Assembly: GCF_003790525.1 (NCBI RefSeq)
Contig: NZ_CP033635.1
DNA length: 64,000 bases
Origin: Escherichia coli
GTDB taxonomy: Bacteria; Pseudomonadota; Gammaproteobacteria; Enterobacterales; Enterobacteriaceae
Reading direction: 5' to 3' (one strand)
Part shown: piece after piece, positions 1 through 64,000 of the stretch
How positions within the stretch are numbered: position 1 is the stretch's first letter
Layout of the letters: each line of letters starts with the position of its first letter
Notes under the pieces: generated by a model
Seen by the model: the letters and a program-made list of their open reading frames with translations, nothing else
Databases searched by the model: none
Told to the model about the DNA's origin: nothing
Translations under genes and position numbers: made by a program

Positions 1-583
1 GATAATCAGGAATGTGGTTAGAGAACAACGTCGCCAGTCCTTCAATATCATTACGCCAGTCACGGTGCAGCTCGCAAGCCACGCCGAACCATGTCATCAA
101 TTGCGCACCTGCTTGCGACATGCGATCCCATGCCGAATGCCGGGTAATTTCATTAAAGGTCCCTGAGGCGTCAGTCACGACAAAGACGTCAAACCCTTCT
201 TCAATGGCTGAAAGCGCCGGGAATGCCACGCAAACTTCAGTTACCACACCGGCAATAATTAACTGTTTTTTACCTGTCGCTTTGACTGCTTTTACAAAAT
301 CTTCGTTATCCCAGGCGTTAATATTTCCCGGGCGAGCAATGTAAGGTGCATCGGGGAATTGTGCTTTCAGTTCTGGAACTAATGGACCGTTAGGACCGGT
401 TTCAAAACTGGTGGTAAGAATAGTTGGTAAGTTAAAATACTTAGCCAGGTCACCCAGCGCCAGCACGTTATTTTTAAACTTATCGGGTTCGATATCCCGT
501 ACAAGGGAAAGTAAACCAGCCTGGTGATCAACAAGCAAAACGGCAGCATCATTTTTATCAAGACGAACATACGGTTTGGTCAT
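1..583 (-). CDS. ycaC: Isochorismatase-family hydrolase YcaC, C-terminal end cut by window edge
   Basis: Reverse-strand frame from ATG at 583-581 reads MTKPYVRLDKNDAAVLLVDHQAGLL... without a stop to position 2; the stop lies outside the window. Track ORF 12..344 (+) is its antisense shadow. Confidence 0.9.
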   Translation of the reverse strand, partial: MTKPYVRLDKNDAAVLLVDHQAGLLSLVRDIEPDKFKNNVLALGDLAKYFNLPTILTTSFETGPNGPLVPELKAQFPDAPYIARPGNINAWDNEDFVKAVKATGKKQLIIAGVVTEVCVAFPALSAIEEGFDVFVVTDASGTFNEITRHSAWDRMSQAGAQLMTWFGVACELHRDWRNDIEGLATLFSNHIPDY

Positions 584-897
584 CCTCTTCTCCTTTCGAG
601 AGTCAGTGGTACGTCTGAAATCGGTCAGACGCGATGCATTGCTCTGAAAGCATAGACGGGAAATATGAGTTTGCTGTGACCATGAAATTTTTCGACTGAA
701 CGAAGCGTATGAAATTTGTGTTAGATCAATAAAAACAATCAGATGAGATTAATCGTCTCTCCAGCATTAGCGTTATGAATGAGTAATATAAATCGATAAT
801 ACCTCAGCTGCGATATGCGCGTATTTTCACCCATTGACAATGTTTTTGGCGGTGGCATGATGCGCATGAAATTTGAACTTCCTCACGGTTTTAATTC

Positions 898-2046
898 ATG
901 TCCACGTATACCCGGCCTGTCATGCTTTTGCTGTCTGGCCTGCTTTTGTTGACTCTGGCGATTGCGGTGTTAAATACACTCGTGCCGCTTTGGCTCGCCC
1001 AGGAACACATGTCCACATGGCAGGTAGGCGTTGTCAGCTCATCCTATTTTACCGGCAACCTGGTCGGTACATTGCTGACAGGGTATGTCATTAAGCGCAT
1101 TGGCTTTAACCGCAGCTATTATCTGGCCTCCTTCATTTTTGCCGCTGGCTGTGCCGGCCTTGGCCTGATGATTGGATTCTGGAGCTGGTTGGCTTGGCGT
1201 TTTGTCGCCGGCGTCGGCTGTGCCATGATTTGGGTGGTTGTTGAGAGCGCGCTGATGTGCAGTGGGACGTCACGTAACCGTGGGCGTTTGCTTGCTGCGT
1301 ATATGATGGTTTATTACGTGGGAACGTTTTTAGGCCAGTTACTGGTCAGCAAAGTTTCAACCGAGCTGATGTCCGTATTGCCGTGGGTTACAGGTTTGAC
1401 GTTGGCAGGGATCTTACCGCTGTTGTTTACGCGTGTGCTGAATCAGCAGGCTGAAAACCATGATTCGACGTCAATTACGTCAATGCTAAAACTCCGTCAG
1501 GCGCGGCTTGGCGTGAATGGCTGCATTATCTCAGGAATCGTTCTGGGATCTCTATATGGCCTGATGCCGCTGTACCTCAATCACAAAGGGGTGAGCAATG
1601 CCAGCATTGGTTTCTGGATGGCGGTACTGGTCAGTGCGGGTATCCTTGGACAATGGCCGATTGGACGTCTGGCGGATAAGTTTGGTCGACTGCTGGTGTT
1701 GCGTGTTCAGGTCTTTGTCGTCATTCTCGGCAGTATCGCGATGCTTAGCCAGGCGGCGATGGCCCCAGCGTTATTCATCCTCGGTGCCGCTGGCTTTACG
1801 CTATATCCGGTGGCGATGGCATGGGCTTGCGAGAAAGTTGAACATCATCAACTGGTGGCGATGAACCAGGCCTTACTGTTGAGCTATACCGTGGGAAGTC
1901 TGCTTGGCCCGTCATTTACTGCCATGCTAATGCAGAATTTCTCCGATAATTTATTGTTTATCATGATCGCCAGCGTATCGTTTATCTATTTGCTGATGCT
2001 GCTTCGCAACGCCGGTCATACGCCGAAACCCGTTGCTCACGTGTAA
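898..2046 (+). CDS. ycaD: MFS transporter YcaD
   Basis: Track ORF 898..2046, 382 aa, hydrophobic multi-TM protein recognised as YcaD; followed by an intrinsic terminator. Confidence 0.93.
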
Positions 2047-2057
2047 ATGAATTAACG

Positions 2058-2094
2058 CAGAGTGTGAACTTACTGTTTCACACTCTGTTTTTTT
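2058..2094 (+). terminator. ycaD intrinsic terminator
   Basis: CAGAGTGTGAA-CTTACTG-TTCACACTCTG (11-bp perfect stem) followed by TTTTTTT, 12 bp after the ycaD stop. Confidence 0.75.
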
Positions 2095-2255
2095 GTTTCT
2101 TCTATCTGACTTGCTTTTTTCAAAATTTTATTCGTTTCAAAATAAAATGTGCAGCAGGTTATAATTTTGCATTTCGCTATTTCCGCACTTCTTATTTGCC
2201 GCGCATAATCCCTCGTTTTACAGATGCCCCTTTACTTTTGGCGAAGGATTTGTCT

Positions 2256-3686
2256 ATGGCTGGGAATGTTCAGGAAAAACAGCTGCGATGGTACAACATT
2301 GCGCTGATGTCTTTTATCACTGTCTGGGGTTTTGGCAACGTTGTTAATAACTACGCCAACCAGGGGCTGGTGGTTGTTTTTTCATGGGTGTTTATCTTTG
2401 CGCTCTATTTCACACCTTATGCGCTAATTGTTGGTCAGTTAGGCTCGACCTTCAAAGATGGGAAGGGCGGGGTCAGTACCTGGATTAAACACACGATGGG
2501 ACCCGGACTGGCTTACCTCGCCGCGTGGACCTACTGGGTAGTGCATATTCCCTATCTGGCACAAAAACCCCAGGCAATACTGATTGCGCTCGGTTGGGCG
2601 ATGAAAGGCGACGGTTCGTTAATCAAAGAATATTCAGTCGTAGCGTTACAGGGGTTAACGCTGGTGCTGTTTATCTTCTTTATGTGGGTTGCTTCACGCG
2701 GTATGAAATCGCTGAAAATCGTCGGTTCTGTGGCAGGGATTGCGATGTTTGTTATGTCGCTCCTGTATGTGGCGATGGCGGTAACCGCGCCTGCGATTAC
2801 TGAAGTGCATATTGCGACCACAAACATTACCTGGGAAACGTTCATTCCTCATATCGACTTTACCTACATCACCACTATTTCAATGCTGGTTTTCGCGGTT
2901 GGCGGAGCAGAGAAGATTTCTCCTTACGTTAATCAAACGCGCAACCCAGGAAAAGAATTTCCAAAAGGGATGTTATGCCTGGCGGTGATGGTTGCGGTTT
3001 GTGCCATTCTGGGCTCGCTGGCGATGGGGATGATGTTTGATTCGCGTAATATCCCGGATGACTTAATGACTAACGGTCAGTATTACGCCTTTCAGAAACT
3101 GGGCGAGTATTACAACATGGGTAATACTTTAATGGTGATTTACGCCATTGCGAATACCCTGGGACAAGTAGCTGCGCTGGTATTCTCGATTGATGCGCCG
3201 CTTAAAGTACTATTAGGCGATGCTGATAGCAAATATATTCCAGCCAGTTTATGTCGTACCAACGCTTCTGGTACGCCCGTTAATGGCTATTTTCTGACCC
3301 TGGTGCTGGTGGCGATCCTGATTATGCTGCCGACGCTGGGTATCGGCGATATGAATAATCTCTACAAGTGGTTGCTGAATCTTAACTCGGTGGTGATGCC
3401 ACTACGTTATCTGTGGGTATTTGTTGCATTTATTGCAGTCGTTCGTCTGGCGCAGAAATATAAACCAGAGTATGTCTTTATTCGTAACAGGCCGCTGGCG
3501 ATGACTGTCGGGATCTGGTGTTTTACCTTTACCGCTTTTGCCTGCCTGACAGGGATCTTCCCGAAAATGGAAGCCTTCACTGCAGAGTGGACCTTCCAGT
3601 TAGCGCTGAATGTTGCAACGCCGTTTGTCCTGGTTGGACTGGGGCTGATATTCCCGCTGCTGGCGCGTAAAGCGAATAGTAAATAA
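2256..3686 (+). CDS. ycaM: APC-family amino acid transporter YcaM
   Basis: Track ORF 2064..3686; start placed at internal ATG 2256 (MAGNVQEKQLRWYNIALMSF...) giving 476 aa; the upstream extension is low-complexity leader. Confidence 0.88.
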   Translation: MAGNVQEKQLRWYNIALMSFITVWGFGNVVNNYANQGLVVVFSWVFIFALYFTPYALIVGQLGSTFKDGKGGVSTWIKHTMGPGLAYLAAWTYWVVHIPYLAQKPQAILIALGWAMKGDGSLIKEYSVVALQGLTLVLFIFFMWVASRGMKSLKIVGSVAGIAMFVMSLLYVAMAVTAPAITEVHIATTNITWETFIPHIDFTYITTISMLVFAVGGAEKISPYVNQTRNPGKEFPKGMLCLAVMVAVCAILGSLAMGMMFDSRNIPDDLMTNGQYYAFQKLGEYYNMGNTLMVIYAIANTLGQVAALVFSIDAPLKVLLGDADSKYIPASLCRTNASGTPVNGYFLTLVLVAILIMLPTLGIGDMNNLYKWLLNLNSVVMPLRYLWVFVAFIAVVRLAQKYKPEYVFIRNRPLAMTVGIWCFTFTAFACLTGIFPKMEAFTAEWTFQLALNVATPFVLVGLGLIFPLLARKANSK

Positions 3687-3853
3687 TTATTGTGGTCGGT
3701 GACGCTGACTCTGGCAGATCTGACCCGTTTTTACATAATCGAGAAATGCGCGCAAGCCGCAGGACATATACTGGCGGTTTGGGTAATACATTTGGAAGCT
3801 GTGCTGTAAGGGCGCTAGAAATAGAGCCCTGAATTATTTATGCAGCACGGAAT

Positions 3854-3886
3854 AAAAAAGCGGCAACTCAATAAAGTTGCCGCTTT
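3854..3886. terminator. Bidirectional terminator between convergent ycaM and pflA
   Basis: GCGGCAACT-CAATAA-AGTTGCCGC flanked by AAAAAA and TTT; gives hairpin plus U6 on the pflA strand. Confidence 0.65.
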
Positions 3887-3895
3887 ACGGGGAAA

Positions 3896-4636
3896 TTAGA
3901 ACATTACCTTATGACCGTACTGCTCAAGAATGCTTTTCACGCGTTCCATGGTCTCTTTCTTCGGTGGTTTAACACCATCAAGTTTGTATTCTTCACCCAT
4001 CGCCACCCATTTGTGTTTGCCCAGCTCGTGGTAGGGGAGAAGCTCGATTTTCTCAACGTTGCCCATATCACGGGTAAATTCACCGAGGCGATGCGCTGAA
4101 TCGTCATCGTCAGACCAGCCAGGGACAACAACGTAGCGGATCCACACCTTAACATCTTTGTTCGCCAGATATTTAGCGAACTCCAGTGTACGGTGGTTAG
4201 ATACGCCAACCAGATTCTGGTGAATTTCGTCGTTCATCTGTTTGAGATCGAGCATTACCAGGTCGGTTACTTCCAGCAGTTCATCAATCACCGGATCGTA
4301 ACGACGAACAAAACCGTTGGTATCCAGACAGGTATGAATGCCTTCTTTTTTGCAGGCGCGGAACCAGTCACGAACAAACTCAGCTTGCAGGATTGCTTCA
4401 CCGCCGGATGCGGTAACGCCGCCGCCGGAAGCGTTCATAAAGTGGCGATAGGTCACCACTTCCTTCATCAAATCTTCAACGGTAACTTCTTTACCGCCAT
4501 GCGTGTCCCAGGTGTCGCGGTTATGACAATACAGGCAGCGCATCAGGCAGCCCTGGAAAAAGGTGATAAAGCGAATACCCGGGCCGTCTACGGTTCCACA
4601 GGATTCAAAGGAGTGAATGCGACCAATAACTGACAT
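3896..4636 (-). CDS. pflA: Pyruvate formate-lyase activating enzyme (radical SAM)
   Basis: Track ORF 3896..4663; start trimmed to [20 protein letters not shown] (246 aa); radical-SAM CxxxCxxC motif [10 protein letters not shown]. Confidence 0.95.
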
Positions 4637-4761
4637 TGCGGTGTTTCTCCAGATGTGGCCCATCTGAGGCCGTGTTGGTGCGCAGCTCGAAGGCTACGTC
4701 GAGTCTGTTTTGGCAGTCACCTTAAAGTATAGATAGCTGACAAAAAAGGCTCTCGTGCTAA

Positions 4762-4790
4762 AAAAGGCCCCACTTTCGTGGAGCCTTTAT
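4762..4790 (-). terminator. pflB intrinsic terminator
   Basis: On the reverse strand GGCUCCAC-GAAA-GUGGGGCC followed by UUUUU, about 40 bp after the pflB stop. Confidence 0.6.
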
Positions 4791-4827
4791 TGTACGCTTT
4801 TTACTGTACGATTTCAGTCAAATCTAA

Positions 4828-7110
4828 TTACATAGATTGAGTGAAGGTACGAGTAATAACGTCCTGCTGCTGTTCTTTAGTCAGCGAGTTGAAACGTACT
4901 GCGTAGCCAGATACACGGATGGTCAGCTGCGGATATTTTTCCGGGTTTTCCATCGCGTCGAGCAGCATTTCACGGTTCATCACGTTAACGTTCAGGTGCT
5001 GACCACCTTCGATGGACGCTTCGTGGTGGAAGTAACCATCCATCAGACCAGCCAGGTTGGTCTTACGAACTTCGTCGTCTTTACCCAGTGCGTTCGGAAC
5101 GATAGAGAAGGTGTAGGAGATACCATCTTTAGCGTAAGCAAACGGCAGTTTAGCAACGGAAGTCAGAGAGGCTACTGCACCTTTCTGGTCACGACCGTGC
5201 ATCGGGTTAGCACCCGGCCCGAACGGCGCGCCAGCACGACGACCGTCTGGGGTGTTACCAGTTTTCTTACCATACACAACGTTAGAAGTGATGGTCAGAA
5301 CAGACTGAGTCGGGATAGCGTCACGGTAGGTGTGCAGTTTCTGAATTTTCTTCATGAAACGTTCTACCAGGTCAACAGCCAGGTCATCTACACGCGGATC
5401 GTTGTTACCAAACTGCGGGTATTCGCCTTCGATTTCGAAGTCGATAGCCAGACCGTCTTCGTCACGAATCGGTTTAACTTTCGCATATTTGATTGCAGAC
5501 AGGGAGTCAGCAGCAACGGACAGACCAGCGATACCACACGCCATGGTGCGGATAACGTCACGGTCGTGCAGCGCCATCAGAGAGGCTTCGTAGCTGTACT
5601 TGTCGTGCATGTAGTGGATGATGTTCAGTGCAGTGATGTACTGTTTAGCCAGCCAGTCCATGAAGTGATCCATGCGCTCCATCACTTCATCGTAGTTCAG
5701 GAGATCGCCTTTGATCGGTTCAGACTTCGGACCAACCTGCATTTTCAGTTTTTCGTCAACGCCGCCGTTGATTGCGTACAGCATGGTTTTCGCCAGGTTT
5801 GCACGCGCACCGAAGAACTGCATTTGTTTACCAACGATCATCGGGCTTACGCAGCAAGCGATAGCGTAGTCATCGTTGTTGAAGTCCGGACGCATCAGGT
5901 CATCGTTCTCATACTGCAGAGAAGAGGTGTCGATGGACACTTTAGCAGCGAATTTCTTGAAGTTCAGCGGCAGTTTTTCGGACCACAGAATGGTCATGTT
6001 CGGTTCCGGAGACGGACCCATGGTGTACAGGGTGTTCAGGAAACGGAAGCTGTTTTTGGTAACCAGGGTACGACCGTCGAGGCCCATACCACCGATAGAT
6101 TCGGTTGCCCAGATTGGGTCGCCAGAGAACAGTTCATCGTATTCCGGAGTACGCAGGAAGCGAACCATACGCAGTTTCATGACCAGGTGGTCAACCATTT
6201 CCTGCGCTTCTTGTTCGGTGATCTTGCCAGCTTTCAGGTCACGTTCGATGTACACATCCAGGAAGGTGGAGGTACGACCGAAGGACATTGCAGCACCGTT
6301 CTGAGACTTAACAGCAGCCAGGTAGCCGAAGTAAGTCCACTGGATAGCTTCCTGAGCGTTGGTAGCCGGACCAGAGATGTCGTAGCCGTATTTCGCAGCC
6401 ATTTCTTTCATCTGACCCAGAGCGCGGTGCTGTTCAGCGATTTCTTCGCGCAGACGGATAGTCTGTTCCAGGTTTACGCCGTTTTCCAGATCAGCCTGCA
6501 GAGAGGTGAACTGAGCGTATTTGTCTTTCATCAGGTAGTCGATACCGTACAGCGCAACGCGACGGTAGTCACCGATGATACGACCACGGCCATAAGCATC
6601 TGGCAGACCGGTCAGAACACCGGATTTACGGCAACGCAGGATGTCCGGAGTGTAAACGTCGAACACGCCCTGGTTGTGAGTTTTACGGTATTCAGTGAAG
6701 ATTTTTTTGATCATCGGGTCCAGTTCGCGGTTGTACGCTTTGCAGGAACCTTCGATCATTTTGATACCACCGAACGGGATAAGAGCACGTTTCAGCGGAG
6801 CTTCAGTCTGCAGACCAACAACTTTTTCCAACGCTTTGTTGATGTAGCCAGCGTCGTGAGAGGTGATGGTGGAAGCAACAGCGGTGTCAAAGTCAACTGG
6901 CGCGTGAGTGCGGTTTTCCAGTTTAACGCCTTCCATTACTTTGTCCCACAGGGTGGTGGTCGCTTCAGTAGCGCCAGCCAGGAAGGACTCGTCACCCTCG
7001 TACGGAGTGTAGTTTTTCTGAATGAAGTCACGGACGTTTACTTCATTCTGCCAGTCACCTTTGGTAAAACCTTCCCAGGCTGTGGCTAACTTTTCATTAA
7101 GCTCGGACAT
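4828..7110 (-). CDS. pflB: Pyruvate formate-lyase (glycyl radical enzyme)
   Basis: 760-aa [18 protein letters not shown]...; glycyl-radical motif RVSGYAV near the C-terminus; strong codon bias leaves a 750-aa antisense open frame. Confidence 0.97.
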
Positions 7111-7164
7111 GTAACACCTACCTTCTTAAGTGGATTTTTTATTTACTGCGTACTTCGACAACCA

Positions 7165-8022
7165 TTAATGGTGATCGTTTTCACGCAGGTAAATGACCCA
7201 GTATGTCAACCCAACCAACAAACCACCGCCGATAATATTACCGATCGTAACCGGAATCAGGTTATCAGTGATGAAGTTCATCACGGTCAGGTGAGAAAAA
7301 TTTTCCGGTGCAGAACCGACAGCGGTCCAGAATTCCGGAGATGCGAAGTCGCGGATTACAATACCCATCGGGATCATAAACATGTTTGCGATACTGTGCT
7401 CAAAACCGCTGGCAACAAACATCGCGACCGGCAGCACCATAATGAACGCTTTATCCATCAGGCTGCGGCCAGAATAACTCATCCATACTGCCAGACATAC
7501 CATCAGGTTTGCCAGGATACCAAGGCAGACGGCCTCAATAAAAGTATGGTGCACTTTGTGGTCGGCGGTTTGTAGGACGTTTAGTCCCCATTGACCATTC
7601 GCGGTCATATACTCGCCGGAAAGCCACATTAAAAGTACAAACAGCAGTGCGCCGACCAGGTTGCCAAAATAGACATTTAGCCAGTTTTTCGCCAACTGAC
7701 CCCAGGTGATGCGCCCACTCGCCTTAGCAACAACAATCAACACTGTGGAAGTAAAGAGATCGGCTCCGCAGACAACACAAAGAATCAGCCCCAGAGAGAA
7801 GCAAATGCCGCCAACCAGTTTTGCCATGCCGAAGGGCATTGTTCCTGTGCCAGTGGTTGCTGTGATATAGAAGACGAATGCGATTGAGATGAAAACACCG
7901 GCGGTAATCGCCAGATAGAAAGTCTTAAGCGGATGTTTCGTTGCTTTATAGACACCTGCCTCTTCGGCCACTTTGGCCATTGCTGCAGGAAGTAAAAGAT
8001 CAAAAGGGTTGTCAGCTTTCAC
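7165..8022 (-). CDS. focA: Formate channel FocA (FNT family), GTG start
   Basis: Track ORF 7165..8361 stays open upstream; the recognised FocA N-terminus (V)KADNPFDLLLPAAMAKV begins at a GTG (revcomp of 8020-8022); 285 aa. Confidence 0.88.
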   Translation of the reverse strand: MKADNPFDLLLPAAMAKVAEEAGVYKATKHPLKTFYLAITAGVFISIAFVFYITATTGTGTMPFGMAKLVGGICFSLGLILCVVCGADLFTSTVLIVVAKASGRITWGQLAKNWLNVYFGNLVGALLFVLLMWLSGEYMTANGQWGLNVLQTADHKVHHTFIEAVCLGILANLMVCLAVWMSYSGRSLMDKAFIMVLPVAMFVASGFEHSIANMFMIPMGIVIRDFASPEFWTAVGSAPENFSHLTVMNFITDNLIPVTIGNIIGGGLLVGLTYWVIYLRENDHH

Positions 8023-8392
8023 ACTAACTCTCTCTTTATTAAGTCGGCGACGAGATACTAACAAAGCATTATAGATGAGAAATTGATATAGATCATATCT
8101 CGCCTGGCTTATAGGCCCGTAACTCGCATGGTTTTTATGCAAATACGGAGTAAATATTTGATTATCCAAATAAAAATAAATTTTAAAAATTAACAAATGA
8201 GTTGAATTTTTTCCGCATCCTCCGCTAAAACAGTTAATTAAAAGGGAGCACCAGGCGAATAAAGTAACAATATCGATCGTATTTATTAAATACAAATTAC
8301 CGATACTTAACTTTATAATTACAATTATTTTATTAATGCAAATATATGTAAAGCGGGGCATTAAAAAAACGCCCCGTAATATAACTCAGATG
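8023..8392 (-). promoter_or_regulatory. AT-rich multi-promoter control region upstream of focA-pflB
   Basis: 370-bp very AT-rich non-coding tract between focA and ycaO; position corresponds to the known FNR/ArcA/IHF-controlled pfl promoter region. Individual sites other than the FNR box were not resolved. Confidence 0.5.
8083..8096 (-). promoter_or_regulatory. FNR-box-like palindrome in the pfl/focA promoter region
   Basis: TTGATATAGATCAT matches the FNR consensus TTGAT-N4-ATCAA at 9 of 10 positions, about 60-75 bp upstream of the focA GTG; the pfl operon is a classical FNR target. Confidence 0.55.
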
Positions 8393-8427
8393 AATCAAAT
8401 AGCCTACATTGCGTAGGCTATTTGATT
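8393..8427. repeat. 15-bp perfect inverted repeat abutting the ycaO stop codon (putative terminator)
   Basis: AATCAAATAGCCTAC-ATTGC-GTAGGCTATTTGATT; perfect 15-bp arms with a 5-nt loop, immediately 3-prime of ycaO on the reverse strand. Confidence 0.5.
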
Positions 8428-10188
8428 TTATTTTGCCCAGAATGCCGCTTTGGCGCGCTGCAGCTTTTCGTAGGCTTTCAGCAACGATTGATGTGCAGCA
8501 AACGCGTGCAGATCGCTATCTACTGGTTGCAAGCCATAAAACGCCGCTTCGCCGCTCATTGCCGCACTGGCGGCTTCCACGGCGTCTGCGCCATACATAC
8601 GAACGAAGGCATTCAGATATTGCAGCGGTTGGCGGTCTTCTTCCTGTGCCAGTAATAACAACGTTTGCAGACAGCGATAATAGTTGGCGCGTTCCGGACT
8701 GAACACTGATGAGTTAAATTCCATCGTCCATTCAGTCCAGACCAGAGCCTGTTCCAGATCGCCACCAGCCAGCGCCAGCATGGCTTTTAATTCACCGATA
8801 CGCAGGGTGTACCAACCGTTATCCGGTCCGGTCGCCAGACCCAGTAGTTCACGTACGCGAGTAAAGTCATCAAAACCTTCTTCATCCAGTTGCTCGATGA
8901 GGTTCAGGTAATCTTCTTTTTCCCACACACTGCCTGGTAGCGAGAGAATGGTTTCACGTAAATGGCTACCCATACTGTTATTCGCTAACCACAGATCTTC
9001 AGCCGGATAAATATCGGACATGCCAGGCACGATAATACGGCAAGCATAAACGCCCAGATGCTCGTAATCGGCAATATAAACTTCTTTATCTTCTTTGTTG
9101 AAGATAGCCATCAGCGTAGCAAACTCTTCTTCCGTAGTGCCGGAGAAATTCCAGTCCACAAACGGATAATCGGCATCCTGCTTGAACAGGTCCCAGGAGA
9201 TTAAACCGCTGGAATCGATAAAGTGCGTTTCGAGGTTGGTATGTTCAGCAACTTCTTCATCATCGAAGGTTGGCGGAGTAAACACATCCAAATCTTTCAG
9301 GCCACGACCTTGCAGCAGCTCGGTCACGGTACGTTCCAGTGCTACGCCAAAATCAGGATGCGCACCGAAAGAGGCAAAGCAGGTGCCGTTAGCAGGATTA
9401 AACAGAACCACGCAAATCACCGGATACTGGCCGCCAAGCGAACCATCATAAGCAAAGATTGGGAAACCTTCTGCTTCCAGTGTTTCGATCGCTTCAACCA
9501 CCGCTGGGTAACGCGCCAGCACGTCTGCCGGGATTTCCGGCAAGCTGATGCTTTCAGCAATAATGCGGTTTTTCACGTAGCGTTCGAAAACTTCGGACAA
9601 TCCCTGAACGCGTGCTTCGTTACGGGTATTGCCAGCAGACATACCGTTAGAAACGTACAAGTTACCAATGATATTCATCGGAATATAAATGGTCTGGTTG
9701 TCGGACTGGCGCGTAAACGGTAGACCACAAATACCACGATCTTCGTTACCGGATTGCAGGTCAATCAGCATACTACCGGTCAGTTCATTCTCCGGATCGT
9801 AAAATGCGCGCAGACGGTCATCGAGCAGCCCTTCTGGTACATCGTCATTTTCGGTCAGTGGGAACCATTTTTCGTTGGGATAATGCACGAATGGGCCGTT
9901 GGCGATGGTTTCGCCCAGCCAGAAGTCCGCAAAAAAGTAGTTGGTTGAGAGACGCTCGAAATATTCACCGAGTGCAGAAGCCAGCGCCGCTTTTTTGGTT
10001 GCGCCTTTACCGTTGGTAAAACACAGTGCGCACTCTTTGTCGCGAATATGTACAGACCAGACGTTAGGCACGGGATTCAGCCAGGAGGCCTCTTCAATCT
10101 GAAAGCCGAGGTCTGAAAGTTTTTGCTGGAAGCGAGCGATGGAATCTTCCAGTGCGGCATCTTTGCCGGGGATAAATGTTTGCGTCAT
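8428..10188 (-). CDS. ycaO: YcaO-domain protein (with RimO, ribosomal protein S12 beta-methylthiolation)
   Basis: Track ORF 8428..10221; start trimmed to MTQTFIPGKDAALEDSIARF (586 aa), recognised as E. coli YcaO. Confidence 0.92.
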   Translation of the reverse strand: MTQTFIPGKDAALEDSIARFQQKLSDLGFQIEEASWLNPVPNVWSVHIRDKECALCFTNGKGATKKAALASALGEYFERLSTNYFFADFWLGETIANGPFVHYPNEKWFPLTENDDVPEGLLDDRLRAFYDPENELTGSMLIDLQSGNEDRGICGLPFTRQSDNQTIYIPMNIIGNLYVSNGMSAGNTRNEARVQGLSEVFERYVKNRIIAESISLPEIPADVLARYPAVVEAIETLEAEGFPIFAYDGSLGGQYPVICVVLFNPANGTCFASFGAHPDFGVALERTVTELLQGRGLKDLDVFTPPTFDDEEVAEHTNLETHFIDSSGLISWDLFKQDADYPFVDWNFSGTTEEEFATLMAIFNKEDKEVYIADYEHLGVYACRIIVPGMSDIYPAEDLWLANNSMGSHLRETILSLPGSVWEKEDYLNLIEQLDEEGFDDFTRVRELLGLATGPDNGWYTLRIGELKAMLALAGGDLEQALVWTEWTMEFNSSVFSPERANYYRCLQTLLLLAQEEDRQPLQYLNAFVRMYGADAVEAASAAMSGEAAFYGLQPVDSDLHAFAAHQSLLKAYEKLQRAKAAFWAK

Positions 10189-10317
10189 GAAAATCACTTT
10201 AGTCGTACGGAAAGCGCGCAATAATACGGGTTTTATCTCAAAGGCGCTATCACCGCCGCCATGCCGATGAACTGTTGACTATGCTTTTAGTGGATAAACC
10301 ACGATAAGAGCATAAAA

Positions 10318-11010
10318 ATGAAGGCGTTCGATCTCCACCGTATGGCATTTGATAAAGTGCCTTTTGATTTCCTTGGCGAAGTGGCACTACGTAGTCTTTA
10401 TACCTTTGTACTGGTTTTTTTGTTCCTCAAAATGACCGGAAGACGCGGTGTGCGGCAGATGTCGCTTTTTGAAGTGTTAATCATTCTGACGCTGGGATCA
10501 GCGGCGGGAGATGTGGCGTTTTATGATGATGTGCCGATGGTCCCGGTACTTATCGTCTTTATCACTCTGGCGTTGTTATACCGCCTGGTAATGTGGTTGA
10601 TGGCGCACAGTGAAAAACTGGAAGATCTTCTGGAAGGCAAGCCGGTTGTCATTATTGAAGATGGCGAGCTGGCCTGGTCAAAACTCAACAACTCCAACAT
10701 GACGGAATTTGAGTTCTTTATGGAGCTACGATTGCGCGGTGTGGAACAGCTGGGGCAGGTACGTCTGGCGATTCTCGAAACCAACGGGCAAATCAGTGTT
10801 TATTTCTTTGAAGATGACAAGGTGAAACCGGGCTTACTTATTTTACCCAGTGACTGTACTCAGCGTTACAAAGTGGTGCCGGAGTCGGCGGACTATGCCT
10901 GCATCCGTTGCAGTGAAATCATTCATATGAACGCGGGGGAAAAACAATTATGTCCGCGCTGTGCAAATCCAGAATGGACGAAGGCAAGTCGGGCAAAACG
11001 GGTGACGTGA
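10318..11010 (+). CDS. ycaP: UPF0702/DUF421 membrane protein YcaP
   Basis: 230-aa ORF with hydrophobic N-terminal half; C-terminal CIRC...CPRC motif; divergent from ycaO. Confidence 0.88.
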   Translation: MKAFDLHRMAFDKVPFDFLGEVALRSLYTFVLVFLFLKMTGRRGVRQMSLFEVLIILTLGSAAGDVAFYDDVPMVPVLIVFITLALLYRLVMWLMAHSEKLEDLLEGKPVVIIEDGELAWSKLNNSNMTEFEFFMELRLRGVEQLGQVRLAILETNGQISVYFFEDDKVKPGLLILPSDCTQRYKVVPESADYACIRCSEIIHMNAGEKQLCPRCANPEWTKASRAKRVT

Positions 11011-11208
11011 CAGTAAAAACATCGGCTTTTTGCTAATAATCCGAGAGATTCTTTTGTGTGATGCAAGCCACATTTTTGCCCTCAACGGTTTTACTCATTG
11101 CGATGTGTGTCACTGAATGATAAAACCGATAGCCACAGGAATAATGTATTACCTGTGGTCGCAATCGATTGACCGCGGGTTAATAGCAACGCAACGTGGT
11201 GAGGGGAA

Positions 11209-12297
11209 ATGGCTCAAATCTTCAATTTTAGTTCTGGTCCGGCAATGCTACCGGCAGAGGTGCTTAAACAGGCTCAACAGGAACTGCGCGACTGGAACGG
11301 TCTTGGTACGTCGGTGATGGAAGTGAGTCACCGGGGCAAAGAGTTCATTCAGGTTGCAGAGGAAGCCGAGAAGGATTTTCGCGATCTTCTTAATGTCCCC
11401 TCCAACTACAAGGTATTGTTCTGCCATGGCGGCGGTCGCGGTCAGTTTGCTGCTGTTCCGTTGAATATTCTCGGTGATAAAACCACTGCAGATTATGTTG
11501 ATGCCGGTTACTGGGCGGCAAGTGCCATTAAAGAAGCGAAAAAATACTGCACGCCTAATGTCTTTGACGCCAAAGTGACTGTTGATGGTCTGCGCGCGGT
11601 TAAGCCAATGCGCGAATGGCAACTCTCTGATAATGCTGCTTATATGCATTATTGCCCGAATGAAACCATCGACGGTATCGCCATCGACGAAACGCCAGAC
11701 TTCGGCAAAGATGTGGTGGTCGCCGCCGACTTCTCTTCAACCATTCTTTCCCGTCCGATTGACGTCAGCCGTTATGGCGTGATTTACGCTGGCGCGCAGA
11801 AAAATATCGGCCCGGCAGGCCTGACAATCGTCATCGTTCGTGAAGATTTGCTGGGCAAAGCGAATATCGCGTGTCCGTCGATTCTGGATTATTCCATCCT
11901 CAACGATAACGGCTCCATGTTTAACACGCCGCCGACATTTGCCTGGTATCTGTCTGGTCTGGTCTTTAAATGGCTGAAAGCGAACGGCGGTGTAGCTGAA
12001 ATGGATAAAATCAATCAGCAAAAAGCAGAACTGCTGTATGGGGTGATTGATAACAGCGATTTCTACCGCAATGACGTGGCGAAAGCTAACCGTTCGCGGA
12101 TGAACGTGCCGTTCCAGTTGGCGGACAGTGCGCTTGACAAATTGTTCCTTGAAGAGTCTTTTGCTGCTGGCCTTCATGCGCTGAAAGGTCACCGTGTGGT
12201 CGGCGGAATGCGTGCGTCTATTTATAACGCCATGCCACTGGAAGGCGTTAAAGCGCTGACAGACTTCATGGTTGAGTTCGAACGCCGTCACGGCTAA
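11209..12297 (+). CDS. serC: Phosphoserine aminotransferase
   Basis: 362-aa [27 protein letters not shown]... recognised as SerC. Confidence 0.97.
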
Positions 12298-12316
12298 TGT
12301 CGAAATTTTGCTTAAT

Positions 12317-12345
12317 CCCCACAGCCAGCCTGTGGGGTTTTTATT
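12317..12345 (+). terminator. serC-aroA intercistronic hairpin with T-run (attenuator)
   Basis: CCCCACAG-CCAGC-CTGTGGGG followed by TTTTTATTT, 20 bp after the serC stop and upstream of aroA. Confidence 0.6.
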
Positions 12346-12367
12346 TCTGTTGTAGAGAGTTGAGTTC

Positions 12368-13651
12368 ATGGAATCCCTGACGTTACAACCCATCGCCCGT
12401 GTCGATGGCACTATTAATCTGCCCGGTTCCAAGAGCGTTTCTAACCGCGCTTTATTGCTGGCGGCATTAGCACATGGCAAAACAGTATTAACCAATCTGC
12501 TGGATAGCGATGATGTTCGCTATATGCTTAATGCGTTAAAGGCATTAGGGGTAAGCTATACGCTTTCAGCCGATCGTACGCGTTGCGAAATCATCGGTAA
12601 CGGCGGTCCATTACACGCAAAAAGCGCCCTGGAGTTGTTCCTCGGTAACGCCGGAACGGCAATGCGTCCGCTGGCGGCAGCTCTTTGTCTGGGTAGCAAT
12701 GATATTGTGCTGACCGGTGAACCGCGTATGAAAGAACGCCCCATTGGTCATCTGGTGGATGCGCTGCGCCTGGGCGGGGCGAAGATCACTTACCTGGAAC
12801 AAGAAAATTATCCACCATTGCGTTTACAGGGCGGCTTTACTGGCGGCAACGTTGACGTTGATGGCTCCGTTTCCAGCCAGTTCCTCACCGCACTGTTAAT
12901 GACTGCGCCTCTTGCACCGGAAGATACGGTGATTCGTATTAAAGGCGATCTGGTCTCTAAACCTTATATCGACATCACACTCAATCTGATGAAGACGTTT
13001 GGTGTTGAAATTGAAAATCAGCACTATCAACAATTTGTCGTTAAAGGCGGGCAGTCTTATCAGTCTCCGGGTACTTATTTGGTCGAAGGCGATGCATCTT
13101 CGGCTTCTTACTTCCTGGCAGCAGCAGCAATCAAAGGCGGCACTGTAAAAGTGACCGGCATTGGACGCAACAGTATGCAGGGTGATATTCGCTTTGCTGA
13201 TGTGCTGGAAAAAATGGGTGCGACCATTTGCTGGGGCGATGATTATATTTCCTGCACGCGTGGTGAACTGAACGCCATTGATATGGATATGAACCATATT
13301 CCCGATGCGGCGATGACCATTGCCACCGCGGCGTTATTTGCAAAAGGCAACACCACGCTGCGCAATATCTATAACTGGCGTGTTAAAGAGACCGATCGCC
13401 TGTTTGCGATGGCAACAGAACTGCGTAAAGTCGGTGCGGAAGTCGAAGAGGGGCACGATTTTATTCGCATTACGCCACCGGAAAAACTGAAATTTGCTGA
13501 GATCGCCACTTATAATGATCACCGGATGGCGATGTGTTTCTCGCTGGTCGCATTATCAGATACGGCAGTGACGATTCTTGATCCCAAATGCACGGCCAAA
13601 ACATTTCCGGATTATTTCGAGCAGCTGGCGCGGATTAGCCAGGCAGCCTGA
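12368..13651 (+). CDS. aroA: EPSP synthase (3-phosphoshikimate 1-carboxyvinyltransferase)
   Basis: 427-aa [38 protein letters not shown]... recognised as AroA. Confidence 0.97.
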
Positions 13652-13697
13652 ATGAACAACGTGCAATAAATAGCCAAATCTTTCTTTATCAAAACGT

Positions 13698-13710
13698 CGG
13701 CACATTGCCG
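13698..13710. repeat. Left copy of 13-bp target-site duplication flanking IS4
   Basis: CGGCACATTGCCG immediately left of the IS4 left end; identical 13-mer at 15137-15149. Confidence 0.85.
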
Positions 13711-15136
13711 TAATGCCGATCAGTTAAGGATCAGTTGACCGATCCAGTGGCTGTGTAAGAATCCGGAAACGCTCACTTGTTTCCGGATTTTTTTATGCAC
13801 ATTGGACAGGCTCTTGATCTGGTATCCCGTTACGATTCTCTGCGTAACCCACTGACTTCTCTGGGGGATTACCTCGACCCCGAACTCATCTCTCGTTGCC
13901 TTGCCGAATCAGGTACTGTAACGCTACGCAAGCGCCGTCTTCCCCTCGAAATGATGGTCTGGTGTATTGTTGGCATGGCGCTTGAGCGTAAAGAACCTCT
14001 TCACCAGATTGTGAATCGCCTGGACATCATGCTGCCGGGCAATCGCCCCTTCGTTGCCCCCAGTGCCGTTATTCAGGTCCGCCAGCGCCTGGGAAGTGAG
14101 GCTGTCCGCCGCGTGTTCACGAAAACAGCGCAGCTCTGGCATAACGCCACGCCGCATCCGCACTGGTGCGGCCTGACCCTGCTGGCCATCGATGGTGTGT
14201 TCTGGCGCACACCGGATACACCAGAGAACGATGCAGCCTTCCCCCGCCAGACACATGCCGGGAACCCGGCGCTCTACCCGCAGGTCAAAATGGTCTGCCA
14301 GATGGAACTGACCAGCCATCTGCTGACGGCTGCAGCCTTCGGCACGATGAAGAACAGCGAAAATGAGCTTGCTGAGCAACTTATAGAACAAACCGGCGAT
14401 AACACTCTGACGTTAATGGATAAAGGTTATTACTCACTGGGACTGTTAAATGCCTGGAGCCTGGCGGGAGAACACCGCCACTGGATGATACCTATCAGAA
14501 AGGGAGCGCAATATGAAGAGAGCAGAAAACTGGGTAAAGGCGATCATCTGGTGAAGCTGAAAACCAGCCCGCAGGCACGAAAAAAGTGGCCGGGACTGGG
14601 AAATGAAGTGACAGCCCGCCTGCTGACCGTGACGCGCAAAGGAAAAGTCTGCCATCTGCTGACGTCGATGACGGACGCCATGCGCTTCCCCGGAGGAGAA
14701 ATGGCGGATCTGTACAGTCATCGCTGGGAAATCGAACTGGGATACAGGGAGATAAAACAGACGATGCAACTGAGCAGGCTGACGCTGAGAAGTAAAAAAC
14801 CGGAGCTTGTGGAGCAAGAGCTGTGGGGTGTCTTACTGGCTTATAATCTGGTGAGATATCAGATGATTAAAATGGCGGAATATCTGAAAGGTTACTGGCC
14901 GAATCAACTGAGTTTCTCAGAATCATGTGGAATGGTGATGAGAATGCTGATGACATTGCAGGGCGCTTCACCGGGACGTATACCGGAGCTGATGCGCGAT
15001 CTTGCAAGTATGGGACAACTTGTGAAATTACCGACAAGAAGGGAAAGGGCCTTCCCGAGAGTGGTAAAGGAGAGGCCCTGGAAATACCCCACAGCCCCGA
15101 AAAAGAGCCAGTCAGTTGCTTAACTGACTGGCATTA
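13711..15136 (+). mobile_element. Insertion sequence IS4, complete copy
   Basis: Exactly 1426 bp; imperfect terminal inverted repeats TAATGCCGATCAGTTAAGG (left) and GCTTAACTGACTGGCATTA (right); single intact transposase ORF; flanked by a perfect 13-bp direct repeat. Confidence 0.93.
13795..15123 (+). CDS. insG: IS4 transposase
   Basis: Track ORF 13777..15123; start trimmed to [20 protein letters not shown] (442 aa), recognised as the IS4 transposase; no frameshift or internal stop. Confidence 0.93.
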
Positions 15137-15149
15137 CGGCACATTGCCG
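15137..15149. repeat. Right copy of 13-bp target-site duplication flanking IS4
   Basis: CGGCACATTGCCG immediately right of the IS4 right end, followed by GCGTTTTTTTT (the distal half of the split aroA terminator). Confidence 0.85.
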
Positions 15150-15258
15150 GCGTTTTTTTTCGGACCTTGTGAGTCATTTTGATTAATGGTAGCGTCGTTT
15201 GTCAATGTAAGTTATTGATACATAATATTTATATATGATTAATCAACGGATGATTCAC

Positions 15259-16023
15259 ATGAAGAATACTAAATTACTGCTGGCGATTGCGGCCTCTGCA
15301 GCTTTACTGACAGGGTGTCAGAATACCCACGGTATTGATACCAATATGGCTATCAGCTCAGGTTTAAATGCCTATAAAGCAGCAACGTTAAGCGATGCTG
15401 ATGCAAAAGCGATTGCCAATCAGGGCTGTGCCGAAATGGACAGCGGCAATCAAGTCGCAAGTAAATCCAGCAAGTACGGTAAACGTCTGGCAAAAATCGC
15501 CAAAGCATTGGGTAACAATATTAATGGCACGCCGGTCAACTATAAGGTTTATATGACCAGCGACGTCAACGCATGGGCGATGGCGAACGGCTGTGTTCGT
15601 GTCTACAGTGGCCTGATGGACATGATGAACGACAACGAAATTGAAGGCGTTCTGGGTCATGAACTGGGCCACGTCGCGTTGGGTCACTCGCTGGCTGAAA
15701 TGAAAGCTTCTTATGCGATCGTTGCCGCACGTGATGCGATTTCCGCTACCAGCGGTGTGGCTTCCCAGCTTTCTCGCTCACAATTAGGTGATATCGCAGA
15801 AGGCGCTATCAATGCGAAATACTCCCGCGATAAAGAGTCCGAAGCAGATGATTTCTCCTTTGATCTGTTGAAGAAACGTGGCATCAGCACCCAGGGGCTG
15901 GTTGGCAGCTTTGAAAAATTGGCCAGCCTGGATGGCGGTCGCACCCAGTCCATGTTTGACTCTCACCCACCATCAACAGAGCGTGCGCAACACATCCGTG
16001 ATCGTATCGCCTCTGGTAAGTAA
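15259..16023 (+). CDS. ycaL: M48-family metalloprotease lipoprotein YcaL
   Basis: Track ORF 15235..16023; start trimmed to MKNTKLLLAIAASAALLTGC (lipobox LTGC), 254 aa; HExxH motif HELGH. Confidence 0.9.
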   Translation: MKNTKLLLAIAASAALLTGCQNTHGIDTNMAISSGLNAYKAATLSDADAKAIANQGCAEMDSGNQVASKSSKYGKRLAKIAKALGNNINGTPVNYKVYMTSDVNAWAMANGCVRVYSGLMDMMNDNEIEGVLGHELGHVALGHSLAEMKASYAIVAARDAISATSGVASQLSRSQLGDIAEGAINAKYSRDKESEADDFSFDLLKKRGISTQGLVGSFEKLASLDGGRTQSMFDSHPPSTERAQHIRDRIASGK

Positions 16024-16195
16024 ATCATTGTCATCTTTCGGGCTGGTCTTCTGCCAGCCCGCTATAATTGCGCAATAAATCCCCATCTGAATACAGACAA
16101 AACTGGTTTTTGCACACAACGTTAACGATTTGTGGCGTCGGCGCGTATAATGCGCGCGGTTATGTTAACGGTACGCCTGTTTTAAGGAGATAAAG

Positions 16196-16879
16196 ATGAC
16201 GGCAATTGCCCCGGTTATTACCATTGATGGCCCAAGCGGTGCAGGGAAAGGCACCTTGTGTAAGGCTATGGCGGAAGCGTTGCAATGGCATCTGCTGGAC
16301 TCGGGTGCAATTTATCGCGTACTGGCACTGGCGGCATTACATCACCATGTTGATGTTGCATCGGAAGATGCGCTGGTGCCGCTGGCATCCCATCTGGATG
16401 TACGTTTTGTGTCGACCAATGGCAATCTGGAAGTGATCCTCGAAGGGGAAGATGTCAGCGGCGAAATTCGTACTCAGGAAGTGGCGAATGCTGCCTCACA
16501 AGTCGCGGCATTCCCACGCGTTCGTGAAGCATTATTGCGTCGCCAACGCGCGTTTCGCGAATTACCAGGCCTGATTGCCGATGGCCGCGACATGGGAACG
16601 GTGGTATTCCCTGATGCGCCAGTGAAAATTTTCCTTGACGCCTCCTCGGAAGAACGTGCGCATCGCCGCATGCTACAGTTGCAGGAGAAGGGCTTTAGTG
16701 TTAACTTTGAGCGCCTTTTGGCCGAGATCAAAGAACGCGACGACCGCGATCGTAACCGAGCGGTAGCGCCACTGGTTCCGGCAGCCGATGCTTTAGTGTT
16801 GGATTCCACCACCTTAAGCATTGAGCAAGTGATTGAAAAAGCGCTACAATACGCGCGCCAGAAATTGGCTCTCGCATAA
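16196..16879 (+). CDS. cmk: Cytidylate kinase
   Basis: 227-aa ORF; P-loop GPSGAGKGT; recognised as Cmk. Confidence 0.96.
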
Positions 16880-16989
16880 GCGACCGAATTTGCAGTACCC
16901 CCGTTGCAATGGAATGACAGCGGGTATGTTAAACAACCCCATCCGGCATGGAGCTAGGTGGACGTTAAATATAAACCTGAAGATTAAAC

Positions 16990-18663
16990 ATGACTGAATC
17001 TTTTGCTCAACTCTTTGAAGAGTCCTTAAAAGAAATCGAAACCCGCCCGGGTTCTATCGTTCGTGGCGTTGTTGTTGCTATCGACAAAGACGTAGTACTG
17101 GTTGACGCTGGTCTGAAATCTGAGTCCGCCATCCCGGCTGAGCAGTTCAAAAACGCCCAGGGCGAGCTGGAAATCCAGGTAGGTGACGAAGTTGACGTTG
17201 CTCTGGACGCAGTAGAAGACGGCTTCGGTGAAACTCTGCTGTCCCGTGAGAAAGCTAAACGTCACGAAGCCTGGATCACGCTGGAAAAAGCTTACGAAGA
17301 TGCTGAAACTGTTACCGGTGTTATCAACGGCAAAGTTAAGGGCGGCTTCACTGTTGAGCTGAACGGTATTCGTGCGTTCCTGCCAGGTTCTCTGGTAGAC
17401 GTTCGTCCGGTGCGTGACACTCTGCACCTGGAAGGCAAAGAGCTTGAATTCAAAGTAATCAAGCTGGATCAGAAGCGCAACAACGTTGTTGTTTCTCGTC
17501 GTGCCGTTATCGAATCCGAAAACAGCGCAGAGCGCGATCAGCTGCTGGAAAACCTGCAGGAAGGCATGGAAGTTAAAGGTATCGTTAAGAACCTCACTGA
17601 CTACGGTGCATTCGTTGATCTGGGCGGCGTTGACGGCCTGCTGCACATCACTGATATGGCCTGGAAACGCGTTAAGCATCCGAGCGAAATCGTCAACGTG
17701 GGCGACGAAATCACTGTTAAAGTGCTGAAGTTCGACCGCGAACGTACCCGTGTATCCCTGGGCCTGAAACAGCTGGGCGAAGATCCGTGGGTAGCTATCG
17801 CTAAACGTTATCCGGAAGGTACCAAACTGACTGGTCGCGTGACCAACCTGACCGACTACGGCTGCTTCGTTGAAATCGAAGAAGGCGTTGAAGGCCTGGT
17901 ACACGTTTCCGAAATGGATTGGACCAACAAAAACATCCACCCGTCCAAAGTTGTTAACGTTGGCGATGTAGTGGAAGTTATGGTTCTGGATATCGACGAA
18001 GAACGTCGTCGTATCTCCCTGGGTCTGAAACAGTGCAAAGCTAACCCGTGGCAGCAGTTCGCGGAAACCCACAACAAGGGTGACCGTGTTGAAGGTAAAA
18101 TCAAGTCTATCACTGACTTCGGTATCTTCATCGGCCTGGACGGCGGCATCGACGGCCTGGTTCACCTGTCTGACATCTCCTGGAACGTTGCAGGCGAAGA
18201 AGCAGTTCGTGAATACAAAAAAGGCGACGAAATCGCTGCAGTTGTTCTGCAGGTTGACGCAGAACGTGAACGTATCTCCCTGGGCGTTAAACAGCTCGCA
18301 GAAGATCCGTTCAACAACTGGGTTGCTCTGAACAAGAAAGGCGCTATCGTAACCGGTAAAGTAACTGCAGTTGACGCTAAAGGCGCAACCGTAGAACTGG
18401 CTGACGGCGTTGAAGGTTACCTGCGTGCTTCTGAAGCATCCCGTGACCGCGTTGAAGACGCTACCCTGGTTCTGAGCGTTGGCGACGAAGTTGAAGCTAA
18501 ATTCACCGGCGTTGATCGTAAAAACCGCGCAATCAGCCTGTCTGTTCGTGCGAAAGACGAAGCTGACGAGAAAGATGCAATCGCAACTGTTAACAAACAG
18601 GAAGATGCAAACTTCTCCAACAACGCAATGGCTGAAGCTTTCAAAGCAGCTAAAGGCGAGTAA
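16990..18663 (+). CDS. rpsA: 30S ribosomal protein S1
   Basis: 557-aa [29 protein letters not shown]... with repeated S1 domains; highly biased codon usage (379-aa antisense shadow ORF). Confidence 0.98.
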
Positions 18664-18671
18664 TTCTCTGA

Positions 18672-18700
18672 CTCTTCGGGATTTTTATTCCGAAGTTTGT
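18672..18700 (+). terminator. rpsA 3-prime hairpin (terminator/attenuator before ihfB)
   Basis: CTTCGG-GATTTTTATT-CCGAAG followed by TTTGTTG, 10 bp after the rpsA stop. Confidence 0.55.
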
Positions 18701-18822
18701 TGAGTTTACTTGACAGATTGCAGGTTTCGTCCTGTAATCAAGCACTAAGGGCGGCTACGGCCGCCCTTAATCAATGCAGCAACAGCAGCCGCTTAATTTG
18801 CCTTTAAGGAACCGGAGGAATC

Positions 18823-19107
18823 ATGACCAAGTCAGAATTGATAGAAAGACTTGCCACCCAGCAATCGCACATTCCCGCCAAGACGGTTGAAGATGCAGTA
18901 AAAGAGATGCTGGAGCATATGGCCTCGACTCTTGCGCAGGGCGAGCGTATTGAAATCCGCGGTTTCGGCAGTTTCTCTTTGCACTACCGCGCACCACGTA
19001 CCGGACGTAATCCGAAGACTGGCGATAAAGTAGAACTGGAAGGAAAATACGTTCCTCACTTTAAACCAGGTAAAGAACTGCGCGATCGCGCCAATATTTA
19101 CGGTTAA
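18823..19107 (+). CDS. ihfB: Integration host factor beta subunit
   Basis: 94-aa [33 protein letters not shown]... recognised as IhfB. Confidence 0.97.
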
Positions 19108-19131
19108 GTTTTTACTCAAACTTGAACGCGA

Positions 19132-19158
19132 GAAAAGCACCTGTCGGGTGCTTTTTTC
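19132..19158 (+). terminator. ihfB intrinsic terminator
   Basis: AGCACC-TGTCG-GGTGCT followed by TTTTTTC. Confidence 0.75.
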
Positions 19159-19312
19159 ATTTCTCTAATCTGGAACTGGAAGCTGCCTCGCAGAGTTTTG
19201 AGCAGTTTTCACCCTATCGTTAAATTCTTCTGAACGTGCCTCGGGGAACGCAAAACACCCACCAGACAACCGTTCAACAAAGTTGCACACTTTCTATAAA
19301 CAGGGAGGGTGC

Positions 19313-21577
19313 ATGAAAATAACGACAGTCGGCGTATGCATAATTTGCGGAATTTTTCCGTTGCTGATTTTGCCCCAATTGCCAGGGACAGTAACCCTTG
19401 CGTTTCTGACTCTCTTCGCCTGTGTACTGGCATTTATCCCTGTTAAAACCGTCCGTTATATCGCGCTGACGTTGCTGTTTTTCGTTTGGGGCATATTAGC
19501 AGCAAAGCAAATTTTGTGGGCAGGAGAAACCTTAACTGGCGCGACGCAGGATGCAATAGTTGAGATCACTGCTACTGACGGCATGACCACTCATTACGGT
19601 CAAATCACTCATCTACAAAGTCGACGTATATTCCCTGCGCCAGGCCTCGTACTGTATGGCGAATATCTTCCGCAAGCGGTTTGTGCCGGACAAGTATGGT
19701 CAATGAAACTCAAAGTTCGTGCAGTTCATGGTCAACTTAATGATGGCGGCTTTGATAGCCAGCGTTATGCCATTGCCCAGCATCAACCGCTCACCGGCCG
19801 TTTTCTGCAGGCAAGTGTCATTGAACCGAATTGTAGCCTGCGTGCACAGTATCTGGCGTCATTACAAACAACGCTGCAACCCTATCCGTGGAATGCGGTT
19901 ATTCTTGGTTTAGGTATGGGGGAACGGTTATCCGTTCCCAAAGAAATCAAAAATATCATGCGCGATACTGGAACGGCGCATTTAATGGCGATATCGGGAT
20001 TGCATATCGCTTTTGCGGCGTTGCTGGCTGCCGGACTCATTCGCGGTGGGCAAGTTTTTCTGCCTGGGCGCTGGATCCACTGGCAAATGCCATTAATTGG
20101 CGGAATCTGCTGTGCTGCTTTTTATGCCTGGCTGACTGGGATGCAACCTCCTGCATTGCGTACCGTGGTGGCGCTTGCTACGTGGGGAATGCTTAAGTTA
20201 AGTGGGCGACAATGGAGTGGCTGGGATGTATGGATATGTTGTCTGGCGGCAATTTTGCTGATGGATCCTGTTGCCATTCTCTCGCAAAGTTTATGGCTCT
20301 CTGCCGCTGCGGTCGCGGCACTGATTTTTTGGTATCAGTGGTTTCCCGGTCCTGAGTGGCAACTGCCGCCGGTATTGCGTGCACTTGTTTCCCTCATCCA
20401 TCTGCAACTGGGAATCACACTCCTGCTTATGCCCGTGCAAATCGTCATATTTCATGGCATTAGTCTGACCTCGTTTATTGCAAATCTATTTGCAATTCCC
20501 CTGGTGACATTTATCACGGTTCCGTTGATCCTCGCCGCTATGGTTGTGCATTTAAGCGGGCCGTTAATCCTGGAAGAGGGATTATGGTTTCTTGCCGACC
20601 GGTCTTTGGCTTTACTTTTCTGGGGGTTAAAGAGTTTGCCGGAAGGGTGGATCAACATTGCTGAACGTTGGCAATGGCTATCATTTTCCCCATGGTTCTT
20701 ACTGGTGGTATGGCGATTAAACGCCTGGCGAACGTTGCCAGCAATGTGTGTGGCTGGAGGCTTGCTGATGTGCTGGCCGCTGTGGCAAAAACCTCGACCT
20801 GACGAGTGGCAAGTGTACATGCTTGATGTCGGGCAAGGGCTGGCAATGGTGATAGCCAGAAACGGCAAAGCGATTCTCTATGACACGGGACTGGCCTGGC
20901 CTGAAGGGGATAGTGGGCAACAACTGATTATCCCCTGGCTCCACTGGCATAATCTTGAACCGGAAGGCGTTATTCTGAGTCATGAACATCTGGATCACCG
21001 GGGAGGGCTGGACTCAATATTGCATACATGGCCGATGTTATGGATCAGAAGTCCGTTAAACTGGGAACACCATCAGCCCTGTGTGCGTGGCGAAGCGTGG
21101 CAATGGCAAGGATTGCGTTTCAGCGTGCACTGGCCTTTACAAGCTAGCAACGATAAAGGAAATAACCATTCCTGTGTGGTTAAGGTTGATGACGGGACGA
21201 ATAGCATTCTTCTAACCGGTGATATTGAAGCCCCCGCTGAACAAAAGATGCTAAGCCGTTACTGGCAGCAAGTGCAGGCAACATTGCTTCAGGTACCTCA
21301 CCATGGCAGTAATACCTCATCATCGTTGCCATTAATTCAGCGAGTGAATGGAAAAGTGGCACTCGCATCGGCATCGCGCTATAACGCATGGCGACTGCCC
21401 TCAAGCAAAGTTAAACATCGCTATCAACAACAGGGTTATAAGTGGCTTGATACTCCACATCAGGGTCAAATAACGGTCGATTTTTCAGCGCAAGGCTGGC
21501 GGATTAGCAGCCTCAGAGAGCAAATTTTACCTCGTTGGTATCATCAGTGGTTTGGCGTGCCAGTGGATAACGGGTAG
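19313..21577 (+). CDS. ycaI: ComEC/Rec2-family inner membrane protein (DNA-uptake channel homolog)
   Basis: Track ORF 19283..21577; start trimmed to MKITTVGVCIICGIF (754 aa); polytopic N-terminal part and C-terminal metallo-beta-lactamase fold (HEHLDH). Confidence 0.88.
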   Translation: MKITTVGVCIICGIFPLLILPQLPGTVTLAFLTLFACVLAFIPVKTVRYIALTLLFFVWGILAAKQILWAGETLTGATQDAIVEITATDGMTTHYGQITHLQSRRIFPAPGLVLYGEYLPQAVCAGQVWSMKLKVRAVHGQLNDGGFDSQRYAIAQHQPLTGRFLQASVIEPNCSLRAQYLASLQTTLQPYPWNAVILGLGMGERLSVPKEIKNIMRDTGTAHLMAISGLHIAFAALLAAGLIRGGQVFLPGRWIHWQMPLIGGICCAAFYAWLTGMQPPALRTVVALATWGMLKLSGRQWSGWDVWICCLAAILLMDPVAILSQSLWLSAAAVAALIFWYQWFPGPEWQLPPVLRALVSLIHLQLGITLLLMPVQIVIFHGISLTSFIANLFAIPLVTFITVPLILAAMVVHLSGPLILEEGLWFLADRSLALLFWGLKSLPEGWINIAERWQWLSFSPWFLLVVWRLNAWRTLPAMCVAGGLLMCWPLWQKPRPDEWQVYMLDVGQGLAMVIARNGKAILYDTGLAWPEGDSGQQLIIPWLHWHNLEPEGVILSHEHLDHRGGLDSILHTWPMLWIRSPLNWEHHQPCVRGEAWQWQGLRFSVHWPLQASNDKGNNHSCVVKVDDGTNSILLTGDIEAPAEQKMLSRYWQQVQATLLQVPHHGSNTSSSLPLIQRVNGKVALASASRYNAWRLPSSKVKHRYQQQGYKWLDTPHQGQITVDFSAQGWRISSLREQILPRWYHQWFGVPVDNG

Positions 21578-21613
21578 AATATGCGGCTATTTCAACAAAT
21601 GCTGGTTTTTTGA

Positions 21614-23362
21614 ATGCATAACGACAAAGATCTCTCTACGTGGCAGACGTTCCGCCGACTGTGGCCAACCATTGCGCCTTTTAAAGCGGGTCTGATCGTG
21701 GCGGGCGTAGCGTTAATCCTCAACGCAGCCAGCGATACCTTCATGTTATCGCTCCTTAAGCCACTTCTTGATGATGGCTTTGGTAAAACAGATCGCTCCG
21801 TGCTGGTGTGGATGCCGCTGGTGGTGATCGGGCTGATGATTTTGCGTGGTATCACCAGCTATGTCTCCAGCTACTGTATCTCCTGGGTATCAGGAAAGGT
21901 GGTAATGACCATGCGTCGCCGCCTGTTTGGTCACATGATGGGAATGCCGGTTTCATTCTTTGACAAACAGTCAACGGGTACGCTGTTGTCACGTATCACC
22001 TACGATTCCGAACAGGTTGCTTCTTCCTCTTCCGGCGCACTGATTACTGTTGTGCGTGAAGGTGCGTCGATCATCGGCCTGTTCATCATGATGTTCTATT
22101 ACAGTTGGCAACTGTCGATCATTTTGATTGTGCTGGCACCGATTGTTTCGATTGCGATTCGCGTTGTATCGAAGCGTTTTCGCAATATCAGTAAAAACAT
22201 GCAGAACACCATGGGGCAGGTGACCACCAGCGCCGAACAAATGCTGAAAGGCCATAAAGAAGTATTGATTTTCGGTGGTCAGGAAGTGGAAACGAAACGC
22301 TTCGATAAAGTCAGCAACCGAATGCGTCTTCAGGGGATGAAAATGGTTTCAGCCTCTTCCATCTCTGATCCGATCATTCAGCTGATCGCCTCTTTGGCGC
22401 TGGCGTTTGTTCTGTATGCGGCAAGCTTCCCAAGTGTCATGGATAGCCTGACTGCCGGTACGATTACCGTTGTTTTCTCTTCAATGATTGCACTTATGCG
22501 TCCGCTGAAATCGCTGACCAACGTTAACGCCCAGTTCCAGCGCGGTATGGCGGCTTGTCAGACGCTGTTTACCATTCTGGACAGTGAGCAGGAGAAAGAC
22601 GAAGGTAAGCGCGTGATCGAGCGTGCGACTGGCGACGTGGAATTCCGCAATGTCACCTTTACTTATCCGGGACGTGACGTACCCGCATTGCGTAACATCA
22701 ACCTGAAAATTCCGGCAGGGAAGACGGTTGCTCTAGTTGGACGCTCTGGTTCAGGTAAATCAACCATCGCCAGCCTGATCACGCGTTTTTACGATATTGA
22801 TGAAGGCGAAATCCTGATGGATGGTCACGATCTGCGCGAGTATACCCTGGCGTCGTTACGTAACCAGGTTGCTCTGGTGTCGCAGAATGTCCATCTGTTT
22901 AACGATACGGTTGCCAACAACATTGCTTACGCACGGACTGAACAGTACAGCCGTGAGCAAATTGAAGAAGCGGCGCGTATGGCCTACGCCATGGACTTCA
23001 TCAATAAGATGGATAACGGTCTCGATACAGTGATTGGTGAAAACGGCGTGCTGCTCTCTGGCGGTCAGCGTCAGCGTATTGCTATCGCTCGAGCCTTGTT
23101 GCGTGATAGCCCGATTCTGATTCTGGACGAAGCTACCTCGGCGTTGGATACCGAATCCGAACGTGCGATTCAGGCGGCACTGGATGAGTTGCAGAAAAAC
23201 CGTACCTCTCTGGTGATTGCCCACCGCTTGTCTACCATTGAAAAGGCAGACGAAATCGTGGTCGTCGAGGATGGTGTCATTGTGGAACGCGGTACGCATA
23301 ACGATTTGCTTGAGCACCGTGGCGTTTACGCGCAACTTCACAAAATGCAGTTTGGCCAATGA
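21614..23362 (+). CDS. msbA: Lipid A ABC exporter (flippase) MsbA
   Basis: 582-aa ORF; Walker [13 protein letters not shown] signature LSGGQRQR; recognised as MsbA. Confidence 0.97.
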
Positions 23363-24345
23363 TCGAAAAAATCTGGTCTGGTGAATCCCCTTTGTGGCGG
23401 CTATTGCTGCCACTCTCCTGGTTGTATGGCCTGGTGAGTGGCGCGATCCGTCTTTGCTATAAACTAAAACTGAAGCGCGCCTGGCGTGCCCCCGTACCGG
23501 TTGTCGTGGTTGGTAATCTCACCGCAGGCGGCAACGGAAAAACCCCGGTCGTTGTCTGGCTGGTGGAACAGTTGCAACAGCGCGGTATTTGCGTGGGGGT
23601 CGTATCGCGGGGATATGGTGGTAAGGCTGAATCTTATCCGCTGTTATTGTCGGCAGATACCACCACAGCACAGGCGGGTGATGAACCTGTGTTGATTTAT
23701 CAACGCACTGATGCGCCTGTTGCGGTTTCTCCCGTGCGTTCTGATGCGATAAAAGCCATTCTGGCGCAACACCCTGATGTGCAGATCATCGTAACCGACG
23801 ACGGTTTACAGCATTACCGTCTGGCGCGTGATGTGGAAATTGTCGTTATTGATGGTGTGCGTCGCTTTGGCAATGGCTGGTGGTTGCCGGCGGGGCCAAT
23901 GCGTGAGCGAGCGGGGCGCTTAAAGTCGGTTGATGCGGTAATCGTCAACGGTGGTGTCCCCCGCAGCGGTGAAATCCCCATGCATCTGCTGCCGGGTCAG
24001 GCGGTGAATTTACGTACCGGTACGCGTTGTGACGTTGCTCAGCTTGAACATGTGGTGGCGATGGCAGGGATTGGTCATCCGCCGCGCTTTTTTGCCACGC
24101 TGAAGATGTGTGGCGTACAACCGGAAAAATGTGTACCGCTGGCCGATCATCAGTCTTTGAATCATGCGGATGTCAGCGCGTTGGTCAGCGCCGGGCAAAC
24201 GCTGGTAATGACAGAAAAAGATGCGGTGAAATGCCGGGCCTTTGCAGAAGAAAATTGGTGGTATTTGCCTGTAGACGCACAGCTTTCAGGTGATGAACCA
24301 GCGAAACTGCTTGCGCAACTAACCTCGCTGGCTTCTGGCAACTAG
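23359..24345 (+). CDS. lpxK: Tetraacyldisaccharide 4-prime-kinase
   Basis: 328-aa ORF; start overlaps the msbA stop (ATGA); P-loop [12 protein letters not shown]. Confidence 0.96.
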
Positions 24346-24381
24346 TTACGCCGCGGCAGCGTTCGATTGATGGAGTCATGA

Positions 24382-25614
24382 ATGTCGCTGCCGCACCTCT
24401 CTCTTGCTGATGCGCGTAATCTTCACCTCGCCGCGCAAGGCCTGTTAAACAAACCCCGCCGTCGAGCGTCGTTGGAGGATATTCCGGCAACGATCTCCCG
24501 CATGTCCTTGCTGCAAATCGATACCATCAATATTGTTGCCCGTAGCCCATATCTGGTGCTTTTCAGTCGTCTGGGAAATTATCCTGCCCAGTGGCTGGAT
24601 GAGTCTCTGGCGCGTGGCGAATTAATGGAATACTGGGCGCATGAAGCCTGCTTTATGCCACGTAGCGATTTTCGTCTTATTCGCCACCGCATGCTGGCAC
24701 CTGAAAAAATGGGCTGGAAATACAAAGACGCCTGGATGCAGGAACATGAGGTGGAAATTGCACAGTTAATTCAGCATATTCATGATAAGGGGCCGGTACG
24801 TTCAGCCGATTTTGAGCATCCTCGTAAAGGGGCAAGCGGCTGGTGGGAGTGGAAGCCGCATAAACGACATCTGGAAGGTTTATTTACTGCCGGAAAGGTG
24901 ATGGTGATTGAACGGCGCAACTTCCAGCGCGTTTATGATTTAACCCACCGTGTCATGCCTGACTGGGATGATGAGCGCGATCTCGTTTCGCAAACAGAAG
25001 CAGAAATCATCATGCTGGATAACAGTGCGCGTAGCCTGGGCATATTCCGCGAACAGTGGCTGGCAGATTACTATCGGCTGAAACGTCCGGCACTGGCGGC
25101 TTGGCGCGAAGCGAGGGCTGAACTGCAGCAAATCATTGCTGTGCATGTTGAAAAATTGGGCAATCTTTGGTTGCATGCTGATTTGCTGCCGCTACTCGAG
25201 CGTGCGCTGGCCGGAAAGCTCACTGCAACGCACAGCGCGGTACTTTCGCCTTTTGATCCTGTTGTCTGGGATCGCAAACGCGCAGAGCAGCTTTTTGATT
25301 TTAGCTACCGGCTGGAGTGCTATACCCCTGCGCCGAAACGCCAGTATGGCTATTTTGTTCTGCCGTTATTACATCGTGGGCAATTAGTTGGGCGAATGGA
25401 TGCCAAAATGCATCGCCAGACAGGCATCCTTGAAGTTATCTCTCTGTGGTTACAGGAAGGCATTAAACCAACGACAACGCTGCAAAAAGGGTTACGTCAG
25501 GCGATTACTGATTTCGCTAACTGGCAGCAGGCAACGCGGGTGACATTAGGACGCTGCCCGCAAGGCCTCTTTACTGATTGCCGCACCGGCTGGGAAATAG
25601 ACCCCGTCGCATAA
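24382..25614 (+). CDS. ycaQ: Winged-helix DNA glycosylase-like protein YcaQ
   Basis: 410-aa ORF recognised as E. coli YcaQ. Confidence 0.9.
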   Translation: MSLPHLSLADARNLHLAAQGLLNKPRRRASLEDIPATISRMSLLQIDTINIVARSPYLVLFSRLGNYPAQWLDESLARGELMEYWAHEACFMPRSDFRLIRHRMLAPEKMGWKYKDAWMQEHEVEIAQLIQHIHDKGPVRSADFEHPRKGASGWWEWKPHKRHLEGLFTAGKVMVIERRNFQRVYDLTHRVMPDWDDERDLVSQTEAEIIMLDNSARSLGIFREQWLADYYRLKRPALAAWREARAELQQIIAVHVEKLGNLWLHADLLPLLERALAGKLTATHSAVLSPFDPVVWDRKRAEQLFDFSYRLECYTPAPKRQYGYFVLPLLHRGQLVGRMDAKMHRQTGILEVISLWLQEGIKPTTTLQKGLRQAITDFANWQQATRVTLGRCPQGLFTDCRTGWEIDPVA

Positions 25615-25665
25615 ATGATTATGATAAGATTTATGCATTCATAACCCGATCCATCTGGAGGAACT

Positions 25666-26591
<926 letters not shown>

Positions 26592-26744
26592 TTTCACTTC
26601 ACGACACTCCAGCCAATTTTGGGAGGAGTGTCGTACCGTTACGATTTTCCTCAATTTTTCTTTTCAACAATTGATCTCATTCAGGTGACATCTTTTATAT
26701 TGGCGCTCATTATGAAAGCAGTAGCTTTTATGAGGGTAATCTGA

Positions 26745-27638
26745 ATGGAACAGCTGCGTGCCGAATTAAGCCATTTACTGGGCGAAAAACTCAGTCGTAT
26801 TGAGTGCGTCAATGAAAAAGCGGATACGGCGTTGTGGGCTTTGTATGACAGCCAGGGAAACCCAATGCCGTTAATGGCAAGAAGCTTTAGTACGCCCGGA
26901 AAAGCCCGACAACTGGCATGGAAAACCACCATGCTGGCAAGAAGTGGGACTGTCCGTATGCCGACTATTTATGGTGTGATGACGCATGAAGAACACCCCG
27001 GCCCCGATGTCCTGCTACTGGAGCGGATGCGTGGTGTTTCGGTGGAGGCACCAGCCCGAACACCAGAACGCTGGGAACAACTCAAAGATCAAATCGTTGA
27101 AGCCTTACTGGCCTGGCACCGTCAGGACAGTCGCGGTTGCGTCGGCGCGGTCGACAATACTCAGGAAAATTTCTGGCCCTCATGGTACCGGCAACATGTT
27201 GAAGTGCTATGGACCACGCTCAATCAGTTCAATAACACCGGTCTGACGATGCAGGATAAGCGGATCCTGTTTCGCACTCGCGAATGTCTCCCGGCATTAT
27301 TTGAAGGCTTTAACGACAATTGTGTACTGATTCACGGTAACTTCTGTTTACGCAGCATGCTGAAAGATTCGCGCAGCGATCAGTTACTGGCGATGGTCGG
27401 ACCGGGACTAATGCTTTGGGCACCGCGAGAATACGAACTGTTCCGACTAATGGATAATTCTCTGGCGGAAGATTTGCTCTGGAGTTATCTGCAACGCGCG
27501 CCAGTGGCGGAGTCGTTCATCTGGCGGCGTTGGTTGTATGTGTTATGGGATGAAGTTGCGCAACTGGTCAACACCGGACGATTTAGTCGGCGTAACTTCG
27601 ATCTGGCATCAAAATCACTCTTGCCGTGGCTCGCCTGA
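26745..27638 (+). CDS. ycbJ: Putative phosphotransferase / kinase-like protein YcbJ
   Basis: 297-aa ORF; 3-prime end overlaps elyC on the opposite strand by 24 bp. Confidence 0.88.
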   Translation: MEQLRAELSHLLGEKLSRIECVNEKADTALWALYDSQGNPMPLMARSFSTPGKARQLAWKTTMLARSGTVRMPTIYGVMTHEEHPGPDVLLLERMRGVSVEAPARTPERWEQLKDQIVEALLAWHRQDSRGCVGAVDNTQENFWPSWYRQHVEVLWTTLNQFNNTGLTMQDKRILFRTRECLPALFEGFNDNCVLIHGNFCLRSMLKDSRSDQLLAMVGPGLMLWAPREYELFRLMDNSLAEDLLWSYLQRAPVAESFIWRRWLYVLWDEVAQLVNTGRFSRRNFDLASKSLLPWLA

Positions 27639-28394
27639 CGAACCTTTCAGCCATTGCCAGATCCGGCCAAGCGTTTCATAGCCAACGCGGTCGCTATGCA
27701 TCAACCAAACCGGAGAAGGGATTGCCCGTTCCCACGGATTAAGCGGCGAGTCGATGGCCAACTGATTCGCCGGGGCTGGTAGCGGATTTAACCCTTCCTG
27801 CTGAAAAAAGATCATCGCCCGCGGCAGATGTGATGCGGAGGTCACCAGCAGGAAAGGGGCGTCACCAATCGCCTGTTTCACTGCCGCAGCTTCTTCTTCG
27901 GTATCTTTTGGCAAATCCAGGGTGATAATTTGCTCGCGCGGTACGCCCAGCGATTGCGCAACTCTGGCACCTACTTCCGCTGTACTCACCGTATTGGTTT
28001 TTGCTACGCCTCCCGTGAAGATCAGTTTTGATCCCGGATTTTCGCGCCATAAGCGAATACCTTCATTCAGGCGTGGCAGACTGTTATTGATTAAATTCGA
28101 ACTCGGTGCCCACTGTGGGTTCCAGGTATAACCGCCTCCGAGCACCACGATATAGTCCACTTTTTGCGAATTATTCCATGTCGGATAGGTGCTTTCGATG
28201 GGACGCAGCAGGCGGTCGGCTACCGGTTGCAAACTCAATAACAAGAGCGCCAGCCACCCAATGCTAATAAAAATCTTCCCGGTTTTTTGAAAACGGCTAA
28301 ACCACAGCAGCGCCAGGCCAGCGCCAATAATCAACAACATCAGCGGAAGTGGCAGCAACATATTGCCAATCACTTTTTTCAGTGTAAAAAGCAT
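27615..28394 (-). CDS. elyC: Envelope biogenesis factor ElyC (DUF218)
   Basis: 259-aa ORF MLFTLKKVIGNMLLPLPLMLLIIGAGLALLWF... with N-terminal TM helices; formerly ycbC. Confidence 0.9.
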   Translation of the reverse strand: MLFTLKKVIGNMLLPLPLMLLIIGAGLALLWFSRFQKTGKIFISIGWLALLLLSLQPVADRLLRPIESTYPTWNNSQKVDYIVVLGGGYTWNPQWAPSSNLINNSLPRLNEGIRLWRENPGSKLIFTGGVAKTNTVSTAEVGARVAQSLGVPREQIITLDLPKDTEEEAAAVKQAIGDAPFLLVTSASHLPRAMIFFQQEGLNPLPAPANQLAIDSPLNPWERAIPSPVWLMHSDRVGYETLGRIWQWLKGSSGEPRQE

Positions 28395-28529
28395 CCTTTC
28401 TGGTTCCTTTTTTAACCATATAGCAAGGGATCGCCAGCGATATTACACCAGACGGGTTCATTCTCGCCGTGGCTGTGACAAAATAGCGTCTTTATCAGAA
28501 AACGTCTTAGCCAACCGGTGGAGAAAGCA

Positions 28530-29315
28530 ATGCAGGATCGCAATTTTGATGATATTGCGGAAAAGTTTTCCCGTAACATTTACGGCACCACCAAAGGGCA
28601 GCTTCGACAGGCTATTCTGTGGCAGGATCTCGATCGCGTGCTGGCGGAAATGGGCCCGCAAAAACTGCGTGTGCTGGATGCTGGCGGTGGAGAAGGGCAG
28701 ACCGCAATCAAAATGGCTGAGCGCGGGCATCAGGTCATTTTATGCGATCTTTCTGCGCAGATGATCGACCGCGCAAAACAGGCGGCAGAAGCAAAAGGTG
28801 TGAGCGACAACATGCAATTTATACATTGCGCCGCTCAGGATGTTGCTTCGCATTTGGAAACGCCCGTTGATCTGATATTGTTCCATGCGGTGCTCGAGTG
28901 GGTGGCCGATCCCCGCAGCGTATTACAGACCCTGTGGTCAGTGTTGCGTCCAGGCGGCGTGTTGTCGTTAATGTTCTACAATGCGCACGGCTTGCTGATG
29001 CATAACATGGTCGCCGGGAATTTTGATTACGTGCAGGCGGGAATGCCGAAAAAGAAAAAACGGACGCTTTCGCCAGATTATCCACGCGACCCGGCGCAGG
29101 TTTATCTGTGGCTGGAAGAAGCTGGTTGGCAAATTATGGGTAAGACAGGCGTTCGTGTGTTTCATGATTATCTGCGCGAGAAGCACCAGCAGCGCGACTG
29201 CTATGAAGCATTACTTGAATTAGAAACGCGTTATTGCCGTCAGGAACCGTATATTACCCTGGGGCGTTATATTCATGTCACCGCGCGCAAACCGCAGAGC
29301 AAGGATAAAGTATGA
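28530..29315 (+). CDS. cmoM: SAM-dependent tRNA methyltransferase CmoM (SmtA)
   Basis: Track ORF 28518..29315; start trimmed to [19 protein letters not shown] (261 aa); SAM-binding motif VLDAGGGEG; stop overlaps the mukF start. Confidence 0.9.
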
Positions 29316-30634
29316 GTGAATTTTCCCAGACAGTCCCCGAACTGGTTGCCTGGGCCAGAAAAAATGACTTCTCCATCTCGCTGCCGGTAGACCGACTCTC
29401 TTTTCTGCTGGCGGTTGCCACGCTGAACGGCGAGCGTCTGGATGGTGAGATGAGTGAAGGCGAGCTGGTGGATGCATTCCGCCATGTGAGTGATGCGTTT
29501 GAGCAAACCAGCGAAACCATCGGCGTGCGTGCCAACAACGCGATCAACGACATGGTGCGTCAACGTCTGCTGAACCGCTTTACCAGCGAGCAGGCGGAAG
29601 GGAACGCAATTTACCGTCTGACGCCGCTCGGCATCGGCATTACTGACTATTACATCCGTCAGCGCGAGTTTTCTACGCTGCGCCTTTCTATGCAGTTGTC
29701 GATTGTGGCGGGTGAGCTCAAACGCGCGGCAGATGCCGCCGAAGAGGGCGGTGATGAATTTCACTGGCACCGTAATGTTTATGCGCCACTGAAATATTCG
29801 GTAGCAGAAATTTTCGACAGTATCGACCTGACGCAACGTCTGATGGACGAACAGCAGCAGCAGGTGAAGGACGATATCGCCCAGTTGCTGAACAAAGACT
29901 GGCGGGCGGCGATCTCCAGCTGTGAATTGTTGCTTTCGGAAACTTCCGGAACGCTGCGTGAATTGCAGGATACGCTGGAAGCGGCAGGCGACAAATTGCA
30001 GGCTAATCTGTTGCGCATTCAGGATGCGACGATGACCCATGACGATCTGCATTTTGTCGATCGTCTGGTGTTCGATCTGCAGAGCAAACTTGACCGTATT
30101 ATCAGTTGGGGCCAGCAATCCATCGACTTGTGGATTGGCTACGACCGCCACGTACACAAATTTATCCGTACCGCAATCGATATGGATAAAAACCGCGTCT
30201 TTGCTCAGCGGTTACGTCAGTCGGTACAAACCTATTTTGATGAGCCGTGGGCGCTAACTTATGCCAATGCCGATCGTCTGCTGGATATGCGTGACGAAGA
30301 GATGGCACTGCGCGATGAAGAAGTGACTGGGGAACTTCCTGAGGATCTGGAGTACGAAGAGTTTAACGAGATCCGCGAACAGCTGGCGGCGATCATTGAA
30401 GAACAACTTGCCGTGTACAAAACCAGACAAGTGCCGCTGGATCTTGGTCTGGTGGTACGCGAATATCTGTCACAGTATCCGCGTGCACGTCACTTTGACG
30501 TTGCGCGCATTGTTATTGATCAGGCGGTACGTCTTGGCGTAGCGCAAGCAGATTTCACCGGACTGCCAGCGAAATGGCAGCCGATTAATGATTACGGAGC
30601 CAAGGTACAGGCGCATGTCATCGACAAATATTGA
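29312..30634 (+). CDS. mukF: Condensin kleisin subunit MukF
   Basis: 440-aa [34 protein letters not shown]... recognised as MukF. Confidence 0.97.
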
Positions 30635-31319
30635 ACAAGTGATGCCGGTTAAGCTGGCGCAGGCGCTGGCGAATCCGTTATTTCCGGCGCTGGATAGCGC
30701 CTTACGTTCAGGCCGCCATATTGGCCTCGACGAACTGGATAATCATGCATTCCTGATGGATTTTCAGGAATATCTGGAAGAGTTTTACGCGCGTTATAAC
30801 GTTGAGCTTATTCGCGCACCGGAAGGGTTCTTCTATTTACGCCCACGTTCCACCACTCTTATCCCGCGTTCCGTCTTGTCGGAACTGGATATGATGGTCG
30901 GGAAAATCCTCTGTTATCTCTATCTCAGCCCGGAACGGCTGGCGAACGAGGGGATTTTCACCCAGCAGGAACTGTACGACGAACTGCTCACCCTGGCCGA
31001 TGAAGCGAAACTGCTGAAACTGGTGAACAACCGTTCAACCGGTTCAGACGTTGACCGCCAGAAGTTGCAGGAGAAAGTACGTTCTTCGCTCAACCGTCTG
31101 CGTCGTTTGGGTATGGTGTGGTTTATGGGCCACGACAGCAGCAAGTTCCGCATTACCGAATCGGTGTTCCGCTTCGGAGCCGATGTGCGTGCTGGCGACG
31201 ATCCCCGTGAAGCACAGCGTCGCCTGATTCGTGATGGCGAAGCAATGCCGATTGAAAATCATCTGCAACTCAACGATGAAACCGAAGAGAATCAGCCAGA
31301 TAGCGGAGAGGAAGAATAA
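30615..31319 (+). CDS. mukE: Condensin subunit MukE
   Basis: Track ORF 30588..31319; start placed at [18 protein letters not shown] (234 aa), 20 nt inside the mukF 3-prime end; alternative upstream ATG at 30588 cannot be excluded. Confidence 0.88.
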
Positions 31320-34300
31320 TGATTGAACGCGGTAAATTTCGCTCACTGACGCTGATTAACTGGAACGGCTTTTTTGCCCGAACTTTTGACCTTGACGAGC
31401 TGGTCACGACGCTTTCTGGCGGTAACGGGGCGGGTAAATCCACCACCATGGCGGCGTTCGTTACGGCGCTGATCCCCGACCTGACCCTGCTGCATTTCCG
31501 TAACACCACGGAAGCCGGGGCCACCAGCGGTTCGCGCGATAAAGGTCTGCACGGTAAGCTGAAAGCGGGTGTCTGTTATTCGATGCTCGACACCATTAAC
31601 TCGCGCCACCAGCGCGTGGTGGTCGGTGTGCGTCTGCAACAGGTTGCCGGACGCGATCGTAAAGTGGATATCAAACCGTTTGCCATTCAGGGTTTACCGA
31701 TGTCGGTGCAGCCGACACAACTGGTGACCGAAACCCTGAGCGAACGTCAGGCGCGCGTGCTGCCGCTTAACGAGCTGAAAGACAAGCTCGAGGCGATGGA
31801 AGGCGTGCAGTTTAAACAGTTCAACTCCATTACCGATTACCACTCGCTGATGTTCGATCTGGGCATCATCGCGCGTCGTCTGCGCTCAGCGTCTGACCGT
31901 AGTAAATTCTATCGTCTGATCGAAGCTTCGCTGTACGGCGGGATCTCCAGCGCCATTACGCGCTCTCTGCGCGACTACCTGTTGCCGGAAAACAGCGGCG
32001 TGCGGAAAGCGTTCCAGGACATGGAAGCGGCGCTGCGCGAAAACCGCATGACGCTGGAAGCGATTCGTGTCACCCAGTCGGACCGCGACCTGTTTAAGCA
32101 TCTGATTAGCGAAGCCACCAACTACGTGGCGGCGGACTACATGCGTCACGCCAACGAGCGCCGTGTCCATCTCGACAAAGCCCTGGAGTTTCGTCGCGAG
32201 CTACACACTTCGCGTCAGCAACTGGCGGCTGAGCAGTACAAACACGTCGATATGGCGCGTGAGCTGGCAGAGCACAACGGTGCCGAAGGCGATCTGGAAG
32301 CAGATTATCAGGCGGCCAGCGATCACCTGAACCTGGTGCAAACCGCACTGCGTCAGCAGGAGAAGATCGAACGCTACGAAGCGGATCTCGATGAGCTGCA
32401 GATCCGTCTGGAAGAGCAAAACGAAGTGGTGGCAGAAGCCATCGAACGCCAGGAAGAGAACGAGGCTCGTGCGGAAGCTGCCGAACTGGAAGTGGACGAG
32501 CTGAAAAGCCAGCTTGCTGACTACCAGCAGGCGCTGGACGTCCAGCAAACGCGCGCGATCCAGTATAACCAGGCGATTGCTGCGCTTAATCGTGCCAAAG
32601 AACTGTGCCATCTGCCGGACTTAACCGCCGACAGCGCCGCCGAATGGCTGGAAACCTTCCAGGCGAAAGAGCTGGAAGCGACCGAAAAAATGCTCTCTCT
32701 TGAGCAGAAAATGAGCATGGCGCAAACCGCGCACAGCCAGTTTGAGCAGGCTTATCAGCTGGTGGTGGCAATCAACGGCCCGCTGGCGCGTAACGAGGCG
32801 TGGGATGTCGCTCGCGAACTATTGCGCGAAGGGGTCGATCAGCGTCACCTGGCAGAGCAGGTTCAGCCGTTGCGGATGCGCTTAAGCGAACTGGAACAGC
32901 GTCTGCGTGAGCAGCAAGAAGCTGAGCGTCTGCTGGCAGATTTCTGCAAACGTCAGGGCAAGAATTTTGACATTGACGAGCTGGAAGCTCTGCATCAGGA
33001 GCTGGAAGCACGCATTGCCTCTCTTTCCGATAGCGTGTCTAACGCCCGTGAAGAGCGGATGACACTGCGCCAGGAGCAGGAACAGCTGCAGTCTCGCATT
33101 CAGAGTTTGATGCGGCGTGCGCCGGTTTGGCTGGCTGCGCAAAACAGTCTCAACCAGTTGAGCGAACAGTGCGGCGAAGAGTTCTCCTCCAGCCAGGATG
33201 TCACCGAATATCTGCAACAGTTGCTGGAGCGTGAGCGCGAAGCCATTGTTGAACGCGATGAAGTAGGCGCGCGCAAAAACGCCGTCGATGAAGAGATCGA
33301 ACGTTTAAGCCAGCCAGGTGGTTCTGAAGACCAGCGTCTGAATGCGCTGGCGGAGCGTTTTGGCGGCGTGCTGCTGTCAGAAATTTATGACGACGTTAGC
33401 CTGGAAGATGCGCCGTACTTCTCAGCGCTGTATGGCCCGTCACGCCACGCCATCGTGGTGCCAGATCTGTCACAGGTAACCGAACACCTGGAAGGCTTGA
33501 CCGATTGCCCGGAAGATCTCTATCTGATCGAAGGGGATCCGCAGTCATTCGATGACAGCGTGTTCAGCGTTGATGAGCTGGAAAAAGCGGTGGTGGTGAA
33601 AATCGCCGATCGTCAGTGGCGTTATTCACGTTTCCCGGAAGTGCCGCTGTTTGGTCGTGCTGCGCGTGAAAGCCGTATTGAAAGCCTCCATGCCGAGCGT
33701 GAAGTGCTTTCCGAACGCTTCGCCACGCTCTCCTTTGATGTACAGAAAACCCAGCGTCTGCATCAGGCGTTCAGCCGCTTTATCGGCAGCCACCTGGCGG
33801 TGGCGTTTGAGTCTGATCCGGAAGCCGAAATCCGTCAACTGAACAGCCGTCGCGTCGAACTGGAGCGGGCGTTGAGTAATCATGAAAATGATAACCAGCA
33901 GCAGCGTATTCAGTTTGAGCAGGCGAAAGAGGGTGTTACGGCGCTGAACCGCATTCTGCCGCGTCTCAACTTGTTGGCTGATGACAGCCTGGCGGATCGC
34001 GTCGATGAAATCCGCGAACGTCTGGATGAAGCCCAGGAAGCCGCGCGTTTTGTTCAGCAGTTCGGTAATCAACTGGCGAAACTGGAACCGATCGTTTCGG
34101 TATTGCAGAGTGACCCGGAACAGTTCGAACAATTAAAAGAAGATTACGCGTACTCTCAGCAGATGCAGCGCGATGCCCGTCAGCAGGCGTTTGCCCTGAC
34201 GGAAGTGGTGCAGCGTCGTGCGCACTTTAGCTACTCTGACTCGGCAGAAATGCTTAGCGGTAACAGCGATCTCAACGAAAAACTGCGTGAACGTCTGGAA

Positions 34301-35779
34301 CAGGCGGAAGCGGAGCGTACCCGCGCGCGTGAAGCGTTGCGCGGACACGCAGCGCAGTTGAGTCAGTACAACCAGGTGCTGGCTTCGCTGAAAAGTTCTT
34401 ACGACACCAAAAAAGAGCTACTCAACGATCTGCAACGTGAATTGCAGGATATCGGCGTGCGTGCTGATAGCGGGGCAGAAGAGCGGGCGCGTATTCGCCG
34501 TGACGAGTTGCACGCGCAACTGAGCAATAACCGTTCACGCCGCAATCAACTGGAAAAAGCGCTTACCTTCTGCGAAGCAGAGATGGACAACCTGACCCGC
34601 AAACTGCGCAAGCTGGAGCGGGATTACTTTGAGATGCGCGAGCAGGTAGTGACCGCGAAAGCGGGCTGGTGTGCAGTCATGCGCATGGTGAAAGATAACG
34701 GTGTTGAGCGCCGCTTACACCGTCGTGAGCTGGCTTATCTCTCCGCTGATGATTTGCGTTCCATGTCGGATAAGGCGTTAGGTGCGCTGCGTCTGGCGGT
34801 GGCGGATAACGAACATCTGCGCGACGTGCTGCGGATGTCGGAAGATCCGAAACGTCCGGAGCGTAAAATTCAGTTCTTCGTGGCGGTTTATCAGCATCTG
34901 CGCGAGCGTATTCGTCAGGATATTATTCGTACCGATGATCCGGTTGAAGCTATCGAGCAGATGGAGATCGAACTTAGTCGTCTGACTGAAGAGTTAACGT
35001 CCCGCGAACAGAAACTGGCGATCAGTTCCCGCAGCGTGGCGAACATCATCCGTAAAACCATTCAGCGCGAGCAGAACCGTATCCGTATGCTCAACCAGGG
35101 CTTGCAGAACGTATCGTTCGGTCAGGTGAACAGCGTGCGCCTCAACGTGAACGTGCGTGAAACGCATGCCATGCTGCTGGATGTGCTCTCTGAACAGCAC
35201 GAGCAACATCAGGATCTGTTTAACAGCAACCGTCTGACCTTCTCGGAAGCGCTGGCGAAACTGTATCAACGTCTTAACCCGCAGATTGATATGGGGCAGC
35301 GCACGCCGCAGACCATCGGTGAAGAACTGCTGGATTACCGCAACTATCTGGAAATGGAAGTTGAGGTTAACCGTGGTTCCGATGGCTGGCTGCGCGCAGA
35401 ATCTGGCGCTCTGTCGACCGGTGAGGCGATTGGTACCGGTATGTCGATTCTGGTGATGGTGGTACAAAGCTGGGAAGATGAATCTCGCCGCCTGCGCGGT
35501 AAAGATATCTCTCCTTGCCGCCTGCTGTTCCTCGATGAAGCAGCGCGACTGGATGCTCGTTCCATCGCCACGCTGTTTGAATTGTGTGAGCGTTTGCAAA
35601 TGCAGCTCATCATCGCAGCGCCGGAAAATATCAGCCCGGAAAAAGGCACCACCTATAAACTGGTGCGTAAAGTCTTCCAGAATACCGAACACGTTCACGT
35701 AGTCGGTCTGCGTGGTTTTGCACCGCAACTCCCTGAAACGCTTCCAGGAAGTGACGAAGCGCCTTCCCAGGCGAGCTAA
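31319..35779 (+). CDS. mukB: Condensin SMC-like ATPase MukB
   Basis: 1486-aa ORF; Walker [10 protein letters not shown]; long coiled-coil middle; ATG overlaps the mukE stop (TAATG). Confidence 0.97.
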
Positions 35780-35784
35780 GATTG

Positions 35785-35809
35785 AGGCGGCAGCGATGCC
35801 GCCTTTTCT
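35785..35809 (+). terminator. mukB intrinsic terminator
   Basis: AGGCGGCA-GCGA-TGCCGCCT followed by TTTCTATTT, 6 bp after the mukB stop. Confidence 0.7.
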
Positions 35810-36039
35810 ATTTCTGAAAACTCCGTTTCTGCACTAAAAAAATGCCACATTCTGGCGCGCTTTTCTTTAAACTTCTTTACATTAGGTTATGTAAAAACGT
35901 ATCGGCGTTTATATACTGAAGATAAGCCTGATGAGTAACAGGCTTGCTCGTCATACTTTCGTGAGTATTGGCGTTGTACAGGCAAGTCGTAAAATAACAG
36001 CCTGGCTATTCAGAGTATGATAAAAACAGGGGGCAAGGG

Positions 36040-37887
36040 ATGTTGCTTAATATGATGTGTGGTCGTCGGCTGTCGGCAATCAGTTTGTGCGTGGCCGTAA
36101 CATTCGCTCCACTGTTCAATGCGCAGGCCGATGAGCCTGAAGTAATCCCTGGCGACAGCCCGGTGGCTGTCAGTGAACAGGGCGAGGCACTGCCGCAGGC
36201 GCAAGCCACGGCAATTATGGCGGGGATCCAGCCATTGCCTGAAGGTGCGGCAGAAAAAGCCCGCACGCAAATCGAATCTCAATTACCCGCAGGTTATAAG
36301 CCGGTTTATCTTAACCAGCTTCAACTGTTGTATGCCGCACGCGATATGCAACCCATGTGGGAAAACCGTGATGCTGTTAAAGCCTTCCAGCAACAGCTGG
36401 CAGAGGTGGCGATTGCCGGTTTCCAGCCGCAGTTTAATAAATGGGTAGAGTTACTGACCGATCCTGGTGTTAACGGGATGGCACGCGACGTCGTGCTCTC
36501 TGATGCGATGATGGGCTATCTCCATTTCATTGCAAATATTCCGGTCAAAGGCACTCGCTGGCTATATAGCAGTAAACCTTATGCGCTTTCAACGCCGCCG
36601 CTTTCGGTGATTAACCAATGGCAGCTGGCGCTGGATAAAGGTCAATTGCCGACGTTTGTTGCAGGTCTGGCACCGCAGCATCCGCAATATGCAGCGATGC
36701 ATGAATCGTTACTGGCCTTACTCAGTGACACCAAACCGTGGCCCCAACTGACCGGCAAAGCAACGTTGCGCCCAGGGCAGTGGAGTAACGACGTACCGGC
36801 GTTGCGCGAAATATTGCAACGCACAGGCATGCTGGACGGGGGGCCGAAAATTACTCTACCTGGCGATGACACGCCAACTGACGCGGTAGTCAGCCCATCC
36901 GCTGTTACTGTTGAAACAGCAGAAACTAAGCCGATGGACAAGCAAACGACGTCTCGTAGTAAACCTGCGCCTGCCGTTCGTGCCGCCTACGATAATGAAC
37001 TGGTGGAAGCCGTTAAACGTTTTCAGGCATGGCAAGGATTGGGAGCAGATGGCGCTATTGGCCCGGCAACGCGTGACTGGTTAAACGTAACGCCCGCCCA
37101 GCGTGCTGGCGTGTTGGCACTCAACATCCAGCGATTGCGCTTGCTGCCAACAGAGCTTTCTACCGGGATCATGGTTAACATTCCGGCCTATTCGCTGGTC
37201 TACTATCAGAACGGCAATCAGGTGCTGGATTCGCGAGTCATTGTCGGTCGCCCCGATCGCAAAACGCCGATGATGAGCAGTGCACTTAACAACGTAGTGG
37301 TAAACCCGCCGTGGAACGTACCACCAACTCTGGCACGCAAAGATATTCTGCCGAAAGTGCGCAACGATCCGGGATATCTCGAAAGCCATGGCTATACGGT
37401 GATGCGCGGCTGGAACAGCAGAGAAGCGATTGACCCATGGCAGGTTGACTGGTCTACAATCACGGCCTCGAATTTACCGTTCCGCTTCCAGCAGGCTCCA
37501 GGCCCACGGAACTCGCTGGGGCGCTATAAATTCAATATGCCGAGTTCAGAGGCCATTTATTTGCATGACACGCCGAACCACAATCTGTTCAAACGTGATA
37601 CACGCGCATTGAGCTCAGGCTGTGTGCGAGTGAATAAAGCTTCCGATCTGGCGAATATGCTGTTGCAGGATGCAGGATGGAATGACAAACGTATTTCTGA
37701 TGCGCTGAAGCAGGGCGATACGCGTTACGTCAATATTCGGCAGTCGATTCCGGTGAATCTCTACTACCTGACGGCCTTTGTTGGTGCAGATGGTCGTACC
37801 CAGTATCGTACAGATATTTACAATTATGATCTGCCTGCGCGATCCAGCTCGCAAATCGTATCGAAAGCGGAACAATTAATCAGGTAA
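36040..37887 (+). CDS. ldtD: L,D-transpeptidase LdtD (YcbB)
   Basis: 615-aa ORF with signal peptide; YkuD catalytic motif [10 protein letters not shown]...SSGCVRV. Confidence 0.93.
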
Positions 37888-38067
37888 ATGAAGTAGTTCG
37901 GGGAAATCAGTTGTCGTAATAATTAGCATGATCGGGGGCGATTCTCTGCAGCCCCCGTCACTGCTGGGGTTGAGTCATCTTGACGTCAGCTTTACTGACG
38001 GTTAAGGTGCCTCTTGTGCGCCAGAAGTGCATATAAACGATAACATTGACCTGTAGACTTGATTATC

Positions 38068-38616
38068 ATGGACAAATTCGACGCTAATCGCCGCAAACTG
38101 CTGGCGCTTGGTGGCGTTGCACTCGGTGCCGCCATCCTGCCGACCCCGGCGTTTGCAACACTCTCTACCCCACGCCCGCGCATTTTGACACTCAATAATC
38201 TTCATACCGGAGAGTCAATCAAAGCGGAGTTTTTCGATGGCAGAGGCTATATTCAGGAAGAATTGGCAAAACTTAACCATTTTTTCCGCGATTACCGCGC
38301 GAACAAAATAAAGTCCATCGACCCAGGATTGTTCGATCAGTTGTATCGCCTGCAAGGGTTATTAGGTACCCGCAAACCGGTGCAACTCATTTCCGGTTAT
38401 CGTTCCATTGATACCAACAATGAACTACGCGCCCGCAGCCGTGGAGTAGCGAAGAAAAGCTATCACACGAAAGGGCAGGCGATGGATTTCCATATTGAAG
38501 GTATCGCGTTAAGCAATATTCGCAAAGCCGCGTTATCTATGCGCGCAGGTGGTGTAGGATATTACCCACGTAGTAACTTTGTGCATATTGATACCGGGCC
38601 AGCACGGCACTGGTAG
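38068..38616 (+). CDS. mepK: Murein endopeptidase MepK (YcbK), M15 peptidase with Tat signal
   Basis: Track ORF 38059..38616; start trimmed to MDKFDANRRKLLALGGVALGAAIL (twin-arginine signal), 182 aa. Confidence 0.9.
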   Translation: MDKFDANRRKLLALGGVALGAAILPTPAFATLSTPRPRILTLNNLHTGESIKAEFFDGRGYIQEELAKLNHFFRDYRANKIKSIDPGLFDQLYRLQGLLGTRKPVQLISGYRSIDTNNELRARSRGVAKKSYHTKGQAMDFHIEGIALSNIRKAALSMRAGGVGYYPRSNFVHIDTGPARHW

Positions 38617-38642
38617 TAATCGCTTAACGAAACAGGGGCAGT

Positions 38643-39290
38643 ATGAACTATCGTATTATTCCGGTCACCGCATTCTCCCAGAACTGTTCATTGATCTGGT
38701 GTGAACAAACCCGACTGGCCGCACTGGTCGATCCTGGCGGCGATGCGGAAAAAATCAAACAGGAAGTTGATGCCAGCGGCCTGACACTGATGCAGATCCT
38801 GCTGACTCATGGTCATCTGGACCACGTTGGCGCAGCGGCGGAACTGGCGCAACATTACGGCGTGCCGGTTTTTGGCCCGGAAAAAGAAGATGAGTTCTGG
38901 CTGCAAGGCTTGCCTGCGCAAAGTCGTATGTTTGGTCTGGAAGAGTGCCAGCCGCTGACGCCAGATCGTTGGCTGAACGAAGGCGATACCATCAGCATAG
39001 GGAATGTGACTTTACAGGTGTTACATTGCCCTGGGCATACGCCGGGTCATGTCGTGTTTTTTGATGAGCGGGCAAGGCTGCTGATTTCTGGCGACGTTAT
39101 TTTCAAAGGCGGAGTAGGGCGCAGTGACTTTCCGCGTGGCGATCATAATCAACTGATTTCTTCAATCAAAGATAAATTGCTGCCCCTGGGGGATGACGTG
39201 ACATTTATTCCGGGTCACGGACCATTATCAACTCTTGGTTACGAACGCCTGCATAATCCCTTCCTGCAAGACGAAATGCCCGTCTGGTAA
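38643..39290 (+). CDS. gloC: Metallo-beta-lactamase-fold hydrolase GloC/YcbL (glyoxalase II-like)
   Basis: 215-aa ORF with HGHLDH metal-binding motif. Confidence 0.9.
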
Positions 39291-39299
39291 AGACGTATA

Positions 39300-39330
39300 A
39301 AAAAGCCCGCTTTCACAGCGGGCTTCGTTT
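39300..39330. terminator. Bidirectional terminator between gloC and aspC
   Basis: GCCCGC-TTTCACA-GCGGGC flanked by AAAAAA on one side and TTCGTTT on the other; T-runs follow the hairpin on both strands. Confidence 0.7.
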
Positions 39331-39339
39331 AACTAGCCT

Positions 39340-40530
39340 TTACAGCACGGCCACAATCGCTTCGCACAGCGGAGCCATGTTATCTGGCGTCATCCCGGCC
39401 ACGTTCACACGACCAGAAGCCACTGCATACACGCCAAACTCTTCACGCAGACGCAGTACCTGTTCTTTCGTCAGGCCACTGAAGGAGAACATACCGTTCT
39501 GTTTGATGATAAAGCTGAAGTCGCGGTTTGCCCCTTTTTCCTGCAGCGTATTGACGAACAACTGACGCATACGCTGAATACGCTGGCGCATATCAGTCAG
39601 CTCTTGTTCCCAAATCGCACGTAACGCATCGTTGCTCAGGATGGTGGCAACAACAGAAGCGCCGTGTGCTGGTGGGTTAGAGTAGTTAGCGCGAATCGCC
39701 GCTTTCATTTGGCTGAATGCGCGATCAACGGTCTCACTGTCAGCAGCAACCAGAGTACAAGCGCCAACACGCTCGTTGTACAGGCCAAAGTTTTTAGAGT
39801 AGGAACTGGCAACAATCAGCTCTTTATGCATAGCAGCGAAAGCGCGCAGTCCTTCAGCATCTTCTTCCAGACCACGGGCAAAACCCTGGTAAGCGAAGTC
39901 AAACAGCGGTAACCAGCCTTTCTCAACGGAAAGTTGTGCCAGTGTCTGCCATTGTTCCAGCGTAGGGTCGATACCGGTTGGGTTATGGCAGCAGCCATGG
40001 AACAGCACTACGTCGCCAGCCTGAGCTTCGTTCAGGCTGTTAATCAGTGCATCGAAGTCAAGGGTGTGATTTTCCGCATCATAATAAGCGTATTCACGAA
40101 CTTCCAGACCTGCAGAGTTAAAGACGCTCTTATGGTTCGGCCAGCTTGGGTTGCTCACCCACACACGCTTAACGCTGGTATTTTTTGCCAGGAAATCGGC
40201 AGCCACGCGTAGTGCGCCAGTGCCACCCGGAGTCTGTGCCGTGCGAGCACGTTTGTCATTGATCAGGGCGCTACCTTTACCAAACAGCAGTTCCTGAGTG
40301 CAGCGACCAAATTCAGGGATGCCGTCAATGCCGAGGTAATTTTTGGTGGTTTCATTTTCGAGCAAATACTGTTCAGCCTTTTTCACGCTGGTCAGTACCG
40401 GGGTTTTGCCCGTCTCATCTTTATAGACACCAATCCCGAGGTTAATTTTGCCGGGACGTTCATCGGCACGAAACAGATCGGCCAGGCCCAGAATCGGGTC
40501 GGCAGGAGCGGCGGTAATGTTCTCAAACAT
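39340..40530 (-). CDS. aspC: Aspartate aminotransferase
   Basis: 396-aa [39 protein letters not shown]...; PLP-lysine region SYSKNFGLY. Confidence 0.97.
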
Positions 40531-40659
40531 GACGAGGTTCCATTATGGTTACAGAAGGGAAGTCCGCTATCAGGGTAACGGGAGATTTACAAAATTCCAA
40601 CTATTACTGATGAAAACGCAGGCTGTTTTTGCAAGACGTGAGATTGCTCTGGAAGGCAT

Positions 40660-40690
40660 AAAAAAAACAGGACCAACGTCCTGTTTTTTC
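40660..40690 (-). terminator. ompF intrinsic terminator
   Basis: ACAGGAC-CAAC-GTCCTGT flanked by A7 and T6; reads as a hairpin plus U-tract on the ompF strand. Confidence 0.75.
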
Positions 40691-40714
40691 GGCATTTAAC
40701 AAAGAGGTGTGCTA

Positions 40715-41788
40715 TTAGAACTGGTAAACGATACCCACAGCAACGGTGTCGTCTGAACCTACGCCCAGTTTGTTGTCAGAATCGATCTGGTTGATGATGT
40801 AGTCAACATAGGTGGACATGTTTTTGTTGAAGTAGTAGGTTGCGCCCACTTCAAAGTAGTTCACCAGATCAACATCACCGATACCTTCTACGTCTTTCGC
40901 TTTAGATTTGGTGTAAGCGATGGACGGACGCAGACCGAAATCGAACTGGTATTGCGCAACTAACAGAACGTCTTGCGTTTTGTTGGCGAAGCCGCCTTCA
41001 ATTGGCGTAGCGTTACGGGTTTCACCGTAGTTCGCTGCCAGGTAGATGTTGTTCGCGTCATACTTCAGACCAGTTGCCCACTGTTCAGCTTTTTTACCCT
41101 GACCGCGGAATTCGGCTTCCTGGGCGTCGGTACGGTCTGCTGCACCGTAAGCACCTACGATACCAAAGCCTTCGAATTCGTAGCTGATAGAGCCACCGAC
41201 GCCGTCGCCGTTGGAACGCTCAGGAATACCAGCACGTTCGTTTTTGCCCAGGTACTGAACGGCAAAGTTCAGGCCGTCAACCAGACCGAAGAAGTTGGAG
41301 TTACGATAGGTAGCAACGCCGCCTACACGACCAACGAAGAAGTCATCGCTGTATGCCGTGTCACCGCCAAACTCAGGCAGCATATCGGTGTAACCCAGTG
41401 CGTCGTAAACCACACCGTAGTTACGACCGTAGTCGATAGAACCCGCATCAGCGAATTTCAGACCTGCGAATGCCAGACGAGTTTTGTTACCTTTCTGGGC
41501 ATCAGCGCCTTCAGAGTTGTTACCCTGGAAGTTATATTCCCACTGACCGTAGCCGGTCAGATCGGAATTGATTTGTGTTTCCCCTTTAAAACCAAGACGG
41601 GCATAAGTTTTGTCGCCGTTTCCGCCGTAACTGTTTACACCATTGTCTTTAGAAAAATAATGCAGACCGACAGCTTTACCGTACAGATCTACTTTGTTGC
41701 CATCTTTGTTATAGATTTCTGCAGCGTTTGCAGTACCTGCTACTAACAGAGCAGGGACGATCACTGCCAGAATATTGCGCTTCATCAT
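40715..41788 (-). CDS. ompF: Outer membrane porin OmpF (loop-variant allele)
   Basis: 357-aa [41 protein letters not shown]... ending ...VGIVYQF; beta-barrel core matches recalled K-12 OmpF, with substitutions and a short deletion confined to predicted surface loops. Confidence 0.95.
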
Positions 41789-41929
41789 TATTTATTACCC
41801 TCATGGTTTTTTTATGACACCTGCCACTGCCGTCAATAAGTTCTGTCAATAAAAATTTACGGAACTATTGATGAGAGTTTGGTGTCTTTATGTGTCTGCA
41901 GGCATCTTTCCATTCAAACTAACGTTTCG

Positions 41930-42010
41930 CTACCGTGAAAGTGCTACAAAGATAAAGATTTGGTTTCAAAAAGAAAAAATATGTAACCAAAAGTAAAATT
42001 TAAGGAACTT
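41930..42010 (-). promoter_or_regulatory. ompF promoter with tandem OmpR-binding sites (F1-F3)
   Basis: Reverse-strand sequence TTTTACTTTTGGTTACATATTTTTTCTTTTTGAAACCAAATCTTTATCTTTGTAGCAC matches the characterised ompF upstream OmpR-binding region as I recall it; followed by a ~110-nt leader to the ATG. Confidence 0.6.
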
Positions 42011-42214
42011 TGTGAACACCGTCATATTTCCATAGAAGCGTGATGATATTTACAGCAATTTTTATCTATTTATATGATTTCCTTATATTTAAATTAACTA
42101 AAAGGAAATTTTGTTTCTGATGGAAACTTTATCGACCTGGCACTAAATCCTCGTTCAGACATCCAGAACGCCAAAAAATAGTATGAAAATTGTGCTATCA
42201 GCTAAGAAAAAACT

Positions 42215-42245
42215 AATCCGCAATAAGAATGCGGATTATTTTTTG
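42215..42245. terminator. Orphan terminator-like hairpin in the asnS-ompF intergenic region
   Basis: AATCCGCA-ATAAGAA-TGCGGATT followed by ATTTTTTG on + and preceded by A-rich sequence (U-tract on the other strand); about 130 bp beyond the asnS terminator. Confidence 0.45.
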
Positions 42246-42349
42246 TGCGCAAATGTTGCAGTGTAATATTTCGTAACAGGATGATCGTTATGGCGGGGTT
42301 GCAAATAGATTGCTTGACTTAACAAACAGATAACTTGACAGAAAGGATA

Positions 42350-42378
42350 AAAAAAGAGCCAGCGGGCGCTGGCTCTTG
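42350..42378 (-). terminator. asnS intrinsic terminator
   Basis: AGAGCCAGC-GGGC-GCTGGCTCT preceded on + by AAAAAA (U-tract on the asnS strand), 12 bp after the asnS stop. Confidence 0.7.
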
Positions 42379-42389
42379 AAGACGCTAAA

Positions 42390-43790
42390 TTAGAAGCTGG
42401 CGTTACGCGGAGTACGTGGGAACGGAATCACATCACGCACGTTTTGCACACCAGTTACGTAAGCAATCAGGCGTTCAAAACCAAGACCGAAACCTGAATG
42501 CGGAACAGTACCGTAGCGACGCAGATCGCGATACCACCAGTAATCTTCTTTATTCAGGCCCATTTCCAGCATACGCTCGTCCAGCACGTCCAGACGTTCT
42601 TCACGCTGGGAGCCACCAATGATCTCACCGATGCCCGGAGCCAGAACGTCCATAGCCGCAACGGTTTTACCGTCTTCGTTAAGGCGCATATAGAACGCTT
42701 TAATATCTTTCGGATAGTTTTTAACCACTACCGGTGCTTTAAAGTGTTCTTCCGCCAGATAACGCTCATGCTCAGAAGAGAGATCAACGCCCCAGTAAAC
42801 CGGGTTTTCAAACTTCCTGCCGCAGTTTTCGAGAATGGTCACTGCGTCGGTGTAATCCACCTGCGCAAAATCGGCTTCAATGAAGCGTTCCAGACGTGAA
42901 ACGGCATCTTTATCTACGCGTTCAGCGAAGAATTTCATGTCGTCAGCGCGTTCTTCGAGAACCGCTTTGAAGACATATTTCAGCATGGCTTCAGCCAGAC
43001 CCGCGATATCGTTCAGGTTAGCAAACGCCACTTCCGGCTCCAGCATCCAGAATTCCGCCAGGTGACGGCTGGTGTTGGAGTTTTCAGCACGGAAAGTCGG
43101 GCCGAAGGTATAAATTTTGGATAATGCGCAAGCGTAGGTTTCGCCGTTCAACTGGCCAGATACGGTCAGGAAAGACTCTTTACCAAAGAAGTCTTTGTCG
43201 AAATCCACTTTGCCCTGATCGTTACGCGGCAGGTTTTCCAGATCCAGCGTAGAAACGCGGAACATTTCGCCAGCCCCTTCGGTATCAGACGCAGTAATCA
43301 GTGGCGTTGAAACCCAGAAGAATCCCTGCTCGTTAAAGAAGCGATGCAGCGCCTGCGCCAGCGTATGGCGAACGCGCGCGACGGCACCAATCAGGTTTGT
43401 GCGCGGACGCAGGTGAGCGACTTCACGCAGATACTCAATGCTGTGGCGTTTTGCCGCCATCGGGTAAGTGTCTGGATCTTCAACCCAACCAGCAACTTCA
43501 ACCTTGCTGGCCTGAATTTCAAATTGTTGCCCCTGGCCCGGCGACGCCACGACTTTACCCGTCACAATGACCGAGCAGCCGGTGGTCAGACGCAGGACGT
43601 CTTCATTGTAGTTGGGCAGAGAATTATTGATGACAGCCTGTACAGGATCAAAGCAGGAACCGTCATAAACGGCGAGGAAGGAGATGCCAGCTTTTGAATC
43701 TCGGCGGGTACGTACCCATCCGCGCACGGTGACTTCGCTGTCAACGGCTACGCGGCCCTGGAGTACGTCGGCTACAGGCACAACGCTCAT
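42390..43790 (-). CDS. asnS: Asparaginyl-tRNA synthetase
   Basis: Track ORF 42390..43835; start trimmed to [25 protein letters not shown] (466 aa); class II aaRS. Confidence 0.95.
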
Positions 43791-43924
43791 AATATTCTCT
43801 CTGTTAATAGTCGGAAAAAATAAACACTTGTCCACCCGTAAATGGGGGGATACCTATGTTACCTGGCATCTGCAATCAGACAAGCAGAATTCGCAAATGC
43901 AGCGAAAGATTTCGGAATTAAAGG

Positions 43925-43950
43925 TAAAAAAGGGAGCCGATTAGCTCCCT
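43925..43950 (-). terminator. pncB intrinsic terminator
   Basis: GGGAGC-CGATTA-GCTCCC preceded on + by AAAAAA (U-tract on the pncB strand). Confidence 0.65.
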
Positions 43951-43957
43951 GATGATA

Positions 43958-45160
43958 TTAACTGGCTTTTTTAATATGCGGAAGGTCGAATGCTTTGCGC
44001 AGTGCCCGAACAAACGCTTTATCGTGGCAGATAGTTTTGCCAGGGCTGTCAGAAAGTTTCGCCACCGGTTTACCGTTACACTCAACCAACTTAATGACAA
44101 TATTCAGGGGTTTTACCTGGGGGATATCGCAGGTCAGGCGAGTCCCAATACCAAAACTTAATTGCACGCGGGAAGAGAAATGGCGGTATAGCTCAACCGC
44201 TTTGCGTAAATCCAGATTGTCAGAGAAAACCAGCGTTTTACTCTGTGGATCAATTCCCAGCTTCTCATAATGTGCAATGGCTTTTTCACCCCATTCAACC
44301 GGGTCGCCAGAGTCATGACGCAGGCCCTGATAGCGACTGGCGAACTCGACACCGAAATCACGCAGGAAAGCATCCATAGTGATGCAGTCGGTTAATGCAA
44401 TGCCAAGTTGGTCGGGATACTCTTCCAGCCAGGCAGCAAGTGCAGCTCGCTGGCTGTTGGCTAGATCCGGGCTGATTTGCTGATGCGCCTGGAACCATTC
44501 GTGTGCCTGTGTTCCCATCGGCGTGAGGGAAAGCCGGCGCGCCAGATCATAGTTGCTGGTGCCCACGAACCAGGATTCCTGTTGCAGACGCTTAACGATG
44601 GTTTCTTGTACTTCGCGAGAAAAACGGCGGCGGGTGCCAAAATCCATCAGATGGAAGCGCGACATATCAAGACCGGCGGTTAATGCCGAGAAGTCGACTA
44701 ATTTGCTTTCCAGCGTGTCGAGGGCTTGCGCAACGTCGGTCTGCGGTGAGCGATAGCGATGTACCATTTCACTGATAACCGCCAGCAAAGGAACTTCCCA
44801 GAGGATGACTTCACGCCACGGGCCGCTTAAACGAATATCCAGCTTGCCATTATCGTTGGATACGGTGACTTGTTCCGGGTTAAAGCGGAACTCGCGTAAC
44901 CAGTTAAGATAGTCGGCCTGAAAGAAAGGCAGGGCAGAGAGCCACTGATATTCATCATCCTGCAGGCGCAGGTGCTGCATCGCCTGAACCTGTTCACGAA
45001 TAGCATCGGCATAAATACCCAGCAGATCGTCACCTCGGCAACGAAACTCCGCCGCGACATGCACATCGTAATAGTGATGAAACACGGCTTGCTGCATATG
45101 CAACTTATAAGCATCTGTATCCAGCAACGAGTGCAGAACAGGAGAAGCGAATTGTGTCAT
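43958..45160 (-). CDS. pncB: Nicotinate phosphoribosyltransferase
   Basis: Track ORF 43958..45208; start trimmed to [24 protein letters not shown] (400 aa). Confidence 0.95.
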
Positions 45161-45189
45161 AGGTGCGCAGTAGCGTCCTCGTACAGGAG

Positions 45190-45207
45190 CGTTTAGTACA
45201 ATAAACA
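45190..45207. promoter_or_regulatory. Palindrome resembling a NadR operator upstream of pncB
   Basis: CGTTTAGTACAATAAACA: inverted half-sites GTTTA/TAAAC resembling the NadR box TGTTTA...TAAACA, 30-47 bp upstream of the pncB ATG; spacing versus consensus not verified. Confidence 0.4.
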
Positions 45208-45425
45208 TCTTCAGGAACTGCTGGAGTATACCTTGTTTCGCAATTTATTGAACCCCGATCACACCATATGCCACCTTTCTGGTCGATGGCATTACGCGGT
45301 GTATGTTATAAAAATGTAGCAATAAAGGCGTTTGTACCTGAAAAGATGAAGATTCTGCATAGCGCGATTTACGCAACAGGAATAGACTGAACACCAGACT
45401 CTATAAAAGATGCTAAAGGTTATTT

Positions 45426-48038
45426 ATGACTCAACAGCCACAAGCCAAATACCGTCACGATTATCGTGCGCCGGATTACCAGATTACTGATATTGACTTG
45501 ACCTTTGACCTGGACGCGCAAAAGACGGTCGTTACCGCGGTCAGCCAGGCTGTCCGTCATGGTGCATCAGATGCTCCGCTTCGTCTTGATGGCGAAGATC
45601 TTAAACTGGTTTCTGTTCATATTAATGATGAGCCGTGGACCGCCTGGAAAGAAGAAGAGGGCGCACTGGTCATCAGTAATTTGCCGGAGCGTTTTACGCT
45701 TAAGATCGTTAATGAAATTAGCCCGGCGACGAATACCGCGCTGGAAGGGCTTTATCAGTCAGGCGATGCGCTTTGCACCCAGTGTGAAGCCGAAGGTTTC
45801 CGCCATATTACGTATTATCTCGACCGCCCGGACGTGCTGGCGCGTTTTACCACCAAAATTATTGCCGATAAAACCCAATATCCCTTCCTGCTTTCCAACG
45901 GTAACCGCGTTGCGCAAGGCGAACTGGAAAACGGACGTCACTGGGTACAGTGGCAGGACCCGTTCCCTAAACCGTGCTACCTGTTTGCGCTGGTGGCAGG
46001 CGACTTCGACGTGCTGCGCGACACCTTCACCACGCGTTCTGGTCGCGAAGTTGCGCTGGAGCTGTACGTCGATCGCGGCAACCTTGATCGTGCGCCGTGG
46101 GCGATGACCTCGCTGAAAAACTCCATGAAATGGGATGAAGAGCGCTTCGGCCTGGAGTATGACCTCGACATCTATATGATCGTCGCGGTGGATTTCTTCA
46201 ATATGGGCGCAATGGAGAATAAGGGTCTGAATATCTTTAACTCCAAATATGTGCTGGCCCGCACCGATACCGCCACCGACAAAGATTACCTCGATATTGA
46301 ACGCGTTATCGGCCATGAATATTTCCATAACTGGACCGGTAACCGAGTGACCTGCCGCGACTGGTTCCAGCTCAGCCTGAAAGAAGGTTTAACCGTCTTC
46401 CGCGATCAGGAGTTCAGCTCTGACCTTGGTTCTCGCGCGGTAAACCGTATCAACAACGTGCGCACCATGCGCGGATTGCAGTTTGCGGAAGACGCCAGCC
46501 CGATGGCGCACCCGATCCGCCCGGATATGGTCATTGAGATGAACAACTTCTACACCCTGACCGTTTACGAGAAGGGCGCGGAAGTCATTCGCATGATCCA
46601 CACCCTGCTGGGCGAAGAAAACTTCCAGAAAGGGATGCAGCTCTATTTCGAGCGCCATGATGGCAGCGCGGCAACCTGCGACGACTTTGTTCAGGCGATG
46701 GAAGATGCGTCGAATGTCGATCTCTCTCATTTCCGCCGTTGGTACAGCCAGTCCGGTACGCCGGTTGTGACCGTCAAAGACGACTATAATCCGGAAACCG
46801 AGCAGTACACCCTGACCATCAGCCAGCGTACGCCTGCTACGCCGGATCAGGCAGAAAAACAGCCGCTGCATATTCCGTTTGCCATCGAACTGTATGACAA
46901 CGAAGGCAAAGTGATCCCGTTGCAAAAAGGCGGTCATCCGGTGAATTCGGTGCTGAACGTCACCCAGGCGGAACAGACCTTTGTCTTTGATAATGTCTAC
47001 TTTCAGCCGGTGCCTGCGCTGCTGTGCGAATTCTCTGCGCCAGTGAAACTGGAATATAAGTGGAGCGATCAGCAACTGACCTTCCTGATGCGCCATGCGC
47101 GTAATGATTTCTCCCGCTGGGATGCGGCGCAAAGCCTGCTGGCAACCTACATCAAGCTAAACGTCGCCCGTCATCAGCAAGGGCAGCCGCTGTCTCTGCC
47201 GGTGCATGTGGCTGACGCTTTCCGCGCGGTGCTGCTCGATGAGAAGATTGATCCGGCGCTGGCGGCAGAAATCCTGACGCTGCCTTCTGTCAATGAAATG
47301 GCTGAACTGTTCGATATCATCGACCCGATTGCTATTGCCGAAGTACGCGAAGCACTCACTCGTACTCTGGCGACTGAACTGGCGGATGAGCTGCTGGCTA
47401 TTTACAACGCGAATTACCAGAGCGAGTACCGTGTTGAGCATGAAGATATTGCGAAACGCACTCTGCGTAATGCCTGCCTGCGCTTCCTTGCTTTTGGTGA
47501 AACGCATCTGGCTGACGTGCTGGTGAGCAAGCAGTTCCACGAAGCGAACAATATGACCGATGCGCTGGCGGCGCTTTCTGCGGCGGTTGCCGCACAACTG
47601 CCATGCCGTGATGCGCTGATGCAGGAATACGACGATAAGTGGCATCTGGACGGTCTGGTGATGGATAAATGGTTTATCCTGCAAGCCACCAGCCCGGCGG
47701 CGAATGTGCTGGAGACGGTGCGCGGTCTGTTGCAGCATCGCTCATTTACCATGAGCAACCCGAACCGCATTCGTTCGTTGATTGGCGCGTTTGCGGGCAG
47801 CAACCCGGCAGCGTTCCATGCCGAAGATGGCAGCGGTTATCAGTTCCTTGTGGAAATGCTTACCGACCTCAACAGCCGTAACCCGCAGGTGGCATCGCGC
47901 CTGATTGAGCCGCTGATTCGCCTGAAACGTTACGATGCCAAACGTCAGGAGAAAATGCGCGCGGCGCTGGAGCAGTTGAAAGGGCTGGAAAATCTCTCTG
48001 GCGATCTGTACGAGAAGATCACCAAAGCACTGGCTTGA
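45426..48038 (+). CDS. pepN: Aminopeptidase N (M1 family)
   Basis: 870-aa ORF; GAMEN motif (FNMGAMENKG) and zinc-binding HEXXH (HEYFHNWTGN). Confidence 0.97.
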   Translation: MTQQPQAKYRHDYRAPDYQITDIDLTFDLDAQKTVVTAVSQAVRHGASDAPLRLDGEDLKLVSVHINDEPWTAWKEEEGALVISNLPERFTLKIVNEISPATNTALEGLYQSGDALCTQCEAEGFRHITYYLDRPDVLARFTTKIIADKTQYPFLLSNGNRVAQGELENGRHWVQWQDPFPKPCYLFALVAGDFDVLRDTFTTRSGREVALELYVDRGNLDRAPWAMTSLKNSMKWDEERFGLEYDLDIYMIVAVDFFNMGAMENKGLNIFNSKYVLARTDTATDKDYLDIERVIGHEYFHNWTGNRVTCRDWFQLSLKEGLTVFRDQEFSSDLGSRAVNRINNVRTMRGLQFAEDASPMAHPIRPDMVIEMNNFYTLTVYEKGAEVIRMIHTLLGEENFQKGMQLYFERHDGSAATCDDFVQAMEDASNVDLSHFRRWYSQSGTPVVTVKDDYNPETEQYTLTISQRTPATPDQAEKQPLHIPFAIELYDNEGKVIPLQKGGHPVNSVLNVTQAEQTFVFDNVYFQPVPALLCEFSAPVKLEYKWSDQQLTFLMRHARNDFSRWDAAQSLLATYIKLNVARHQQGQPLSLPVHVADAFRAVLLDEKIDPALAAEILTLPSVNEMAELFDIIDPIAIAEVREALTRTLATELADELLAIYNANYQSEYRVEHEDIAKRTLRNACLRFLAFGETHLADVLVSKQFHEANNMTDALAALSAAVAAQLPCRDALMQEYDDKWHLDGLVMDKWFILQATSPAANVLETVRGLLQHRSFTMSNPNRIRSLIGAFAGSNPAAFHAEDGSGYQFLVEMLTDLNSRNPQVASRLIEPLIRLKRYDAKRQEKMRAALEQLKGLENLSGDLYEKITKALA

Positions 48039-48045
48039 TAAATAA

Positions 48046-48075
48046 CCGAATGGCGGCAATAGCGCCGCCATTCGG
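48046..48075. terminator. 12-bp perfect hairpin between convergent pepN and ssuB
   Basis: CCGAATGGCGGC-AATAGC-GCCGCCATTCGG, 8 bp after the pepN stop and 6 bp beyond the ssuB stop; no strong T-run, so it may act as a stability or rho-dependent element. Confidence 0.5.
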
Positions 48076-48080
48076 GGAAT

Positions 48081-48848
48081 TTACCCCTGTTTTCTCAGGC
48101 GAATTTCAGATTCACCACGCTGCATCACCCTTTGCAACACTTCCGATTCCAGCTCCGCTAATCGCACCGACCCTAATCGACGCGGACGGGGGATATCCAC
48201 TGTCAAATCCAGACCAATTTTTCCCTCTTCAATTAATAACACCCGGTCAGCCATTGCTACCGCTTCGCTCACATCATGCGTCACCAGCAAAACGGTAAAA
48301 CCGTGCTTCTGCCAAAGCGACACAATCAAATCCTGCATCTCGAGTCGCGTTAAAGCGTCCAGCGCACCGAGTGGTTCATCAAGTAACAATAAACCCGGTC
48401 GATGAATCAGCGCCCTTGCCAGCGCCACACGTTGTTTCTGCCCGCCAGAAAGTGCGGCAGGCCATTCCCCGGCGCGATTCTCCAGTCCTACCGCAGCCAG
48501 AGCCTGACGCGCCGCATCGCGCCACTGGCCTTTAAGGCCTAACCCAACGTTATCAATCACCGATTTCCACGGCAGCAGACGCGCGTCCTGAAACATCATT
48601 CGCGTATCATCCTGAATCTCAGCCAGCGGTGTGGTGCCCGCTAACACGTCGCCTGCGGTTGGCGTTTCCAGACCTGCCAGCAGGCGCAGCAGGGTACTTT
48701 TGCCACCACCGCTGCGGCCCACCACCGCCACAAACTGACCTGCCGGAATATGTAAATCCAGTTGGTTCAGGACGATATTTTCCGCGTAATGTTTGCTTAC
48801 TGCATTGAGCAACAATGGTGTGCCCTGGTTCAGACGAGCAGTATTCAT
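48081..48848 (-). CDS. ssuB: Aliphatic sulfonate ABC transporter ATPase
   Basis: 255-aa ORF; Walker [10 protein letters not shown], signature LSGGQKQR. Confidence 0.95.
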
Positions 48849-49636
48849 ACCGTGGCCTCCTTCAAATGATAAGCCGGGTTCCAGCGCAACCAGAGACGCT
48901 CTAACAGCTGCGCGCTGACGTCAGCAAGTTTGCCGAGCAGGGCGTAAAGAATAATAGCGACTACCACCACGTCCGTTTGCAGAAACTCCCGCGCATTCAT
49001 CGCCAGATAACCAATGCCGGAATTGGCAGAAATAGTTTCGGCAACGATCAGCGTCAGCCACATCAGGCCCAAAGCAAAACGCACACCGACCATAATTGAG
49101 GGCAGGGCACCAGGCAGGATCACATGGATAAACAGCGGTATGCCGGATAATCCATAGCTACGTGCCATCTCCACCAGCCCACGGTCGATATTACGGATGC
49201 CATGCCAGGTGTTGATATAAATGGGGAATAGCGTACCGAGCGCCACCAGAAAGATTTTTGCGGATTCATCAATGCCAAACCACAAAATCACCAGCGGGAT
49301 CAGCGCCAGATGCGGCACGTTGCGCAACATCTGAATGGAGGTATCCAGCAGCCGTTCTCCCCAGCGCGACAGCCCGCTAATCAGTCCCAGAATCAACCCC
49401 AGCGATCCGCCAATTGAAAAGCCAATCAACGCCCGCCAGGAGCTGATCGCCAGATGCTGCCACAATTCGCCGCTGGCAGAGAGCGTCCAGAACGCCATCA
49501 CCACTCCTTCCGGTGAGGGCAAAATACGCGTCGATAGCCAGCCAACCGAGGAGGCCAGTTGCCACACCGCCACGATGCCCACCGGTAAAAACCAGGGGGC
49601 AACGCGCAATAACCACTTCTTCACTGGCGTTGCCAT
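48845..49636 (-). CDS. ssuC: Aliphatic sulfonate ABC transporter permease
   Basis: Track ORF 48845..49639 (MMATPVKKW...); second Met taken as start (263 aa); stop overlaps the ssuB start. Confidence 0.9.
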
Positions 49637-49647
49637 CATCGTGTTCC

Positions 49648-50793
49648 TTAGCTTTGCGCGACGTTACGGGGGATAAAATCATTCGCCACCGCTTCGCCTT
49701 GCGGATTCAGCGGTTGTGGCTGGGGAATTTCCGGGATGGCGACATCCAGATGTGGGAACAGTAACTCGCCGACCCGATACGCTTCTTCCAGATGCGGGTA
49801 GCCCGAAAGCACAAAACTGTCGATGCCAAGTGCAGCGTATTCGTTGATTCGCGCGGCGACCGTAGGACCATCGCCCACCAGCGCCGTCCCGGCACCGCCG
49901 CGCACTAAGCCAACACCCGCCCATAAATTGGGGCTAATCTCCAGATTGTCGCGCTTGCCGTTATGTAGCGCCGCCATTCGCTGTTGTCCTACGGAATCCG
50001 TTCGGGCGAATGCGGCCTGTGCTTTGGCGATAGTTTCATCATCAAGATGCGAGATTAACCGCTCGGCGGCCTGCCACGCTTCGCCGTTGGTTTCACGAAC
50101 AATCACATGCAGACGAATACCGAAACGAATTTTGCGTCCATGCGCGGCAGCTTTCGCCCGCACTTGTTCGATTTTCTCTTTTACCAGTTCCGGTGGTTCG
50201 CCCCAGGTGAGGTAGAGATCAACTTGTTCTGCCGCCAGCTCCTGGGCGACATCTGACGATCCGCCAAAGTAAAGCGGAGGATACGGCTGTTGAATCGGCG
50301 GGAAGAGCAGTTTGGCTCCGCGTACATGAATATGTTTGCCGTTGAAATCCACTGTCTCGCCAAGCAACAACCGCCGCCAGACTTGGGTAAATTCTGCCGA
50401 GGCTTCGTAACGCTCGCTATGATCAAGGAACACGCCGTCGCCTGCCAGTTCTTGGGGATCGCTGCCTGTGACCAGGTTAAACAACGCACGTCCGTTAGAG
50501 AGACGGTCAAGCGTGGCGGCCTGGCGGGCGGCAACGGTAGGCGATGTCACACTGGGGCGCAGGGCGACAAGAAACTTCAGCCGTTGTGTCACCGGGATCA
50601 TCGACGCCGCCACCAGCCACGCATCTTCACACGATCGCCCCGTCGGGATCAGCACACCGGTATAGCCCAGACGATCCGCCGCTTGCGCAATTTGTTGCAG
50701 ATAACCGTGATCAACCGGACGTGAACCTTCTTCCGTTCCCAGATAATGCCCGTCACCGTGGGTCGGTAAAAACCAGAACATATTCAGACTCAT
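49648..50793 (-). CDS. ssuD: FMNH2-dependent alkanesulfonate monooxygenase
   Basis: 381-aa [40 protein letters not shown]... recognised as SsuD. Confidence 0.96.
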
Positions 50794-51749
50794 AATTGTT
50801 TTCCTTCCAGTTGAGTGGGTTGCCAGATGCGCTGGCGAATATCGACTTTTTTCGGCACCAGACGGTTTTCATAAAACAGATCTGCCGTTTGCTGCTGTAA
50901 GGCGGCAACTTCAGCGCTCAACGGTTTGATGGTGGTGGGAGGACGATGATCCAGATACGAGGCAATAACCGGTGCCGGTAAGCCCATCGTTTTTGCCAGT
51001 AAAGCGATGCTTTGTTCGCGCTGGCTGCGGGTTAACGCATCGGCCTCACTAAAGGTTGCCAGTACGCCCTGAATAAAAGCGCCGTTTTTTTCTGCATACG
51101 GACGGGCTGCCAGATAAAACGATCCGGTTTGATTGAGATCGGTGCCGTCTTTCAACACCCGCACGCCGCCCTGTAATAATGCAGCGGAGTAGTAGGGATC
51201 CCAGATAGCCCAGGCGTCAACGTTACCTTGCTGGAACGCGGCGCGGGCATCGGCAGGCGTCAGGTAAGTGGGCTGGATATCCGTGAATTTAAGCCCGGCC
51301 TGGCGTAGTGCGCGTAGTAAAAGATTGTGCGAGCTGGAACCTTTCTGAAAGGCAACTTTATGACCTTTAAGATCGGCTACGGTTTTGATTGGGCTGTTAT
51401 CTGCCACCAGAATCACTTCGGCTTTGGGCTTCGGCGGCTCGACGCCCACGTACACCAAATCAGCCCCGGCAGCCTGGGCAAAGATTGGCGGAATATCCCC
51501 GGTACTGCCGAGATCAATACTGCCAACGTTTAACGCCTCCAGCATCTGTGGGCCAGCCGGGAACTCCACCCAGGAGATTTTTGTTTGCGGATAGCGTTTT
51601 TCCAGTAATTGGTGGCTTTTTGCCAGCACCATACCAATACTGCCTTTCTGATAGCCAATTCGTAACGCCTCTGGCGAAGACTCCGCGGCAACAGCAAGTG
51701 TAGAGACGCTAAGTAAACCCGCCAGCACCAGTTTAATGAGCTTACGCAT
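50790..51749 (-). CDS. ssuA: Aliphatic sulfonate periplasmic binding protein
   Basis: Track ORF 50790..51791; start trimmed to [21 protein letters not shown] (signal peptide), 319 aa. Confidence 0.92.
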
Positions 51750-52317
51750 GGGCATTACCTCGCAGAGACAGTAGGTCAGGAACCTGAACATCGCGGCGGT
51801 GCAACGCCTGACAGAAAGTTTCTAGCGCGGTATCAAGACGGGTTTGCAGATTTGGCGTGAATAGCGGCTTGTGCTGGTAATCAATCACCTGCGAGTCATC
51901 GGCAAACACGCCGTGCAGGATCTCCTGGGCTTTCAACGCACTTAAAACTGGATTTAGGGCATAATCGACCGCCAGTAGATGAGCCACGGTGCCGCCCGTC
52001 GCCAGCGGCAACACGACTTTGCCTTGCAGCGCGCGTTCTGGCAGCAGGTCGAGGAGCGTTTTCAGTGCACCGGAATAGGCTGCTTTATACACAGGCGTGG
52101 CGACAATCAGCCCATCAGCCTGTTGCAGCTGTTCGGTGAAGGTCTTGAGTGCCGGACTATCGAAACGGGCATAAAGCAGATCTTCCGGGGCGAAGTTTTG
52201 CAGATTCCAGTGATAAATCTCTACATCCAGGCCATTTAGTTTTTCCCGCGCATATTCCAGCAAGGAGCTGGAGCGAGAAGGAAAGCGAGGACTTCCTGCC
52301 AGGGTGATGACACGCAT
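51742..52317 (-). CDS. ssuE: NADPH-dependent FMN reductase
   Basis: 191-aa ORF MRVITLAGSPRFPSRSSSLLEYAREKL... recognised as SsuE; first gene of ssuEADCB. Confidence 0.95.
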   Translation of the reverse strand: MRVITLAGSPRFPSRSSSLLEYAREKLNGLDVEIYHWNLQNFAPEDLLYARFDSPALKTFTEQLQQADGLIVATPVYKAAYSGALKTLLDLLPERALQGKVVLPLATGGTVAHLLAVDYALNPVLSALKAQEILHGVFADDSQVIDYQHKPLFTPNLQTRLDTALETFCQALHRRDVQVPDLLSLRGNAHA

Positions 52318-52671
52318 ACTCTCTCCTTATAACCAATTGTTCTTGTTTTGTTAACATTGATAACAATTCGGTCAGTCTGTCGGAGAGACAAGAGAATGCC
52401 AAATATAAATTTTGTGTATCTTTTTCTGAAAATGAACTAAGGATTGAGGGATATATATCACGTGTATTTATTTATTGGATATTCAATAGATGTTGAATCA
52501 ATGAATTACTCGTTCAGGTAATAAAGAAAGATTCATGGAATCTATAAATAAAAGATTTGTCACGTATTGAGTAAACACTACTGGTTTAAATGGCGGTCAT
52601 TTGTTGTTATTATTAAGTCCAATGTCATTTGCAGGCATTATCATATTTACGAAAAAATCAGGATGATAACG
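52318..52671. promoter_or_regulatory. Divergent AT-rich control region (ssuE promoter / elfA promoter)
   Basis: 354-bp AT-rich non-coding spacer between divergently transcribed ssuE and elfA; corresponds to the Cbl-activated ssu promoter and the H-NS-silenced elf promoter; individual sites not resolved. Confidence 0.45.
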
Positions 52672-53211
52672 ATGAAAAAAAATGTATTGGCGGCGTTTAT
52701 AACTGTGATATGTACAACTTCAAGTGTTATGGCGGCTGATGATAATGCCATCACGGATGGCTCGGTTACGTTTAATGGTAAAGTCATTGCTCCTGCCTGT
52801 ACGCTGGTTGCTGCGACGAAAGATTCCGTGGTGACTTTACCAGATGTTAGTGCAACGAAGTTGCAAAGTAATGGTCAGGTTTCTGGGGTGCAAACTGATG
52901 TGCCAATTGCATTAGAAGATTGTGATATTACCGTAACAAAAAATGCAACGTTCACTTTTAATGGCACAGCGGATACTACGCAGATTACAGCGTTTGCTAA
53001 CCAGGCCTCATCTGAGGCTGCTACAAACGTGGCCCTGCAAATGTATATGAATGATGGTACAACGGTCATTACGCCAGACACAGAAACCGGGAATATTTTG
53101 TTGCAGAGTGGAAATCAAACGCTAACTTTTAAAGTAGATTATATCGCTACGGGTAAAGCGACGTCAGGTAATGTCAATGCGGTAACAAATTTCCATATTA
53201 ATTATTATTAA
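52672..53211 (+). CDS. elfA: Chaperone-usher fimbrial major subunit ElfA (YcbQ)
   Basis: Track ORF 52567..53211; start trimmed to MKKNVLAAFITVICTTSSVMAADD (signal peptide), 179 aa. Confidence 0.9.
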   Translation: MKKNVLAAFITVICTTSSVMAADDNAITDGSVTFNGKVIAPACTLVAATKDSVVTLPDVSATKLQSNGQVSGVQTDVPIALEDCDITVTKNATFTFNGTADTTQITAFANQASSEAATNVALQMYMNDGTTVITPDTETGNILLQSGNQTLTFKVDYIATGKATSGNVNAVTNFHINYY

Positions 53212-53241
53212 TATCAGCCATTAATTTTTAATTAATTAATA

Positions 53242-53278
53242 CCCTTCCAGTGTCCTGGAGGGGATATTCATTTTTTTA
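53242..53278 (+). terminator. Stem-loop with T-run between pilin and chaperone genes (attenuator)
   Basis: CCCTTCCAG-TGTC-CTGGAGGGG (one G-U pair) followed within 8 nt by TTTTTTT; position typical of stoichiometry-setting attenuators in chaperone-usher operons. Confidence 0.5.
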
Positions 53279-53291
53279 AGAGTGACTATTT

Positions 53292-53993
53292 ATGAAAACT
53301 TGCATAACAAAGGGAATTGTGACCGTAAGTTTAACGGCAATATTACTCAGCTGTTCGTTCACATGGGCGGCAGGTAAAGGTGGGGTCGGACTTGCAGCAA
53401 CACGTCTTGTTTATTCGGAAGGTGAAGAGCAAATTTCACTGGGTGTACGTAACACCAGTCCGGATGTTCCTTATCTGATTCAGTCATGGGTGATGACACC
53501 AGATAATAAAAAGTCAGCGGACTTTATTATTACACCACCGCTATTTGTGCTGAATCCGGCAAACGAGAACCTGCTACGCATTATGTACATTGGCGCGCCG
53601 TTGGCGAAAGACAGAGAAACTCTTTTCTTCACCAGCGTACGGGCAGTCCCTTCAACAACGAAGCGGGAAGAAGGCAATACCCTGAAGATTGCCACACAAA
53701 GCGTCATCAAACTTTTCTGGCGACCAAAAGGTTTAGCGTATCCCTTAGCCGAGGCTCCGGCGAAACTACGTTGCACTTCGTCAGCTGACATGGTTACGGT
53801 CAGTAACCCAACACCTTATTTCATTACCCTGACAGACCTGAAAATAGGTGGAAAAGTAGTTAAAAATCAAATGATTTCCCCCTTTGATAAATACCAATTC
53901 TCTCTGCCAATGGGTGCCAAAAACAGCAGCGTAACGTACCGAACTATCAATGACTACGGGGCGGAAACGCCGCAACTCAACTGTAAATCGTAA
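53292..53993 (+). CDS. elfD: Fimbrial periplasmic chaperone ElfD (YcbR)
   Basis: 233-aa ORF with signal peptide; PapD-like chaperone. Confidence 0.9.
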   Translation: MKTCITKGIVTVSLTAILLSCSFTWAAGKGGVGLAATRLVYSEGEEQISLGVRNTSPDVPYLIQSWVMTPDNKKSADFIITPPLFVLNPANENLLRIMYIGAPLAKDRETLFFTSVRAVPSTTKREEGNTLKIATQSVIKLFWRPKGLAYPLAEAPAKLRCTSSADMVTVSNPTPYFITLTDLKIGGKVVKNQMISPFDKYQFSLPMGAKNSSVTYRTINDYGAETPQLNCKS

Positions 53994-54017
53994 TTCGTCT
54001 TCATTTAAGAGAGCGAG

Positions 54018-56600
54018 ATGTATAGAACTCAACGACAACACAGCCTGTTAAGCTCTGGTGGAGTGCCATCGTTTATTGGTGGGCTGGTGGTGTTTGTGTC
54101 GGCAGCGTTCAATGAACAAGCTGAAACCTGGTTCGATCCAGCCTTTTTCAAAGATGATCCCTCAATGGTGGCTGATTTGTCTCGTTTCGAAAAAGGGCAA
54201 AAAATAACGCCAGGGGTTTATCGAGTCGATATTGTTCTGAATCAGACAATTGTAGATACGCGCAACGTCAATTTTGTTGAGATAACGCCAGAGAAGGGGA
54301 TTGCCGCCTGTTTGACGACTGAAAGCCTGGATGCAATGGGCGTGAATACTGATGCGTTTCCGGCTTTTAAACAACTGGATAAACAAGCGTGTGCGCCATT
54401 GGCGGAAATTATTCCGGATGCCAGCGTAACTTTTAATGTGAATAAACTCCGTCTGGAAATTTCAGTACCGCAAATCGCCATCAAAAGTAACGCTCGTGGT
54501 TATGTCCCCCCTGAACGTTGGGATGAAGGGATCAACGCGCTATTACTGGGATATTCTATTCATAGCAGCGCAGGTAGTGATTCTGGCGACAGCTATTTTC
54601 TGAATTTAAACAGTGGCGTTAATTTAGGCCCATGGAGATTGCGCAACAATTCAACATGGAGTCGCAGTAGTGGCCAAACCGCAGAATGGAAGAATCTCAG
54701 CAGCTATTTGCAGCGGGCGGTGATTCCATTAAAAGGCGAACTGACCGTCGGTGATGATTATACGGCAGGCGATTTTTTTGATAGCGTCAGCTTTCGTGGC
54801 GTGCAGCTGGCGTCAGATGACAACATGCTGCCAGACAGCTTGAAAGGGTTTGCGCCAGTGGTGCGTGGTATCGCCAAAAGCAATGCACAGGTAACGATTA
54901 AGCAAAATGGTTACACCATCTATCAAACTTATGTTTCGCCTGGCGCTTTTGAGATTAGTGATCTCTACTCTACGTCGTCGAGTGGTGATTTGTTGGTTGA
55001 AATCAAAGAAGCTGACGGTAGTGTCAATAGTTACAGTGTGCCCTTTTCCAGCGTGCCATTACTCCAGCGTCAGGGACGCATCAAATATGCGGTGACGCTG
55101 GCGAAATACAGAACCAATAGTAATGACCAGCAAGAAAGTAAATTTGCTCAGGCCACGCTGCAATGGGGTGGGCCGAGGGGAACGACCTGGTATGGCGGAG
55201 GGCAATATGCTGAATATTACCGTGCCGCTATGTTTGGTCTGGGTTTTAACCTCGGCGATTTCGGAGCAATTTCGTTCGACGCGACCCAGGCTAAAAGTAC
55301 GCTGGCAGACCAAAGTGAACATAAAGGGCAGTCATATCGTTTTCTGTATGCCAAAACGCTCAACCAATTGGGCACCAACTTTCAATTGATGGGCTACCGC
55401 TATTCGACGTCGGGTTTCTACACCCTTTCCGACACTATGTATAAACACATGGATGGCTACGAATTTAATGACGGTGATGATGAAGATACGCCAATGTGGT
55501 CGCGTTATTACAATTTGTTTTACACAAAACGTGGCAAACTGCAGGTCAACATCTCCCAGCAATTAGGCGAGTACGGTTCGTTTTATTTAAGCGGTAGCCA
55601 GCAAACTTACTGGCATACCGATCAACAGGATCGGCTATTACAGTTTGGCTACAACACGCAAATTAAAGATCTCTCGCTGGGGGTTTCCTGGAACTACAGT
55701 AAGTCCCGTGGTCAACCTGACGCTGACCAGGTGTTTGCACTTAATTTTTCCCTGCCGCTCAATCTGTTGCTCCCCAAAAGTAATGATAGCTATACCAGGA
55801 AAAAAAATTACGCCTGGATGACCTCTAATACCAGTATCGATAACGAAGGGCACACTACACAAAACCTGGGTTTAACGGAGACACTACTCGATGACGGTAA
55901 TCTGAGCTACAGCGTGCAACAGGGATATAACAGCGAGGGGAAAACGGCTAATGGTAGCGCCAGCATGGACTACAAAGGGGCGTTTGCAGATGCTCGAGTG
56001 GGCTACAACTACAGCGATAACGGCAGTCAACAACAACTGAACTACGCTCTTTCAGGCAGTTTAGTTGCCCATTCGCAGGGTATTACGTTGGGTCAATCAT
56101 TGGGTGAAACTAATGTCCTGATTGCCGCGCCAGGCGCCGAAAATACTCGTGTGGCGAACAGCACCGGGCTGAAAACTGACTGGCGTGGATATACCGTTGT
56201 GCCTTATGCCACTTCTTATCGGGAAAATCGAATTGCACTTGATGCGGCGTCGTTAAAACGTAACGTGGATCTTGAAAATGCCGTAGTAAACGTGGTTCCC
56301 ACCAAAGGGGCATTGGTTCTGGCGGAGTTCAATGCCCATGCGGGGGCTAGGGTATTAATGAAAACATCAAAGCAGGGTATGCCGCTGAGATTTGGTGCAA
56401 TGGCAACACTGGATGGCGCACAAACAATTAGCGGTATCATTGATGATGATGGTTCGCTCTATATGTCTGGTTTGCCGGCGAAGGGAACGATAACTGTACG
56501 CTGGGGCGACGCTCCCGATCAAATTTGTCATATCAGTTACGAGCTTACCGAACAACAAATTAACGCTGCGATTACGCGGATGGATTCAGTATGCGAATAA
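54018..56600 (+). CDS. elfC: Fimbrial outer membrane usher ElfC (YcbS)
   Basis: 860-aa ORF; in-frame TAA at 54006-54008 fixes the ATG at 54018 as the first possible start. Confidence 0.9.
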
Positions 56601-57661
56601 TTTCAGGGGATAGTAGTGTGTTAAGACTCCGGCTTCTTTTGACTGCTGTTTTAATGCTGTGGGGATTTCATGCCGCCGCTTATACCGGGCAGTGTCATAC
56701 CACTCAGGGGAATCCGTATATTGGCGTCAATTTTGGCGTTAAAACCCTGGAGGAGGAAGAGAATACGGCTGGAAAAGTCAAAGATGAATTTTATCAGTGG
56801 AGTGAATCGAATGATTATTATGTTTCCTGCGATTGCGATAAAGACAATGTCAGAAGTGGTCTATGGGCATTCGCTGCGGATTCTCCGTTAGTTTATTTGG
56901 GCGACAACTGGTACAAAATTAACGATTATCTTGCCGCAAAGGTGCTATTAGGAGTGAAAGGTAACACACCTTCGGCCGTACCTTTTGAAAATCTCGGTAC
57001 AGGAAGTGATACCCGATGGCATATTTGCGATCCCGGTGGTCAACGTTTGGGCGGCAAGGGGGCAAGCGGCAATAGCGGAAGTTTTTCACTGAAAATATTG
57101 CAGCCGTTTGTCGGTTCGGTCGTCATTCCTCCTATGGCGCTGGCGCGACTATATGAGTGTTACAACATACCCGCAAGTGATTCCTGCACGACTACAGGTA
57201 CACCGGTTTTAGTGTATTACCTGTCTGGTACGATTAATTCACTTGGCTCATGTTCTGTCAATTCTGGAGAGACAATAGAGGTTGATTTGGGGGATGTATT
57301 TGCTGCCAATTTCCGTGTTGTAGGGCATAAACCGCTTGGATCCAGAACGGCAGAACTCTCAATTCCAGTCAGGTGTAATACCGGAAACGCAGAGCTGGTT
57401 AATGTTAATTTGAGTCTGACGGCAACCAGTGATCCCGATTATCCTCAGGCAATCAAGACATCACGACCAGGTGTCGGTGTTGTGGTCACCGACAGCCAAA
57501 ACAACATTATTTCGCCTGCCGGTGGCACACTGCCGCTATCCATCCCTGACGACGCGGACAGCTTCGCTCGAATGAATGTTTATCCGGTCAGCACGACAGG
57601 TGTACCACCGGAAACCGGGAGCTTTGAAGCCACAGCAACGGTGAGAATAAACTTTGACTGA
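56591..57661 (+). CDS. elfG: Fimbrial adhesin-like protein ElfG (YcbT)
   Basis: 356-aa ORF with signal peptide; overlaps the elfC stop by 10 nt. Confidence 0.88.
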
Positions 57662-57672
57662 TATGTGAACGT

Positions 57673-58215
57673 ATGAAAAAGAACACAATATTTCAAGTCG
57701 TTATCTTATCATTCACTTTGCTTTATATGCATGTCGGGATAGCTGGACCTGAACAAGTCAGTATGCATATTTATGGTAATGTGGTCGATCAGGGCTGTGA
57801 TGTTGCCACCAAAAGTGCATTACAAAATATTCATATTGGTGATTTTAATATCAGTGATTTTCAGACCGCGAATACCGTAAGCACTGCTGCTGATTTGAAT
57901 ATCGATATCACCGGTTGTGCCGCTGGTATTACTGGCGCGGACGTCCTTTTTAGCGGCGAGGCTGACACCCTTGTGCCGACACTGCTCAAATTAACTGACA
58001 CAGGCGGAAGCGGTGGTATGGCAACGGGGATTGCTGTGCAAATTCTTGATGCGCAAAGTCAGCAAGAAATCCCGCTCAATCAGGTCCTACCTCTTACGCC
58101 CTTAAAAGCCGGGGATAACACACTCAAATATCAACTTCGTTATAAGTCCACAAAGGCGGGAGCAACGGGCGGTAATGCGACGGCGGTTCTCTATTTTGAT
58201 CTGGTTTACCAGTGA
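57673..58215 (+). CDS. ycbU: Fimbrial-like minor subunit YcbU
   Basis: 180-aa ORF with signal peptide and pilin-like C-terminal strand (LYFDLVYQ). Confidence 0.87.
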   Translation: MKKNTIFQVVILSFTLLYMHVGIAGPEQVSMHIYGNVVDQGCDVATKSALQNIHIGDFNISDFQTANTVSTAADLNIDITGCAAGITGADVLFSGEADTLVPTLLKLTDTGGSGGMATGIAVQILDAQSQQEIPLNQVLPLTPLKAGDNTLKYQLRYKSTKAGATGGNATAVLYFDLVYQ

Positions 58216-58222
58216 AGGAGTG

Positions 58223-58738
58223 ATGTTGAAACAGATAATCTGGATTCTGTTCTTACTGGGATTAACGGGGGGCTGTGAGCTATTTGCCCATGATGGCACG
58301 GTCAACATTAGCGGATCGTTTCGCCGTAATACATGCGTGCTGGCACAGGATAGCAAGCAAATCAATGTGCAGTTAGGCGACGTCTCGCTGACACGTTTTT
58401 CTCATGGGAATTATGGCCCGGAGAAATCGTTCATCATTAATTTGCAGGATTGCGGAACAGATGTCAGCACGGTTGACGTCACCTTTTCAGGAACCCCCGA
58501 CGGAGTACAGAGCGAAATGCTGTCCATTGAAAGTGGTACGGATGCAGCCAGTGGGCTGGCAATTGCAATTCTGGATGATGCGAAGATATTGATTCCGCTT
58601 AACCAGGCGAGTAAAGACTACAGCCTACATAGCGGTAAGGTGCCATTAACTTTTTACGCGCAATTGCGACCTGTCAATAGCGATGTGCAGTCGGGTAAAG
58701 TGAATGCCAGCGCGACATTTGTACTTCATTATGACTAA
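58223..58738 (+). CDS. ycbV: Fimbrial-like minor subunit YcbV
   Basis: Track ORF 58175..58738; start trimmed to MLKQIIWILFLLGLTGGCELFA, 171 aa; C-terminal FVLHYD. Confidence 0.87.
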   Translation: MLKQIIWILFLLGLTGGCELFAHDGTVNISGSFRRNTCVLAQDSKQINVQLGDVSLTRFSHGNYGPEKSFIINLQDCGTDVSTVDVTFSGTPDGVQSEMLSIESGTDAASGLAIAILDDAKILIPLNQASKDYSLHSGKVPLTFYAQLRPVNSDVQSGKVNASATFVLHYD

Positions 58739-59441
58739 TACGTGGAACAGATTGGCGCTCTTGATTTTCGCCGTTTTATCGCTGCTGGTGGCGAGTGAAT
58801 TGCAGGCAGGAGTGGTGGTCGGCGGAACGCGATTTATCTTTCCGGCAGACAGAGATTCGATATCTATTTTATTGACTAATACCAGTCAGGAATCCTGGCT
58901 TATTAACAGTAAAATCAATCGCCCAACGCGTTGGGCTGGGGGTGAAGCGTCGACAGTACCAGCACCATTACTGGCCGCTCCGCCACTTATTCTCCTGAAG
59001 CCCGGTACTACAGGCACATTGCGCTTGCTGAGAACGGAAAGCGACATCTTGCCCGTGGATCGCGAAACGCTATTTGAGTTAAGCATTGCCAGCGTGCCAT
59101 CCGGCAAAGTTGAAAATCAGAGCGTAAAAGTGGCGATGCGCTCGGTATTTAAACTGTTCTGGCGACCCGAAGGTTTGCCGGGCGACCCGCTGGAAGCTTA
59201 TCAACAATTACGCTGGACACGGAATTCGCAGGGTGTACAACTCACTAACCCAACGCCTTACTACATTAACCTGATTCAGGTGAGCGTAAATGGTAAAGCG
59301 TTAAGTAATGCGGGAGTTGTGCCACCTAAAAGCCAGCGTCAGACAAGCTGGTGTCAGGCTATAACACCGTGTCATGTCTCCTGGCGGACGATAAATGATT
59401 ACGGCGGGTTGAGTGCAAAGAAGGAGCAAAATCTGCCCTGA
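58731..59441 (+). CDS. ycbF: Second PapD-like fimbrial chaperone YcbF
   Basis: Track ORF 58704..59441; start trimmed to MTNTWNRLALLIFAVLSLLVA, 236 aa. Confidence 0.87.
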   Translation: MTNTWNRLALLIFAVLSLLVASELQAGVVVGGTRFIFPADRDSISILLTNTSQESWLINSKINRPTRWAGGEASTVPAPLLAAPPLILLKPGTTGTLRLLRTESDILPVDRETLFELSIASVPSGKVENQSVKVAMRSVFKLFWRPEGLPGDPLEAYQQLRWTRNSQGVQLTNPTPYYINLIQVSVNGKALSNAGVVPPKSQRQTSWCQAITPCHVSWRTINDYGGLSAKKEQNLP

Positions 59442-59551
59442 AACAGGCTCGGAAAACGTTTGCGCTTTTTTTGCCACAGGTCAATTCCCTTTTGGTCCGA
59501 ACTCGCACATAATACGCCCCCGGTTTGCACACCGGGAATCCAGGAGAGTTC

Positions 59552-60562
59552 ATGTACTACCCCTTCGTTCGTAAAGCCCTTTTCCAGCTCGATCCAGAGC
59601 GCGCTCATGAGTTTACTTTTCAGCAATTACGCCGTATTACCGGAACGCCGTTTGAAGCACTGGTGCGGCAGAAAGTGCCTGCGAAACCTGTTAACTGCAT
59701 GGGCCTGACGTTTAAAAATCCGCTTGGTCTGGCAGCCGGTCTTGATAAAGACGGGGAGTGCATTGACGCGTTAGGCGCGATGGGTTTTGGATCTATCGAG
59801 ATCGGTACCGTCACGCCACGTCCACAGCCAGGTAATGACAAGCCGCGTCTCTTTCGTCTGGTAGATGCCGAAGGTTTGATCAACCGTATGGGCTTTAATA
59901 ATCTTGGCGTTGATAACCTCGTAGAGAACGTAAAAAAAGCCCATTATGATGGCGTCCTGGGTATTAACATCGGCAAAAATAAAGATACGCCGGTGGAGCA
60001 GGGTAAAGATGACTATCTGATTTGTATGGAAAAAATCTATGCTTATGCGGGATATATCGCCATCAATATTTCATCGCCGAATACCCCAGGACTACGCACA
60101 CTGCAATATGGCGAAGCGCTGGATGATCTCTTAACCGCGATTAAAAATAAGCAAAATGATTTGCAAGCGATGCACCATAAATATGTGCCGATCGCAGTGA
60201 AGATCGCGCCGGATCTTTCTGAAGAAGAATTGATCCAGGTTGCCGATAGTTTAGTTCGCCATAATATTGATGGCGTTATTGCAACCAATACCACGCTCGA
60301 TCGTTCTCTGGTTCAGGGAATGAAAAATTGTGATCAAACCGGTGGCTTAAGTGGTCGTCCGCTTCAGTTAAAAAGCACAGAAATTATTCGCCGCTTGTCA
60401 CAGGAATTAAACGGTCGCTTACCGATCATCGGTGTTGGCGGCATTGACTCGGTTATCGCTGCGCGTGAAAAGATTGCTGCGGGGGCCTCACTGGTGCAAA
60501 TTTATTCTGGTTTTATTTTTAAAGGTCCGCCGCTGATTAAAGAAATCGTTACCCATATCTAA
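59552..60562 (+). CDS. pyrD: Dihydroorotate dehydrogenase (quinone)
   Basis: Track ORF 59525..60562; start trimmed to [21 protein letters not shown] (336 aa). Confidence 0.96.
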
Positions 60563-60594
60563 TTATTTCTTCGAATTCCTCTTTATAAGATAAT

Positions 60595-60624
60595 CAGGGC
60601 TTTATTTTAAGCCCTGGTTGTTTT
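60595..60624 (+). terminator. pyrD 3-prime hairpin
   Basis: CAGGGC-TTTATTTTAA-GCCCTG followed by GTTGTTTTA. Confidence 0.5.
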
Positions 60625-60735
60625 ATATTCATCACTGTTGCTTATTTAGACATTTTGTACTTTTATTGTTGAGGTTATTAAGCGAAGCGACAATGGATTG
60701 TGTTGCTGCGGTTTTATAGGGTAGGGGAGAGGCAA

Positions 60736-61278
60736 ATGCGAATTAAACCAGACGATAACTGGCGTTGGTATTACGATGAAGAGCACGATCGAATGATGCT
60801 CGATTTAGCCAATGGTATGCTATTTCGCTCACGTTTTGCGCGCAAAATGTTGACTCCAGATGCCTTTTCTCCCGCAGGCTTTTGCGTTGACGACGCCGCG
60901 CTCTATTTCTCATTTGAAGAAAAATGCCGCGATTTTAATTTATCTAAAGAACAAAAAGCCGAACTGGTGCTTAATGCGCTGGTAGCAATTCGTTATCTCA
61001 AACCGCAAATGCCGAAAAGCTGGCATTTTGTTTCCCATGGTGAAATGTGGGTGCCCATGCCGGGCGATGCGGCCTGCGTTTGGTTGAGCGACACTCACGA
61101 GCAAGTCAATTTGCTGGTCGTTGAATCTGGCGAAAATGCCGCACTATGCCTGCTGGCACAACCCTGCGTTGTTATAGCGGGTCGCGCGATGCAGCTGGGC
61201 GACGCCATCAAAATCATGAACGACAGGCTGAAACCGCAGGTTAATGTTGACAGCTTCAGCCTCGAACAGGCAGTTTAA
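60736..61278 (+). CDS. zapC: Cell division Z-ring associated protein ZapC (YcbW)
   Basis: Track ORF 60700..61278; start trimmed to [24 protein letters not shown] (180 aa). Confidence 0.92.
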
Positions 61279-62384
61279 CGCGTCAGCTTAAGTGCAGTCT
61301 TCGGTACACAACTACAGCAAAGAATAGTGCCATCATCACCCATTGCTGATTTTTTCAGCGGCGTGACTTCGCCTTCTAAAAGCTGAACACGGCAACTTCC
61401 ACAAATGCCCGCGCGGCAAGAATAAGGGATACGAATTCCCTGATTTTCTAATTGCTCCAGCAGCACCTGTTGGTTATTTCCACGAAATGCCTGTCCCTGC
61501 CAGTCAATATCTACGTTTGCGTCCGGTTGTTGCGTGATGTTGGCAGTATCATCGGCGGCACCTGCGCCGTAAATTTTAGCTGGAGCCGTTGCCAGAATTT
61601 CCACCTCATCGCCAACGCGAATCACGCCGCTATTACGGGCAATTAAATTCTGACCAAAATCGACATCGCCGTTATCCTGGGCAGTACGGAAAGATTGCAG
61701 CGTTTTTAATGGTTCGCCTGCCGGATGTTTTTGCCCTTTTTCTGGGCTGACGGTGGTGAAAATACAGCGGCTACAAGGCTTAACCACATCAAACACGACA
61801 TCACCAATGCGAATCACTTTCCAGCTATCTTCTTCCCAGGCCGATGCACCGGAAACCACCAGATTGGGGCGGAATTGCTCCATTTTTACACTGGCCGGAC
61901 AACGTTGTTGGAGATCACGTAACGAGGCCTCGTTAGCAAGAAGGTAAGGATAACCATCAGCAAATGACAGGGGTACAGTGTTGTGGCGTTTCACGCGCCG
62001 GGTCATTTGTGGCCCCACCCAGCGTAATTGCACTTCGCGGGAGAAAAATCCACTTAGCCATTTGTTGATCGCGTCTGGCGCAATTCGCGCGGTAAAATGT
62101 GTGCCCCAAACTTCGGTTGGTGCGTCTTGTGTGGCGAAATCAGCAAAACGAACATATGCACTACTGCCATCTGGTGCGGTGAGATGCAAGCCATCATGCA
62201 CGGGTGAAGGAGTAAACCGTACCATTAGCGGAAACTGGCGAGCGGTAATAAACGTACCGTCAGGTTCCGTGATCATAAAGATGCGATCGAAGGCCAGACC
62301 ACTGACATCTGCCAGGGTATGTGTAAGACCAATGCCGCGCATCGATTTAACAGGATGAATAAAAAGCCGGGTTAATGTCGCCAC
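61275..62384 (-). CDS. ycbX: MOSC-domain protein with C-terminal 2Fe-2S ferredoxin domain
   Basis: 369-aa ORF; C-terminal cysteine cluster [11 protein letters not shown]; 3-prime end overlaps zapC by 4 nt (convergent). Confidence 0.9.
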
Positions 62385-62481
62385 GGTGCGGTCCTCAAAT
62401 GAAAATAAGCCCTCAACTTTATGACATGACGCGCTTATTAGCTATAATGCGCAACAATTTTCTTAGAGTAAAAGTGACGAT

Positions 62482-64000
62482 ATGAATTCTCTGTTTGCCA
62501 GTACGGCCCGTGGGCTGGAAGAGCTGTTAAAAACTGAACTGGAAAACCTGGGGGCCGTTGAATGCCAGGTGGTTCAGGGTGGGGTCCATTTCAAGGGCGA
62601 CACACGGCTTGTTTACCAGAGCCTGATGTGGAGCCGCCTGGCCTCGCGTATTATGTTGCCGCTGGGCGAGTGTAAGGTTTACAGCGATTTAGACCTCTAT
62701 CTCGGTGTTCAGGCGATCAACTGGACAGAGATGTTTAATCCTGGCGCGACCTTCGCTGTCCACTTCAGTGGTTTGAATGACACCATACGCAACAGTCAGT
62801 ACGGTGCGATGAAAGTGAAAGACGCGATCGTCGATGCTTTCACGCGGAAAAATCTGCCGCGTCCAAATGTTGATCGCGATGCGCCGGATATCCGCGTTAA
62901 CGTCTGGCTGCATAAAGAAACTGCCAGTATCGCCCTTGATCTCAGTGGTGATGGTTTACATCTGCGTGGCTATCGCGATCGTGCTGGTATTGCGCCGATC
63001 AAAGAAACCCTGGCAGCCGCGATTGTTATGCGATCCGGCTGGCAGCCAGGAACACCGCTGCTCGATCCGATGTGTGGTTCCGGTACGTTGCTGATTGAAG
63101 CGGCGATGCTGGCGACCGATCGCGCACCAGGCTTGCACCGTGGACGTTGGGGCTTTAGCGGCTGGGCACAGCATGATGAAGCCATCTGGCAGGAAGTGAA
63201 AGCAGAAGCGCAAACTCGCGCCCGTAAAGGCCTGGCGGAGTACAGCTCCCATTTCTACGGTTCGGACAGCGACGCACGGGTGATTCAACGTGCGCGCACT
63301 AACGCCCGTCTTGCGGGGATTGGTGAACTGATCACCTTTGAGGTGAAAGATGTCGCGCAACTGGCCAATCCGCTGCCGAAAGGGCCGTACGGTACAGTGT
63401 TGAGCAACCCGCCATACGGTGAACGTCTGGACAGCGAACCGGCGCTGATTGCGCTGCATAGTCTGCTGGGCCGAATCATGAAAAACCAGTTCGGTGGCTG
63501 GAATCTCTCTTTGTTTAGTGCCTCGCCGGATCTGCTCAGCTGCCTGCAGCTGCGTGCAGACAAACAGTACAAGGCGAAAAACGGCCCGCTGGACTGCGTA
63601 CAGAAAAACTACCATGTTGCCGAAAGCACACCAGACAGCAAACCGGCGATGGCAGCGGAGGACTACGCCAACCGTCTGCGTAAGAACCTCAAAAAATTCG
63701 AGAAGTGGGCTCGTCAGGAAGGAATTGAATGTTACCGCCTGTATGACGCCGATCTGCCGGAATATAACGTTGCCGTTGACCGTTATGCCGACTGGGTGGT
63801 GGTGCAGGAGTATGCGCCGCCAAAAACTATTGATGCGCACAAAGCGCGTCAGCGTCTGTTCGATATTATCGCTGCAACCATTTCGGTACTGGGGATTGCG
63901 CCAAACAAACTGGTACTGAAAACCCGTGAACGCCAGAAGGGCAAAAATCAGTACCAGAAACTGGGCGAGAAGGGCGAGTTTCTCGAAGTCACCGAATATA
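62482..64000 (+). CDS. rlmL: 23S rRNA methyltransferase RlmKL (YcbY), C-terminal end cut by window edge
   Basis: Open frame from ATG 62482 ([28 protein letters not shown]...) running off the window with no stop; not in the track for that reason. Codon bias leaves a 294-aa antisense shadow ORF. Confidence 0.92.

Follow-up and report, generated by a model that had tools for sequence, protein, structure and literature searches.

The 64-kb stretch of DNA analyzed in this study (referred to as the window) is part of an Escherichia coli chromosome. Over its whole length it is 99.94-99.997% identical to strain SMS-3-5, and several complete genomes match the 1 kb around the site described below at 100% identity. 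An IS4-family transposase gene is present at about 13777-15123 (+), between ycaL and aroA, as in SMS-3-5. The genes pncB and pepN are separated by an intergenic region of 265 bp, which contains the 18-bp sequence CGTTTAGTACAATAAACA (45190-45207 on the + strand; TGTTTA-TTGTAC-TAAACG, i.e. 6+6+6, on the sense strand of pncB). A previous interpretation of this DNA, made from the letters alone (the sequence-only reading), had reported this sequence at these positions, 30-47 bp upstream of the pncB start codon and flanked by pncB and pepN. Re-reading of the window confirmed the sequence; the distance is correct for the pncB ATG at 45160 on the minus strand, and the RefSeq annotation of E. coli genomes with 100% identity in this region agrees on both neighbors. 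The same 18-mer occurs in strain K-12 at 990386-990403. The features of the locus are listed in Table 1.

Table 1. Features of the pncB-pepN intergenic region and its flanks (window coordinates)
Feature	Position	Strand	Basis or remarks
pncB CDS, nicotinate phosphoribosyltransferase	43958..45160	-	RefSeq annotation of 100%-identical genomes
pncB 5'UTR, 58 nt	45161..45218	-	TSS map; includes the box and the conserved element AAACGCTCC-N5-GAGGA-N14/15-ATG
Probable NadR operator (NAD box)	45190..45207	-	Half-sites 45207-45202 and 45195-45190
-10 hexamer TACAAT (-13 to -8) of the distal pepN-directed promoter	45197..45202	+	Sequence; inside the NadR box
Distal pepN-directed TSS	45210	+	Kim 2012 and Cappable-seq; 216 nt upstream of the pepN ATG
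pncB TSS (G)	45218	-	Kim et al. 2012, supplementary TSS table (PMC3415461)
pncB -10 hexamer TATACT (-12 to -7)	45225..45230	-	Sequence; position fits the TSS
Probable pncB -35 hexamer TTCAAT, 3/6 match, 16-bp spacer	45247..45252	-	Sequence and TSS; conserved
pepN CDS	45426..48038	+	RefSeq annotation

The operator consensus of NadR is an 18-bp palindrome, TGTTTA-N6-TAAACA, to which NadR binds as a dimer, NAD being the co-repressor (PMC2330245, PMC2330246). The pncB box agrees with it at 11 of the 12 specified bases, the sole deviation being a terminal G for A, and its spacer is exactly 6 bp long. The sequence-only reading had considered the spacer shorter than that of the consensus; this was a mistake, as the actual spacer is the canonical N6 (PMC2330245, PMC2330246). 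The pncB box is the only sequence in the window that matches the consensus with one mismatch or none (0.12 such matches are expected by chance), and for the intergenic region alone the chance expectation is about 5e-4. Sequences with two mismatches were found five times versus 2.4 expected, so that only the stringent match (one mismatch at most) is informative.

The window was also scanned, as had been suggested together with the sequence-only reading, with a position weight matrix. The matrix was symmetrised and built from the nadA, nadB and published Proteus niaP sites, with pncB left out. At each of three pseudocount settings the pncB site ranked first of about 64,000 positions, with a score of 15.9-17.9 bits (z about 5; matrix from only three sites). 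The sites used for training reached 24-32 bits, compared with 16-18 bits for pncB, when scored against themselves, and since the matrix is built on three sites the absolute scores mean little. The runner-up, TGTTGAGTTTACTTGACA, located at 18698-18715 (+) in the rpsA-ihfB intergenic region, was rejected as a NadR site; it has TTGACA and is probably promoter-related or a chance match.

The NadR boxes of nadA and nadB in strain K-12 are TGTTTAGCATATAAAACA and TGTTTAGTAAATTAAACA, respectively. The layout of the pncB box is that of the nadA-pnuC and nadB operators of E. coli and Salmonella (18 bp, TGTTTA-N6-TAAACA), and it shares with the nadA and nadB boxes the extended half-site TGTTTAGTA (+ strand; GTA after TGTTTA). 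Organism, regulator and logic are also the same as for nadA-pnuC and nadB, with genes of NAD synthesis and salvage being switched off at high NAD. There are two differences in the sites themselves: (i) the pncB box ends in G, unlike the NadR consensus, which ends in A, and (ii) only one box is present at pncB, as opposed to two at nadB, of which one is perfect and the other has two mismatches.

In order to place the box relative to the promoters, we used published maps of transcription start sites, given in version-2 coordinates of the K-12 genome; the offset to NC_000913.3 (+777) was fixed from the coordinates of the pncB CDS. The pncB start was mapped to 989637 (-), with 180 reads, a 58-nt 5'UTR and an upstream sequence ending ...GGTATACTCCAGCAG (PMC3415461). 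The box therefore extends from +12 to +29 of the mapped start, i.e. it lies in the promoter region of a NAD salvage gene. In the same dataset, the nadA box occupies positions -54 to -37 (nadA start supported by 5 reads), unlike the pncB box, so that the place from which NadR acts evidently varies between promoters.

We compared the pncB loci of 80 Enterobacteriaceae species (330 kb in total), whose PncB proteins are 82-98% identical. The -10 hexamer of pncB was found to be conserved in 80/80 species, including those that lack the box (see below), and the probable -35 hexamer belongs to a conserved block, TGTGATC...TTCAATAAA. Directly upstream of the -35 hexamer there is another conserved block, ATGGTGTGATCGGGG (45253-45265, minus strand), with a TGTGA motif at -45 to -41, which, judged from its sequence, might be a half-site for a CRP-like activator. 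A CRP site at TGTGATCGGGGTTCAA, upstream of the -35 hexamer, is not claimed: the second half-site is poor and the center, at about -37.5, is non-canonical. A strict consensus scan of 45100-45480 for promoters and terminators returned no matches; both mapped promoters of the pncB-pepN region have weak -35 hexamers, so that such a scan is uninformative here.

The leader of pncB contains a block, AAACGCTCC-N5-GAGGA-(T/C)GC...GCGCACC-ATG (45161-45195, minus strand; about 1455-1500 in loci L005-L084 of the comparative set), which is present in 80/80 species with or without the box. GAGGA, 14-15 nt from the ATG and thus unusually distant, is the sole Shine-Dalgarno-like sequence of the leader, with no clear one closer. 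No convincing hairpin or covariation was found in this block.

Since the box is transcribed (+12 to +29), the palindrome might conceivably fold into an A/U-rich stem of 6 bp and work as an RNA hairpin in the 5'UTR of pncB, affecting translation or stability. We give this explanation very little credence. A stretch of 79 nt, composed of the 58-nt leader and the first 21 nt of the CDS, folds no better than its shuffled versions (z = -0.05), the box forms no hairpin in either the MFE or the centroid structure and is unpaired in the latter, and the half-sites are invariant, without compensatory changes. Moreover, the same motif at nadA lies upstream of the start site, where it is not transcribed. 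An Rfam search of the pncB strand gave no match. A cis-regulatory RNA element in the pncB 5'UTR was therefore rejected, there being no stable fold, no covariation and no Rfam family on this strand.

The box is highly conserved. Of 5426 complete E. coli genomes, 5423 have an unchanged 30-mer centered on it, while the kilobase around it is only 95-99% identical in 3711 of the set. Among the 80 Enterobacteriaceae species, a box with one mismatch at most is present in 54, at -46/-47 to -29/-30 from the pncB ATG, and this orthologous position accounts for 54 of the 56 such matches in the 330 kb of loci. In these 54 species plus the window, 16 of the 18 columns of the box are invariant, both half-sites included, and the mean major-allele frequency is 0.991. 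The corresponding values are 0.775 for the 17-bp linker between the -10 hexamer and the box (20 alignment columns) and 0.648 for the third-codon positions of pncB, whose best run of 18 does not exceed 0.822. The N6 spacer, at 0.973, is more conserved than would be expected of a free spacer. The species were chosen for carrying the box, and the invariance of the half-sites is thus partly a matter of construction; the conservation of position and spacer is not.

These data also bear on the possibility that the sequence is a functionless A/T-rich palindrome that arose by chance, or that it encodes part of an N-terminal extension of PncB starting from the in-frame ATG at 45208-45206, both of which we consider negligible. 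The chance expectation of 0.12 matches for the whole window is above zero, but the conservation of the box is far over neutral, with nearly all matches in the orthologous loci at the pncB position, and this excludes a chance origin. As for the extension, a mechanical ORF call does reach the in-frame ATG in the box, yielding 416 aa instead of 400, and this ATG (45206-45208, minus strand) is present in the pncB mRNA at +11 to +13. However, it lacks conservation (consensus ...AGTTGTTTA), in 20 species a leader shortened by 1 nt between the box and the start codon puts it out of frame, and the RefSeq annotation is that of a 400-aa PncB.

Judged by its sequence and conservation, the 18-bp palindrome is very probably the NadR operator of pncB. 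The resemblance of the half-sites to this operator, which had been proposed tentatively, is borne out by the 11 of 12 consensus positions, the canonical spacing, the first rank in the matrix scan and the conservation. As far as can be told, 45190-45207 is the published and curated NadR site of pncB, an identity that we infer. We presume that the inverted repeat was noted in the original papers on the pncB sequence and that the site is present in curated regulon databases. A full-text literature search for four operator sequences returned no match.

The box is missing in 26/80 species, including Klebsiella, Raoultella, Trabulsiella, Atlantibacter, Mangrovibacter, Franconibacter, Siccibacter, Superficieibacter and Pseudescherichia, which means that control by NadR is not a universal property of pncB. 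Such a scattered occurrence fits what has been published, namely that pncB is under NadR control "in several enterobacterial genomes" (PMC5343134). The species without the box retain the core promoter of pncB and the downstream 5'UTR block GGAAACGCTCC-N5-GAGGA...ATG. The AAACG end of the right half-site lies within this 5'UTR element, which is kept where there is no box, and part of the conservation of the box must therefore have another cause. Overlap with this older conserved element is, from the sequences compared, a plausible reason for the lasting presence of the non-consensus G in place of A.

Enterobacter sp. Ag1 (locus L077) has no orthologous box. Approx. 120 bp upstream of its pncB promoter, which is the same conserved one, it carries a perfect box, TGTTTAGTACTCTAAACA. 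This relocation is a case of binding-site turnover, which argues for the function of the box. Four Raoultella/Klebsiella loci (L049, L053, L054 and L056) and that of Trabulsiella guamensis (L040) likewise have no orthologous box and contain TGTTCAATATATTAAACT, with two mismatches, at -137 to -157 from the pncB ATG; it may represent a weak NadR site that has been relocated, or else no more than the A/T-rich promoter region of pepN.

The box also contains an element of a second promoter. The same four pepN-directed starts appear in two independent datasets, Kim 2012 (PMC3415461) and Cappable-seq of Ettwiller et al. 2016 (PMC4782308), at version-2 positions 989629, 989738, 989814 and 989845, which correspond to 45210, 45319, 45395 and 45426 of the window. 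The first of them, 989629 (+), was assigned to pepN with 5 reads in the former dataset (PMC3415461) and has a score of 39.4 in the latter (PMC4782308), where the four starts, in the same order, score 39.4, 59.9, 70.1 and 21.2 (PMC4782308). About 20% of the pepN-directed Cappable-seq signal thus belongs to the start at 45210. This start lies 3 nt past the box, which occupies -20 to -3 relative to it, and TACAAT provides a -10-like hexamer at the proper distance (6-8 nt upstream of the mapped 5' end). No recognizable -35 hexamer was found for the 45210 start, either by reading of the sequence or by the consensus scan.

The pepN leader at 45328-45455 (+) gave a weak match below threshold, over the full length of the model, to RF02779, the PepN 5'UTR thermometer (score 21.3 bits, gathering score 83; E = 0.18). 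In both TSS datasets one start coincides with the first base, A, of the pepN start codon (45426, +; 7 reads, Cappable-seq score 21.2), and it would give a leaderless pepN mRNA beside three leadered ones.

It could be argued that the element serves mainly as the -10 region of the pepN-directed promoter and that its likeness to a NadR box is incidental. The primary 5' end at 45210 in both datasets and the correctly placed TACAAT speak for this, as does the conservation of the nominally free spacer. Nevertheless, we regard it as highly unlikely. The twelve bases of the half-sites, most of them outside the hexamer, are invariant, and the motif is common to the unlinked nadA and nadB operators; the 45210 promoter has no -35 hexamer that could be recognized; and in locus L077 the box, though relocated, remains with pncB. 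TAnnnT is general in NadR boxes (nadA, nadB, niaP), which makes a -10-like hexamer a by-product of the motif. The roles of promoter and operator are, moreover, not mutually exclusive. With the box taken as the NadR operator of pncB, the 45210 start may itself be a by-product of the A/T-rich operator, given that NadR boxes in general contain TAnnnT, and it may help to explain the high conservation of the spacer.

The leftward start of pncB (45218) and the rightward start at 45210 cross, with an overlap of 9 nt, so that each promoter lies in the transcribed region of the other. Face-to-face divergent promoters sharing one operator are a class known from the older literature on divergent promoters. 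As in this class, the footprints of the polymerases directed toward pncB and pepN overlap and one repressor site is located within both promoters; unlike in this class, NadR control of the 45210 start is putative, this start being one of four for pepN and having no clear -35 hexamer. That the single NadR box serves both face-to-face promoters, with NadR occluding TACAAT besides repressing pncB, is a tentative proposal that we consider somewhat doubtful. Our literature search found no link of NadR to E. coli pepN and no description of the face-to-face arrangement.

In Salmonella Typhimurium LT2, about 50 genes lie between pncB (STM1004) and pepN (STM1057) (PMC10794520). The pairing of the pncB and pepN promoters is therefore not universal. 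The separation in LT2 is consistent with the insertion of a prophage, presumably Gifsy-2, in the intergenic region.

The NadR protein of strain K-12 comprises an HTH_3 domain (residues 7-59), a CTP_transf_like domain (NMN-adenylyltransferase, nucleotidyltransferase) and an AAA_28 kinase domain. Its gene, located outside the window, was found at the species level in 5424 of 5426 complete E. coli genomes. pncB is listed among the NadR-repressed genes (PMC12421817, PMC2330245) and in several enterobacteria it is counted as a member of the NadR regulon (PMC5343134). Together with the consensus match and the conservation, this upholds the claim of the sequence-only reading that pncB is subject to NAD-responsive repression (PMC12421817, PMC2330245, PMC5343134). 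DNA binding by NadR is promoted by NAD and inhibited by c-di-GMP, and ATP releases the protein (PMC12421817). A literature search for NadR in combination with ChIP-exo found nothing. The iModulon papers naming NadR were set aside, as their NadR/BirA iModulon comes from a decomposition of B. subtilis, not E. coli.

The following sequence of events can be proposed. At high NAD levels, the trifunctional NadR would sit as a dimer, with NAD as the co-repressor, on TGTTTA and TAAACG via its N-terminal HTH domains. Bound at +12 to +29, it would be inside the downstream footprint of RNA polymerase, where it would block open-complex formation or promoter escape, and less nicotinate phosphoribosyltransferase would be made. 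When NAD falls, ATP-bound NadR would leave the DNA and pncB would be derepressed. Given the position of the box inside the polymerase footprint, a steric clash with RNA polymerase that prevents open-complex formation, or a block of promoter escape, is the most likely mode of action.

The NadR operator of pncB is a textbook element that was already known, and the finding is real but ordinary. Its importance beyond annotation is little: it confirms a classic operator and settles the doubt about the spacing. The transcription start data, in turn, fix the geometry of this operator: relative to the start, it is downstream at pncB but upstream at nadA. Conceivably, NadR might act as well on the pepN-directed start whose -10 hexamer is part of the box. 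If this were true, some of the transcription of aminopeptidase N would depend on the NAD status, and the pncB and pepN promoters would also be in competition for RNA polymerase. Across the Enterobacteriaceae, NadR control of pncB is patchy, with the box in 54 of the 80 species and one relocated site.

Follow-up and report, generated by a model that had tools for sequence, protein, structure and literature searches.

The fimbrial cluster at positions 52318-59441 of a 64,000-nucleotide stretch of Escherichia coli DNA (NZ_CP033635.1; hereafter the window) encodes a second chaperone and two further pilin-like proteins in addition to a major pilin, first chaperone, usher and adhesin, and raises the question of what these additional components contribute to an operon with a single usher. 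The cluster represents the elfADCG-ycbUVF (Ycb/ELF) operon of the E. coli chromosome, which has already been described, named and experimentally expressed, and by itself the locus adds no new biology. It is an ordinary Elf/Ycb locus apart from two rare private changes in the usher gene, elfC, the effect of which is uncertain. With regard to the additional components, comparative sequence evidence favours minor or adaptor subunits together with an old, specialised chaperone, and not a separate fibre.

Identity and organization of the elf operon

Seven open reading frames, all on the + strand, were mapped between ssuE (- strand, ending at 52317) and pyrD, which with its leader (RF02373, 59484-59557) directly follows ycbF:

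52672..53211, + strand: elfA, major pilin, 179 aa, identical to SMS-3-5 WP_000742542.1
53292..53993, + strand: elfD, first chaperone, 233 aa, FimC/SfaE-like
54018..56600, + strand: elfC, usher, 860 aa (866 aa elsewhere)
56591..57661, + strand: elfG, two-domain tip adhesin, 356 aa
57673..58215, + strand: ycbU, minor pilin, 180 aa
58223..58738, + strand: ycbV, minor pilin, 171 aa, FimF/FimI-like
58731..59441, + strand: ycbF, second chaperone, 236 aa from the conserved start

For ycbF, RefSeq places the start at an upstream ATG (58704), giving 245 aa.

The names, order and roles assigned to these genes in the preliminary description (a pilin, a chaperone, an usher and an adhesin, followed by two pilins and another PapD-like chaperone) agree with RefSeq annotation and with NCBIfam, Pfam and PDB searches, in which every role was matched by family or structure. 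The same description had portrayed the genes as tightly packed with overlaps of 8-10 nt, which holds for two of the six junctions (elfC/elfG, 10 nt; ycbV/ycbF, 8 nt) but not for the other four, which are gaps of 7-80 nt (+80, +24, -10, +11, +7 and -8 nt in gene order).

Across 64 kb only three sites distinguish the window from E. coli SMS-3-5; nucleotide identity of the locus is 99.7% to SMS-3-5 and 92.7% to K-12 (over 7.1 kb), with the same seven gene names annotated in RefSeq for both. The usher ElfC scored 1719 bits against NCBIfam NF011740 (cut-off 995) and matched FimD structures with E = 1e-263 over residues 25-865, at 47% identity to FimD; given these scores and the shared gene names, the locus does not represent a chance similarity. 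An AF2 model of ElfC (pLDDT 90.5) superposed on FimD (3rfz) with TM 0.82/0.91, and from model and sequence the protein is predicted to comprise the N-terminal domain, the plugged 24-strand barrel and the C-terminal domains of an usher. At least 80% of the operon is present in 3,997 of 5,426 complete genomes, and the ssuE-pyrD site and gene order were also encountered in a Pseudocitrobacter-like contig. Judged from dN/dS values of 0.05-0.24 against K-12, purifying selection acts on each of the seven genes. Taken together with the assembly model set out below, these findings identify the cluster, with high confidence, as a gamma-1 chaperone-usher fimbria orthologous to Salmonella bcf.

Regulatory region and expression

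Two non-coding features were delineated:

52318..52671, no strand: divergent ssuE/elfA regulatory region, 354 bp, 30.5% GC
53242..53277, + strand: hairpin (stem 53242-53263) followed by ATATTCATTTTTTT, between elfA and elfD, from a terminator-like scan and folding

Both had been reported in the preliminary description, the first as a 354-bp AT-rich region shared with the divergent ssu operon and the second as a stem-loop with a T-run between pilin and chaperone, and both were recovered here. The intergenic region is poorer in GC (30.5%) than the cluster (46.9%) and its flanks (50-53%). Within it we located a published candidate SlyA site, TCAGGATGATAA, at 52658-52669, an exact match of primer TC49 of PMC5797941 to 52318-52339, and a predicted promoter-like site at 52585-52613. 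The ssuE-elfA intergenic fragment is bound by SlyA in EMSA, elfADCG-ycbUVF forms one unit within the H-NS regulon, SlyA over-expression results in a 2.7-fold rise of the operon, and in arrays the seven genes go up together (PMC5797941); the earlier characterization of the cluster as cryptic and H-NS-silenced is thus in accord with the literature. Transcription would start in the AT-rich ssuE-elfA region and, as reported in the literature, be silenced by H-NS and counter-silenced by SlyA. Based on intergenic gaps of 7-11 nt, gene overlaps and the published arrays, ycbUVF is probably co-transcribed with elfADCG. Expression of the whole operon yields rigid fimbriae, adhesion and biofilm (PMC7098969), although the reports of fimbriation and of H-NS silencing concern K-12 and O157 alleles, not the variant-usher allele of the window.

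The stem of the elfA-elfD hairpin comprises nine pairs (six G-C) closed by a loop of 4 nt, and in the minimum-energy fold a T7 run begins 8 nt past it. The hairpin is more stable than expected from shuffled sequence (z = -2.3) and is the best terminator-like match of a region that is not enriched for such sites (12 found, against 7.9 +/- 3.3 expected). The stem is kept in K-12 as a perfect 9-bp helix, in which a C->T change in the window creates a G-U pair, and a hairpin also follows the major pilin gene in two other loci (L007 and L008). It is a candidate partial terminator or stabiliser of the mRNA; if it works as its counterparts in pap and fim do, its position 3' of elfA would keep transcripts of the major pilin more abundant than those of the genes beyond it.

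Subunits and a working model of assembly

Searches with the subunit sequences recovered a set of pilins and one two-domain adhesin. ElfA best matched BcfA in NCBIfam and FimA in PDB (E = 4e-16). In ElfG the Pfam Fimbrial domain (PF00419) was confined to residues 211-356, whereas the LpfD adhesin structure (PDB 5afo, residues 4-326) aligned to residues 33-356, across both domains, with E = 3e-26; NCBIfam matches were to LpfD and BcfD. The protein is accordingly homologous over its full length to the solved LpfD adhesin, with a putative N-terminal receptor-binding domain at approximately 31-205 and a C-terminal pilin domain at 211-356. YcbU matched BcfE (1e-35) and FimF (3e-21) in NCBIfam, and Salmonella FimA (1.5e-15) and FimF (4.5e-11) in PDB, while YcbV matched FimF (5e-33) and BcfF (6e-33), and FimF (4e-20) and FimI (1e-18), respectively. 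ElfA, YcbU and YcbV match FimA, FimF and FimI between them.

In the assembly that these likenesses suggest, PapD-like chaperones would cap the subunits in the periplasm by donor-strand complementation, with ElfD as the FimC-like general chaperone, and the FimD-like ElfC would polymerise them in order. ElfG would go first as an LpfD-like tip adhesin; because it has no N-terminal donor strand, it must occupy the tip. YcbV and YcbU would come next as FimF-type adaptors, or possibly as a FimI-type terminator, and the ElfA rod would be last. Both the relative placement of YcbU and YcbV along the fibre and any terminator role are proposed only from their likeness to FimF, FimI and FimA.

A second, anciently diverged chaperone

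ElfD matched SfaE and FimC in PDB (E = 1e-51), and BcfB and FimC in NCBIfam. YcbF scored 546 bits against NCBIfam NF008483 (cut-off 357), with the alignment running from Met10, and matched FimC in PDB with E = 1e-31; PF00345 and PF02753 are recorded for its homologues. Both proteins matched FimC, SfaE and PapD, and both keep the TR and KLFWRP motifs; in PapD and FimC the conserved Arg (TR) and Lys (KL[FY]WRP) anchor the subunit C-terminus. The two are only 35% identical, and in a chaperone tree ElfD groups with FimC, whereas second chaperones constitute a clade of their own, apart from first chaperones and FimC. A C-x5-C motif is specific to this second-chaperone clade, YcbF included.

Genomic context is equally distinctive. 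YcbF homologues of at least 40% identity were identified in four other loci, always as the second chaperone following two minor pilins; homologues at or below 38% identity are the sole chaperone of simple operons. In all five loci with a YcbF-type gene (Escherichia elf and auf, Pseudocitrobacter-like, Enterobacter and Buttiauxella), its ATG lies among the three final codons of the minor pilin gene before it, an overlap of 8 nt. In the Enterobacter relative, a small ScsC_N-like gene was also observed after the second chaperone.

Given its old and separate clade, the conserved start overlap and its own C-x5-C motif, a specialised role for YcbF is preferred over simple redundancy: we consider it plausible, at a little under an even chance, that YcbF split off long ago as a paralogue, is coupled to ycbV in translation and is specialised for at least one tip or minor subunit. 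The main alternative, which we regard as somewhat improbable, is that ElfD serves all subunits and YcbF is a redundant back-up, providing extra capacity or surviving as a dispensable relic. Consistent with this, the core motifs TR and KLFWRP are the same in both chaperones, and among Keio strains of K-12 the ycbF knockout was the only one of the seven whose invasion of HCT-8 cells stayed at the wild-type level (PMC4914927), which argues against an essential role for YcbF. That assay, however, used a poorly expressed operon; and a purely redundant copy should not have lasted so long, at 35% identity to ElfD, in the same position and with the same 8-nt coupling in all five loci, and with a ycbF dN/dS of 0.14 against K-12. 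None of the papers surveyed assigns substrates to YcbF.

More tentatively, the second chaperones YcbF, BcfG and that of Auf may together represent a distinct, ancient tip-module class, recognisable by its own C-x5-C pair and by translational coupling to a FimF/FimI-like minor pilin, which would be devoted to the folding or delivery of those minor or tip subunits that a FimC-like first chaperone manages poorly. If this is true, Bcf, Elf and Auf would be natural examples of chaperone-substrate specialisation inside one usher pathway. The consistent linkage of the second chaperone gene to that of the last minor pilin yields a concrete, testable hypothesis on how chaperones divide labour in these systems.

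Private variation in the usher ElfC

All seven genes had been described as intact, which holds in that none carries a frameshift or stop, but elfC is a rare variant allele. Two of the three differences between the window and SMS-3-5 fall within elfC, the third being synonymous in kdsB. A C->A change at 54115 puts Glu in place of Ala33 (Ala33Glu), residue -3 relative to the signal-peptidase cut AQA↓E. Between 54556 and 54557, 18 nt are missing in frame, so that FSGANS is lost (860 against 866 codons) from the first barrel hairpin (beta1-beta2), which is predicted to be extracellular. The 860-aa protein is recorded exactly as GenBank AYW29979.1 and RLY46277.1 and as RefSeq WP_121831863.1; since it occurs on two contigs, it represents a genuine allele, not an error in the reads.

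Such changes might mean that the cluster of this strain is dead or crippled, with elfC a hidden pseudogene bearing two damaging private mutations behind an open frame. The post-hoc probability that at least two of three differences land in elfC is approximately 0.005, and neither change was seen among the 3,726-3,730 complete RefSeq E. coli genomes carrying these segments. Ala33Glu introduces a charged residue at a position where, among 142 ushers, the six commonest residues are A, V, S, L, T and C and do not include Glu, and the FSGANS columns, gap-free across 142 diverse ushers, include G183, present in 111 of them. Conversely, the deletion preserves the reading frame, and the resulting Y179-F200 spacing of 15 lies inside the natural range of 14-24. 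The variant model merely shortens the beta1-beta2 hairpin (strands 174-186/192-203, against 174-188/194-209), with AF2 confidence of 90.5 against 90.1 for the wild type, although AF2 is insensitive to destabilising mutations, so that an intact model does not prove that the variant usher works, and of the two changes only the deletion could be modelled. For Ala33Glu, an alternative cleavage site (SAA↓F) lies five residues upstream. On balance, we consider a dead or crippled cluster rather unlikely.

Nothing in the model suggests that the deletion visibly breaks the usher fold, yet Ala33Glu and the deletion together may weaken or alter assembly. Alternatively, the changes could reflect selection on a surface-exposed loop, for example phage or antibody escape via ElfC, and not decay. 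Because this usher carries rare private changes despite its open frame, scoring 'intact' fimbrial operons from genomes could misjudge its function in this strain: an open reading frame is not the same as a wild-type gene.

The ycbU-ycbV-ycbF block

The suggestion of the preliminary description that ycbU, ycbV and ycbF are a separate module, making an alternative fibre or tip through the same usher, is very improbable: the two pilins and chaperone do travel as a block, which in the auf-type locus precedes the adhesin gene instead of following it, and the sharp drop in dS against K-12 at ycbV and ycbF (0.07, against 0.14-0.74 for elfA through ycbU) implies partly separate recombination histories of the two halves, but the 11- and 7-nt gaps leave no room for a separate promoter, YcbV is nearest to the adaptor FimF and to FimI and not to a major pilin, gamma-1 fimbriae with a two-domain adhesin all need adaptor subunits, for which the cluster offers no other candidates, ycbU and ycbV knockouts share the phenotype of those in elfA, elfD, elfC and elfG (PMC4914927), and the seven genes rise in concert in the arrays cited above.

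Comparison with known chaperone-usher systems

The closest counterpart is the elfADCG-ycbUVF locus of K-12 and O157:H7 (ycbQRSTUVF, E. coli laminin-binding fimbriae, 'loc5'), which has the same site, genes and order and, in K-12, shares the SlyA site and hairpin. The window carries the phylogroup-F-type allele found in SMS-3-5, save for the private usher changes; relative to K-12 its elfG is strongly diverged (84.5% nucleotide identity, dS 0.74), and its usher lacks six residues and carries Ala33Glu, both of them private changes.

Salmonella enterica bcfABCDEFGH (bovine colonisation factor), compared here through NCBIfam models and the literature, has the same order, and gene by gene the best NCBIfam matches were the models for BcfA, BcfB, BcfD, BcfE and BcfF together with PRK15192, taken here to represent BcfG because the bcf genes carry serial PRK numbers. 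Scores fell below the respective cut-offs throughout (bits/cut-off: BcfA 117/247, BcfB 207/365, BcfD 120/517, BcfE 123/240, BcfF 114/238, PRK15192 205/296). Given orthologous order and best matches, but scores below equivalog cut-offs, the cluster is filed as Elf/Ycb that works like Bcf; Bcf has been called the orthologue of Ycb (PMC7886704). A bcfH-like eighth gene (thioredoxin-like oxidoreductase) is absent after ycbF in the window, as the pyrD leader follows directly.

E. coli Auf, located between glgP and glpD mainly in phylogroup B2, also possesses two chaperones, the second belonging to the YcbF clade and overlapping the preceding minor pilin gene. It differs from Elf in chromosomal site and in having its adhesin-like gene last, after the second chaperone, and the chaperones of the two systems are approximately 40% identical. 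Auf and Ycb have been described as closely related and mutually exclusive (Wurpel et al., PMC3559732).

Type 1 fimbriae (fimAICDFGH) employ the same gamma-1 machinery, with the ElfC model superposing on 3rfz and with ElfD corresponding to FimC, ElfA to FimA, and YcbV to FimF/FimI. Unlike elf, fim has one chaperone, adaptors encoded before the adhesin gene, a mannose-binding FimH lectin domain and an invertible promoter. LpfD of long polar fimbriae (5afo) aligns with ElfG over both domains and shares several cysteines, although the aligned sequences are strongly diverged; lpf is not known to have a second chaperone. Finally, 987P (Fas) differs from elf in usher clade and gene order, but its chaperones FasB, FasC and FasE reportedly each serve a different subunit. 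By analogy, 987P may offer a precedent for several chaperones per operon, as a lead on mechanism that carries no claim of membership.

Gene content and organization of the fimbrial cluster

The interval between ssuE and pyrD was found to contain seven open reading frames, all on the + strand. Together with family and structure matches of their products, they bear out the preliminary description of a seven-gene fimbrial cluster with two chaperones and extra pilins; that observation is confirmed and its interpretation supported.

Features of the ssuE-pyrD interval
ends at 52317, - strand, ssuE, left neighbour of the cluster
52672-53211, + strand, elfA ORF
53242-53263, hairpin of 9 bp with six G-C pairs and a 4-nt loop, then ATATTCATTTTTTT
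53292-53993, + strand, elfD ORF
54018-56600, + strand, elfC ORF
56591-57661, + strand, elfG ORF
57673-58215, + strand, ycbU ORF
58223-58738, + strand, ycbV ORF
58731-59441, + strand, ycbF ORF (RefSeq start at the upstream ATG, 58704)
59484-59557, pyrD leader (Rfam RF02373, 97.9 bits), directly 3' of ycbF

The AT-rich region of 354 bp said to precede the cluster corresponds to the ssuE-elfA spacer (30.5% GC, compared with 46.9% in the cluster and 50-53% in the flanks). From elfA to ycbF the junctions measure +80, +24, -10, +11, +7 and -8 nt; the described packing with overlaps of 8-10 nt holds for two of these six and fails for the remaining four. The elfA ORF is extendable 5' to a TTG at 52567 (window 52567-52671), and an alternative in-frame ATG precedes the annotated start by 9 nt (MITMKK...). 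Given that the elfA cloning primer for O157 Sakai begins at this upstream ATG (PMC7098969), the elfA start is ambiguous by three codons. Rfam searches returned the pyrD leader as their sole match, the terminator scan revealed no convincing intrinsic terminator between ycbF and this leader, and a repeat search identified only a KLFWRP-coding stretch common to both chaperones, plus chance matches.

The stem-loop with a T-run previously described between elfA and elfD was recovered as the top terminator-like site of the region, folding better than shuffled sequence (z = -2.3), with its T-run offset 8 nt from the stem. Cluster-wide terminator and promoter scans showed no enrichment over shuffles, and only this hairpin was retained. 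Its stem is kept in K-12 as a perfect 9-bp helix, with a G-U pair at one position in the window, and strong hairpins 3' of the major pilin gene were also found in auf-type and Enterobacter loci, the latter being a classical terminator. Both pap and fim offer precedent for a hairpin favouring major-pilin message over downstream message, and by analogy the elfA-elfD hairpin probably raises the ratio of major-pilin to downstream message.

Domain and structure searches assigned a role to each product. The usher ElfC passed the curated cut-off of NCBIfam NF011740 (1719 bits; cut-off 995) and aligned end to end with FimD structures (E = 1e-263). The first chaperone, ElfD, matched SfaE and FimC structures (E = 1e-51), while YcbF matched the FimC structure (E = 1e-31) and passed NF008483 (546 bits; cut-off 357); TR and KLFWRP motifs are kept in both. 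ElfA is nearest FimA, YcbV nearest FimF and next FimI, and YcbU nearest Salmonella FimA and next FimF. The Pfam pilin domain of ElfG is confined to residues 211-356, and the LpfD adhesin structure 5afo aligns with residues 33-356 (E = 3e-26), which together identify ElfG as a two-domain adhesin, with a receptor-binding domain at its N terminus and a pilin domain at its C terminus.

A conserved second chaperone

Homologues of YcbF with at least 40% identity were identified in four further loci, in each of which the homologue is a second chaperone following two minor pilins; homologues with at most 38% identity were the sole chaperones of simple pilin-chaperone-usher operons.

Loci with YcbF homologues of at least 40% identity
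Pseudocitrobacter-like contig (L006), same seven genes at the same ssuE-pyrD site
E. coli auf-type locus (L007), second chaperone after two minor pilins
Enterobacter locus (L008), second chaperone after two minor pilins
Buttiauxella locus (L009), second chaperone after two minor pilins

In all five two-chaperone loci the ATG of the second chaperone lies inside the final three codons of the pilin gene before it, following the pattern TTATGnnTRA, an 8-nt overlap expected to couple translation of the two proteins. Neighbour-joining united the five second chaperones in a single clade and grouped the first chaperones with FimC; ElfD and YcbF share only 35% identity. Also common to all five second chaperones is a C-x5-C pair just before WRTINDYG (residues 208 and 214 of YcbF; L006-L009), whereas first chaperones of the Elf/Bcf type possess a different pair, at about Cys161 and Cys231, and FimC has neither. 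Directly after the second chaperone of the Enterobacter locus we also observed a 95-aa ScsC_N-like gene, possibly bcfH-like. These features hint that the chaperone disulfides are linked to a dedicated oxidoreductase, absent in E. coli. A literature search on bcfG, bcfH and aufG found nothing on chaperone function.

Taken together with purifying selection across the cluster (dN/dS 0.05-0.24 for all seven genes, window allele compared with K-12), the genomic context, overlap, tree and cysteines support an old duplication giving rise to ElfD and YcbF, with a role retained by each copy. The same evidence speaks for a single fibre, in which YcbU and YcbV serve as adaptor or terminator subunits, and against a second one. 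A rival explanation is that YcbF is simply redundant with ElfD, and it finds favour in a K-12 knockout study, where invasion of HCT-8 cells was reduced by Keio knockouts of every cluster gene except ycbF (PMC4914927). Against this background of a retained duplication, we tentatively infer that YcbF is a dedicated chaperone of tip or minor subunits, a reading to which we give slightly less than even weight.

A rare usher allele

The whole 64-kb window forms a single colinear match to SMS-3-5 (NC_010498.1, reverse complement, about 2242249-2178232), with three differences only.

Differences from SMS-3-5
26093, T/C, synonymous, kdsB Val83
54115, C->A, elfC, Ala33Glu
after 54556, 18-nt deletion, elfC

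Ala33Glu falls at position -3 of a predicted AQA|E signal-peptidase site, a column in which A, V, S, L, T and C are the six commonest residues among 142 diverse ushers. Direct repeats of 7 nt (TATTCAT) flank the deletion, which removes FSGANS from LLLGYSFSGANSIHS. A 61-mer around Ala33Glu had no exact match in 3,730 genomes, and the deletion junction had no single-piece match among complete RefSeq genomes carrying the segment; the source strain lies outside the set of 5,426 complete RefSeq genomes searched. The identical 860-aa protein is public under AYW29979.1, RLY46277.1 and WP_121831863.1, on two contigs, and the 860-aa ElfC is a real, rare allele.

None of the 142 ushers has a gap in the six deleted columns, one of which holds a conserved Gly (111/142); this raised the possibility of loss of function. 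We rejected any firm claim to this effect because the hairpin length stays within its natural range, the Tyr179-Phe200 spacing falling from 21 to 15 (range 14-24), and because AF2 modelled the variant with as much confidence as the wild type (pLDDT 90.5 and 90.1, respectively; 92-sequence alignment). Only the beta1-beta2 hairpin is shortened (strands 174-186 and 192-203 in the variant; 174-188 and 194-209 in the wild type), and the variant model superposes on FimD 3rfz with TM 0.82/0.91. In the standard usher topology the N-terminal domain is periplasmic and strand 1 then runs outwards, by which the hairpin tip should face the cell exterior. The effect of the two changes is uncertain. That two of three differences fall in elfC, a gene making up 4% of the window (post-hoc probability about 0.005), hints that selection on this lineage's usher has been relaxed or altered, and is no proof of inactivation.

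Divergence and history of the locus

Synonymous divergence from K-12 varies strongly from gene to gene: dS reaches 0.74 in elfG (84.5% nucleotide identity, dN/dS 0.08), lies between 0.14 and 0.28 in elfA, elfD, elfC, ycbU and the ssu genes, and is about 0.07 in ycbV, ycbF and pyrD. This pattern suggests that the elfG allele may be old or imported, and that a recombination breakpoint may lie near the ycbU/ycbV boundary. Positive selection on ElfG was rejected, its divergence being mostly synonymous at that dN/dS.

Since the Pseudocitrobacter-like contig possesses the seven genes at the same site, either the insertion predates Escherichia or the ssuE-pyrD site has been reused. Roughly one in four complete E. 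coli genomes cleanly lacks the cluster (window about 52380 and about 59452). In one of these, AVS0717 (L005 5001-5236), the ssuE-pyrD gap is 236 bp and comprises about 62 bp of left flank and about 95 bp of right flank separated by unrelated A-rich filler. Elsewhere, the colinear SMS-3-5 annotation predicts a transposase gene of the IS4 family between ycaL and aroA (about 13777-15123).

Relation to known systems

The operon at this locus was already known. Over its 7.1 kb, nucleotide identity is 99.7% with SMS-3-5 and 92.7% with K-12, and RefSeq names the genes elfA, elfD, elfC, elfG, ycbU, ycbV and ycbF in both, in support of the earlier reading as elfADCG-ycbUVF. What the present analysis leaves of value is a testable hypothesis about the conserved second chaperone and the record of a rare usher allele.

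The operon belongs to class gamma-1, and expression of the whole O157 cluster yielded rigid fimbriae, MDCK-cell adhesion and early biofilm (PMC7098969). In K-12, elfADCG-ycbUVF is listed as a single unit within the H-NS regulon, is raised 2.7-fold by SlyA over-expression, and has its ssuE-elfA intergenic fragment bound by SlyA (PMC5797941); the candidate SlyA site and the primer sequence of that study are unchanged in the window. Auf and Ycb fimbriae have been described as related and mutually exclusive, Auf occurring in phylogroup B2 (PMC3559732), in agreement with our finding that at least 80% of the cluster is present in only 3,997 of 5,426 complete genomes. Salmonella Bcf, called the orthologue of Ycb in a review (PMC7886704), provided the best NCBIfam match gene by gene and in identical order; most Bcf models were matched below their equivalog cut-offs and bcfH is absent from the window, where the pyrD leader directly follows ycbF.
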